From Negaprion brevirostris (Eukaryota), in NCBI GenBank assembly GCA_030324005.1, contig JARDVH010000025.1:74355676-74419675 (forward strand): DNA of 64,000 nucleotides, in the 5' to 3' direction. The translations under genes were made by a program, and so were the position numbers. Under the pieces are notes generated by a model. The model was given only the letters and a program-made list of their open reading frames with translations. It was not told where the DNA came from and searched no databases. Every line of letters starts with the position of its first letter. Position 1 is the stretch's first letter. Positions 1 to 64,000 of the stretch are shown piece after piece.

Positions 1-1104
1 AAGAGAATACTTGAGCAAAAGATCAAAAACAAGAGGGCTGAAACATCAAACTCATTTCAAACTCAAAACAGCTTTGAGCTTTATGCAGAAGCTACTGCAT
101 GACTTGCTAAGAGTTTCGAGCACTGCTTTAAGGTGTTTCAGATTCTTCCTCTTCTCATGTTGGCCAGGTTGTTAGTAACTTGGAATAGTTTTGTGTATGT
201 TTAATCAGGTTATTTATCTGGAGAGGTAGAAACTGTAGCCATCCTTCTGTAAAAGATAACATGCATAAAGTATCTAGGATTATATTCCAGACTCTCATGG
301 AATGATTCAACCAACTGCATCTTATAGTCAAATACAGATTTATGATAGCCATACTATTTTGTGTAATGAGTTGGCTCAACCTTTTGATTTATTAAATAAA
401 ACTGTAAAACAGTTTTGATATTGGAAAATAGTACCCTTTTTTGTTAGGAACCAAATATTAAGTTGATCAGCATTGCCTAGCAGCAACATTAGCAAAGATG
501 ACACTCAACTGGAATATACTCAGTAAATCAATAGCATTTGGCTAAGTAGGCAATGTCTGTTGCTTCAGTAACTTGCTTTATCAGTTTGTGGGATATAAAT
601 ACAAAAATATGATTCCGATTAATGCATCAAATCCTATAAATATCTCATAATTATGAAAATATATTCATTATTACGGAAAAATAATAAGGACATTTTTAAA
701 TGTCCGTATTTTCTAAGAGTGTGGTAAAGTTGAGGTCAACTAATAAAAGGTTGAACTGGGGAGAAAACAGAAGAGAAACAGCAGGTTGGGAATTCAGAGA
801 ATTTTAAATGACTCCAATTTAGGCTGGCAATCTATAGTTGCCTCCTTTGATGAATGTTTTAGATCAGTACTGTATAAACATATTCATGAAATAAACGGAC
901 TTACATTCATAGTAAACTTTGGACAGGAAAAGACTGCTCTAATGACCCTGTCCCAAACAGTCAATATTCAGTTTTCTTGTGATGAAGAAAGTGCCAAATG
1001 TTTGAACTTTTTATTGATATCTATACTCTATCATTTATGTTATCCTTCTGATGAGTTCTTCTGAACCTTTGGTTTAATACATTTCCTGTAATTTTGGTGT
1101 CAAA

Positions 1105-1790
1105 AACTAGATGCATTACTCCAGCAGTGGCCTCACCAATCTCTCTCAGAAATCCAGTATTATTTGTTTTTAATGTAGTGGGTATAAAATCCAGTCTCAC
1201 TTGTTATTTAGTGGGCTTTTCTACCTGCACTGCACTCCCACCTCCTCCCTGAAAGATCTTTTTCCATCCTTCACCTTTTAGGGCATGCTTTCACTTTTTT
1301 CTCCCTAACGAAACTACTTCACATTCCTTGTATCCAACTTGCCAACTCTAATCGTTCCCATTCATTGATCCCTAAACCTACCCATTCACTGATCTCTCTA
1401 AACTTGCCCATTCACTGATCTCTCTGTCTTCTTGTAGCCTCTTGTGTTTCTGTTCAATTAATCTTAATCCCTAAACTGAGCAAGATTGTCAGACAATTAA
1501 TATAATTCCTCTTCTGCCCAAGCTGAAATAAATTGTATAACTTAGACACAAACCTATGAACAGTGACACACAGGAAGGACCCTCTGGCTCATCTAAGCTG
1601 CGTATCACAATATATACACGCTCCACCTCACTGGAAAACATGCAATCTCTGGGGAGAGACAAAAAAAGCTCGGATAAAAAGGCCAGTTTGGGGGAAAATT
1701 ATCTGGTAAATTCATTCCTGATCCGTCTAGGTGATCAAAGCTAATGCAGGAGATCACTTTAACCCTAAATTCCTTGCAGGACCTCACTTC
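1105..1790 (-). mobile_element. Highly decayed CR1-like LINE 3' fragment(s)
   Basis: ATGCATTACTCCAGCAGTGGCCTCACCAA resembles the antisense of the CR1 C-terminal 'LVRPHLEYC' coding region. Includes a ~25-bp imperfect tandem triplication (CCCATTCACTGATCTCT) at ~1355-1430. Confidence 0.4.
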
Positions 1791-2083
1791 TGGAATTCCT
1801 TGATGCAACATGAACTGCCACATGTTTCTGAATAGTACCAGTTATCCATTATTGTCCTGAAATGTAACAATTTCGTACTGTTAATTTACATCCTGAGATT
1901 CCTATTTAAACCACCAAAATTCCATGCATTTTATTTAGGGAGCAGGTGTTAATGTTGCAGCATTTTAAAGCCTTTAAATTGCACAATGGAATTGTTGCGC
2001 ACAGACATATTTAAAAGAAATGCTTCCTTTGCTATTTTAACAAAGAAACTAAATTGTTTCAAATACACATATCAATAGCACGC

Positions 2084-2816
2084 TGACAACACAGAATCAG
2101 CTAAGGGCTGAGAGAACAGTAGTCAGGTTGTGTCACCTGTTTAGGTTTAGACCCTGACCCCAAAGAGGCACCACATAGATGAAGAAGCAGATGGAATCAA
2201 TGATAGATCTTGGAAAATCTCCCAAGGTGATGGTGTGGGGCAGGAAGAGACACCAGGTGGAATTCTCCCAAACAAATGCATTCAGCATTTGCGCACAACT
2301 GTTCCAAAGCACAATTTCAGTACCTAAAGTTTCTGCATCATGTCAATTGACAAAGTGAATGATGCACACTCTTCAAACTAAGCATAGCAGGCATTAAAGA
2401 TTGGAGGGACAATTGAATGATCTGGAGCTTTTGATGGAGAACAGTGGTCACAAGGAAGATATCTTGGGAAACTGCAGGTAGCAAACTTCCAACCATTCAT
2501 TTTAATAAATGGAGTATCATCAGTAATTTTCTGACCTGCCTTGGTGGGCATCGATGGAAGATCCCATTGGCATGAAACCGAATTCTGGGCCTTACACAAT
2601 ATTCTCCCCTCACATTCGCCATAGAACCCACCAAATTCAATGAATTCCACCCGGTTTCCCTACACCATCACCTCTGGAGTTTTTCCAAGATCTATCACTG
2701 ACTCCATCCACTTCCTCATCTACATGGTGCCTCTTTGGGATCAGGATCTAAACATAAACTGTTGACACAATGCGGGACCTTACCACTGTTCTCTCTTCAC
2801 TGATTCTGTGCTGTCA
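2084..2816. mobile_element. Foldback / long-TIR non-autonomous DNA element (arms ~2084-2265 and ~2642-2816)
   Basis: Arms are reverse complements over ~175 bp, e.g. CCCAAAGAGGCACCA/TGGTGCCTCTTTGGG and TGATAGATCTTGGAAAA/TTTTCCAAGATCTATCA. The right end abuts an N gap. Confidence 0.75.
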
Positions 2817-2859
2817 NNNNNNNNTATAGACAGGTTTGACTGTATCAGGGTTTTTTCTT

Positions 2860-3510
2860 TCTTCTAAACATTGGGAATACCATCTTCCCCATCATTAAGA
2901 CTGCACACTTCCTCATGCCTCCGATCATGCCTAACATGGTTCCTTTGTTGCTGAAATCTTCATGACTTTGTCATCTTCAAATTCACCAATTCAGTATTCT
3001 CATGGCTGGTTCTCATTCTTGCATAGAGTTTAGTTGTTTCAGAACTTTGATGTATACATCCTACCCAACACAAAGTCTGCTCGTTCATCATCCTATCCTT
3101 GCTGACTTACATTACATTCTTGTTTCTAAACATTTGAAATGTAAATTCTTATCCTTATGTTTCATTTTCTCCGTAGCCTTGCCCCTCTGAATCTGTAAAC
3201 TCAATACTATTATGCTCCCCCTCTCCCTGACCCCGGCAACTCATGACATGTTTCCTTCTTGTGACTTCAGGCTCTTGCAGATCCTACCTCCCTTTACCCC
3301 ACCATTTGTGGCTGCCCTCAAATCACTATAGGCTCACATTTTACAGTAAACCTCCTGAACCATTCATAATGCTTCTCTAAACCTTCTTCCCTCCTAATAT
3401 TTTGAAGGTCTCAGGAAATATTGGTTTCTTTACACCGCTGTGAAGTATATTGAGTGTTTTGTAGATTAATAACATAACATTAATGTAAATGTAAGTTTTT
3501 ATTGTTGATT
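2860..3510 (+). mobile_element. L2-clade LINE 3' fragment (decayed)
   Basis: CCTATCCTTGCTGACTTACATT encodes PILADLH, matching the L2 ORF2 C-terminal 'PVLADLHWLP' motif; GTAAATGTAAGTT-type tail. Confidence 0.6.
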
Positions 3511-3529
3511 AAATAGTCTGCTGTTCAGC

Positions 3530-4078
3530 CATTTTATTGCCTGTCTGTACCCCTGCCTCAGCTCATCTGCTGCTGAAACCTTCAACCACGCTTTTTGCTA
3601 CTTCTAAACTTGACTATTCCAAAGTTCATCTTCCTGTCCTCCCAAATTCTACACTCATCATACCCCAACCCCCAGTAACCTTGAGTTCCTCAAAAACTCT
3701 GCTGGCCATGCTGTAAGTCATACAAAGTCCCATTCTCCCATTACTCCTACACTTGCTGACCTACATTGGTTCCGGGTCCAACAATGCCTTGATTTCAAAA
3801 TTCTCATTGTTGCTTTCCTCTGACCTTTTCCTTCCCTACCTCTGTAATCTCCTCCAGCCCTGTAACCCTCTGAAATCTTTCCAGCCCTCCAAGTCTGGCC
3901 TCTTGACCTTAATTGCTCCACCATTGCCGATTGTGACTTCAGCTGCCAAGGCTTAAGCCTTTCTGCCTCCTCTTAGTTGCTTCTTAAAACTTACCTCTTT
4001 TATTTTTTGCTTTTTGCTCACCTGTCCAAATATCCCCCAATGTGGATTGGTATTAAATTTTGTTTGAGGTTGTTGTTA
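3530..4078 (+). mobile_element. L2-clade LINE 3' fragment
   Basis: Frame-disrupted motifs TSKLDYS, NSA, SPITPTLADLHW, DFKIL typical of the L2 ORF2 C-terminus. Confidence 0.75.
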
Positions 4079-5001
4079 CTGCACAAATCCCTAGGGTAAA
4101 TTCCTTCAAACTCCTCACCACCAGTGTTTACAGAATATTTTGTGCAGACACAAATGTTCAAGCAACAATTTTCAAAATAAGCTGTGTGAGGTCAGATCTC
4201 TGCAGTCTAGCGCAGGCCCCCTGAACAGTGGGCACCTTTATCTTTAAGCTCTGCTGTTCCTTATTACTTAGAGCCAGTCATTCATCCTGTAGTACATTCT
4301 CAGACACGCTGCATATATCAAGTCTTGTTTAGCTATGCTGATGCTTTGTGAAAGTAAATATCACCAGCTGTGATAAGGACACATTGCTTGGGACCCAAGC
4401 TGTACTGTCACTTTTCTCTTGTGGTCATTGAAAAGAAGAACAATTAGTCAAATAAGCTCTTTCTGCCTCCACTTTCCTTATAATACTCTGTGTGAAATTA
4501 CTGGAGCCTTGTGTATCATTGACTGAGCAGGTGAGGGAACCAGATTAGGGAAGAACAAGAGGGTATGTCATGGATCTTAGGTGAGGCCTTCAACTTCAAC
4601 ATGCCCTACTCTCTTGATGCTCTTGTACTCAATGTGTTCATGGTAGCCTCCTCAAAAAGGGTCCAGAGCTTTTACTGTTTTAGACTCTTGTCAGTTTGAC
4701 CCCATAATCTGAAAATGGAGCAGTCATGACAATTTTGCAGGTTTGCATGACACAGCGCTTCCTTCCCAGTTCATCACATGTGGTATCAAAAAAACCTACA
4801 TCATGCACCTGGCCTGTTTTACGAAGAGTTCGTGCATGAGGCACCTTTAAATTATTTTGATGCTCACAGTATGATTCATACTCAAATTTATTGAGGGCGA
4901 AATTGGATAATCCTGAAAAACCATGCTGAGATCCCAATGGATGTGCAATTAACTCTCATCCTTTCAATGTAATGCAGGCTAAGCTGCTGCCTTCTTATTT
5001 T

Positions 5002-5290
5002 CATAGAATCCCTACAGTGCAGAAGGAGTCCGCATCCACTCTCTGAAAGAACATTTTACCCAGGAACACATCTATCCTGTAGCTCCACACATATCCCGTG
5101 GCTAATCCATCTAACCATCTTGGGACACCTGGGGTAATTTAGCATAACCTGCACATCTTTGGACTGTAGGAAGAAACTGGAGCATATGAAGGAAACTCAT
5201 GCGGAAGCTGGGAGAACGTGGGAAGTCCACACAGTCACCCAAGGCAGGAATTGAACCCAGGTTCCCTGCCACTATGAGGCAACAGTGATA
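5002..5290 (-). mobile_element. HE1-like (V-SINE) tRNA-derived SINE
   Basis: Antisense of the B-box GGGTTCAATTCC, the core CCAAAGATGTGCAGGTTA and the CR1-like tail CTGCACTGTAGGGATTCTATG; homologous to 57753-58070. Confidence 0.8.
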
Positions 5291-7789
5291 ATTCCTGTAC
5301 TATCATTGCAGCCAATAGAATGATTGTTCATACAGCCAGCACTGTTTTTGGCTACACATATTGTAAGAAGCCAAAATGTTAACTTCCTACAGCTATTTAA
5401 AGCTAGTTTGTACCCCTTATAGGGGAGATGCATTGTGGCTGGAACAGTTGCTGCCAAACATACAGGGAGTGAGTATGACTTTGGAAGCAGAGAAGTATGG
5501 CACAGTATGGGAGAGAGAACAGAATTTGATGTTTTTTGGTGCTGCACGGGAGCCTAGAGAGAAAAGGTAGAAAGGTAGAGAGATGTCTGCTGCTGTGGGG
5601 AGCAGGGGGCCATTCAAAATATGTGGTTAAAAGGTAGTGGGAGCAGATAGCCATGGACTCAAAACCTCAAGAACCTGGATGCAGTGACCTTACACAAGTG
5701 GTCAAGATCAATGAATATATTTACAAATACCATATGCCACCAACCTCGGATACTATATATACCATAATAAGATATGGTATTAGCCTCGGATACTGCTCAG
5801 ATCATAAACCATCATTCGCCCTACCAACCATCTTGATAAGTTAGGACCAATGTTCTCTTGAAAACTTAATTGCGTGTGGTCAGTTGTACCTAATCCTGCT
5901 TCTCGATTTGTTTACCCACTTCATCCCAAACCGTGTCTGATTTTTAAACTGCAGATGGTGTAAGCATGTTCCTCTTGCTTTCCTCTGCTTATTGCACCAC
6001 AACTTTTACCATTGTCTGTTCAGATACTCAGAAGTTATAACCTGGCCAGGCAATGGAGAAACACCAAGTAGGGAGCTATGATCAAGACACAGCAGCATCC
6101 CTCGATTTCACACTCTCAGCCAATATTTCACTCTGCCTCAGATTGATACTGCATGTAATTTAGAAGAACAGTTGTAGACAGGGTCGGCAAGTGATGAGAC
6201 ATTGGGCATGGCTGGGCTGCATGTGCACTAACATTCTCACTAATATGGTGTCTGATGTTATTCATCCTGCAGTTGTGCACACATGCTACAAATGCAAGTT
6301 CGGAATTCTACTGACAGTTACCAAAAATCGGCATTAATGAGCACTGTTTTTCAACCGTTATAGTTCTCCCTATCTTCGTAGTGTCCGCACTTCTGGTGGA
6401 TGTTTGACAAGCAAACTCTATTAAAGCCTTAACTTTAATTTCTTGAGGCCAGTCATCTTTTTGCCGATGTATTTTCAGGTTCAGTGTTTTCTTGGGACTA
6501 CAGCTGAATTTCACATATTGCTCATACATGTGTGCAACCCACACACACCCCTCCCCCATCCCCATATTGCAAGAACATGCCAGCTGTTGATGGACCCCGC
6601 AAAAATGGCACACCACACTGCAATAATGCACTGGCAGTGGGCCACACAGGCCGAGAGTCAGACTTCCGGCCCTTGGTGTGGGGAAAAGTCCTAGCCTTAA
6701 GCTCAGTCCCAGCAGCACCAGAACTCCATATTGGGTGCTGCTGGGACTGCAGACAGACCCACAAAGAAGAGAAAATGGACCCCAAAGCTAGGCAAGTCTG
6801 GCCTTTTCAGGTGGGATGGGGTGGGATTGGGCAGCCAGGTTGAGGAGGTGATGTATTGTGGAGGAAAGCATTTGGAGGCCAGACACGGAGGGATAAAGGG
6901 AGTTAATGCCATGGGGGGATGCCCCGATGCACAAATTGCACCGTCTCCCCATCTCAAATACTGTGGTTTCTCCCTTTTACAGAAATGATTTTTCAAAAAC
7001 AGACTTCCCGTTGCTGCCATCTCACAGCCACTCTGAGGAACAGGCAGTGTGAAAAATAAGTGCTGTGGCTTGGTAGCAACCTCAATTGCTCACTAATTAT
7101 TCACTTCACTATGTCAGGTAAGTTGCTGATTTTGGCACCCATCTTATTCTGGGGACCAGGTCAGGGATAGGTGGGAAGGCTTGCCGCCCCTTATCATTTA
7201 CTTGCAATTCTAAGGAGCTGCATCTAACAAGGAGTCAACAACTTTACAATAGAAGAGAGAGGAAGAACTGGTAATATGTTTTTATGTAGGAACCAATAAG
7301 TCTGACTCCAAAGATTTTTTTCTCCAGGAGCACAAGCAGTATTGTATTTTTTGCAGTAAGCACGTGCACATTTTGGATCTAAAAAAGTTTCAAAAGTTGA
7401 GTTTAGGAGTAGTATAAAAAGTAAAATGTTTATTAACACTGCTAGTGACACTGACAGCCTATTAATGATGATATATCTACTGAACTGTTTTAATATTCGG
7501 CAATATTGGTGGTCGATTTTAACCAAAAAGCTACGTTTAGAAAATGCAATAATTCATTTTCTTCAAAATCAAATGTCAAGTTGTTGTCACTGGATTTGAA
7601 TTCACAATTGGGACTAAGCCTCAACATTATCACTGGCCTATAAGTATTTATTTGGAGAAATTATTATTTTGAGCGGTAAAATTATTGTTTTTACAACAGT
7701 TCTCCCTCGGCCATGTAAAAAGCTAATTGGATTCACAGGCAAATAATTACAGTGTTTCTATTTTACCATCATTAACAAACAAATTAAAG

Positions 7790-7896
7790 GCATAAAACAA
7801 AAGCGAAACACTGCTGATGTTGGGAAATCTGAATAAAAAACAGGAAATGCTTGAAATACTCAGTGGGCTAGACAGCGTCTATGGATAGAGAAACAA
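7790..7896 (-). mobile_element. Penelope-type 3'/pLTR tail fragment
   Basis: Antisense reads ...CTGAGTATTTCAAGCATTTCCTGTTTTTTATTCAGATTTCCCAACATC...; same tail as 20480-20540 and 34470-34514. Confidence 0.6.
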
Positions 7897-8104
7897 AATG
7901 GGAAGTATTTTCTTTATGGCGTGCCATTCTCGATGGCGGAATTGGAAATGGATGGCACTTCCGCACTCAAGAAGGGAGCTGATTCCCATATAAATATAAC
8001 TAAAATTTAAAATGCTGGTTGCATGCACATGTGATCATACAGCAAGGGTGCATATTTATTGATGAATCCCGTCTTCAAATTGGGCTGGGGCTTTAAAACG
8101 TTCT

Positions 8105-8850
8105 GGGTAGATTGAACCAGGGCAGGACTTACTCACTTAATGATAGCGCATTGTGAAGAGTTATAGAACAAAAAGATCTAGGGGTACAGGTTCATAGCTC
8201 CTTGAAAGTGAAGTCCCAGGTGGACATGAAGAAGAAAGCATTCGGCATGCTTGGTTTCATTGGTCAGAACATTGAACACAGGACTTGGAACATCTTGAAG
8301 TTGTACAAGACATTGGTAAGGCCACACTTGAAATCCTGTGTACAATTCTGGCCTCCCTATTGTAGAAAAGATATTATTAAACCAGAAAGAGCACTGAAAA
8401 GATTTACTAGGATGCTACCAGGACTAGATAGTTTGAGCTTAAGGAAAGGCTGGATAGACTAGGACTCTTCTGGAGCATAGGAGGCTTAGGGTTGATCTTA
8501 TAGACGTCTATAAAATAATGGGGCACAGATGGGTAGATAGTCAACATTTTTTTCCCAAAGGTAGGGGAGTCTAAAACCAGAGGGCATAGGTTTAAGGTGT
8601 GAGGGAACAAATACAAAAGGGTCCTGAGGGGCATTTTTTTCCCCTGAGGTGAGTGTCTGGAATGAGCTGCCAGAGGCAGTTTCAATTTTGTCTTTTAAAA
8701 AGCATTTAGACAGTTACATGGGTAAGGTTGGTATAGAGGGATATGGGCCAAGCACAAGTAATTGGGACTAGCTTAATGTTAAAAACTGGGCTGCATGGAC
8801 AAGTTAGTCCAAAGAGCCTATTTCTATGCTGTATACCTCTATGACTATAT
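8105..8850 (+). mobile_element. CR1 LINE, 5'-truncated
   Basis: ORF 8202-8462 contains LYKTLVRPHLKSCVQFWPPY (CR1 ORF2 C-terminus), then TRGHRFKV and a CTCTATGACT tail. Confidence 0.9.
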
Positions 8851-9399
8851 ATGTGAAACGCTTCAAAAAAATGTTCAAGCAAAGTTAAAATGGTACACCC
8901 TACTAATGAACTATGATTGACTATGCCAAGTGAGCGGGAAGAATCATAGCTAGAGTTGCTCTTTAGTACCATGTAATATAACAATTGCGCTGAAGCAAGT
9001 TAAATAGGTTAGAACAAGTCAGCTGAACAACTTACGAGTAGTAACAATGAAATGGGCCAAGCCATCATTAAATAAGTTAAAAGGTAAATACGTGTCTTTA
9101 ATTGATCCATAATACCAATTTCACATTTAGGGAACAAGTTGAACACCCACACTCCCCCCACCCTGCCAGAATGGCACACAGTCATGCCCAATTCTGCATT
9201 TGCAGCCTCATTAAATATGCATAAGCAAGTATCTCTCCAAATCTTCTAACAAATCAAGAGCTGATTTGTCCGTCCTTCATCAGCTGGTGAGTTTGAAAAT
9301 TCAGCTGCCATACTTCAGCATCAACACAATATATTTATATCACTCTTTCCAGCCCACTTGACTTCATGAGATGCTGCAGGATTTCAGCAACCCAAAGGC

Positions 9400-10937
9400 A
9401 AAGGTTAGCTGCCTAAAGAAGAAGGCCATATCCCTTTACAACCATCATGCTCTCGAGGCTTTGATTCAAGGAGTAGAGACATGTCCTCTACCCCAGGGAT
9501 GGCTCAAGGAAGCACAGCACTTCCTGAGCCTAGGAGGCCAATGCCAGGAGGTCAGTAGAGCTGGCAACCACACCAGAAGTGTTGTCCAATGCAGAAAGCA
9601 GATGAATGATCTCATCTGCACCACCCGGGTAGGTCCTCTTTCAACTTCCCCCAACATCAAACTCTCAGATGGCATCATGTACTCAAATGGCTACTCTTTT
9701 CAAGGATCACACACATCCATTTGTGGGAGAAACATATCAACACTCATGCTTTCACAGACACTTTCACAACACCACCATCCCATCTGTTATGTTGTTCAAA
9801 CTCCATCATCCAATCCTTCTATTGGAGGGTTTACCACACACAGTGAACATGCATTTAACCCTCCTCTGCTCCATCCTCTGATTACATGTCTTTTTGTTTT
9901 CATACAGAGCAAGCTGACACACAAAAATCTGAGCAAGAACAGATCAGGGCAGGGAGGGCAGAGATTATTGCCCTCACAGAATTCAAGGAGGCTGCAGTCA
10001 AACTTGCTGTGAAGGACAGGGATCAGTTCTGTGATGATGGGGAGATTGGCCTCTCCTAGCAACTGAGTATGGATCACAGCTCCATCACTTCATAAAATCC
10101 TGACAATCACAGTGTGTCAGATATAGTCTGAAATAGTTTTAGTTCATCCACTAGAACTATCACTTATTTCTTGTAGGCACAAGCAGATCGAGGCAATTAA
10201 TGCAGCTGAACAGATGTGGGGGATCATGACGAGCCATCATAGAACCTCACCCATATTCTCCATGTAGAAACATGCACCTCAGTGGGGCATAGCTCTAGAT
10301 TAGATTGGAGTCACTTTCTGATTAACACTTCACAAACACATCCCCACAGCAGTCAGAGGCAGGCACAGCCCAGGTCCCCAGCACTTAAAGGGCTACTGAA
10401 GACCAGCACCTGCTTAGTCCCAGTCAGATGATGAGTCCTTGGAAGTAGCTGCCAGACCACTTGTAATGAAGCAATAGTAGATAGCAGAACATCAGCAGAG
10501 ATTTGACAGTCACTCAACAGACTAGAGCAAATGATGGAGAAATCCATCCACATTCCATCTGATGTCTTGGTTTTGTCATGCGAGTTCCTTGAGGCCACCA
10601 TGGGAAGATTGACGACTATCATGGAGATCTTGGTCCAGCAGGTCTTGCTGGATTTGCTCTAAGTCCTGCACTCCACGGTCAGACACTCTGATGTGCATCA
10701 TCAGGATGTCAGCAATATGAGGACAAGGCACTTTGACCTCCCTCCAGGCACCTCATCTCCTGCAGGAGTCAGATCAAGGCACTTCTGGAACCCAAAGGGA
10801 GGATGAGAATCAGCCGGGCCCCTGTGGGCTTCCACTGATGACACTCCAATGTGCAACTATTCAGAATCCCCTCTGCCTCTGCCCATACCCACTCCAGCAA
10901 TACAAGCCTCTGAAGGTACTTCTGCCCTGAGCAAGAG
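9400..10937 (+). pseudogene. Decayed PIF/Harbinger-type Myb/SANT DNA-binding gene (transposon remnant with introns)
   Basis: ALEALIQGVE...EVSRAGNHTRSVVQCRKQMNDL fits the Myb/SANT-like (trihelix) domain. GT donor at 9629, AG acceptors ending 9907 and 10176; frameshifted. Confidence 0.65.
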
Positions 10938-11059
10938 ATGATGTGGATGTGCCGGCGTTAGACTGGGGTAAACACAGTAAAGAGTCTGACAACACCAGGT
11001 TTTAGTCCAACCGATTTATTTGATAGTAAACTCACAAGCTTTCGAGGGGACTCCCTCTT
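10938..11059 (-). mobile_element. Penelope-type pLTR fragment with partial hammerhead motif (cut by 100-N gap)
   Basis: Homologous to 52233-52357 and 58724-58845. Minus strand reads AA-GAGGG-AGTC-CCCTC-GAAA-GCTT-GTGA, followed by AATAAA. Confidence 0.7.
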
Positions 11060-11159
11060 NNNNNNNNNNNNNNNNNNNNNNNNNNNNNNNNNNNNNNNNN
11101 NNNNNNNNNNNNNNNNNNNNNNNNNNNNNNNNNNNNNNNNNNNNNNNNNNNNNNNNNNN

Positions 11160-11763
11160 GGTCAAAACATTGAATACAGGAGTTGGGACATCTTATTGAA
11201 GTTGTACAAGACATTGCTGAGGCCACACTTGGAATACTGTGTGCAGTTCTGGTCACCGTACAGTAGAAAGGATATTATTAAACTAGAAAGAGTGCAGAAA
11301 AGATTTGCTGGAATGCTACCAGGACTTGATGGTGAATTATCAAGAGAGGTTGGATAGACTGGGACTTTTTTCCCTGGGAGTGTTGGAGGCTTTGGGGTGA
11401 TCTTAAAGAAGTTTATAAATAATGAGGGGCAGAGATAAGGTAGATAGCCAACACCTTTTCCCAAAGGTCAGGGAGTCTAAAACTAGAGGGCACAGATTTA
11501 AGGTGAGAGGGGAGAGATACAGAAGTGTCCAGAGGGGCAATATTTCTCCCACAGAGGGTGGTGAGTGTCTGGAACGAGCTGCCAGAGGTAGTAGTAGAGG
11601 TGGATACAATTTTGTCTTTTAAAAAGCATTCAGACAGTTCCATAGGTAAGATTGATATAGAGGGATGTGGGTCAAATTTGGGCTTAGTGGTTAAAACTGG
11701 ATAGCATGGACAAGTTGGGCCTAAGGGACTGTATTCATGCTGTAGACCTCTATGACTCTGTGA
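11160..11763 (+). mobile_element. CR1 LINE 3' fragment (same family as 8105-8850)
   Basis: Encodes LYKTLLRPHLEYCVQFWSP and FPKVRESKTRGHRFKVRG; CTCTATGACTCT tail. Confidence 0.9.
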
Positions 11764-14700
11764 TGTAGAAGCACCTACAGTGCTATTGGGAACAGAGTTC
11801 CAGGTTTTGACCCAGCAACAGTGAAATAATCATGTTTAGTTAGGATGGTGACGTTTACAGGAGAATGTGCAGGTGGTGACATTCCCCTCAAAAGTAATTG
11901 AAGCCCTTATCACCTAAAATGCCATGCAGCTTCTTTAATGGCCATTAGCAGGCGTCTTAAGTGGTAAGCAGCTGTTTAACTCACCTCTGGGTGGCTGTTT
12001 CAGGCACTGGCTTCAACTCATTTACCAAGACGATATCTTGCGCAAAACATGGGCTAAACTGACATTTCAGCTTGAGACCTCAACTTCGTCACTTCTTTAT
12101 GTCATTAGTGCCTAAAGTATTTGGCAAAACTTGCTCCCACAAATCTAACCTGCTCACAGTAGCTCTTCAAGGTAAACTTCTTGAGAAATTGATCCATTGA
12201 TTCCATTTGTCTTTTGTTGCTTTCTGGTATGTCAGCTGACTCTCAATTTCAAGACTTATATTCAACTGAAGGCCTTGGGGAAACCTGAATTCATCTGGCA
12301 AAATTTATGTGTGCTTGAACTGTATGAATTACGCCGGGTTGCCATTGTTGATAATTGAGAGTTGTAGTATATCACAGACTATAGGTTGACTTGTCATGAA
12401 AAGTTTCTAGATCTATAATGTACATAAGATTGGTTATATTCTTATGAATAATATTTAAGTGATCTGTTTTCTTCTTTAGAGGTATATTTTCCTTGTATTA
12501 CTTCACTCACAGTTATCATGTCAATTTGATCAACATTCTACTGTGCAAGGGATGAAAAAGAGTGAAAAGTTTGACTCTTGTGAGAATTTCAGATGACGAT
12601 AAGTTGAGTTTGCAACCAACTTTCATCCCCGTACAGACAAAGTACCTCTTGAATCATTCTTAAAATCTTCTCAATCCAACTCTCAGTAAGTTGATCGTGT
12701 GGTGTGACAACATATTTCTAGTTTGCAAAGCTTTTGTATCTTTTTAAAATTCGTCAATGATACGTCAACATTACACTTCATGCCACTTTATTAATTAAAT
12801 GTTTTGGGTGTGGCACCAGGATTATGGTTGTCCATTTTTCAGTCCGTTGTCAGTGCCTACTGCAGATTCCATTGTCTGTAGCTCAGAACTGACAGCTGAC
12901 CAAAAGCAGAGCACGTTTTTTTCATTTATACATAAGCAGAGTTGCTGATCCAGTGAAGCTTTATATTAAAGCACAGTAAACTCAATTCACATGTTACTGA
13001 GGTTACATAGGATTGCCAGAATGCTTTATTCAGGGCCTGAGATGTTTTAAATCTGGCAAATTGAAAATCTCCATAGTCCTGAGATTTGCTTATAAAATAT
13101 AAATTTAATTCCTTTGAAAATCATAGTCTGATTTGAATGGCTATTTTAATGCTGTATTTACCTCATAGTCTTGGCACCACTAGCAGCCTGATTTTGGTGG
13201 TAATGCTGTAAAGTAAATGATACTTGTGCCACTGAACTTGTGAGAGAAAAGAACTGACCATGATCCCAATCTCCCGGATCACTGCTTCATAAAATGTAAG
13301 GCTAGCGGTTGAGAATAGGACCAAGTGTCACTTCAATGCTTCCATTAGTCAATCACACAACTGATCAATGGTTATTTGCAAATGAAGGTTCCACAGAACC
13401 TCAGCATCTATATCTGGCTCAACAAGGAAATTGATAAGAGGGGAAAAAAAATCAGAGGAGCTAAAATGAAAGGTTAGACCTAAGAATAAAGCATACATCT
13501 ACAGTTGTGCTTGGATAATTACTTGCAGCTCCAGCTCACCACCACTAGATACTAGTGGGACATAGTTTCATCACTGCAATTACCCAACCTCTTGATTGAA
13601 GGATATGTAGAATTTGTGGTGTGCATTTGGGACAGTGGAGGGAGTTTATCCTAACCCGTGAGTGGAAATGTTTAGTTCTGTGGCTAGTTTACATGCTGCC
13701 CAATTTTACTGTCCATTGGAGCCAAGGAAAGGGTGTAAAATGGGTTACTAAGCTGATCCCATCAACTTCTTGCAAAGTAGGTTAACATCCAGTAATTCCT
13801 GTTTCAGAGCAACAGCTTCAGGGGCCAAGAGGTATTTTGCCTGTCTGCTTGTTTATTGGAACGTGATACACAGCTGGAAGTGGTGGTGGGGGTGAGGCGG
13901 GTGGAAAATCTCGGAAACTATGAAAATAAATTTACAAAGAGGGGAAAGGAAAGAAGGATTTAGTCACACTACAGACCAATGTTATTCAGATGAGAAACTG
14001 TTTTCTATTGTGTACCAGATGAAATGGGCACGGAATTCTTTCATTAACATTCGATTGAGATGTGTGATTGTTACTATTAAAAACTATTGGAAGGAATAAG
14101 GTAATGCACATACTTTCTCTATGTACAAACTTGCAAGTAAATATTCTAGGCTGGTTGATTGACAGAATGTCACACAATTACCCAGGCCCTCTTGCTGTCA
14201 GACCAGTTGGTTTGGGCATATCACTGGACGTGCTTTCGTCTGATCCTGGAGATCAAATTTCAGAGGTCCACTGACCTCAATTTAATAACAAAAGAAACCC
14301 TGAAGGCTATTTGTAGTTTTTAACTAGGCAATTGACATCGATCGGCAGAAATGTGTAATCCAAACAAGCTGGGGTTATTACAAACACTTCCTGACAACTT
14401 CAGGGTCATGAATAACAGCACACTTTCACTAAACAATATCAGGCCCAAGTAGTTAGTGTGTTATTTCAATGGTCACTACATTAATGGATGGACACAATTG
14501 CCTGAATCTCTCAACAATTTAATGGATTTGCAGCAAAACTCTAATTGTGTTTATTTTTAAATGGCAAATTTTCAAATATGAACCTTTAGTGACCTAAAGG
14601 GTGTGCATGTGTAGCATGACTTTAACTAGTTACTTTTTAACTTAAGTTTTAATGAAATGTGATGGGAATGGACGCAGTATATTGAGTTTTCATTTTTGTT

Positions 14701-15737
14701 GCTAATTATGATTGCACCAGAAGATCATAATTCTAAAATTCCTTGAGAGTTGCCCATATTCTCATTGTAACTTAGTAGGACTTTGCAGAAGGCACTGCGA
14801 ATCGTGGTGGGCTTGGGGCTGCAGGCTCAGTCAGCCTTTTATAGGACATCCCATCACTGGGGATATGTGAGGGGTGGGGGGAGAATGGTAGTCCAGTCCA
14901 GAGATGGGAAATGAATGAAGATGACCTATTTTTCCTGATGATCAGGGGAATGTTGCATGATTGTATGGACAGCCTCATTTACAAGAGCAGCCAGGTGCCA
15001 AACCTTCAACTGTGTGGTCCAGATGGACACCATTGGGAATGTTGTGCTAACTTCATGTAAACATGGAACTCTGCAGACCTGGCAGGGCCAACCATCAGAT
15101 ATGATCCCAGCATCCCATGGATTTTTGGGCTGGTTATTTATTCACATTAAAAAATGCCGATCTCAATATATATAGCATCTAATTTTTTAAAAAACATATT
15201 GGTAAGGGAAGAAGAAAAGATGTCCAGTGTTTGCACCCTTTCCACATTCTGGCTCACAATGTTACTATAACCAATTACAAATAACTTAACTTGCTGTCTT
15301 TCATTCAGCTCTGGATTCACTTCCCCTCAGGCTTGGCCTGTTGAGAAAGCCGCCAGGAGGGTGGTTGGTAAATCTCCTGCTCCGTTTAAACTTCTCCCTG
15401 CCTGGTCTTTGCTGGATAGGGAAAATTAAAATCACACCCTTACTTGTCTTTCTGCTGCTTTCTTCTTGCTCCTAGTTTCTGGGGTAGAAAAAGGCAAATG
15501 TGTTGTTTTCTGCTGCCCACTTTTCTACTACTTTGAACCTTTACTCAGATTTTGTTCGCTAATTTTTGAGCACTAGGACTTGCTGTGCAGAAACTGGCTG
15601 TATGTGCATGCAGTCCCAAATCTTCAGTCCCTTCTGCCTTTGCTGACTAGAATCCTGCTATTTTCATGGCCTCTTGCTCCTTTTTGGTCAATCCAATTTC
15701 TGCTGATCCTGTTCCTGCAGCTTGACACTCTTCTTCA

Positions 15738-16330
15738 TCAACAACAGCAACCAATTGCATTTATATAGCACCTTAAACATAGCAAAATGTTCCAAGACCC
15801 CTCACAGGAATTATATTTTTTTTAAATTCACACCGATCCACATAATGGGATGTTATGGCAGGTTGGTGAAATTGGTAGTTTTAAAGGAGTGTCTTGAAGA
15901 CGCAGAGAGGGATTTCCAGAGCCTAGGCATTGCTGCCAGTGGTGAACCAGTTAAAATCAAGAATACATATGAGCCCCAAACTGGAGGAGTGCAGAGATCT
16001 TAGTGAGTTGTAGAGCTAGAGGAAATTACAGAAATAAGGAGATACGAGGAGGGAAATGAAAGCAAATATTAATGTTTTTTANNNNNNNNNNNNNNNNNNN
16101 NNNNNNNNNNNNNNNNNNNNNNNNNNNNNNNNNNNNNNNNNNNNNNNNNNNNNNNNNNNNNNNNNNNNNNNNNNNNNNNNNTGTTTTTTAAAGTGAATCA
16201 TTGCTTAACTGGAAACCCATGTGTGTCGCTGGGCATAGTGTTGATGCTGGAATGGCATTTGGTGTAAACCAAGATTTGGGCAACAGAATTTTGGATGACC
16301 TCAGGTTTACAGAGGGAGGCTGGCCAGGAA
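15738..16330 (-). mobile_element. L2-clade LINE 3' end
   Basis: TTGCATTTATATAGCACCTT is the antisense of the L2/Deu-SINE tail; the body is antisense to 3700-4078. Confidence 0.65.
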
Positions 16331-16632
16331 TTATCTCTAACTTCTCAAACTGAAAATGGAGGTTTTGTAACTTTTGGTATAAACTTGGTATTTGTTTGCA
16401 ATTGGAGGATTTGTCACTTCTTCTCTTCAGGAGAAATGCAAGCCTTGCAAGATTCTACAGCCATACATGTTACTTTGCAATGAAGAAGTCTGTACATTTC
16501 ATTTAGTTTGCAGGGTTACACATTAATTAAGCCAATAGTGTGTCACATTTAAAGATTAGCAAAATGCTCTTGCCAATGATCTTATGAGGTCATGCCCAAT
16601 TTCCTGCACTTGAGAAGGGTCCTGGGAGATAT

Positions 16633-17353
16633 GGGCAGAATACTCACATCTGGGGCTATGTACTGTGGCGGGGATGGAACAGGGAGAGTTTCCCACTGAA
16701 GACGCTAGTGGGAAATGACACAATAAATCTTCTGACCCCGAATTCATTTAATTATACACCCTGGGGTTTATCGCAGAATTCCATGGCGGAGTGGACATGA
16801 TGGTGCCATCATATCTGGATGCCATGTTGCAAAGGTACCCTACATCACTGACCCACTATTGAAGAAAGTAGATGGGCCTCCTGAAAAAGAAGATGGATCT
16901 TCAGGAATATTGTAAGGTTGGAAGATAGATCTCCTTAATAACACTGAATTTAGGCGAGCCCGCCCCCCCATCAACTGCTATGGTGTTATGGTATCCAGGG
17001 TTGCTTGCCTTCATTCCAAACTCCAGAGGCTGCCCTCGGCATTGTTCAGTTGAGCACCGACTCCTACACACATGACATTGTTCCAGATGTGTTCTGGATG
17101 GACATTTTTGCCCGCTGGTGTCACAGAGAACTAGGCGTGGGTGGAAGATTTCAGTCAGGCCTTCATCTGCATCCCATTAGTGGGAATCAGATTTTTTTCA
17201 CACTGTCCTCCAGTGGTTTCCCTATCCACACTAGAATACGAACCCATGGGAAATTCAAGCCAGCGTAAAAATAATTTTGAACTCCTGCTGAATTCCTCCC
17301 TGCCGCCACCTGCCTTTGAACCCACTGCCAGGGCCGTGGGAGAATTCTGCTCC
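16633..17353. mobile_element. Old non-autonomous TIR DNA element
   Basis: Imperfect terminal inverted repeats GGGCAGAATACTC / GAGAATTCTGCTCC bounding a GC-richer block. Confidence 0.4.
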
Positions 17354-19049
17354 AGTGAGTTCCCTTCACATGATTCTGACTTTTGCACTAGCGACAGTCT
17401 CATTCTTACATCTCTTCTGTGCTGAATTTCACTTGAAAGCATGTTGATACTGCTCAGTCCCACAGTTGGGGACTTTCTTTTTCCACCTCTTGTTGGTGCC
17501 ATGTCTTCAGATTGCTGGAGCTGCTTTCAGACCACAGGAGGGATGGAATAATATTTACATGACTCTCTAGAGACATTGCTGCTCTCCTGTTGGAGTTATT
17601 TCTGGACCATGTTTCCTGCTGCTCCTGATTTAAGAGCAATTCATCTCTAAATCCTGCAGCTGCGACCTCAGAATGGCTTCCTGGGTCTCCCAGATGTGTG
17701 CAGCAATTGGTGGTGCAATTAATGCCTCTGCCTTATGTCTTGCTGAGCAATATCAATATTAGGTAACTCCACTATTTCTGACAGGTTCAGTGTTGGGTGG
17801 GAAAAATCCCAAACTGCTGTACTTCAGAATTTTGAAGCCAGCAAATTTAAAGCCTTGAAGGACTGTAAGAGGAATAGTATGCTGAATCTTAACTAATCAT
17901 TCAATTATTCAAGTTAGAAAATTTTTTTAAAAATCCATTTGTATAGTTTTGGCTTGTATTTATCTTATTAATTCTGTTCTTTATTATAATATTTAGCGTC
18001 CATAATTTTCAGTTTGTTGTACACTCTGTTCATTTTTATTTATATCTTTTGACATTACCATCTGCAGACCGTCAAGGTTATCACGTTCCTCATTTGAATC
18101 TGACTGGTAAGCTGCGAATGCCAAAACTCATCCCTGGAGATTAGGAATGTGGGGGCAGATGGGAACAATGCCAAGGGGCATAAGCCTGGGTCAGTGGGGT
18201 GCACTGGAAGCATTGGGTGGGCTTGATCTACTGATCTAATGTAAGTTCCTGGTGTACTTTTGCAGACAACAGGCTGTGACCTTCAGAAATGTCCTAAGAG
18301 CATGGATGGGGTAAAAATAGGGTTTGGCAAACAATTGTGATGAATGTGAAGTCAGGAAGCACGCTACCTCCTCCTCACTTCTAAAGAAGATTTTTTTCAT
18401 CAAAGAAGATTTGAAAACACCTATCTTTTGTTTACTGGCCACAAGAACCACTTAGGAACTTTCACTGAAGCAAACCCAACACCAGGTCCACACATCCTCA
18501 ATTAATTCCAGCAAGAGATTTTCATTGAAATATTCAGGACTCTAACGCAAGTCCTAGGCAGCTACTTAGGATGTGTAATAAATCACCAGACAAATTTAGT
18601 GTTGGCCTGAACAGCTGCTCAGATTGGCTGTTGCATTGCTAATCGATACGTATTACAGCCACTTGGTGCTTGAAAAGCAAGTACAATGCTTACCAATTTC
18701 TAATCCTTTTTCTTTTCAGCACAGAAATTGGTGTTTACAAATTTAATACTGCATATAACAAAGTAAATATTAACTACAAATGTGTTAAACGTCAGTCACT
18801 ATTTCTTTCCTGGTGAAACAGTGACTTACTTTTAATATAGCATTCTGTATTCACAAACAGAACAGCCATTGTAGATATATCATTCAGCCTGTTCTTTTTT
18901 GGGGGGGATAAACCAATTAAACTAAATTAACCAAACTGAGGGGCAAATCACAAAGAGCAGGCCCTGAAAGTGCATCAAACAAAAAACAAGTCACAATAGA
19001 AAAAGCGTGTGAATTTGGAAACACATGGACAAACAGATGCTCAGTTGTA

Positions 19050-19122
19050 TGCCAAGAGCCAGGATTAAACCAGGGAGCTTTAGATCTTCAGTCTAACACT
19101 TTTACAACTGAGCTATTTCAGC
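19050..19122 (-). pseudogene. tRNA-Phe(GAA) pseudogene
   Basis: 73-nt GCTGAAATAGCTCAGTTGTAAAAGTGTTAGACTGAAGATCTAAAGCTCCCTGGTTTAATCCTGGCTCTTGGCA, colinear with vertebrate tRNA-Phe (12 differences by my count against the recalled sequence). Anticodon arm intact; D-loop GG and T-loop TTCGA are broken. Confidence 0.9.
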
Positions 19123-19199
19123 TGATATGGCCCGGTTTTGTGGCAGTGAATTGATTTCTTCCTATCTTGACTTTTAGTTTACTCTTTCCACGTACATTT

Positions 19200-20540
19200 A
19201 TGACTCTTCTGATACCCTCTTCATTTTAATAGTTTCTAGTTTCCTGACCCTAACAGCCATCTCTTAACCACAGATGTCCAATCTCTCTACTGTTCCATCC
19301 TGACCAGGATTGTCACAGGGTTCTTTTTTCCTTCCTTGAATGAAGGCCTGATCTTTTTCCATCCACCACCATTCTTTTCTGCCTGGCAAGCTCCTTACTT
19401 AGATCAACTTCTCTCTTCATTCCTTATTTTCCATCCCATCAACCATCCTATTCAATGTATCATCCTCTACTGCGTCCAAACATCCACTTGTTTTTCAGCA
19501 TTCCAAAGGAGCCGCTTCTTTGATGATACATACTCCTCAATTCTCAACACCCATTCATTCCTTTTTCCATGGCACCCTTTCATGTAAATTGAGGAACTGA
19601 CATTTCACCCCCCCTCTCCTCACTAGTCATGACCCAAACATTCCTTCCAGGCGAACTTCTTTTGATTTAGTATACAGTAATCACTATGCACAGTCTGGTC
19701 TGCTGTACATGGAGAGATTGGGTGACCACTTAGTGGAATACCTCCATTCAGAAGCAACCTGATCATTCTCTACCTTGCTCTCGTGATGATCTTTCTCTCT
19801 CTCTCTGTCCTCAGTCTCTTGCAGTCTTCCAGTAAAGCTCAATGCAAACTTGAGGAACAGCAGCTCATCTTTTGATTCAACACCATACAGCTTTCTGCTT
19901 TCAACATTGAATTCAGCAATTTTCAACCATAACCTTGGCTCCCATTTTGTTTCCTTTTACTTTGCCAACTTTGTTTTTTTGCCTCTTATTTTGCTTTTGC
20001 TTTTTCACGGCAGTCTTTCATTCTACCCATCACACTCCCTGTAGACACATCTTTTGTTTCTTTTATTTAATAGAACATAGAACATAGAATATTACAGCAC
20101 AGAACAGGCCCTTCGGCCCACGATGTTGCGCCGACCAGTTAAAAAACAATGACCCACTAACCTAAACNNNNNNNNNNNNNNNNNNNNNNNNNNNNNNNNN
20201 NNNNNNNNNNNNNNNNNNNNNNNNNNNNNNNNNNNNNNNNNNNNNNNNNNNNNNNNNNNNNNNNNNNTTATTCCTACCAAAGTGAATTACCTCACACTTC
20301 TCCACATTAAACTCCATCCGCCACCTCTCGGCCCAGCTCTGCAATTTGTCCTATTACCAGTCCTTTCCACAAAATTCATTTGTCATTTTCATCTCTCCCA
20401 CCACCACAGACCTTTGTTCCTTTTCACACCACCACCCTTTCAGTTAAAACATTTACAATCTAAAAAAATTAGTAGTTTTTCTCTCCACAGAAGCTGCCTG
20501 ACCTGCTAAATATTTCTAGAATTTTCTGCTTTTATTTCTG
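19200..20540 (+). mobile_element. Penelope-like element 3' fragment (GIY-YIG endonuclease region plus tail), interrupted by CR1
   Basis: TTAGTATACAGTAATCACTATGCACAGTCTGGTCTGCTGTACATGGAGAGATTGGGTGACCACTTAGTGGAATACCTC resembles LVYCIRC..CGLLYIGET...R..EHL; later KLEEQQLIF; tail at ~20480-20540. Confidence 0.7.
20071..20346 (-). mobile_element. Young CR1 LINE fragment nested in the Penelope remnant (100-N gap inside)
   Basis: (TAGAACA)n tail; ORF WAERWRMEFNVEKCEVIHFGRN. Confidence 0.85.
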
Positions 20541-22317
20541 AAAGAGAGATGTGACTAATTATTGGAACTTAAGGCTCAGATGAAAGATTATCAGCTGAAA
20601 AGTTAAGTGTTTAGCCAGCCTTGCATTTCCCTTTTCTTTCCTGTTTTATTTCATCTGTCAATCTGTCATGGTCTACGGCCTTTTTCCTTCTTCCTCAAGT
20701 AGAGGCCCAACTACTTTAATCTACTACCATTCTTCTCTGCCTGGCAAGCTTCTTACTTTAAACAACTTCTCTTTTCACTCCTCGCTTTCCGCCCCATCAG
20801 CCTTCCTATTCATTTTTTTCTTTACAAATATTTTATATCTTATGATCTCACTGTGGTTTCTTGAGATCTTGCATACTGGAAATTCAGAACTGCAGAGAGA
20901 GAGAGAGAGTTGGTGCGGAAGAGCAATATGTCAGGATACTGATGTGAGTGACGTACCAGTGCCCTAATCAAATCAAGTGCACTGACCCCATAGACACAAA
21001 AGCTACTACTGTCTTCTTTATTATTTACACACTGGACACAAAGCCTTTCAGAAAAGAAATTGCCTCTGTGTGACTCCTTTGTTAGCAATGTACCAGCGCA
21101 ACATAGTACAAGCTTGCTCATTCCAGTAATTCTGATCTGGCGTGACTGGTTTCTTTNNNNNNNNNNACCATAGGTGTTTATAGCCTCTTAAGCATTGAGA
21201 TGGCCCGAAACCTTTCTAACAGCTAATCACGTTCTCATCCTCACACTGTTATTTATCGCTGTTTCAAAGAGTAACACCATCACACAGGGTCATCAGATTG
21301 CCCTAACATTTACAAGAGAAAGTTGGCCTGATACAAAGGAGCAGTGTTGAAAGCAATTTCCAGCCATTTCTTCACATTGACTATTTTAACATAACACTTA
21401 TAAGACTATGGAGATAGATAGCAATGCATTCAAGCTCCTTAAACACTTCTGCACCTTCATTCCTCTCTAAGATTTTCTGATGCCAAACTATTTTAATATT
21501 CCCACTTTAGTTTTGTTCATCCCAAATATCCGGGATGTAAACAGTACAGAGTAGAAACAATAATGTCAGCCTGCAAAAGAATGAAGAGCATGGCTTTCAC
21601 TGATGCAGTTATTCTTTATTTGAACCACTAATATCTGCCAGCCTGTCCAAAACACTTGTAGGTGCCAACAGAAACAATGGAAAAACAAATAAAAGGATCT
21701 GTTTCTCATATATTGCAAAATCAGTGGGCTGCAGATTTTATTGTAACCTTTAATCCTTTTTCAATTTATTTTTGATTTCTCTTTACTTTGATTTATTTTA
21801 ATTAGTTAAGATTTCTCTATTTTCTCCTTTTTGTGTTTTTCTTATTTAATTTGGTCTGCTACATCAGGTCTCTTTCCTTGTTCTCTTTGTTTGCTTTGAC
21901 TTTCTTTAGCTTTTCTCAGCAATTTCCTTTCACTTTCTAAACTCTTCATGTTTTTACTTGAGTAATTTAGTCTGTTACTTTTATTGCTTCACCCTTTAGC
22001 CATTATTTCTGAAAATATGTTTTTGCCACTTTATTTTGCCCCATTATAGTAACTTGCATTGATATCACAGCTTTAACACGTAGGTAATCTTGTGGCACTT
22101 CTTGGAATATTCAGACAAAAATATTGAGCTGAGGCAAAGATGCAGAAATTTGTTCAGTAAAGGGTTTGGTATGGTTGTCATTTCATTGCCTTTGGCAGTG
22201 ATTAGTACTGATCAATTGGATGTCGTACTTCACTCCCCTCCAATGAAGTATTATACACAGACCAACATGTTGACTTCATGGCAAATAACTGGAAAGAGCC
22301 TCAAATGGGGCACCGTT

Positions 22318-22431
22318 TTTTTTCTTCATGAAATATGGGTGATGCTGACAAGGCCAGAAATAATTACCCATCTCTAACTGCCCTTGATACAGAGGTATCA
22401 AGCTACCTTCTTGACCTGCTGCAGTACCTAT
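22318..22431 (-). mobile_element. 3' tail of non-LTR family B (see 46293-48511)
   Basis: Antisense of AGGGCA..TAG.GATGGGTAAT....CTGGCC...CAGC tail seen at 47812-47878. Confidence 0.6.
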
Positions 22432-25400
22432 NNNNNNNNNNNNNNNNNNNNNNNNNNNNNNNNNNNNNNNNNNNNNNNNNNNNNNNNNNNNNNNNNNNNN
22501 NNNNNNNNNNNNNNNNNNNNNNNNNNNNNNNNNNNNNNNNNNNNNNNNNNNNNNNNNNNNNNNNNNNNNNNNNNNNNNNNNNNNNNNNNNNNNNNNNNNN
22601 NNNNNNNNNNNNNNNNNNNNNNNNNNNNNNNNNNNNNNNNNNNNNNNNNNNNNNNNNNNNNNNNNNNNNNNNNNNNNNNNNNNNNNNNNNNNNNNNNNNN
22701 NNNNNNNNNNNNNNNNNNNNNNNNNNNNNNNNNNNNNNNNNNNNNNNNNNNNNNNNNNNNNNNNNNNNNNNNNNNNNNNNNNNNNNNNNNNNNNGGGGGG
22801 GGGGGGGGCGGAGGCTAGGCCAGGGGAGGCAGAAATCCCAGAGGTGGCCATCAAAGTGAGGTCCCTCTCCCCCTTCCTACGCAAGTGCAAATGTCACTTT
22901 CCCATCCTACCTGCACCTGTTCCCACAAGCCTAAAATTGAGGCTCAAAAGTGGACATTGAGTGGCCAGTTGCGTGTCTTAATTGGTGAGTAGCTTGGTTT
23001 CCTGTCCGAGGCCTTTCTCCCCCCCTGCAAGACGTTGTGTGTGTGTTTGGACAGATGGGTTCCCGTANNNNNNNNNNGTAGGAGTCCCATCCATTCAGTT
23101 TTAGGCTCCCCCCATCCTCCATGCCTCAGAAGCTGCCTTGGATGGAGTATAAAAGTCTGCCCCATGTTGCTGTTAGGCAGCAGGATATGGTGCCTAGGTT
23201 GACACCCAGTGTCCTATTCATATTCTAACTCAACTTTTTCATAGCAGCTTGCTAGGCTATTTCAGTGGGTAGCTAAGTTTCAATAATATTGCTGTAGGCA
23301 TGTAAATCAGACTGGGTAAGAATGGCAGATTTCATTCCCTACGTATGAAGAATTCCAAGAAAATAGCCAAGGAAGTGAGCATATGAGAAGTTCTGTCCTT
23401 CCTTTCCAGATATTTGCTGAAGTGTTTTGAGAAGACAATATAATTTCTCTTATTTTACCTGGTATGTAGTTTGGGTTGTAATTTCTGATATTCAAGTCTG
23501 CTATATTTGCTGACTGATTTGAAATTCAAATGACGTGTTGTGATGAACCAGTGATGTAAATATAGACTTTCAGTACTGAAAGCTTATCCAAATTTCAAGA
23601 TGTACAACTAAGTTACATTGTAGAATTTGTAATTATTGTGGGGTTAGCTATACACTTTTTGACCTTTTAATGCTGAACTGCACAGTAACTTGACACTCTC
23701 AAATAAACTTGGCTATAAGTGAGAATTGACTATTGTCAAAGATTTTGGGAAACAAAAGTTCTCTTTTCCATCAAAAACTCTGAATTCTACTCGCAAAACA
23801 ATTAAAACCGCTGAAGTTTGACCAAGCTTTCGTTTTTACTATTGCTCAGGAGCAAATGTGATCATCCACATCTACCCGACTCCAATATTGCATGGATGTC
23901 TTTTCTTCCAATATTAGGATCTCACTCAAAAAACAGAAAAGTGGGACATCAGCAAAGTACTGGAGGTGTCTACATCACTTACAACCATGACTACCAAGAC
24001 TGAAGTTCAGTTTTTGCATCTGGACAAAATAGTGATCATGCAGCAAGTGAACCATAAGGAACATGCAAGCACGAGGGCTAGTCTTGGCTGCCAAGCTTTT
24101 GAATTCAGTGGTCATAATGTGCAGCTGTTCACTATATGTGGTGAACTGAATGACTCAGATAGTTGGCGGAGTGAATGTTAGCCCACAGTATGTTCCAAAT
24201 TGCTAATGGAGTATTAAACAACATCAAATAATGTGTAAGATGTTTTCCCCAGACCACTCATAAAAGCTGGGAGAGTGTGCATTCATTCTAATGCTTATTT
24301 CTAAAGCAGCTGTTTGTGTGTTAGAATGTGTCTGTTCTTTTAAATACTTGTAAAAGATCATAGATGCTGAGAACATTTATGAATGGTTCCAGGAACACAC
24401 ATTGCAGCCTCACTTTTTACCAGCTGTTGTCAGAAGTAAACATTTAATGAGAGCTGCTATTATAACAAGTTTACCTTTACAATTGCACTAAGATCCAATT
24501 CACAAAGGAAGATGAAAATGTTTGTAGAGATTTTAAAATTTTGTTGGTGTTACATGTTAGGAAAGGGTATCAACTTATTTATTTGATCACGTTTTTCAGG
24601 CTTTTGACTGAGACTGAAATGTTGTTTTCAATTAACAGGACATAATGAGGCAATCTTTTGGAGTTTTAGTACAAATTTTTGTCATCAGATTAATAACCCA
24701 GTCCTCTGCAGCTTCTCCTCACATAACATGATCCACGGCCCAGCTCTGATCAGCATCTGCGACTTCCTGTGTTACTTTTATTAATAGAGTCCACGTGATT
24801 GGGTTGAAAACCAGAACTCATGTACAAAAGTCCCATGGGCTGAAGGAAAGGGGTGAAGTGAAGATAATAAAGTCGTAGTTCTTACAGAGGATGTTTGACT
24901 CAGCGTGGCTTCTCTGTTCCAGATAGGTGTGAATGAATACTTTATCTTTCATACCATAGTGAAGATTCAGTAACCGTTTCACAATAAGAATGCATAAATG
25001 TTTAATTGAAGGAAAATAAGCTTGCCTGACAATCCCTAGTTTGAAGGGTATAGCTGACTTCAACTTTGTCTTTTTTCGGCCATGTTTAGTGCTGCTCATG
25101 CAATGTACCTGTGTAGAGAGAACAGAAGCCAGTCCAAAATTGACTTTGGACTTCACCTAAATATTCCAAGCGAGTTGGTGATGCCTATCATTGTCTCTGT
25201 TGGCAGTCCTCTCTGCACATTTCAAAGTAAAGTCCATTTAATTCTTCTGTCTTGTTTATTATGTTCCTTGAAAATTTTCATGACATTAGCTTTATTGTAA
25301 ATAGAAGCAGAGAACCATATTAATAGCTATAAAGAATGTGGTTTTCAAATTTGGGTTATTCTTCCTTCCCGTTTTAGCACACATATAAGTCAGTAAACCT

Positions 25401-28400
25401 ATGAATGAAACCCATGAAACAAATCTGATTGTTAAAATATCCAGCATGTGGTAAAAAGAGAACAGAAAGTTAAGAAAGGCCTATCCTGTAGCTGATTAGA
25501 ATATTTGCATATTCTGCTCAGAGACTTAAAAAAAAAGTGGTCTTCGCTGAATCGACTGAGCCTGTGGCTTAAATCAGCCCAGTGCCTCTGGCAACTTTGC
25601 CAACTGCAGCAGTGAATCCTGTACAAAAGCGGAGAACGTTGTACAATCAGTGGAATAACCAGAAATAATTTGCAGCATTTGCACATCTTTGAATGTTGAA
25701 AGGATCTATTTTTGAAATAAGTAATTCAAAAAGTTACACAGTATAATTTGATCTTGTGGTTGATTTTTTTTTTCATTTCAGTGCATATTTAAACCTTTGA
25801 CGACAGCTATTTTGAACTACAGCCTTTAAGATGTATACTATTTTTACTTGCATAACTGTTTGAAATGTTACGTGCATTTTTTAAAAAAATAAATCATTCA
25901 CAAAGATTTGGTTTTAAAGAAACAAAGTAACCTTGTTACTGTTGCAGAAAAAAATTTCTACATAAAATGGGAAGGTCTAGACCAGATCCAGATAACCTCC
26001 TTTCCTCTGTTCAGCAATTAATGCAAACATTTCACTGTGTTAACTCAAAACCATTTTTTTAAGCATATTTTTCACAAATCCAGCAAATGACAGATCAAAT
26101 GAATGGAAACTATATATAATTCCACTTTTGTCACCAAAATAACTTAATGCAATGAATAATGGATATCTTCCTGTCAATAGAGAGTAGGCTGCAAACCATA
26201 TTATGTGTAGGTGTAGAAAGGCATATCTAACTTTGCTCTAAGTAAAATGTCTGCCCTGCAACCCTGAAATAACAGTAGAGCATAAATTTTACAAATTTGT
26301 GGTCGTGGCCGATAGCTTTACTTGCAAGAAAGGCATATGGTTAATTTGATCATGGAAATCAACAGGCTTTACAAGATTTTCCAATCATTAATTTTAATGG
26401 CAAGAGAATCCTGTGGACACTGCTGACCTCTGCACTTCAGCTCATGATATAGACTTTGGGTGAAAGGGGAGGTTGATAATATTCAGAGAAACAAGGATCA
26501 ATAAAATACCTGAACAAAGAAATAGTAAATTACATTCAGTGTGGAGAATTGCAAGGTCATGTATTTAACACAATAACATTTAAAAAGGACTTGTAGTATG
26601 GGAAGAGGAAAATAATGCAAGCATCATTTCTGGTGATTCTTCATCTCATGTGTTGCTGTTATCTGCAAGGTTGCCAAAATATTGGGATACACAAAAAGAA
26701 TATTTGATTGTAAAACAACTTATTTGAAACGTGTAGGAATGTGATGATTTATAAACTTGGAGTGCTGCATTTAGTCCTAAGATATTTAGCAGCCTAGTGC
26801 TCCAAGTGTACAATTCTATTGACACTGAACAGTTTTGCATTTGCACCAATGGGAAAAATAGCAGAGTAAAATCGGTGGGGGAGGGGAGGGATTAGCTAGA
26901 TCTTCATCTCTGGTTCAGGAAACACGAGTTGGAGCAGTTCCTGACTTTGCCAGAACAAACTTTCCCATACCACCCACCTCATATTTCCATCTCCTAGAAA
27001 TCAACACAGACAGGTTTTGGCCTACCACCTCTTTTGGCAGCCCAAGGCAGGAGTACCAAGAGGGCTGCTGAGAAGGCCAACCTTCATTCTCGGAAATATC
27101 ATCCTACCTTTCTACATCCATCATATGCCCACTAACCCTCACATTTCACTGCCCTCTACTGCCACTCACCCCTTAGGCCCCTCAGATCCTCCATTGCTGC
27201 TCGTCCAGTATCCACTACCTCAGGAGCCTTTGTAATAAGTAATGGTAAGTTTTTTGAAAGGGACACAAAGAGAGAAGTTCTAGCAATCTGAGAGAATTGT
27301 ATTTCAAATGCCCAATACTAAAAAAAAACCAAATCCACTGAAAGTGGATCCCCACAAGTGGTTATTCAGTTATAAAAACAAACATCTACACAGAGAGCAC
27401 ACCAAAGACCAGTAATCCTTAAATACCTCTTAAAACTGTCAACTGAACTGTCTGTATAATCCCCTGCTAAGTGATTTAGCAACTTTTGAAGCTCAGCCAT
27501 GAAGGGCTCAGTTGGCAAAACAAACCTTTGTAGCCTCAGAACTAATTGAAACCGTAATAACAGCAGATTGTTTTTTCTTACAAGCTACAACAGATGGCCC
27601 ATCATTCAAAGAATTCCAGGGATAGGTGGCTGTTTCTTTTCCTAAGTGAAAGCAGCTCGCCATTCTTTCCATCTTAAACCACTGTGGACAGTTAAATCAT
27701 TTCAGAGCATGAGACCCTCGCACTGATTTTCATAGTTTTTAATAGTAACATTTTATCCAATGGGAAAAGTACCCTGATGCACATTTACACTTACACAGTG
27801 CTGGTCAATATAATGGTCAGCTTATTTTTTCATGACAGAAATTTGTGATTGTTCACTGCAGTAAAAGCACATCTATCATACATTTAATAATCGCATTTTT
27901 AACACTTACTTACCAGGATGTTCCTTAATCCTCAGCAGACTTCCCAAAAGTTCCTGAAATCTCTTACCTGGCAGTTTTCCCAAAGGTTTCTAGAATCTGC
28001 CAGATCTGACGAGAATACAAATCTCAGTCCCCCAGATTGCTCAGTGGTGACCCCAACATCACAGAATCTGCCATTGAGGTTGCAACCTGCCTTGCCTATG
28101 GGAAGCTTGTTTTGTGTGGAGCTCTTTTTGAGGAGAAAATTCTAACTTTGGGTCTTGCAGGCCTCAGTTTTCATGATTCCCATATCCATTGCTAACTTTT
28201 TTTTGGGACACAGGAATCTGGTCCAGATACTGGGTGTCAATTTGATTGCCAAGTGCGTTAATGTCGAGTGTCCAGCCTCCGAGAGGTACCCACATAACTT
28301 TGTGTTTTGACAAGGTGCTGTGGAGCTAGATTCAAAACCAACCAGCTCCTTGGAACTTGTAAAGCTTTTTTACGGAGTGTTTTTAAATTGAGAAGAAATA

Positions 28401-29020
28401 GGGAATGAACCAGCATTACTGTTCTCGAGTTTTAAAATGAACTGTGGTGGAAACAAAACTCTCTGTCGTTTTGCCATACTGTGCTTGACAACCAGTTGTC
28501 ACCAAGTTGTTTGCTACAGTATAACTAAGCAAGAAAGGACCAGAAAACTGATAAGAATATATTCCAGCCCTTCCGAATGCTACGAAGCATAGATGATGTC
28601 GATATAGGCGGGGTATTACATTTTGATTAAGAATGTACACCCATAGGGCACAAATCCATCACTAATAACTTACAAGATCACTACAGAAGTCAGATGACAC
28701 CAACCTGTTGTGCAATCACTAGAGATATTCAAACCCTTCATCTGATAATTACTTCTTAAAAGGCAACTATGCAGGTGGGGCAAGGTTATTTAACCTCTTG
28801 GCCAAGCAGGAGAAAGAACAAGCACTGCTCAATGACAGATCACCCTACCTTGGGGCAGAGATAAAACTGTGAGGATCAATCCTGATACTGCAGAAGTACA
28901 TGTTTAATCTCAAGATTACAGTCTTAATAATGTAACAATCTTGCTCGGAACATTGTTGTCTCAGTGAGACAGGAGGACAATGATAAGGATGCATACTGGG
29001 GAAATAAAGGAACCTCTTCC

Positions 29021-29570
29021 TTTTGGTTGCCGCATTTGCGAAAGGATATATTGGCCTTGGAGGGAGTGCAGAGAACGTTCACTAGGCTGATACCGGAGAT
29101 GAGGGGGCTAGCCTATGAGGAGAGATTGAATAAACTGGGTCTGTACTCATTGGAGTTTAGAAGGCTGAGGGGGGATCTTATAGAGACATATAAGTTAATG
29201 AAGGAGCTAGATAGGGTAGAGGTAGAGAGATTCTTCCTGCTTAGAAAGGATAGCAGAACTAGAGGGCACAGCCTCAAAATAANNNNNNNNNNNNNNNNNN
29301 NNNNNNNNNNNNNNNNNNNNNNNNNNNNNNNNNNNNNNNNNNNNNNNNNNNNNNNNNNNNNNNNNNNNNNNNNNNNNNNNNNNNNNNNNNNNNNNNNNNN
29401 NNNNNNNNNNNNNNNNNNNNNNNNNNNNNNNNNNNNNNNNNNNNNNNNNNNNNNNNNNNNNNNNNNNNNNNNNNNNNNNNNNNNNNNNNNTGATCTTGTT
29501 GAATGGCGGGGCAGGCTCGAAGGGCTAGATGGCCTACTCCTGCTCTTATTTCTTATGTTCTTATGTTCTC
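29021..29570 (+). mobile_element. CR1 LINE 3' fragment
   Basis: FWLPHLRKDILALEGVQRTFTRLIPEMRGLAYEERLNKLGLYSLEFRRLRGDLIETYK...RTRGHSLKI; (TTCTTATG)n tail. Confidence 0.95.
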
Positions 29571-29601
29571 CCTATTCTTGAGTCACGATAAACAGGTTTT
29601 T

Positions 29602-29896
29602 AAAGTTTATTTATTAGTCACAAATAGGCTTACATTCACACTGCAATTAAGTTACTGTGAAAATCCCCTAGTCACCTCACTCCGGCACCTGTTCAGGTAC
29701 ACTGAGGGAGAATTTAGCATGGCCAATTCACCTAACCTGCATCTTTGGAATGTGGGAGGAAACCAGAGCATCTGGAGAAAACCCACGCAGACATGGAGAG
29801 AATGTGCAAATTCCACACAGACAGTGACCCAAGCCAGGAATTGAATCCAGGTTCTTGGCGCTGTGAGGCAGCAGTGCGAACCACTGTGCCACCCCT
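29602..29896 (-). mobile_element. HE1-like V-SINE with alternative 3' tail
   Basis: tRNA-like head and core as in HE1, but the tail is GGGGATTTTCACAGTAACTT..TTGCAGTG..AATGTAAGCCTA.TTGTGAC.AATAAA. Confidence 0.85.
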
Positions 29897-30007
29897 GCTT
29901 GAAGAAGATAATTCTATTCATGCCCATTCATTTCTTTCAACTGTATAACAGAAATAAATGAAAGGAATAAAACAGGAATATTTAATAAGTAAATTAATTT
30001 TAAAAAC

Positions 30008-30340
30008 TTTGCACTTATAAAGTGCCTTTAACATAGAGATGCTTCCCAAAATGCTTCACAGAAGTATCATCAAACAAAATTTGTCATCAAGCCACATATA
30101 GGATAATAAAGATAGGTGACCAAATGCTTTGTCAAAGAGCCTTACAAAAGGAGAAAGAGGGAGAGAGATTTAAATGTTTCGGAGGGAATTCCATTCCTCA
30201 GGGCCTTGGTAGCTGAAGCTATAGTTGCCAATTGTGAAGACCTAAATCAAGAAGGACAAAAGGCCAGAATTGGAGGAGTGCAGAATTGTAATCAGAGATA
30301 GAGAGGGGTGGGGCAGGGCAGGGCCATAGAAGGACTTGAA
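30008..30340 (-). mobile_element. L2-clade LINE 3' end
   Basis: TTGCACTTATAAAGTGCCTTTAAC tail; colinear with 15755-16060. Confidence 0.6.
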
Positions 30341-32129
30341 CAGACCTCATCTTATCCTGTTTCATTCGTCTGTGAAATGTGGTGATCCTGAGGACTTTGG
30401 ACTCAATAGCGATCTCTCAATAAAGGGCCGGGATGTACTGGTGGGGGGGGGGTGTAGTGGGCAGGGAACGGAGGTTAAAAATTTAATATTTCAAAAGTCT
30501 GAAGACTTTTTCTTTACTTGCATAAGAGCAAAAGAAATTATGCACAGTTAAAAGGACAATTTGTTGTTGGATCCTGCAATACCAATCTATATTCTATGAT
30601 ACTGAGTCATAACATTCGTGCTCCCCAGCATCAGATTTGGTGGGGTAGGGGGGAGTACCTCAAAGATGCACTGGGGAATCCATCTCAGATTTTCATAAGT
30701 TAACATTTGTATCCAGCAATTACCCAGAAGTTCAAACCTCCTCTGGGCAATTGCCCTGCAATGTGAATCATCTGAAAGTGTGATTTAAATCGCAAACTTC
30801 GGATAGTCCTGACAGGGTTACACTCATAGTTACTCGGAAAAATTTAAAACAATTAATACCTCATCTAACTTCTGGGTAACTAATGTAAGACCCAGTAGTT
30901 CCGAGCTTCGGATCATCCTATCTGATCCACGATAACCCCATGATTATCCTTCCTGATTCCCTATCAAATCTTGACTTAAGGCCACAATTAGGCCAAGCAT
31001 CCTGGATTTCTGCACAAATTGAAGATTGACTCTAGAACACTGCTGTTTAAAACCCTGGAGAAAGTTAGAGGGGCATTAAAAAAGATGTTTTTTTGTCATT
31101 TTCTTTGAACTTTTCTCTTTACTGGATATAAAAATGTTGAAAATGGGAAATAAAAGTCTGTTTGGCTGACTGTCAAGCATTTTCCGATTGGATAATGAGT
31201 CCTTTTGCTTTTCAGTTAGCAAAGGAAGGCAGTGCGTTAGCAGGCCGGATGTGTTGGCAGACTGGGGATAAGTCATGTGATGAAACCTCCAGGAACACAT
31301 TTAATCACAATTGGCAACCCTAGTTCAAACATTTACTCATTTTCCTCCCCAGACTCCCATAATCCAATCCTACTTGTATCTGGAAATTGGAACACTATCT
31401 CCTGCACGCTCATACCTTAGCAGTGTCCACATTATGTTGTGGACGCTCCTTGGACCTCACTGTTTGAATGCTGGCTATTAATGGTGCACGGATACATATT
31501 CTAGAAATAAGTGCGCCTAAATTTCTAGGCCTTTGGCTGCTGTGTGATTTGCTATGAAGACGCTTTTGTCATACTCCAAGGCAATGAAATCTGTTTGTCA
31601 TTAACAGCTGTTTGTTAGACAGAGATGGAGTATCTTTGGTGATGGGGATTTAGGCCAGACTTGGGAAAAGGATATATTACAGATGAAAAATTAGCTGGAC
31701 TGATTTGGTTGTAAAAGGTTTGAATGCAAGTTGAGACGTCGAAGATGGATTTCCTCCAACAAACCTGGTTTGCTTACATTTCTTTGTGTCTGGAGAGGGC
31801 CAAAAGATATAGGTAGTGTACATTTACATTAGAAACATGACACACAGTATAATGTGTGAACAACAAGGGACATCTGGTCAAACAGCTGTTCACTAAATAG
31901 AAAAGCATTAGGATAAATGCACTATACACTAAATAGAAAAGCATTTGGCCCTGTTTTGATAGCTGCTTGACAATAAGGAGAGGGTTGTGGTGTTAGCACT
32001 TCTCTACGTGTGAAAAAATAGCATTCTTTTTGAATTAACTTTGCAAATTAGTGTGGTTAGTCAGAATTCTCCCAACACGGAAATTTTCCATTCACTGTTC
32101 ACAATGAACTGAATTAGAAATTCGTTGTG

Positions 32130-32282
32130 TAGGGTGGTGAAATTGGTCTTTACCGGTAGTGTACTCAGAGTGAATCAGCAGTTGGCTTTGTGCAAAACTT
32201 GATTTTCTTTCCATTTGCTTTAATGGAAAAGAAAACCAGACACCCTATAAATTGTGTTGTAAAAGCCCAATTTCACCTCCTA
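32130..32282. mobile_element. Palindromic MITE-like element
   Basis: TIR GGTGAAATTGG / CCAATTTCACC and central palindrome TTTTCTTTCCATT-N6-AATGGAAAAGAAAA. Confidence 0.6.
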
Positions 32283-33730
32283 TGTGTGCATATTATTAGG
32301 GGTGATAGGTCGGAATGAGTTATGTGCCCTTGGTTCTTCACACGGTGAGCTGCTGATCATACGAAGTACATGAAGATGATTTGATGCTCGCAGGGAGGCA
32401 GAGGACTCTGTAATCCTACACTGCCCTCAGATATTCTGGAGTAGCTGACAATTGGCATGTAAGTGCTTAATGCAGGTTTCCAAACAGTCCAACTGACATG
32501 GGACAGTGCTTGAGGTTGGGAAAATCCATTATAACTTAGATTAAAAAAGAGCATTCAAATGGATCTAACCTTGGGAAGAGAATCCAAAGACTTAGATATT
32601 TAAATTTGGGTTATTAAATATATCGCAAAATGAGCAGGAAGAGCATCTGGTAAACCATTAAGAATTTAGGCATATACCCTTGAGAATTTGAAGCTTGGAG
32701 GGTTTCCCACAACTAAACTGTGAAGGAAATTGTCTATTCTTCTCCCCCATCTCTACAGCTTTCCTCAAGAAGTTCAATATTTAGACCATTGAGGAAATTG
32801 CTATATACACTAGGGAACGTGGACACATTTTATCAGTTATGGAAAGCCATTACGATTTCTCATAAATTTAATCATATCTGTAACCCATCAGAGAATTTGG
32901 CGCTTGAGTGACAAATAGAAGGAGAGCCCAAAATCATCATTGTATTTCAGAAAATAATTTCACTGGCTTTTTTGTTTAAAGATGTCTTTCAGTCCCATAC
33001 AACTGCTCTTTTCTCTAATAGCTTGATGTACATTATGTAAACCTAATTTTGTAATGTTACTGTTGTTAAGTCACCATGTCCAATAATCCTGTATAATGTC
33101 AATGTAACAATCACTATAATGTTGTGATTTGGTAATGTTAATACACCCTAGAACTATATTATTATAGTACACAGTGTAGTACAGGCTTTGCTGATGACTG
33201 CAATCAACTGCATATTTATCACATAAATTGGAACCATTACAGACCTGCCTAATTATTACCACAATTATACTCTATCATGTTCACTTTTGGAACATGGCAG
33301 CTACAGCTGGCCAATAACATAAAAGAGCTACAAGAAAATTAAAATAATCACATATTTCATGTAATTGTACTGTTAATCTTTATTTAAACTTCTAAGTAAG
33401 TAACCACTTGGCGACAGTTGATAATTTTTCTGAATAGAATAAGTGATTATTTATGGCTGTTACTGATGGAATTTGGAAAGCAGTAACCTCGGGAAAATGA
33501 TATTGAGTGTTGCATAAGTGAAGGTGAGTCATGACATGTGTGAAATACCTGGACCATATTTGGTTGTTATGCAAATTTGACTTGAAATTGTTTCAATGAT
33601 TGTCTTGTGGAGGCCATTATATGATAATTTGCAATAGTATGGTTGGTAGTAAAAATTCCAAGACTTGATTTTAATCCAGCCTGTCTGGCAGCTAAAACCA
33701 AGTTTACGAACTTCCCACACGATTCACAAC

Positions 33731-34940
33731 ACAGGCAATTTTAACTGGTGATTACCCGGCTTTGGGGCAGTCGCCTGTCCTAGATAAGTGGGCAAAAGAT
33801 GGAAAGTGTTGGAAATACACAGCCATACTGGCAGCATCTGTGGAGAAATAGAGTCAAAGTCAAATATGATTTCTTCGGAACTGAAAGAAGGTAGAAACAT
33901 GATGGGTTCTACATTGTCAGAAGTGGGGGGTGGGGGACAGTGGGGAGAACAGAAGGGAAGGTCTGGGATAGAGTAAAGTGTAGAAGAGATTAAATAACAA
34001 AGATGCCATGAAACAAAAGACACTGGAAGTGGCAATGGATGCAACAAAGGCATTTGTCCAGAATGAGTACAAATGCCAGAATAATAGACAGCTCTCCAAA
34101 GGGAAAACATGAAAAATAAGATTCAACCTGGCACCCCACAAAAAACAAAATCAAAATGGGGAACACAGAGTGTATGGTCTGAAGCTGTTGAATTCAGTGT
34201 TGAGTCCAAAACACTATAGAGTGCTTAACTGAAAGATGAGGTGCTGTTCCTTGAGCCTGCATTAAGCTTCAGTAGAATTTTGCAGCAGATCAAGGACAGA
34301 AATGTGAGCACGCGAGCAAAGCAATTGGTGGGCCAGGGTCATGCTTAAAGGCAGAGCAAAGATGCTCTGCAAGCGGTCACCTGATCCACATTTAGTCTCC
34401 CCAGTGTAGAAGGTCAGTTCTGAAGAAAACATATTAGACTCAAACTCTCTTTGACTCTCCTGCCAATCCTGCTGAGTATTTCCAGTACTTCCTGTTTTTA
34501 TCTCAGATTTCCAGNNNNNNNNNNNNNNNNNNNNNNNNNNNNNNNNNNNNNNNNNNGAATTACAAATGCAAATTTGTAGCGTACTTGCGATTTTAATTCT
34601 GGGTCATCTAAGTCCTGGCCAGATACCGATCTGACTGAAAAAACTGATGGCAGGTGTGGCCCATGTAAGTCTTGTTTTCAATTTTTTTTAAAGACTGGTT
34701 TTGGGACACAAGGAGTGTTCTTGGCCCCACAGGCACACCATGGGTCTCCCTTGCCCAGGGCTTCCCTCCCCTTGCTTAAGGCTGTTCTCTGGTGGGAGCA
34801 GGCAGCCACGCAATTTTTCAGGCAAACCTGCTGATCATGCGGATCATCCCTCCCTGTTTCAGCTAGAGTTCAGGAGGAAACATTAACATGGGGCCATCTT
34901 TTGATCCTGCATTTCTCTCGCAGGTTAAAATTGGGCCTGT
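33731..34940. mobile_element. Non-autonomous TIR DNA element interrupted by a Penelope insertion
   Basis: Ends ACAGGCAATTTTAACTGG / CAGGTTAAAATTGGGCCTGT. Confidence 0.5.
33790..34514 (-). mobile_element. Penelope-like 3' fragment with inverted short pLTR (34413-34514 on +)
   Basis: Antisense to the 19700-20540 GIY-YIG/tail region (e.g. CTACACTGGGGAGACTAAATG, KLKEQHLIF), then an oppositely oriented tail copy CAGTTCTGAAGA...CAGATTTCCAG. Confidence 0.75.
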
Positions 34941-36686
34941 AACGATAGTAATCAACAAGATAATTACAGGCATGCATGTAATTAGTTAACATGCAAACGT
35001 GGTCAATTGGCTACATCACTGGAGTACAATCCAACACTTTGATCTGATTCTGAGGGCTCTCTGAACAGTCTAAGCCTGTCAGTCAAGGAAATTGAAAAGT
35101 AAAGAATTCGGGGAGGGGTTGGACTCAGAACTATTGATGCTGTTAGCATAAAGTGGTCCATTAGCTCTTTGGGAATTGAAATTTCTCTTTTGTCCATCCT
35201 TCCAATGAATGTGGGAAAATAATAGAAAAGTACAAAATATATATTAAGATTCAGTATGTATAATTGAAGTTTTGCATCAGCTACAATCAGCAACTCTGCA
35301 ATATTATAGTTTTTTAAAGGTCATACATGTCCATTGGGAACAATTGAAATTGACCCAAGATTCTGATGGACTAGATGCAAATCAATTAAAAGCAAGTACA
35401 TCAATGCACTTGAGTAATGAGAAAATCTATCAACCAATCAGCAACCGGCCGAAACACGACAAAATTGTTGGAACAGTTTTACTCCAATTTCTTTTGGTTG
35501 CTATGTTGCTTTTTGAGCCAATGACTTATGATAAGAAGCACATAAAAANNNNNNNNNNNNNNNNNNNNNNAATTAAATATGGCCATATTATTTTATTTTA
35601 TTTAGAAATCCCAATAACAATTTTCCTCTGCATAGGTCTTCTCCTTTCTCTGGCACCGGGCCAGCTGCGTTCAAGATAACCGTGTCTACATGCGGCCTAA
35701 CCAGCAGTCCTTAAAGGGACCGCTGGAGGCCGCCACCATAAAGGTAAGTTTTTGAAAAAATACTTACCTGAATGTGGAGCTGGGAGGAGAAGGAGGGCTC
35801 CACTTGGCTTCACAGGAGTCCTGTAGACTGTTGCCAGTCCCAGCTTGGCCCCTTCCCATTGTTTCCCTTAGCCTTCCTGATCGCTCACCCTCTCTCTCTC
35901 TCTCAATAAATTCCTCCCTTCCTTCCACCACCTCCTTCCAGGACCTAGCTGAGGGCCACTGCTGGGGAGGGGAGCCAAACTAACCTTTTCCTTGCGAAAC
36001 TGATGAGCTGCTTTTGGACACCCAATTGGTGTCTGCAGTTCACTGTTGAGACTCATAATCTCAGTTTTGGATGAGCCATGTGACATGTCACTGAAATCAT
36101 TCCATTGTGTTATAGCTAATAACACCTTGCCATGCATAGTTTTTATATAGTGTAACCTGTAGCATAATGTATTTGTTCTAAGGCCATAAACGTGTGCTTG
36201 TGTGTGTGTTTGTGTGAGTGTGTGTTTTTGTCTGTGTTTGGGGTAATGGGGAAATGACAGAAGTCATCATTGGTGAAAATTGCTGTACAATGCATATACT
36301 AATCATAGAATCAAGTATTATTTTAACATGTGGTAAAAGGAGAGATTATGCCTGCAGTGTGGATGATCTGAACTATAACTACCCAAGAATAATCTCGGGC
36401 AGAGAGTGAACAAGGTTGCAGATTGTTCAAGAGATTGATTTGATTTGGTAGAAATAAATTAACATGGGTAGTGATCAGCTTGGCTGTATTACTTAAGGAG
36501 CCAGCTTTTGGTAGGGTATAGCATGACTCAAACACCAGCAAACCATCCTAGACTTTCCTGACAAGGTATCCATACTGCAGAAAGCTGCAATAAAATTCAT
36601 TAGATTCAGCATATTTGGCTAAACAGGAGGATAGTTTTCCACTATTGGCAGCAAATTAAATTAAATGAAGCATACAGTAATTGTTG

Positions 36687-37005
36687 GGAGGTCTTGTGGT
36701 AAAGTGGGTGGCATCCCTGCCTCTGAACCAGAAGCTCTAGTTCTGAGAACCACTACCCCCCCGCCCCGAGACCTGACAGCCAAGGAAGGTGTGTTCATTA
36801 TGCAGCCAAATAGGTCAAATGTCAACCTGCAAATCCTTCCAATGTGTGCCAACGGCAGGCAGTAAAAGCAAGAGAGATGCCTGGCCAGCAGTGTGATGGA
36901 AAGAAAGTTTGAGCTTTTCCCCTATCTCACTACCATAGCTCAAGACTATAATGTGCATGTAAAAATCTATGTTGCCACATCAATTTGGACTACCTGAGTG
37001 ATCTG
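36687..37005 (+). mobile_element. Old tRNA-like-headed SINE, family C
   Basis: Colinear with 61338-61615 (CAGAAGCTCT, GCCAAGGAAGGTG, AAATCCTTCCAA, GGCAGGCAGTAA, TGTGAT.GAAAGAAA). Confidence 0.65.
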
Positions 37006-37697
37006 TAACACACTACCACCATAGTAAATATTAGATACAAAGGAGTTAAAATTTAATTAGTCCTCGGAGGCAAAATTAGTTTACCACATCCTTCGCACTC
37101 TGAAAAAGTTAATGAAAGTTGATGCTATTTTGCTGAATAGTTGAAAATCTGCAGAGGATTTTTGCATTGTCTTCTAGAGGTCAGGTGATCTTATGTAGAG
37201 TTTGATTGAATTTGATTGTTCCATTCTACACAATGGAAAGAACAAAAAAAAGTCACTGAACTGCTTAATATTGCTATTCCATAACTGTAACGTTGTGCTG
37301 ATTTATTTTTAGGATTATTGACTGGACATTCTTTCATGTTTATTAAGATAGTTGCTTTCTTTGTTCTTTGGTTCATAACTGTCTGATAAAGCAATTGATT
37401 TAAAGATGATAAATAAAACGATAATGAGTGTGGAACCAAAATGTTTGGTTCAAATACATTTAACAACTGACAAAATTTTGAAGGTATTAATTGCATTTTA
37501 AATTTATGGAAATAGTTTGTAGACTTTAAACCTTTTAATCTGAAGCAGAATTTGATCCTGCAGTTTTAGCTTGGGCATGCTTTATGTATCAGTAAATGAT
37601 TAACTAATCCATGATTAAACAGTAATATAAATCAATTTAAGAAGTTATAATTCTTTGAAATTATTTGTTTACTATTTTTTAAATTAAAAAGTACATC

Positions 37698-37976
37698 AGG
37701 CACCACGGTGGTGCAGTAGTTAAACCGGGTTTGATTCCCAGCTTGGATCATGGCCTGTGCGGAGTCTGCATGTTCTCCCTGTGTCTGCATGGGTTTCCTC
37801 CAGGTGCTCCGGTTTCCTCCCACAATCCAATGTATGTGCTGGTTAGGTGCATCGGCCAGGCTAAATTCTCCCTCTGTGTACCCGAACAGGTGCCAGAGTG
37901 TGGCACTTGGGGATTTTCACAGTAACTTCATTGCAGTCTTAAGGTAAGCCTACCCGTGACAAAAATAAACTGTAAA
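37698..37976 (+). mobile_element. HE1-like V-SINE with alternative 3' tail
   Basis: Reverse-complement homologue of 29602-29896; core GGGTTTCCTCCAGGTGCTCCGGTTTCCTCCCACA. Confidence 0.85.
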
Positions 37977-38439
37977 GTATAAAACTTTAAAAGCTGAAAT
38001 AAAAACAGCCCACATATTCTGTTTACCTTCCTTATACAGGAAATGATCATTATTATTCCAAAGAACTCAGAAATTGTGAGCAAGTCTAGTTCCTTTGAGT
38101 CCTGGCTGCTGCAGTCTCCCGTGGTGCCGATCCCAATCCCCAGAAATATAGAAACTTCTTCCCCCTGACTTGTGTGGGGATACTTTCTGCATTTCCCCAA
38201 CACAGAGAGTCATATCTTTTTGTCCTAAGATGGACCTCTGCAGTTCTGGCACAGACTTCCAAACCGGGCCTCTTCAGAAATGCGGAGTGAACCTTTTTCT
38301 GAGAGTCCTTCTTCCTAGTGCAGGATCATCGGGGGAAGCCAGGCCCTGTCCTCTCTTTATGGCACCAGCTGCCGTATTCCGGTAAGTAGAGTGTTGGAAG
38401 ATCTCAAAGCCACTTTGAGAAGCCACAGAGAGTAAGTAA

Positions 38440-38970
38440 TTGTGTAAGGTAGGTGGAGTGGGTAGGGGTGTGATGGGGGGTGGGGTGGTGGGTGTTGATA
38501 AGGTGAGGGGTGGGTCGGTGAGGGGGCTGAATGGAAGATGGGTGAGGAAGGGTGTAGGGTGGAAGGTGGGTTGGGGAGGACTAAGGTAGCANNNNNNNNN
38601 NNNNNNNNNNNNNNNNNNNNNNNNNNNNNNNNNNNNNNNNNNNNNNNNNNNNNNNNGAGGGTTAGTTGGGTGAATGAGGGAGTAGAGGGACAGTTGGGTG
38701 GATGAGGTGGTAGTTTGGCAGGTAGTGAGTGAGGGACATAGTTGGCAGTTAAATGGATGGGGGCAAGGTTGGCAGGTGGGTGGGTGAGGATAGAGTGGTT
38801 TGGTGGTATGGGGCAGAGTTGTGTAATTGCGGGTTAGGGAGTTAGTTGGGGTTAGTCAGGGGGGATATTCGAGTTGGGGGGGTGTTGGGGGTTGTAAAGG
38901 TTAAGGAGGGTGGTTGGAGTGTGTTGGTGGGGAAGTAGTTTGGGAATCCTGTGGGGATTCGGGGGTCGGT
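38440..38970 (+). repeat. G/T-rich low-complexity tract
   Basis: Dense GGG/GGGG runs with strong C depletion on +; N gap inside. Confidence 0.7.
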
Positions 38971-39589
38971 AATACAATTACCCGGAATTAGAACAGTTTT
39001 AATCCTTCCATCTCTCCCTGGGTAAATATTCTGGTAAGTGAATTGGAACCATCCAAAATCCCTGACTTTAACTCAGTTTCAGAGGGTTCCAGATGCAGGG
39101 GTTTACCCATTAGAAGCCAAACCTCATGGGCAATTCCTGTTTACAGTGCATGGTGATTTCCAAGGGGTCCCCAGCACATCATTGTGATACTTCCGGAATA
39201 TGACCATCCAAAGATCAGAAATTTTATGTCAGTATTTCTTCTTTGATTATATGATGTAGAAATATAGCTGGGTTTTTAGACAAAAATGAAAATGGCACAA
39301 TGGAAAATGGTGACTCAGTATATCTCATTAATGTCTGTGGTCTTGTAACATGTTAGGAAACTCTGAATCTGTATTACGAGAGAATTTACTGTTATTGGTT
39401 CATGTGTCATATTGTTCCTCTTCGGTGCTTGGATAAAATGGTTATAACTTTCCTACACTTGTCAGGTAATTAGAGAGTGGCAGTGTCTCAAAGCTAGCTG
39501 TGAATTGCAGTTAACAGTCCTTTCACCACTGGAAATGTTAAGGAAACAAAAGTGGTCAAGTTTATCTGTCAACTAATTTTCCAGATTAA

Positions 39590-39765
39590 CTGACCATTCA
39601 GCTCATCTGTTGTTTCTATTTGTGGGTCTTTGCTGTACTCACATTGTGTGCAATGTTGCTGGTATAACAATCATAACTACACTTCAAAATTAATTCACTA
39701 TCTGTACACTGCTTATAAACATGGATCGAATGCTAAAGATACTGTAGGAGAGCAAGTTTCTTTTT
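39590..39765 (+). mobile_element. Deu-domain SINE (SacSINE1/AmnSINE1-like) 3' remnant
   Basis: TTTGTGGGTCTTTGCTGT...ACAA.CA..ACTACACTTCAAAA.TAATTCA...GCAAGTTTCTTT resembles the recalled Deu domain and tail. Confidence 0.5.
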
Positions 39766-41714
39766 CAAGCAGTGAGAACATCAAAATTTAAGGATGACCA
39801 GTCACTTTGTAAAACTGCAATGAAACTAATTAAGGCAAGGTTTAAGTTTAATTGTAAGTGTGATGCTGTAAGCTAAAGTTTACAACTAATTTTCTTGATT
39901 TGATAAAATCTATTGCTATCACCGTATCCATACTATGCATGGGACAAAGCATTTCCTGGTCATTAGCTGCAGTTCAATTCTCAACAGATTTGAGGTAACA
40001 TTGTAATATTTGTCATATTTGTTTTTTTTAACATGACCACATATCAGGAACTCACAGAAAGCTGCTACCAACAAAAACAATGACTGAAAACAGTATGGCG
40101 ATTCCGGATAATAACATTAACAAATCTGCCCTAAGTAGCAAACTGCAAAAATGATAGCCAAGTTTATAATCTAATCCCATGAAGTTCCAGACGGTGCTTA
40201 AATAATGCTGGAAACTTTATCATTGCAGTTTACAGTGGCATCTGAACTGATAATCAGATTAATGTCTTACAAACATTCCTGGCTGTTCTCAATGTAATAC
40301 CACTCAGATTGAATTTTAAGGAATAATATTTTTCATTTGCTGTTGTGATCATGCAATTCTGCCACCAATAATCTGCAATAAAAGAATATGTAATTAGAAA
40401 ATGCTGCAAAATGGTTCTCCAACTATTTTAAGACGGTTGGCAATTTAAATGGAGTGAACCAAGCATTTTTCAACTGTGAATTCTTCACTACCAGCAGCCA
40501 AATCTCATTCCACAATCTTGTCACATGGTAGTTGTAAACGTGTTGTAGATAGTTATTATTCTGTTGCTTCAATCAGAATGAAGCTGGCTTACCTGTTTGG
40601 CGGAGGAACTCAAAAAATGGGCTAACACTAATTTTTATTTTTGAAGTATGCTCTTTATGAATAGGGTTTCAGTGTTCACTTATTTCAAAATAAAATGTAC
40701 GAGATCTTTAAGAAAAATATTGTAGAACTTCCTACCATAACTGAAGTATTCAGCCATTTGTAATAGAATTAACAATCTTTTTACATTTTGTTTTATTCCG
40801 TTTTGTTTTATTCTGTTTCATTTATGGGAAATTTCTTGACTGTAATTTCCAGAAAAGTGACGTAATAAATTTCAAGTTGTGTATGAAACTTCCAGTTTAA
40901 CCCATAATGATGAATGTTGAAAGTGTGACAGATTGATGGTGGTTCACTCATGTGTATCTGCACACAGGTCACGCACACAAACATTCACTCGTTCTCACAC
41001 TCACACCCTCAAGCACAATCATTCAAACATGCAGACACATTCACCCTTTATCATTCAAAAATTAGCAGGGGAACTATTTGATTCAATATTAGCATGATAA
41101 AATAGCGCAGTGCTATCGCCACTAGCATTTATAATGGTCAAGATTGAGATAGATTGCAAATCCATTCAAATAGATGGAGCTGTCTTTGCTTAACAGAGAC
41201 ATAATTTATGACTTTTGGGACTGGCTGTATCATTGTGATCTAGTTTAAAATAGAATTAACTTTTGAGAGCAGAACTTGCTACTTCAGCTCAGGCCGGAAA
41301 CAGTTGGTATTAGATTGACCATTTGTTATCTGCCTCCAATGAAAAGGAAAATTGAGCAGTGTGGATAACGGGTGGGGCCTAAAATGGACATAACGTTTTA
41401 TATTTTCAGTAAAGTTACAAATTCCAGAGTGAAATTTAGAAACTTTTTGTATTTGTATCAGATGTGACTGATTTTTTTTAACAATACTGATTAATTTGTC
41501 AATCCAGTACGTGATACTGAGCAGACTTTGAAATCCAAAGTGATAATGAAATTAAGAGTATTACACAAAACAAATTATATTTGTAGAGTACCTGTAATAA
41601 AATGCCCCAGGGCATTTCACAGGAGCAATATAGGGATACAGATTTCGTAAAGGATTCTCTGGCTGCTCCAGCCACATATCCATGCTATCTGTTGAGACCA
41701 GCTACTACCAGACT

Positions 41715-42625
41715 GCACCTCTGCCTCAGCCCATCCATGTATTTATATAGCCTTTGTATTTATATAGTGCCTTAGCTACATGTACACTACTCCAATGCAC
41801 TTCTAGCCTCCCACATTCCACCCTTCATAAATCTGAGATGATCCAAAACTCTGCTGCCTATGTCCTTAATCTAAGTCCTATTCATTCATCCATTATTTCT
41901 GTGCTCACTGACATATATATTTGCCCACAGATGCACAACATCTTGACTTTTAAAGTGCTAATCCATGTTTCTGACTTCTATACAGACTTTCAAATCCAAA
42001 GTGATAGTGAATTTAAGAGTACTACATAAAACAAATTGCATTCCTTCCTTACCTCACTTACTTAACTTTATAGTAGGATTTAACACTGCCTCATTGAATG
42101 ACACAAATTAGATTTTGATCCTAAAAAGTAAAAATTGTCTTTATATAAGGTGTTGCCTGGTTAGGAGGTGGAAAATTTCCAAATTTAATCAGGAATTTAA
42201 TAATTGTATATCCAAAAGTAAGAGTTGTTGAGAATAAAGCTCCCTTCCTCTTGCTTCTGTGTTTGTTTAGCTCTGTTATCTCCCAGTCAAGTCACATCTT
42301 GATTTAAGAATTCTCCTCCTTGTTTTCACATCCCTTCTATGGTCTCACTTCTCCCTAATTCTCGTAATCTCCTTCAGCCCTCCACAATCTTCTGAGATGT
42401 CTGTGCTCCTCTAACACTGGCCTCCTGGACTCACGAGCATCCCAGAGTTTAATCGCTCTACCACTGATGACTGCACCTTCAGCTGCCTAGACCCTAAGCT
42501 CTCAAATACCCACCCGTCAATGCTCCCTCTCTTTATCTCTCTGCCCTGGTGTCATATTTTATTTTCTAACACTCCTTGGGCGAAGCAACTTGGGATATTT
42601 TATTACCTTCGATGCACTATATGCT
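41715..42625 (+). mobile_element. Two L2-clade LINE fragments (~41715-41970 and ~42280-42625)
   Basis: ORF LPHSTLHKSEMIQNSAAYVL...ISVLTD..FKVLI; second piece colinear with 3770-4070. Confidence 0.7.
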
Positions 42626-42852
42626 CGTCTTGGATGTGCCACTCTAGAATTGCTCATCAATGTTGGACTTTAGAACACAATACTAAGTGATAAGTTGGTA
42701 ACATGAAAGAAAGTTTTACTAGATAATTTACATTAATCAGTAATATCAGTTCTTGTTAGCAAATTAGGCTTCATTTGGCTCTTCCTCTGTGTTGGCCCAT
42801 TATTTAATGAATTACATGGACAATGTTTTTGAAATCTGAATTGAAGCAAATG

Positions 42853-43630
42853 ATAAGAACATAAGAAATAGGAGCAGGAGTAGGCCATCTAGCCCTTCGA
42901 GCCTGCCCCGCCATTCAACAAGATCATGGNNNNNNNNNNNNNNNNNNNNNNNNNNNNNNNNNNNNNNNNNNNNNNNNNNNNNNNNNNNNNNNNNNNNNNN
43001 NNNNNNNNNNNNNNNNNNNNNNNNNNNNNNNNNNNNNNNNNNNNNNNNNNNNNNNNNNNNNNNNNNNNNNNNNNNNNNNNNNNNNNNNNNNNNNNNNNNN
43101 NNNNNNNNNNNNNNNNNNNNNNNNNNNNNNNNNNNNNNNNNNNNNNNNNNNNNNNNNNNNNNNNNNNNNNNNNNNNNNNNNNNNNNNNNNNNNNNNNNNN
43201 NNNNNNNNNNNNNNNNNNNNNNNNNNNNNNNNNNNNNNNNNNNNNNNNNNNNNNNNNNNNNNNNNNNNNNNNNNNNNNNNNNNNNNNNNNNNNNNNNNNN
43301 NNNNNNNNNNNNNNNNNNNNNNNNNNNNNNNNNNNNNNNNNNNNNNNNNNNNNNNNNNNNNNNNNNNNNNNNNNNNNNNNNNNNNNNNNNNNNNNNNNNN
43401 NNNNNNNNNNNNNNNNNNNNNNNNNNNNNNNNNNNNNNNNNNNNNNNNNNNNNNNNNNNNNNNNNNNNNNNNNNNNNNNNNNNNNNNNNNNNNNNNNNNN
43501 NNNNNNNNNNNNNNTGATCACCTGCTGCACCTGCAGACTGAGTTTTTGCGATTCGTGCACAAGGACCCCCAGGTCCCTCTGCACAGTAGCAAGCTGCAAC
43601 TTTTTACCATTTAAATAATATTCCATCCTA
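42853..43630 (-). mobile_element. CR1 LINE 3' fragment (mostly N gap)
   Basis: (ATAAGAAC) tail antisense to 29490-29570; YYLNGKKLQLATVQRDLGVLVHESQKLSLQVQQV. Confidence 0.9.
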
Positions 43631-43882
43631 TTATTAGGATCCATCCTATTATTATTCCATCCTACTATTAGGATTAAATCTGAGAATTTCAGCCAGTTTA
43701 CGAGATAATTTATTTCTTTAATAAAAGAAAGTCAATGTTGAGTTATAGCATTTAAATATTTCCATAAGTCTATGAGAAATACTATTTCCCTGTGAAGCTG
43801 TGCATCCATGACGTTGGTAATCATGGATGAAATGTTGTGATGAGTTTGTCAACAAAAGGAAGTGACTGAGAGTTATTTATTA

Positions 43883-44136
43883 TTGTGAAATTCGAATTCA
43901 ATTTAAAAAATCTGGAATTAAAAGCCTAATGATGACCATGAAACCATTGTCGATTATTGTAAAAACCCATCTGAGTTCACTAATGTCCTTTGGGAAGGAA
44001 ATCTGCCGTTCTGACCTGGTCTGGCCTACAGAGCCACAGCGATGTGGTTAACTCTTAATCCCCTCAGGGATGGCCAACAAATGCTGGCTCAGCCAGCAAT
44101 GCCCACACCCCACCCCATGAACAAAGAAAAATAAAA
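43883..44136 (+). mobile_element. SINE family B, 5'-truncated
   Basis: GAATTCAAT...ATCTGGAATTAAAAG...GATGACCATGAAACCATTG...GGAAATCTGCC...GGGATGG..AA.AAATGCTGG; homologous to 47425-47878. Confidence 0.8.
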
Positions 44137-44227
44137 CTTACTTTGGAGCTGTTGTATGAGCCTCATCAGTTGCATTTTAAGGCTTTTGATACATTGCTTC
44201 AAGCAGTTTGTCTTCTTTGGGATTAGA

Positions 44228-44468
44228 GGTTAGCACTGCTGCCCGTTAATGCCAGGGATCCAGGTTTGATTCAGGTCTTGGGTGATGACCTGTGTTGAGT
44301 TTGCCCGTTCTCTTTGTGTCTGCATGGGTTTCCATCAGGTGCTCTAGTTTCTTGCAAAGATGTGCAGGTTAGGTGGATTAGCATGCTGAATTGCCTATTA
44401 ATGTCCAGGGTGGTTAGGTGAATTAGCCATGGTAAAAACATGGGGCTATGGGAATGGAGTGGGTGATG
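44228..44468 (+). mobile_element. HE1-like V-SINE (decayed)
   Basis: GGTTAGCACTGCTGCC head and AAAGATGTGCAGGTTAGGTGGATT core. Confidence 0.8.
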
Positions 44469-44469
44469 C

Positions 44470-45135
44470 TAGGGAAGTGCAAATAGTGGTCTTGATGATG
44501 GCATGAACATGGTGTCAGAAACTCATCTTGAGGCCAGATTTGGCACCAAGATTGCGCACAGAGCCTGTTTATTCTCAGACTATTGCCAAGGAGAAGAATG
44601 GAGTCAGAAACTAGGGAACAGAGTTTGGAGCAGGGATGGAAAACAATGGTTTCAGTCTTCCTGGGGTTTAATTGGAGAAATGTTCTGGTCATCCATTACT
44701 GGATATTGGATAAGCCATCTGATGTTGCAGTAGTGTAGGAGTCAAGCAGTGTGGTTGTGGGATAGAGTTGGGTAGCATTAGTACACACGCGTCAATTAAT
44801 CCTGTGCTTTTGGATCATTTTGTCGAGGCAACATTTGAATGAGAAATGGGAGGGGACCAAGGATAGATTCTTGGGGGACACCAATGGCCATAGTGTGGGT
44901 TTAGGGCAAGAACAATTGCAAGTGATTCTCTGGCCATGACTAGATAGATAGGAATGGAGCCAGATGAGAGTAGTTCCACTTATTTGGACACTGTGGAGAG
45001 ATGTTAGAGGAGGATGACGTGCTGAACCTTCTCCAGGTTGAAATGGTTGAGGAGGGAAAGTTGGCTTTTGTCACAATCATTAGTGACTTTGATATGATTT
45101 CTCTTGGCACAATAGCAGGGGAGGAAAGCTGATCA
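44470..45135 (-). mobile_element. L2-clade LINE internal fragment (RT C-terminal half)
   Basis: ORF 44423-44692 MTRTFLQLNPRKTETIVF matches the L2 'WM..NFLQLN..KTE' motif; antisense of GVPQ.SILGP at ~44850-44882. Confidence 0.75.
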
Positions 45136-46366
45136 GTGCAATTCAAATATGTAGTTCTGAACATATCTAAACAGTACACTGGTGATCTCATCAGCAAATT
45201 GTGCACAAGTGAAAATTAAAACGATGTGGTGGGGATGGCAGGGGTATTATTAAAAAGGAATGTCACAGTTGATTGACAAGAGTACAGAAGGATTTTGGAG
45301 ATGGCAAGCCCATGAGCATTTGCCAAGGATGAGGAGCAGCGGTCTATCGGAAAATTAGGTAGAAATTAAGTTGTGCCTCAGTAGGCCAGTCGCAGAATAA
45401 CCCAGCAGCCAAACCTGCTATTAAATGACTGCTAAGGTGGAGATTTTGTGACATGAATTGGTTGTAAGGCTGGTGATCCTGTGCAACAGGTGTTCTCCAC
45501 CATCACATTGCATTCTACCTCATTTTCATTTGGCAGAGGCCAAAATGGAATAAGCAGCAGGCTGCCCATCAGCACAGTGACATTCACATGTCCCACCTCC
45601 ATCAGATGAGATTATCTAAGAAAGTGTGGAGAACTCAAAAATGCAAGTATCTGTTTTTTTAACTGAACGAGCCAAAGGACCATTGGAAATAGGAGGCCTA
45701 TTTGTGAACAGCCGTCTTGAAGTGAGCAGCCAGAGCCTCCTTATTCTGCAGCAGCAGTTGTCTTTATTTCTGGCTTCTGGTTGAAACTTCCTGTGAAGGC
45801 AGACAATCTGAAACATAGAATTGTAGGTCAGGTCAGGTCGGCTGATCGTACTTTGGGTGCACTCTGTCTGACTTCCACTAGAGCTTAAAGAATGTGAGAA
45901 ACCACCTTAGTGAAAAGCATGGCAATTGAAAATAAGCTTTTTCTTAGGAAAGTGTTTTTTCACAATATGAGATGACACTACTTTGTGCAAACTTATTTTC
46001 TCGTGCAATTTAGTTACCTTTTTCACACTGGTGTAATTTTTATGATATGCCAGTTCATTTAAAAATGATCACCTGCGCCACTATATTCAGTATTTATAAT
46101 GTAGGCATTAGGTTAGAAAATTCATTAACAAGTAGATCGATGGTGAGTTGGTATACTCTCCCATTTCCATTTAAAAGGTCTAGCATCAGATTTTAGTAGC
46201 ACAAACATAATTGATAGACAGATTCAATATCTTTCAGCAATATCTGCTTATGTTGACCTTAAATTGGAGTCAACCTGATGATAATAGAAGTAATTTTTTT
46301 TCATTCATGGGATATGAGTGTTGCTGGCCAGGATAGCGTTTATTGACCATCCCTAATTGCTCTTTA

Positions 46367-46662
46367 GGGCAGCACAGTGGTTAGCACTGCTGCCTCACAG
46401 TGCCAAGGATCCAAGTTCAACTCTGGCCTCGGATAACTGTCCGTGTGGAGTTTGCACGTACTCACCATGTCTGTGTAGGTTTCCTGCAAGTGCCCCAAAG
46501 TGCAAAGATGTGCAGGTTAGATGGATTGGCCAGAATAAATTGCCTCTTAGTGTCCCAAGAGTTATAGGTTAGATGGATTTGCTATGGAAAGTGTGTGGGG
46601 TTATGGGAGAGGGCCTGAGTGAGGTATTCTGTCAGTGTAGACTCAATTGACCGATTCTATGA
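46367..46662 (+). mobile_element. HE1-like V-SINE inserted in family B tail
   Basis: GGGCAGCACAGTGGTTAGCACTGCTGCCTCACAGTGCCA head; GATTCTATGA tail. Confidence 0.85.
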
Positions 46663-47337
46663 CTAAGAAATTGATGAAACCGTTGCAATCCATGTCGTGT
46701 AGGTATACCCGTAATGCTGTTAGGGAATTCTAAGGTTTTGACTCAGTCACAGTGAAAGAACGGCAATATATTTCCAAATCAGGATGATGAGTGGCTTGGG
46801 GGGAAACTTGCAAGTGGTGGTGTTCCCATGTGGTCGTCTGCTCTTGTCCTTTTGTATGTCAGTGGTCTTGATCTGGAAGATGCTGCCTAAGAGCCTTGGT
46901 GAGTTCCTGCATTACATCTTGGAGATGGTACACACTGCTGTCACCGATCATCGGTGGTGGAAGGAGTGAATGTTTGTAGATGGGATGCCACTCAATTGGC
47001 TTGCTTTTTCCTGGATGGTGTCAAGCTTATTGAGTGTTACTGGAGCTGCCCTCATCCAGGCAAGTGGAGAGTATTTCATTACAGTCCTGACTTCTGCCTT
47101 GTCAGTGGAAGACAGTATTTTGGGACTCAGGTGGTGAGATACTTGCTACAGACTCCCTAGCTTCTGACATGTTCTTATAGCCACAATATTCATATGGCTA
47201 GTCCAGTTCAGTTTCTGGTCAACAGTAACCCATAGAATATTCATAATTGGGGCACCAGTGATGGCACTGAATGTCGTGGGGAGTTGGTTAGATTCTCTCA
47301 TTAGAGATGGTCATTACCTGGCACTTGTGAGAGGTGA

Positions 47338-47878
47338 GGGAGGGGCGTAGTGGTATTGTTACTAATCCAGTGACTCAGTTTAATACTCAAGGGATCTGAA
47401 TTTGAATCCCAACACAGCAGGTAGTGGAATTTGAATTCAGTAAATATCTGGAAATAAAAGTAATGATGATCATAAAACCATTAACCATTGTTGTAAAAAT
47501 CCATCTCGTTCACTAATCTCCTTTAGGGAAAAAAATCTGCTGTCCTTACCTGGTATTGCCTACAGGTAACTTCAGACCCAGAGTGACTCTTAAATGCCTG
47601 CTGAAATGGCCTAGCAAGCCACTCAGTTGTATCAAACCACTAACAGCAAATTTGCATTGACTTTAGCACCAGGACAAAGTGACACACAGTGATGCTGTTC
47701 CTTCACTGTCACTGGGTCAAAATCCTGGAACTCCCTAACAGCTCTCTGGGTGTACATACATCCCATGGACTGCAGCAGTTCAAGAAGGAAGCTCACCACC
47801 ACCTTCTGAAAGGCAACTAGGGATGGGTAATAAATGCTGGCCTGGCCAGTGATACCCATAGTCCATGAATAATAAAAA
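47338..47878 (+). mobile_element. SINE family B, near full length
   Basis: A-box-like GGCGTAGTGG and B-box-like ATTTGAATCCC; the 3' ~190 bp matches the family B LINE tail; A-rich end. Confidence 0.75.
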
Positions 47879-48924
47879 TGTTACGAGCACATGTTAGCCT
47901 AAGCCTAAATATTAGGACTTTGCTGCATTTGGACATGAACTGCTTCAGTATCTGAGGAGTTGAGAATGATGCTGAACATTGTGCAAACATCAGAGAATAT
48001 TCCCACTTCACTGGACGCAACCATCTTCAGCTGCTTCATCGATGACCTTATGATGGAAGGAAGGCCAACAATGAAGCAACTGAAGATGGTTGTGCCTAAA
48101 TCACAGCCCTACTCTCCTGTTGTGATACTTGACCTTCAACAACTATCTTCCTTTGTCCTAGGCAACCAGTGGAGAGTTTTCCCCCTGATTTCCATTGACA
48201 TCTATTTTGCTAGGACTCCATGATGCCACACTTGGTCACATGCTGCCATGATGTCAAGGGCAGTCACTCTCACCTCACCTCTGATGTTCAGCTATTTTGT
48301 CCATGATTGAATCAAGGCTGGAGTGAGGTCAGGAGTTGAATGATCCTGGTGGAACTCAAACTGAGCATCAGTGTGTAGGTTACTATTAAGTGCTGGTTGA
48401 TAGCGCTATTGATGACCACTTTACTAATGATTGAGAATAGACTGATGGAGCTGTAATCAGCTGGGTTGGATTTGCCCTACCTTTTATGTATAGGACATAT
48501 CTGGGCCCAATNNNNNNAAAGACAAATAACTTCTAAAGAGACATTTGAACATCCTGTTATCAGCTACAAAAATGACACCAACATTTTGCATTCTTAAAAT
48601 TTTTTACTGTATCAAATGTCAAAAAAAACCACTTTGACTAAACATTATTTTCTTAAGTAAGCAACCTAAACTTTAAATTGTAGAATCAAACAGTTTCTTG
48701 TTACCTGTCACTGTCCTCAGAATTGCAAATAGTAACAAATAGTTCATACTTGCGCCCTACTTTCAGTGAAGATTGCTTCCTTTCTCCTTTCCCAGCCNNN
48801 NNNNNNNTCACTGTGAGGATTACATTCTAGATTTATTTCTCCAAGGTAGGCAAATATTCCAGTTTCTTTTCTGTCTTCATGAACTCAGTCTTCACACTAC
48901 GTTCACCTGATTAATTACTGGGAT

Positions 48925-49351
48925 GTCAGGATTGTTTAATGCAGAGAGATTAAAGAAGCTGGGCTCATATTTCTAGTGTTTCCAAGAATGAGAGGTGATC
49001 TTATTGAAGCTTAAAGAATTCTTACAGAAGTTGACAGGGTAGGTATAAATAGGATGTTCCCCCTTGCTGTTGAAGGCACATTCTCTGAATATGTGACAGA
49101 CCATTTAGGACTGGGATGAGGAGGAATGTCTTCATTCAGTGAATGATGAATCTTTGGAATTCGGACTATAGAAGCTCAATCATTGAGCAAGTCCAAGACA
49201 GAAATCGATAGATTTCTAGATACTAATGACATCTAGGAACATGGAGATAGCACAATAAATTGGCTTTAAGGTAAATAATCAGCCATAATGTCAATTGATG
49301 GAGGAGCAGGCTTGATGGGCTATATGGCCTATGCCTACTCCTGTGTTCCTA
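48925..49351 (+). mobile_element. Decayed CR1 3' fragment
   Basis: AGAATGAGAGGTGATCTTATTGAAG (RMRGDLIE); GATGGGCTATATGGCCTATGCCTACTCCTG tail. Confidence 0.75.
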
Positions 49352-49608
49352 AACTGGGCACAAACTCCCAGCCATGTTCTGCATGATAGAGTCAGCACTT
49401 TCTCTCCTTAAGGTACAGACCTGTTTAATTCTATCTTGTCTTGCTTTCTACCTGTCACTTATCTGCAGACCACACAGGACAAAACTGCAACTTCCTTCTG
49501 CCTGTGATATTCTCAGGTTTATTAGGATTCCTGTAATCCAATCTCAGAATGGCTTTTTAACTCTCTTATCCATGGTAACAAGCATCATATTAGCTTTGTA
49601 CTCAAGTA

Positions 49609-50045
49609 GAAATAGAATCATAGAAACTCCACAGTGTAGAAAGAGGCCATTTGGCCCATCAAATCTGTACTGACCACAATCCNNNNNNNNNNNNNNNNNN
49701 NNNNNNNNNNNNNNNNNNNNNNNNNNNNNNNNNNNNNNNNNNNNNNNNNNNNNNNNNNNNNNNNNNNNNNNNNNNNNNNNNNTATCCCCTTATCCCTACA
49801 TATTTACCCGCTAATCCCTCTAACCTACGGACCTCAGGACTCTAAGGGGCAATTTTTAGCATCGCCAATCAACTTAACCCGCACATCTTTGGACTGTGGG
49901 AGGAAATCAGAGCACCCGGGGAAACTCACGTAGACACGAGGAGAACGTGCAACCTCCAGACAGACAGTGATCCAATCTGGGAGTCGAACCCAGGTCCCTG
50001 GAGCTGTGAAGCAGCATTGCTAACTCCTGTGCTCCCATGCCGCCC
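49609..50045 (-). mobile_element. HE1-like V-SINE (100-N gap inside)
   Basis: (ATAGAATC) tail; antisense core CACATCTTTGGACTGTGGGAGGAAA; B-box GGGTTCGACTCC. Confidence 0.85.
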
Positions 50046-50699
50046 TTGCTAATCAGTTACTTTGATCGCAACTGTTGTTCATCTTGGAAGTAATGGGATA
50101 CATTCCAGCCCAATTGTTTACACCTTGATATTGATACCACCGTCAGGAGATGCAGAATACACATTGGAGATCTATGAACAGTTGTCTTTGCTCCCAAATG
50201 TAAATACCTTCCACCACTCTGTCAATAAAACAATGAGTTTTCTTCTGTTCTCTAACACTTAAATCACCCAGGCTTACTGTCAACATATGTTCTTTAACAT
50301 AAGTTAAAAGTCCCAAACTATAATACTGTTATAAATCAAAAGACATTGACCTAAAACATTATAATCCTTTAAATTTCATAAGTGTAACAAGTTGAATAGT
50401 TTAATGCTAAGTGTGATCTCCAAGGCATGTTGCAGCATATTTTGGGTATAATTGTGTTTATGTATAAAAATCTGTCATTAAAGGTAATGGTAGGACATGA
50501 TTAAAAAATGTCTGAAAGTTGTGATTAGTGAGAGATTCACCCGGCTTCTCCTGAGGAAGAAGCGAATCAAAGTCAGGAAGAAATCCAAGTCACGTTAATT
50601 TAAGATGGTGCCGGTCCCCAGCATACCTTCTAATTCTAACTTTTACTCTGAAATTATTCTAACTCTTTTAAACTCCCCAACAATGCTCTATTTATCCAT

Positions 50700-50862
50700 C
50701 TTACATTAAGTTGCTCCTCCCCTACACCCTAGCTATGATTGTAACACTAGCCCTCCTTTCCTTCTTCCCTATGTACTCTATGAATGGCATGCTTTGTCTG
50801 TATAGTGCGCAAGAAACGCACTTTTCACTGTATTCCAATACGTGTGACAATAAATCAAATCA
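50700..50862 (+). mobile_element. Retroposon 3' tail (possibly Rex1/Babar-related)
   Basis: CTTTTCACTGTATTCCAATACGTGTGACAATAAATCAAATCA resembles fish Rex1-type 3' ends. Confidence 0.45.
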
Positions 50863-50954
50863 TGTTCATTTTATAAAGGGTATTAAACGGAGGGAATGAA
50901 ATCACCAGACAGAAACTAGAATCACCTAAATGTATAGAGGAAGAATTTTTTTTT

Positions 50955-51095
50955 TCATTGAAGTTTACAACATCGAAACAGACCTTTTGGCCCAACTTGT
51001 CCATGCCACCCAATTTTTACCACTAAGCTATTCCCAATTGCCTCCATTTGACCCATATCCTTTTATACTCATTTTACCCATGTAACTGTCTAAAT
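50955..51095 (-). mobile_element. CR1 3' tail fragment
   Basis: Reverse complement of 8705-8845 (TTTAGACAGTTACATGGGTAA...GCATGGACAAGTT). Confidence 0.85.
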
Positions 51096-51289
51096 ATGAA
51101 ATTAATGAAGCCTCAAGTTGAAAATATCTGCCACTAATGGAGAAGGTCCAAAGATTATCATATAAAATGTATCAAAACTGTTAAAACTGGAAATTCCATA
51201 TACCACATAGCCTGAAACCATGTAGAAACTGGTTTGATCTGTGGTCTACAGAGTAACTAATATTGTAAGGCCTTCTTTGCCCGACGCAT

Positions 51290-51650
51290 GCTGAAAACAG
51301 GAAGTGGGGGTGGTTTCTGTAAATGACAGGAGAATGCATATTTAAAATTGACAGGAAATGCAAAACTACTTTGAAGTGTAGGAAAAAAGACAGCACAGAA
51401 GTGTGCATCTTTGCAGCATCTTCGGGGAATTGGCTCATCGGTGAAAATATTTGGGCTTTTGTTCCATATAATGGTATGTCAGACCTAACCATTGAGTTTA
51501 TTTTAGCTACAAGTCTTTTTAATGTATGTTTTTCCTGTCACAGATATTTAACTAAAACTCCATCAACTTTATGATGTCTGATTAGTTTTTCTACAGCAAG
51601 CTTTAACGATCTCGCTGGTTTCCAACACGTTCACTCTTCAAACAGTTAAG
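51290..51650 (+). promoter_or_regulatory. Candidate promoter with two short non-coding exons
   Basis: ETS-like sites at 51297 and 51351, RUNX-like GGTGGTTT at 51309. Donor ATG|GTATGT at 51474, acceptor TTTTTCCTGTCACAG ending 51543, donor AAG|GTCAGG at 51651. Motif-based only. Confidence 0.35.
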
Positions 51651-52200
51651 GTCAGGTCTTTTGTTAAGTGTGAGAAAGACAGTTAAAAGCATATTAAATA
51701 TTTAAATGTTCAAACCAACAATCAGTTTCGCTGAAATCTAACGTGTTCAGGCTCAAGCTGATGACTAAGGCCTAATTGAAGTGGAAATGTAGCTATCTAT
51801 ATATATTTGGGTAGAAGCACGTGTTCAGCACAAGCACTGAATGTTGATCATATGCACACTTTTCTTTGACTGTCTGAAGGCTAAGATTGCGCAATTCATT
51901 GAACCCGTGTTATTTTGCCGTTGATTGTGAGAAGGGCGAAATTGTTACTTCATTATCAGCAGCATAATATTTGTACAGATAATGTGTGTGCAGAAACTGT
52001 GTGATAGAAAATGTGTGCGTTATGAAAGCTGGGAAGATGTTTAAGTGGCACCATGTGTACGCTTACCTAGTTTTGAACGCAGAAAAAATTACAGATGGTT
52101 AGTGAAGTGTGAAGAAAAGGCAGTCTTGGTTTATTTTCAGAATGTAGACAATATACCTATTGTATTTCAGATATATTAAAAAGAAAATAATATTTAATGT

Positions 52201-52232
52201 CACACAGTGGTTAGCACTGCTGCCTCACAGCC
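52201..52232 (+). mobile_element. HE1-like SINE head, interrupted by the palindromic element
   Basis: CACAGTGGTTAGCACTGCTGCCTCACAGC. Confidence 0.7.
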
Positions 52233-52320
52233 ATGATGTGGAGATATCCGCATTGGAATGGGGTGGGCACAGTAAGAAACCTCACAACACCAGGTTAAAG
52301 TCCAACAGGTTTAGTTGGTA

Positions 52321-52357
52321 TCACGTGCTTTCGGAGCGCTGCTCCTTCATCAGATGA
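52321..52357 (-). ncRNA. Minimal type I hammerhead ribozyme motif (U16.1 mutated)
   Basis: TCAT-CTGATGA-A-GGAGC-AGC-GCTCC-GAAA-GC-AC-GTGA. Confidence 0.65.
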
Positions 52358-52370
52358 GTCTCATCAGGAC

Positions 52371-52406
52371 TCACCGGATGAAGGAGCAGTGCTCTGAAAG
52401 CTCGTG
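52371..52406 (+). ncRNA. Minimal type I hammerhead ribozyme motif (core CUGA mutated to CGGA)
   Basis: TCAC-CGGATGA-A-GGAGC-AGT-GCTCT-GAAA-GC-TC-GTGA followed by AATAAA. Confidence 0.6.
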
Positions 52407-52563
52407 ATACCAAATAAACCTGTTGGATTTTAAACTGGTGTTGTGAGACTTCCTAATGTGCCTNNNNNNNNNNNNNNNNNNNNNNNNNNNNNNNNNNNNN
52501 NNNNNNNNNNNNNNNNNNNNNNNNNNNNNNNNNNNNNNNNNNNNNNNNNNNNNNNNNNNNNNN

Positions 52564-53460
52564 AGTGCGGCTTAACTAAGGTTCTGTAAACCTGCAACAT
52601 GACTTGCCAATTTTAAACTCAGTGGCCTGGCTGATGAAGGCCAGCGTGCATTATGCCTTCTTAACCACCTTTTCCACCTCTGTTGCCACTTTCAGTGACC
52701 TGTAGACCTGGACACACAGATCCCTCTACCTATCAATACACTTAAGGATTCTGCCTTTTACTGTATATTTCCCATCTGTATTAAACCTTCCAAAATGCAT
52801 TAACTCACATTTGTCTGAATTAAACTTCAGCTGCCATCTGTCCGCCCAATTCTCCAATCGATCTATATCCTGCTGCATTCTCTGATGGTCCTCATCGCTA
52901 TCCGTAATTCCACCAACCTTTGTGTCGTCCACAAACTTACTAATCAAACCAGTTACAATTTCCTCCAAATTATTTATATATATTACAAACAACAAAGGTC
53001 CCAGCACTGATCCCTGAGGAACACCACTTGTCACAGCTCTCCATTCAGAAACACACCCTTCCACTGATACCCTCTATCTTCCATGACCAAGCTGGTTCTG
53101 TATCCATCTTGCCAGGTCATCTCTGATCTGGTGCGATTTCACCTTCTGTACCAGTTCCCAGACTCATCATCCACCAAGCCCTTGTCCTTTTGACCTCGTC
53201 GAAAGCCTTACTAAAATCCATGTAGACAACATCCACTGCTCTATCCTAATCATTCCTCAAAAAAAAACAATCAAGTTAACAAGATGTGACTTGCCTCGCA
53301 TAAAGCCATGCTGACTTTCCCTAATTAGGTCATGCTTTTCCAAATGCATGTAAATCCTATTCCTAAAAATCCTCTCCAATAGTTTCCCAACCTCTGATAT
53401 GAAATTCACCAGTCTGTAATTTCCTGGATTATTCTGATTACCTTTCTTGAGCAGGAGCAA
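52564..53460 (-). mobile_element. CR1 LINE reverse transcriptase fragment (pseudogenised)
   Basis: VTSGVPQGSVLGPLLFVIYINNL...SKFVDDTKVGG and KKGNQNNPGNYRLV...GKLLERI...SQHGFMRGKS. Confidence 0.95.
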
Positions 53461-53737
53461 GACTATTCCTGCTCATAAGTTCTATGTGCCTATATTTCTA
53501 AGATGGGATTTTAAAGTGCATTGAAGGTTCAGCCCAAGGTATCATCTCATTAATGGAGTTAAAAGTTGGCTTTTAAACAGAAAATTGAACAATGGCGCAA
53601 TGTTCAATCTTCTGTTGGTTTATTAAACAGCTGATTACCACTAAAAATCACCACTAGTGTTCCTTAAAGCAGCTGCACATTTTGGAAGCTGACGCTTCGA
53701 TTGTCACCAAATTCTCCAGTGCCACTTCCGAGAAACT

Positions 53738-54092
53738 GTGCGCCCTATACAGCAAGCAATTAGGAATGCAAACGGCATATTGATCTTTATGGTGAAGAGA
53801 TTAGAGTATAAGTACAAGGAGATTTTGGTACAGGTGTACAGTTTTGGATGGAATTTTACAGCCTTTTTTGCCAATGTGATCTTTCAGTCCTCCCAAAGTC
53901 AGTGGACTTTTGAATGGCCCGTTGCATTTTCTGGCTCCATCCCTACCATGATGGGGCCATAAAATTCCACTCTTGGTCTCCATATTTAAGGATGGATATG
54001 CTTGCATTGGAAGTGGTATTGCAAGGGTTCACATTTGGTTCCTGTGATCAGAGACTAAATTACATATGTCTATATTCTTTTTAGTTTAGAAA
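53738..54092 (+). mobile_element. CR1 3' fragment containing a MITE
   Basis: QQAIRNANGILIFMVKRLEYKYKEILVQ...QF|WSPYLRMDMLALEVV. Confidence 0.75.
53846..53972. mobile_element. ~127-bp MITE
   Basis: TIRs GGATGGAATTTTA / TAAAATTCCACTC; cleanly splits the CR1 sequence CAGTTTTGGTCTCC. Confidence 0.75.
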
Positions 54093-57000
54093 AATTGGCC
54101 AAAATAATCCTCTGTATAACTATGTTGCTCTGATATTTGGTGCTTACTATTTCTGCACCCAAAATCACATGCTTATCTGTGCACCAGTCCTTTTCATTAC
54201 CCCTGTATCTCAAATAACTGCTGCATGTAACTTGATTTAACTTGTTGCAAAATGATGCAGTACTTTAGAAACTGGATTGACCATTGTAAGAAAATAGGCC
54301 AGTATTTGGGTTTATTATTATTGCACTGAATTACCGCTTAGGCACACCAAAATGCGTGTCCCTGATTGTGTTTTCTATATTTAGCAAGTATTTTGATTCC
54401 AACATTGGCTCTCTTTTGTGTTTGGATGAACTTGCTGAATTTCTCCTGTAACATGTCAGTGTGAATAAATAAAGAGTCAGTAGTTTTACTCTTATGCCGA
54501 GAATATGCAATAATTCACATAATCAACTTCATGAACTTTGACATTTTGCAAGATGTTGAAACAGTGTTGCCATGAATAATTGGGAGCACAGAAAGGAGTA
54601 TTGTAACTCATGGACAATTCTGTTGCAAAATAAATTTATTGTTGTCATAAATAATTCATGTATATCCTTCCTTCAGTTGAAACTCAAGAGTATAGCTCCT
54701 TTGATTTGAGAACCAAATCTCTTTTTAGTGGAGATTAAAGTCTGAATTTTGTCACATAAATTCAATAAGCTGTAACAAGCAAAAACAGAAATACTGTAGT
54801 CACATTTTAATTCTAGGTGTTATTAGTTATGTGAGTACAGCTGTAATGTTAAATTTAACTTACTTTTTTTTAAAGCTTGACATATGCATACACTGTTAGA
54901 AAAGCAATGTGGTTAGAACTGGTGCAATTTATATTAACTTATTTCATTCTCTCATGTACTTACTGATTCCTCTGAGGCATTTCCTTCAAGACTATGAGCA
55001 TTTACCAACTAAAGAACCATATTAGAAGACAGCAAATTGACAAATAAAATTAACCATCTTTAAATTGAGTGATAATTATTTGGTGCCTGTGGAACATAAT
55101 GCTGAGAAAGAGTTGTCACGTACTTTCTGTTTGTATTTTAATTTATGTTTGATGAGCCAGAATTAATAATATTTCTGCACTGTAGTGGACATAATATTAT
55201 GTGGTAACTCATAGTGATATTTAGCAATTAGAGAATGGGCTATATTTCTTTATGCCCTAGAACTGAGACCAGTGCCACTCTGTCAGTAGTCTGGCAGTGA
55301 CAACTGTAAACTAGCACGAATATCAGCAGGCAGTCACTTCTTATCATGTTCCAAGTGTCAAACTAGTTACTATGTGGAGTCAAGAAAGTGAGTGGATCTC
55401 ATACTATGGGATTTAGCTTTCTTTATGCGGCCGATTCTAGCATTGGAGAATGCAAATTTTCAGAAGTTGGCTACATCTGCCAGAACAAATCCATTGGGTA
55501 TCTTCCAGCCTATAGAATATAATGCTTCAAAGAAAAAGAAAACAAGATAGGTAGTTGTCTGACAATATTTTGCTTTTTTCAGTTCCTTTGTTTATGCCTT
55601 GCCAGTCAACCTGACAGAGCAGATTGGAAATAGGCACCCTGTTCCAAATTTTCTATCCCCACTGTTCTTGAAACAGCTGGCAAAGGGTGCGAGAGCAAAC
55701 AGAACTTGACTCACCTTCCAATTTTACTGTTACCATCCTTTACAAAATTCTTTCCATCTGTTTGCTGCCTCTTTTCACATATCCTATATTTTTTTTAAAT
55801 GAGAAGCCAAATTCAAAGAGCCCAGGCTGATTTACAACAGCAAGGTTGAAAATGGTAAGAAAGCAAAGTAAATCAAGAAGTGGTTTTAGGGAAACACCAA
55901 GCTTAGGATTCAAAAGTCTGTAGATTTTTAAAAGAAATAAAGAGTAAGGGAACTATAAACATTTCCAAAGAATAAATAGTCACCAAACTGAGCCTTGATT
56001 TCAAAGCATTGAGAATGAATGGAGAATATATATACACATGCAGCATCCTTGGAACTGAGGAGGCATAACAGAAGAGGGTTCTGTGGAAGGTTGTGCAGAG
56101 AAATAGGAATAAATAACATTTTCAGAGAGAGGAAGGGAGATCTAGGTAAAGAATATTTGTCAGACAAGATGTATGTGCCTCAACTCTAGGTGATAAGCTA
56201 TTTAGTTTCCAATTTTCTCTTCCTGTACTCTGTTAAGATGGTAACTCATGACGGTTCACAGTAAACTTACTCCTAAGGAGCAAAAACTTCAGGCAGCTTG
56301 AGATCAGTGCTAGCACTTTTGTTGTTATGCGTGCTTTCTTGCAGGCCTAGGTGACACACGATATAAAGAAGCAGAGCAGAACCGGCAGCAGCAGGATGTC
56401 TGCACCACCCTAGTTGGCAGAAGACATGGCACAGAACTTACTCTCCCCAAATTCTTCTGTTCCATATTGCTGCCACTCTACAGACCCAGAGGCATTGGGA
56501 CTGCTGTTCCCATACCCATTGCAGCCTTAGGGTGGACAGTTTGCTTATTGTTCTGCCTTTCATGTGAGGCACTCTGCAACAAATCCAAAGGCTTAACTCC
56601 AGGAAGTACTCCAGGACCTTCCAGTTTTTGTGCATGAGAAAATAAACTCAAAAGTCATTTTCCCTTTGATTTGGGTGACTGGCTTTTTAAGGAATGAGAA
56701 TGCATGGCCCATCTTGCAGCCTCATGCGGGATCTTTGAAGACTGATGAACAAGTATATATACAGAAGCAGCATGATCCAAATTCCAAATCGTGATATCAT
56801 ATCAGTCATCTGAGGGCTGCATGACATTAGGAGACCGCTAATTCAGAGCCTTCTTTTTGGGCTGACATTGCATTTCTCTCATGGGAAGTGATGGTAAGCC
56901 TCCAGAATGCCACTTGAGGCAGCACGATAAGACCGGATTTACAGCTCTGGGTGTTTGGCACCGAACGGACTCTCCATTCTTTAGCGTTCCAGCTCCTCAA

Positions 57001-57752
57001 TCCAAAAGAATCATTCTTTTTGTCAGTGTTAGTAGCTCAAGCAGTCTTTGAGCTAATGCCAGTAGAACTGCAATAGTCACCAATCAGTAGCTGGTGATAA
57101 AAGATCATCTCTTATTTAGTGTGAGAAGTATACAGCCATTGGCTTAGGACAGGCAGGCAGCATTTTAATTGTGGATTGATTTAAATAGCATATGGATTTA
57201 AAAATATTCATTAAATGGTGACTTTAAAATACTGTTAGGGGTGTGGTCAGAATCAACATGACATTTTATTTACTTTAAGTCAACAGGGTCTCTGTCCTTC
57301 TAGGCACCCTGTGCTCCTATGTGAAGGGAACTAGTATTTGTTAAAGATTCCATGGTACTACTTGAAGAATTATCGCCGCTGACTTTTTAAAAAATATGCC
57401 ATCTGATTATTTGGTGAAGAATAAAGATGTCACTTCTGTATTACATATTATGATATAAAGAAGATTGACAGATGTTGATAAAATTCCCATGGTACTGTTC
57501 TGAAGAAGAATAACAGATGTTTGAAGATCACGTGTTACTATATTTAAAAAAAAGTTAGCAAGTGTATGATAAGGATCCCATGGCGCATTTGAAAAAGAAT
57601 TCAAGGTGTTTATTCAAGGGTGCATTGTTCTATTCTTAAAAACAAAGCATCTGTTTTTTGAACAGATTGTGGTAATATATGAAGAAGAGTTCATCCATTG
57701 ATATCTGTTCTGCCCCAAAGGCTTAATTGGCTCATTGTCTGCTGATAATTTT

Positions 57753-58070
57753 GGGGTGGCACGGTGGCACAGTGGTTAACACTGCTGTCTCACGGCACCA
57801 GGGACCGGGGTTCAATTCCAGCCTCGGGTCACTGTCTTTGTGGAGTTTGCACATTCTCCCTGTGCCTGCGTGGGTTTTCTCCCACAGTCCAAAGATGTGC
57901 AGGCTAGGGTTAATTGGCCATGCTAAATTGATCCTAGTGTCAGGGGATTAGCGGGGTAAATATGTGGGATTATGGGAATAGGACCTGGGTGGGATTGTGG
58001 TTTGTGCAGACTCGATGGGCTGATTGGCCTCCTTCTGCATTGTAGGGATTCTATGTTTCTACGATTCTAT
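57753..58070 (+). mobile_element. HE1-like V-SINE, full length
   Basis: A-box TGGCACAGTGG, B-box GGTTCAATTCC, core, and CR1-like tail GGCCTCCTTCTGCATTGTAGGGATTCTATG. Confidence 0.9.
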
Positions 58071-58519
58071 AGGTGTATATTCATAAGGAAAGTGATGAAA
58101 GCACATATTTTTATGTGGCTGTGGTTATTTTCACTGTTTCCATTCCAACACCTCACTGTAATGAGAGTAGGCTATTTCACTGACTTCAGGAATAATGTTG
58201 CTTTCTTACTAGTCTGAGTTTGTTTTATGCTTTTCTGGTTGCTCCCCAGCGAGAAGGTCATCTCACTGGGTCTTTACTCATGGGTTTCTCAAACCAGTTG
58301 CTCAGAGGTGCAAACTAATAGTTTTCTGTCTGAGTTTTTTTTAAACAGCTTTACTTCCTAACAGAAATTCTCTGCAGAAGGAATTATTGAAGACAACAGA
58401 CCCCTTATTACCTCATTCTGCACATATCAACTTATCATTGTATCAAAGCAAGCTACCACTGGGCTGATTACACAACAATGTATTATTAATCTCAATCTAA
58501 AAATGAACTTTTAGCTAAC

Positions 58520-59180
58520 TGGGATGCCGCATCATGGAATCATACAATACAGGAAGGGGCATATCAAGTCTGTCGCTGCTCTTTCAAAAAACAGTCCAGT
58601 TAGTCCCACTCCTCTACTCTTTCCCAATATTCTGGTTTATGCACTCTGCTCCTCTATTTATATGGCTCAGGATTCAATATACTTTATTAACCGATTTGTG
58701 AGCCTGTCCTGCCACTTTCAGTGATGAAGTGGAGATGTCGGCGTTGGACTGGAGTGGACACAGTAAGAAGTCTGATAACACCAGGTTAAAGTCAAACAGG
58801 TTTATTTGGTATCATTAGCTTTTGGAGCCCTGCTGCTTCAACGGGCTCCTTCAACACTCACCTGATGCAGGTGCAGCGCTCCGAACGCTCCTGATAACAA
58901 ATCAACATGTTGAACTTTAACCTGGTGTTGTGAGACTTCTTACTGTGACTTTTGATGATTTGTGGAGAAGCACCCTGTTCTCTTTCCTCTGGCACCCCTT
59001 TCAAATTTATACCATTGAGCTTGTGTTGTTGCTTCTCATTCTTCCTAACAAAATGTATCACAAAACATTTCTCGTCAGTTAATCTGTGATGTATCAGTCT
59101 ATTCCATCAGCCTGCTGATGTCTCTTGAAGCTTATCACTGTTTTCCTCATTGTTCACTACACTTCCTGGTTTTGTGCTGT
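58520..59180 (-). mobile_element. Decayed CR1 fragment split by the palindromic pLTR element
   Basis: MIHFVRKNEKQQHKLNGINLKGVPEERE; CATGGAATCATACAATACAGGAAGGGGCCAT tail. Confidence 0.65.
58724..58950. mobile_element. Palindromic Penelope-type pLTR pair with decayed hammerhead motifs
   Basis: CACAGTAAGAAGTCT.A.AACACCAGGTTAAAG / CTTTAACCTGGTGTTGTGAGACTTCTTACTGTG; plus-strand TCAC-CTGATGC-...-GCTCC-GAAC-GCTC. Confidence 0.8.
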
Positions 59181-59439
59181 GATTTCAGCAGCAATTTCCA
59201 ATCATAAGAAAGGTCTATGGAAATACTGGTGTGTTAGCAAACCATATTGACAGTATCACTGTAACACACGTTGCTTCTAAAACAGACTCTGGAAGTAATT
59301 TGTGGGCAGCAAGTCAGTTTGACAGATTGGGCCTCTTGTTATAGAGCCCACCTTATTTTCATTTCCGTTGAAAATGAAAATTATGCCTCGTATTTCTCTG
59401 TGCTGTGATTGGGACTTTTCAAAGAATATTATTTTCAAA

Positions 59440-59715
59440 TAAAAAGATAAATATTCAATTTTAGCAGCATATATGGAGAGAGGAACAGAGTAAACATTTC
59501 AAGTTGAAAGTTACTTCTTCAGAACTGAAGAAAGGTGGGACTGTGGTGGCTTTTATGCCGTTAGGAGGGGGAGGGGAGGAACAGAGAACAAAATGGAAGG
59601 TCTGAGATAAGCTGGAGGGCAGAAGAGATTGAATGACAAGGATATCATGTAACAAACAATAAAGAGGGATGATTATTTAAGATTTCCTGCAATACTTTGT
59701 TTTTATTATTATTAT
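59440..59715 (-). mobile_element. Penelope-type tail fragment
   Basis: Colinear with 33830-34020. Minus strand CAGTT-CTGAAGA-AGTAACTTTCAACTT-GAAATGTT is a decayed hammerhead-like motif. Confidence 0.65.
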
Positions 59716-60359
59716 TGAAATACTTTCTTCTTACCTTCACACAAAGTTGAAGAGATAGTTAGAATTATAATCTGCCCCCATAATCAATGCACTGAATATG
59801 GAATGGCGATTTACCTTGGGGTTGGGGTAGCAGGATAGTGTCCATGAGCAGAACAGATTGGACATGATGATGATCAATGTTAGTGCAGATCAGGCAAACA
59901 AGAGACCAACTCTAACACAGGATATGAAAGCAAACAGTGTGAATAAGATAAGGCAGATAAGAGGACGGTTTAAACACCAATAAGATAGGATAGATAAAAA
60001 GTTGACCAGTGTCAGTGGGGATGGTAGGACAGTAATCAAAATTAGTGTTGTGAAGGAAGGAAGACTTTTGGTATTGGTACAGAGAACCTAGTTTCAATTG
60101 AAACTCAATCAATGTGCAAAGGCAAGGATATTAACCTAGATCAGGAATTGCTCAATGATCTGCTATCCCAGGTTTCCCCATCTTCTTTTCAACCTAAATG
60201 AAAATTCAAGACCTGCAAAGATTGAAGAGGGAAATCTACTTGTTCTGTGTGCCTCAATACACCAACGGGGCCTCAGAACATATTCTACATGAGTCTATCA
60301 ATCCTAAATGGACAGCACTGTCACACAAAGTTTCAAATGAACACCCATCCATAGAACAA

Positions 60360-60428
60360 AGATTTACAGTTTACATATTAGTGTCACAAGTCAGCTTACA
60401 TTAACACTGCAATGAAGTTACTGTGAAA
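60360..60428 (-). mobile_element. Isolated alternative SINE/LINE tail
   Basis: GCTTACATTAACACTGCAATGAAGTTACTGTGAAA matches 29628-29662. Confidence 0.7.
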
Positions 60429-61337
60429 GATGCATAGTGTAAGTTACTGCACATTTTGCAAAAAAAGTAGTGTAAATCATTACAATTGCCACAAAAATGC
60501 CACAAACCACTAAAATCACCACAAAAATGTCCATAAATTACTAAACTTGAATTAATCACCAAACTAATCAAATTTGATGAGTGAGTTGCATGCGCACAAA
60601 CCAGTCTTTCAAAGTAATATCCATGTCAAGCAGATGACAGCCATCACAGAAACATTTAATGCAACAGAAGAAAGTCTGTTCATGTCTGGCACTGAGGCTG
60701 CTTTACAAAAGGACAGGCAGTGTGAAGCACGCGCAGACAGGCCCAAATTAGCACCTTTTCTTAACTGCTTCTTTTAGATTTGCTGCTGAATCCACATTCC
60801 TGCTGTGGACTCTTAATAACTGACAAAAAAGGACAGTGCCTTCATGAAGAAAGTGACTTTAAGGAGGAAGAACTGGATGACTTTGTTACAATAATACTTT
60901 GTGTGATTAAAATAATACATTGCCAGGTCATTTATGAAAATTAAAATGCTGGTTTATAAACAAAAGAAAATAGATTCATTAAGTGCTTCATAAAGTTAAC
61001 AGTCTTCAACCCAGTAGTGGATTTGTCAAGTAGTTTGACTGAATGGATGTAAATGTACATTTTTAAGCAAATCATACTTATTTGGCTATTTGATTGGATA
61101 TTTAGAAAGTAAAAGTGAGACTTCTCAACTGTGCAGTTAATTCTTTCAAAAGCTATATTGAATAAAACAACCAATAATTTGGAGTTTTAACCATGCGGTA
61201 ACTGAATAATAAATCAAATGACCGAAACAATTCACATGGTAATAAGTAATTGAAAATATCATCCTTGGTCATGTCAATACGCTAATATGGTTTCAAAGAG
61301 TTCAGAAATCATGACAAATTGAGCAGAAAATCCAGTG

Positions 61338-61615
61338 AAGTCTTGCTGCACTGTAAATAATATCTCTGCCCTTAAATCAGAAGCTCTGGTTTCAAATCCC
61401 GCCCCAGGGCTTGATGGCCAAGGAAGGTGAGTAAGTTGAGGTTGAGTATTGACTTGTAAATCCTTCCAACACATGCCAATGGCAGGCAGTAACAGCAGGA
61501 GAAATTCCTGGTCAGCCATGTGATAGAAAGAAATTGGAGCTTCCACCATCACTATTCGTAGCTCCATGCTACAGCATTCAGGTACATTGCCACAATAACT
61601 TGGTCTCCTTGGGGC
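61338..61615 (+). mobile_element. Old tRNA-like-headed SINE, family C
   Basis: Colinear with 36687-37005; B-box-like GGTTTCAAATCCC. Confidence 0.65.
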
Positions 61616-62799
61616 TGTTTGGCTCGGCTGACTGGATTGATTGATGCCAACAGCATTGCATTTGATCCCCATTCTGCATTGGGTGGATTTGAGACCTGCC
61701 TCCTTACTCTATGGGTCAGAGCTGCACATTGCCTCCAGGCAGAGAACTCCAGGAGAAGAGCAGAAACAGAAAGATCAGAGGGAAAGCAGCTGGACTGTTG
61801 TCAGGTTACAGGTTCTATTCATTCTCACTGTGTTTCCCATTGCCTTCTATCCACTTTTTACTTTTAAATCTTAGGACTTATACACACTCCCTTTCTTGTT
61901 TCAGTGTTACTGATTGCATACATTCAATGTTTTTATAACCAATCATGTATGTAGAACGGTCACCTTGGTGAACTATTGGACAGGTGACGCTTCTGCTATT
62001 TCCTACTGCAAAATCTTTCAGGACAGAAGGGAAGAATTTGGGGTTGCAGGTAGAGGAGAAGGAGAGATGTTCAGAATACATAATAATTTAATTAGGAAAA
62101 TCTTTTTAATATCATAGGTTTTAAAGATAATTTCTTTTTAATCCATTAGTAACTCAAAGCTATCATGAGAGCGGTGTCCACTATCTGGGGCATTATCAGA
62201 GGCCTGGGAGGAGGGGGAGTGCTGGGATCTGGATAGGTCAATTAGTAAAAGGGGCAGTTGGGTGGCCTTGGTTGGGGCATTAGGGAGTGGGATTAGTGGC
62301 CTAGTAGTTTGTCAAGTAGTTTGAAACATTTTGTGGAGTGGCCTGCATGTACTCAGTCACTGGGATGCACACTGGATTCAGGAAGTAGGTGTAAAATGTT
62401 CACTTCCTGGATCCCAAATCATCATCTGGATGAGGCTGCTGGGTTCCTTAAGGTTTGGGAAACCCAGCCGACTTCAGATAAATTTTAAAAAATGCAGCCT
62501 CATTACCATATTTGAATGATCAACCTGTGTCCTTGAAGCAGAAGTCACAGGGGAGGGTAGAGTAAAGGTTTTATTTCAGAACTCACATCAATAGGATTTC
62601 TCCTATGTCACTACTGACACAGGCTGGATGGCTTGTTTCTATGCTGTAAATTTTATGCAATTCTATGCCGTAACTTGTGCCCTTTGAGGGTACAACAGGG
62701 TTTCCTGTTCCTGGAAGGTACTTAAAAGATTAGGTGGTGTTTGATCTTTCTTTGTAACTTGCTTGATATCAGCTTCTGTAGAATTTGGTGCAGAAACTT

Positions 62800-64000
62800 C
62801 TGCTGTTCTTGTCCTTCTGGATGTAGTGGTCATGGAGTTTGAAAGGCACTGCTTAAGGAACCTTGGTGAGTTCCTGCAGTGCATCTTGTAGATGGGACAT
62901 AAGACTGTCACTGTTTGTACATGGTGGAGGAATTGAATATTTGTGGAAGGGGTAGCAATCGAGGGGATTCTTTGATTTTACAAGATGCACTGCAGCAATT
63001 CACCAAGGCTTCTTCGACAGCATCTTAGCAATGCACAATCTTTCCCACCTGGAGAGACAAGGGAAGCAGATGCATGGGAACACCTTCATGACCTACAAGT
63101 TCTCTTCCAAACAGCACTATGAGTGTATGTACACCACATGGACTACAGCAGTTCAAAAANNNNNNNNNNNNNNNNNNNNNNNNNNNNNNNNNNNNNNNNN
63201 NNNNCAGAAGAAAATTTTTAAAGTGGTCATTAAGGAAAGGAGATTGGCATCCTTGATGTGCTAAACATATCAGAACAGATCAAGAAGCTTCAAGCTAGCA
63301 TCCATAAGGTGCTGAGGGCTAACAGCTGCAGCAAAATTGTACTCCACCACAACCTGGAACCTCACGGCCCAAAATAACTCTCATTCTACCAGTAATATAC
63401 TAACCATGGTTCAATGAAGAGAGTGCAGGAAGCAAAGGAGAAACAGCACCAAGCATACCTAAACTGAGATGTCAACCTACTGAAGCTACAATACAGGGCT
63501 ACTTGCGTGCTAAACAGAGGAAGCAGCTTGTGATAGAACTAAGTGTTCCCACCACCAGATGTTCAGATCTAAGCTCTGCATTCCTACTACACCCAGTCAT
63601 GAATGGTGGTGAGCAGTTAAACAACTAACCAGAGGAGAATGTTCCACAAATACTCCCATCATCAATAGTTGTGGGAAGCATAGCACATGCATGCAAAACA
63701 CAGGCTGGTGCATTTGCAGTTACTTTCAGTCAGAAGTGCTGATTGGATGATTCATTTTGGCTTCTTCCTGAGGTCCTTTGAAGTCTACAGGCCAGTCTTC
63801 AGTCAGTTCAGTTCACTCCACATCATATCAAGAAATGGCTGAAGGCGCTGGCTGTAGCAAAGACTGACAATTTCCTAGCTGTGATATTAAGGACTTGAGC
63901 TCCAGTAGTAGCTGCATCCAACCAAACTCTTCCACTGCAACTACAAAATTGACATAAACCCAATAAAGTGGAAAAGTGCCCAGGTTTGTCCTGTTCACAA
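62800..64000. mobile_element. Family B non-LTR fragments (62800-62960 minus; ~62975-63160 and ~63270-64000 plus)
   Basis: 62840-62950 matches 46880-46985. Plus-strand remnant SKLCIPTTPSHEWW*AVKQLTRGECSTNTPII...KWKSAQVCPVH resembles the ORF2 tether leading into the RT. Confidence 0.7.

What the first reader, a model, noticed from the sequence alone, without database searches (positions are those of the whole stretch)
52233..52463. Palindromic mini-retroelement with back-to-back hammerhead ribozyme motifs
Seen: a hairpin with ~95-bp arms. Each arm reads outward as stem I (TCAC/GTGA) - CUGAUGA - stem II GGAGC/GCUCC - GAAA - palindromic AGCU - cleavage site - AAUAAA-like signal. Each arm has a different single core lesion (minus arm U16.1 to A; plus arm CUGA to CGGA), so the consensus of the two is an intact minimal hammerhead. 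The 7-nt loop TCATCAG is itself the reverse complement of CTGATGA. Established: Penelope-like elements carry minimal type I hammerheads in their pLTRs, thought to cleave as dimers via a palindromic stem III, and they often leave inverted pLTRs. Inference: these ORF-less inverted units may be a non-autonomous retrozyme-like family, or extreme 5'-truncation products. Transcription from either strand would give a long dsRNA hairpin that sequesters the ribozyme.
Basis: partly seen in the sequence, partly recalled or inferred. Interest (0 to 1): 0.72.

Follow-up and report, generated by a model that had tools for sequence, protein, structure and literature searches.

The report
Cap-marked hairpin stubs of Penelope retroelement
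This hairpin is one of many back-to-back stubs of a Penelope-type jumping gene in a shark-like genome; the stubs' inner ends pile up at one spot that often carries an extra G, which likely means the element copied the capped front end of its RNA twice, once onto each strand of the cut site.

Summary
The hairpin is real but is not a self-copying mini-element. It is two head-to-head copies of the hammerhead-bearing end of an endonuclease-positive Penelope-like element (PLE): a 127-nt arm with the PLE 'tail' and a ~94-nt arm without it. The family occurs once per 18 kb (53 loci in 0.96 Mb); 20 of 53 are inverted pairs. Across the family, seams vary and target-site duplications are common; the window's seam is unique in the genome. 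The 'complementary lesions' are ordinary decay. This layout is published. What I add: arm 5' ends pile up just upstream of the ribozyme, about 30 nt below a TATA-like box. An extra G precedes that point in 67 of 100 cases, against 17 of 53 at a control position. This likely marks a capped transcription start, making each arm a strong-stop-like cDNA from uncleaved RNA, primed on each target strand. A peak at the ribozyme cut site was tested and is inconclusive. The scan noted similar stubs before, in this and other shark genomes; a word search of its notes found no cap test.

The parts
52199..52231 (+). Head fragment of an abundant tRNA-like SINE: the insertion target (HE1-like label recalled, not tested)
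   Evidence: 121 BLAST hits of the left flank in the 119 random stretches; other copies continue as SINE where the hairpin starts here
52221..52231 (+). Likely left copy of an ~11-nt target-site duplication (inferred)
   Evidence: Its first 5 nt recur at 52459-52463 just before the gap; family duplications have median ~13 nt in 43 scored pairs
52233..52265 (-). 33-nt PLE tail (+95..+127), ending at the start codon region of the parent ORF; outer priming site (inferred)
   Evidence: Copies continuing past it open the ORF; 68 of 76 inverted pairs carry it on one arm only
52233..52359 (-). Long arm, +1..+127 of the PLE end
52321..52357 (-). Minimal type I hammerhead, minus arm: core 52353-52347, extra A 52346, stem II 52345-52333, GAAA 52332-52329, U16.1>A at 52326, predicted cut 52325/52324
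52360..52360 (-). Extra G before +1; likely copied 5' cap
   Evidence: Longer copies have C here; G in 67 of 100 at +1 vs 17 of 53 at +4
52361..52367 (.). 7-nt seam filler matching the adjacent core; likely templated during end joining
   Evidence: Seam unique in genome; other loci carry different scraps of the same motif
52368..52368 (+). Extra G before +1 of the short arm (could also be part of the templated filler)
52369..52462 (+). Short, tail-less arm (+1..~+94) with decayed hammerhead: core CGGAUGA 52375-52381, GAAA 52396-52399, UC 52402-52403, AATAAA 52413-52418; ends at the inner priming site with microhomology to target (inferred)
52464..52563 (.). 100-N assembly gap hiding the rest of the right flank
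58724..58950 (.). Second head-to-head copy of the same family in the window, with a different seam
10938..11043 (-). Third, tailed arm (other subfamily) running into an assembly gap

Best explanation
The hairpin is two head-to-head copies of the hammerhead-bearing end of an endonuclease-positive Penelope-like element, likely made in one insertion event in which both cut strands of the target primed reverse transcription on capped, uncleaved element RNA. Shown: parent element with RT, CX4CxxC linker and C-terminal GIY-YIG endonuclease; one tailed arm ending at +127 and one tail-less arm ending near +90; target-site duplications; variable seams; a pile-up of 5' ends at +1; an extra G there; a TATA-like box ~30 nt upstream in longer copies. 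Inferred: +1 is a Pol II start; the RNA reads start - hammerhead - 5'UTR - ORF; the enzyme nicks both strands ~13 nt apart; one end primes at +127 and the other, helped by 2-8 nt of microhomology, near +90; both cDNAs run to the cap, which adds the G (strong-stop-like products); the two cDNA ends are trimmed and joined with templated filler. The ribozyme is a passenger here: arms span the cut site intact and decay neutrally.
For: Parent: longer copies continue upstream into an endonuclease C-terminus. L246 starts exactly at +1 and runs into an RT ORF. One shark protein (P0003) matches both the L246 RT piece (64%) and the endonuclease pieces (62-85%); Pfam RVT_1 is over cut-off. Ends: 68 of 76 inverted pairs have one tailed and one tail-less arm; in the random sample 18 of 20 have a single tail. 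Duplications in 53 of 94 pairs vs 1-4 in five shuffles. Overlap >=2 nt with target at the short end in 31 of 43, at the tailed end in 12 of 43. 5' ends at -1..+5: 17 of 65 random arms, 45 of 130 tail-selected arms (p 5e-6 and 4e-19 against +6..+60). Genome-wide 309 matches starting at +1 vs 53 at +4. G before +1 in 67 of the 100 listed of 309 (counted by eye), 43 of 68 after dropping the ATN contexts that filler could explain; background 28%; control 17 of 53. TATA-like motif in 34 of 43 copies reaching upstream, 32 at -32..-28. Arms are not nested: the tail-less arm extends >=10 nt further 5' in 31 of 76 pairs. Arms share a subfamily marker in 51 of 64 pairs vs 34% expected. In four coded runs laid on L210 (three large ones from three further coded organisms, one possibly RNA), loose ends fall at +126/+89..92 and all 12 listed strand-switch joints have one end at +3..-4; 240 joints were not shown. 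Published biochemistry: anole PLE nicks and extends both strands, starts internally at two sites bounding the tail, and uses uncleaved RNA (PMC11167929, main text). An extra G reflects capping at full-length L1 5' junctions (PMC11702581, passages).
Against: No RNA 5'-end data: the start site and cap are inferred from DNA only. In several of the 30 loci inspected, the G is also the last base of the duplication, partner arm or filler (e.g. L337, L338, L353, L359, L362, L365), so cap copying and junction selection cannot be separated case by case. Only 5 of 20 random inverted pairs have both arms near +1; most have one arm trimmed or longer. BLAST ends are good to a few nt only. The anole enzyme in vitro primed without homology, whereas I see microhomology at the short end. 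D. virilis Penelope uses a TATA-less internal promoter (PMC2377424, passages), so the promoter reading is not general. Copies are old (~8.5% from the family majority).
Confidence: 0.7

Rival explanations
1. Snap-back or self-priming: one cDNA folds back at its 3' end and copies itself, and the palindrome centre is later trimmed. Arkhipova 2013 proposed self-priming, on an antisense template, for head-to-head PLE junctions.
For: Arms share the subfamily marker in 51 of 64 pairs; fillers are templated from the nearby motif; the +1 region is a near palindrome; snap-back after full-length cDNA is documented for R2 (PMC11371274, passages); PMC3846280 passages.
Against: Arms are not nested in 31 of 76 pairs. 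Short-arm ends cluster at +85..+97, the same place where solo copies end, which a DNA-templated copy has no reason to respect. The extra G sits at the sense 5' end.
Confidence: 0.14
2. PLE stub as described, but +1 is a reverse-transcriptase stop at the base of hammerhead stem I or another processing site rather than a capped start, and the G is a non-templated addition or junction bias.
For: +1 lies 2 nt from stem I; in D. virilis an intron end maps to the 5' end of helix I (PMC4209133, passages); G-rich partner sequence is available at seams.
Against: No AG precedes +1. No G excess at +4 (17 of 53) or at +36 (18 of 91 purines). TATA-like box at the expected distance. An RT moving 3' to 5' on the RNA would meet the stem from the other side.
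Confidence: 0.1
3. A non-autonomous hairpin or retrozyme-like family that is transcribed and re-inserted as a unit.
For: Very high copy number; stereotyped size; L017 has a seam resembling the window's, though it was picked for likeness to the window.
Against: Window seam: 1 match genome-wide with one mismatch allowed, control 1. All 45 printed seams differ. Stubs starting at +1 lack the upstream promoter. Retrozymes are head-to-tail tandems (bioRxiv 2026.07.22.740005, part 1).
Confidence: 0.05
4. Assembly fold-back artefact beside a gap.
For: Hairpin abuts a gap; 14 of 53 random loci touch a gap or stretch edge without a resolved partner arm.
Against: Arms differ by 13%; the same layout with duplications occurs gap-free in many loci and in other organisms' contigs.
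Confidence: 0.01

Closest known systems
Inverted-pLTR insertions of EN+ Penelope-like elements (Adineta vaga Pen2a_Av, PMC3846280; Craig 2021 Fig. 2 legend, PMC8557442; passages seen)
   Same: Head-to-head inverted pLTR, 30-40-nt tail on one end only, target-site duplication, junction palindromes, pLTR running into the first ORF codons, TATA plus Inr-like motif in the pLTR.
   Different: No ORF between the arms; both arms can end at the same 5' point with an extra G; an estimated tens of thousands of copies.
Anole Poseidon PAc in vitro (Frangieh 2024, PMC11167929; parts 1-2 of 4 read)
   Same: Two internal start sites bounding the tail, the outer ~115 nt downstream of hammerhead A9 (111-118 in PAc); both strands extended; uncleaved RNA used.
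   Different: The shark ORF starts at the tail end, not in stem II; the shark protein has the CX2-5CxxC linker (Neptune/Nematis type); microhomology at the inner site.
Minimal PLE hammerheads (Cervera and De la Pena 2014, PMC4209133; passages seen)
   Same: Type I core, extra nucleotide between 9 and 10.1, G10.1-C11.1 pair, palindromic tiny helix III.
   Different: The two copies lie on opposite strands, so one transcript cannot supply a cis dimer and would fold into a long duplex.
L1 twin priming and cap-derived G (PMC11702581, passages); LTR minus-strand strong-stop DNA (recalled)
   Same: Second priming by the other target strand with microhomology; extra G at complete 5' ends; short cDNA from a site near the RNA 5' end.
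   Different: L1 twin priming inverts non-overlapping parts; here the same segment is copied twice and there is no poly(A) or tRNA priming.
Non-LTR retrozymes (bioRxiv 2026.07.22.740005; part 1 of 5 and passages)
   Same: Non-coding, PLE-related, type I hammerhead.
   Different: Retrozymes are head-to-tail tandem units; these are head-to-head with variable seams.

Membership tests
EN+ Penelope-like element | Single ORF with RT (DKG motif) and C-terminal GIY-YIG endonuclease linked to this end sequence | tested here: met
   No complete copy was recovered from this genome; the link is through P0003 and partial copies. Pfam hit RT only; the endonuclease call rests on motifs.
EN+ Penelope-like element | Hammerhead motif in the terminal repeat | tested here: met
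   Majority core intact; 63 of 161 arms intact. Rfam models did not detect it.
EN+ Penelope-like element | 30-40-nt tail on one end, inverted 5'-truncated copy, target-site duplication | tested here: met
   68 of 76; 53 of 94 vs 1-4. In the window the duplication is only partly visible.
Neptune/Nematis-type PLE | CX2-5CxxC linker before the endonuclease | tested here: met
   Present in P0001-P0003; the region is matched by L120; definition from PMC8557442 passages
Neptune/Nematis-type PLE | RT phylogeny placing it in one clade | not tested
   No reference set on hand
Non-LTR retrozyme | Head-to-tail tandem units each with a hammerhead | tested here: not met
   Window and 20 of 53 random loci are head-to-head
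Non-autonomous element moving as a unit | Fixed internal seam shared by many copies | tested here: not met
Active hammerhead ribozyme | Self-cleavage as monomer or dimer | not testable with these tools
   Both window arms carry core lesions; co-folding favours pairing through the self-complementary stem II
Active hammerhead ribozyme | Genomic footprint: excess of 5' ends at the cut site (+36) | tested here: inconclusive
   91 vs 41 matches, about 1.5-fold after correcting for degeneracy; of 30 inspected, 11 were deletions, mutations or a duplication and 8 shared stem I microhomology
Capped Pol II start at +1 | Extra G at complete 5' ends and TATA about 30 nt upstream | tested here: met
Capped Pol II start at +1 | RNA 5' ends mapped at +1 | not testable with these tools
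   Only contigs were available

The most novel reading that the evidence does not exclude
Shark genomes hold tens of thousands of fossil 'double strong-stop' products showing that PLEs integrate by symmetric two-strand priming on capped, uncleaved sense RNA, with two fixed start sites near the RNA 5' end. Inverted pLTRs, the one-sided tail and direct pLTRs would all be outcomes of one reaction, differing only in which repeat copy each primer uses. The hammerhead would act as an off-switch that removes the cap from 5'-proximal templates.
Probability: 0.45. Interest if true: 0.68.

Novelty: new member of a known kind. Interest (0 to 1): 0.44.

Why it matters
How PLEs, the closest retroelement kin of telomerase, insert and why they leave inverted repeats with a one-sided tail is still open; sense versus antisense template has been debated. 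These stubs give a large natural record with testable predictions: capped sense RNA, both strands primed, ribozyme uncut. Practically, an estimated 45,000 or more such hairpins can mimic miRNA precursors, may break assemblies, and could yield double-stranded RNA if transcribed.

Tried and rejected
Rfam scan: no hammerhead family hit. Pfam GIY-YIG search of the genome returned five loci from other elements, not this family's endonuclease. Pfam on five short fragments of decayed copies: nothing significant. Cut-site (+36) pile-up: 8 of 236 arms started exactly there, but the genome-wide test was confounded by microhomology; control matches were not inspected; not claimed. Depth drop at +1 in other organisms' contigs not used, since depth rises again upstream and may reflect subfamily divergence. 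Sequencing runs: no RNA holder listed. The 26 loci picked for likeness to the window (41 of 52 arms at +1) were left out of the pile-up counts as biased; 27 pairs from that set, the window's own included, are in the duplication, marker, seam and conservation counts. Splice-acceptor reading of +1 rejected (no AG). Arm homogenisation rejected: within-locus identity 86.5% vs 85.5% between loci. Protein atlas gave no result. PMC2632901 and PMC6155905 passages added little. Lunse et al. 2017 on dimeric PLE hammerheads is not held and is recalled only. Paper searches for a prior description found no report of shark PLE hairpin stubs or of a cap G in PLEs. The library lacks most subscription papers and Repbase, and I saw no supplements; those of PMC4209133 and PMC11167929 may bear on this.

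Full report
Observation. The inverted repeat is real: arms 52266-52360 and 52368-52462, 95 nt, 87% complementary, folding at -155 kcal/mol, z = -17.6. Rfam finds no hammerhead here. Two more family members lie in the window. I number the arm from the A two bases upstream of stem I (+1 = 52359 on the minus strand, 52369 on the plus strand).

Family. In 119 evenly spaced 10-kb stretches of large scaffolds (955,739 non-N bases) I found 53 loci: 20 head-to-head pairs, 19 single or other, and 14 unresolved at a gap or edge. Extrapolated, that is about 120,000 loci and at least 45,000 hairpins (inference). Longer copies run upstream through a 3'UTR into an endonuclease C-terminus. Copies that run downstream open an ORF at the very end of the tail; L246 starts exactly at +1 and continues into RT before a gap. 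A search limited to longer proteins gave 15 hits; the 9 of them that carry an organism name are all shark proteins. P0003 covers both the L246 RT piece and the endonuclease pieces and has the DKG motif and a CX4CxxC linker. By the definitions in PMC8557442 (passages) the parent is a C-terminal EN+ PLE of Neptune/Nematis type. I did not recover a complete copy or build a tree.

Anatomy. Of 76 inverted pairs not chosen for likeness to the window, 68 have one arm ending at +115 or beyond and the other at +100 or before; most short ends lie at +85..+97. The tail-selected sets guarantee one tail, but the random set agrees (18 of 20 with a single tail). Target-site duplications score in 53 of 94 pairs against 1-4 in shuffled pairings, median about 13 nt, overlapping the short end by 2 nt or more in 31 of 43 and the tailed end in 12 of 43. 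The window's copy landed in a SINE head and shows 5 nt of the expected duplication before the gap. This layout is described for PLEs (PMC3846280 and PMC8557442, passages), and the two end points match the two internal start sites of the anole enzyme, which extends both strands and uses uncleaved RNA (PMC11167929).

Not a mobile unit. All 45 printed seams differ, from short overlaps to 30 nt of filler made of scraps of the neighbouring motif. The window's seam has one match in the genome, itself, with one mismatch allowed. Core positions are kept at 0.88-0.99, like their neighbours, except CpG positions at 0.6-0.75; 63 of 161 arms keep an intact core. The paired lesions are therefore ordinary decay. 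The family motif fits the published PLE minimal hammerhead, including the extra nucleotide (PMC4209133).

The non-random part. 5' ends fall at -1..+5 in 17 of 65 random arms, 45 of 130 tail-selected arms and 10 of 41 pattern-selected arms; against +6..+60 the first two give p = 5e-6 and 4e-19. Genome-wide, 309 matches start at +1 after two A/T bases, against 53 at +4. The base before +1 is G in 67 of the 100 listed matches (counted by eye; 24 T, 9 A), and in 43 of 68 after dropping ATN contexts; background is 28%. At +4 it is G in 17 of 53 (Fisher p = 4e-5). Longer copies have C there and a TATA-like motif upstream in 34 of 43, 32 of them at -32..-28. An extra G marks copied caps at full-length L1 ends (PMC11702581). 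Against this: in several of the 30 loci inspected the G can also be read as the end of the duplication, partner arm or filler, and no RNA data were available. Contigs of four coded runs laid on L210 show loose ends at the two outer sites, and all 12 listed strand-switch joints have one end at +3..-4; 240 further joints were not shown.

Two primings or a fold-back. The tail-less arm reaches at least 10 nt further 5' in 31 of 76 pairs and the tailed arm in 18, so neither arm is simply a copy of the other; both arms share a subfamily marker in 51 of 64 pairs against 34% expected. This fits two primings on one RNA, or on two RNAs from one source gene. Snap-back with later central deletion (PMC3846280, PMC11371274) is not excluded. 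Only 5 of 20 random pairs have both arms near +1 as here.

Ribozyme role. Arms cross the cut site intact, so most templates were uncut. Eight of 236 arms began exactly at +36, but the genome-wide test gave only about 1.5-fold over a control and was confounded by deletions and stem I microhomology. I make no claim of cleavage in vivo. The two motifs lie on opposite strands, so one transcript cannot form the cis dimer and would fold into a duplex. Whether the locus is transcribed is unknown.

Novelty. The object is a new member of a known kind. Paper searches found no account of shark PLE hairpin stubs or of a cap signature in PLEs, within a library that lacks most subscription papers and Repbase. 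The scan's own notes record similar stubs in at least 16 genomes and 6 findings in this one; one suggests the shared start is the RNA start, and a word search found none on cap and TATA. These notes are unchecked and are not counted as support. Interest 0.44.

Noticed in passing
window 52351-52359 (+) and the mirror site on the other arm: The antisense strand of the arm start reads as a near-perfect 5' splice donor (CAG/GTGAGT in the family; one mismatch in the left copy here). With ~100,000 copies this could affect host splicing or U1 binding.
   Followed up: no
L164, L166, L169, L175, L178, L179, L182: Some arms run 20-220 nt past the tail into the ORF and are followed by a second copy in tandem; in L166 and L178 the second copy starts exactly at the predicted ribozyme cut (+36).
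   Followed up: partly
L045 6247-6801; L149, L158, L160, L161, L197, L223, L231: Lopsided hairpins in which one arm reaches 80-300 nt upstream into the 3'UTR or endonuclease region while the other is short; fits priming on the 3' repeat by one strand and on the 5' repeat by the other.
   Followed up: partly
L306, L312, L325, L327, L330, L331: Recurrent internal deletion that removes the GAAA half of the hammerhead through microhomology between stem II and the cut site.
   Followed up: no
L035, L216-L245: At least two subfamilies differ by a 7-nt insertion just after the cut site and in the tail; some have altered stem II.
   Followed up: partly
random stretches and window 11060, 52464: 16 of 53 family loci touch an assembly gap or stretch edge, suggesting that the hairpins break short-read assembly and are undercounted.
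   Followed up: no
window 52564-53300 (-): Decayed LINE reverse-transcriptase C-terminal fragment after the gap (CR1-like, label recalled); 31 hits in the random stretches.
   Followed up: partly
window 19050-19122 (-): tRNA-like match just over the Rfam gathering score (34 bits), probably a decayed tRNA or SINE head.
   Followed up: no
L152, L153, L154, L155: Other GIY-YIG-bearing PLE families in the genome, distinct from this one; L152 has a 257-aa open stretch.
   Followed up: no
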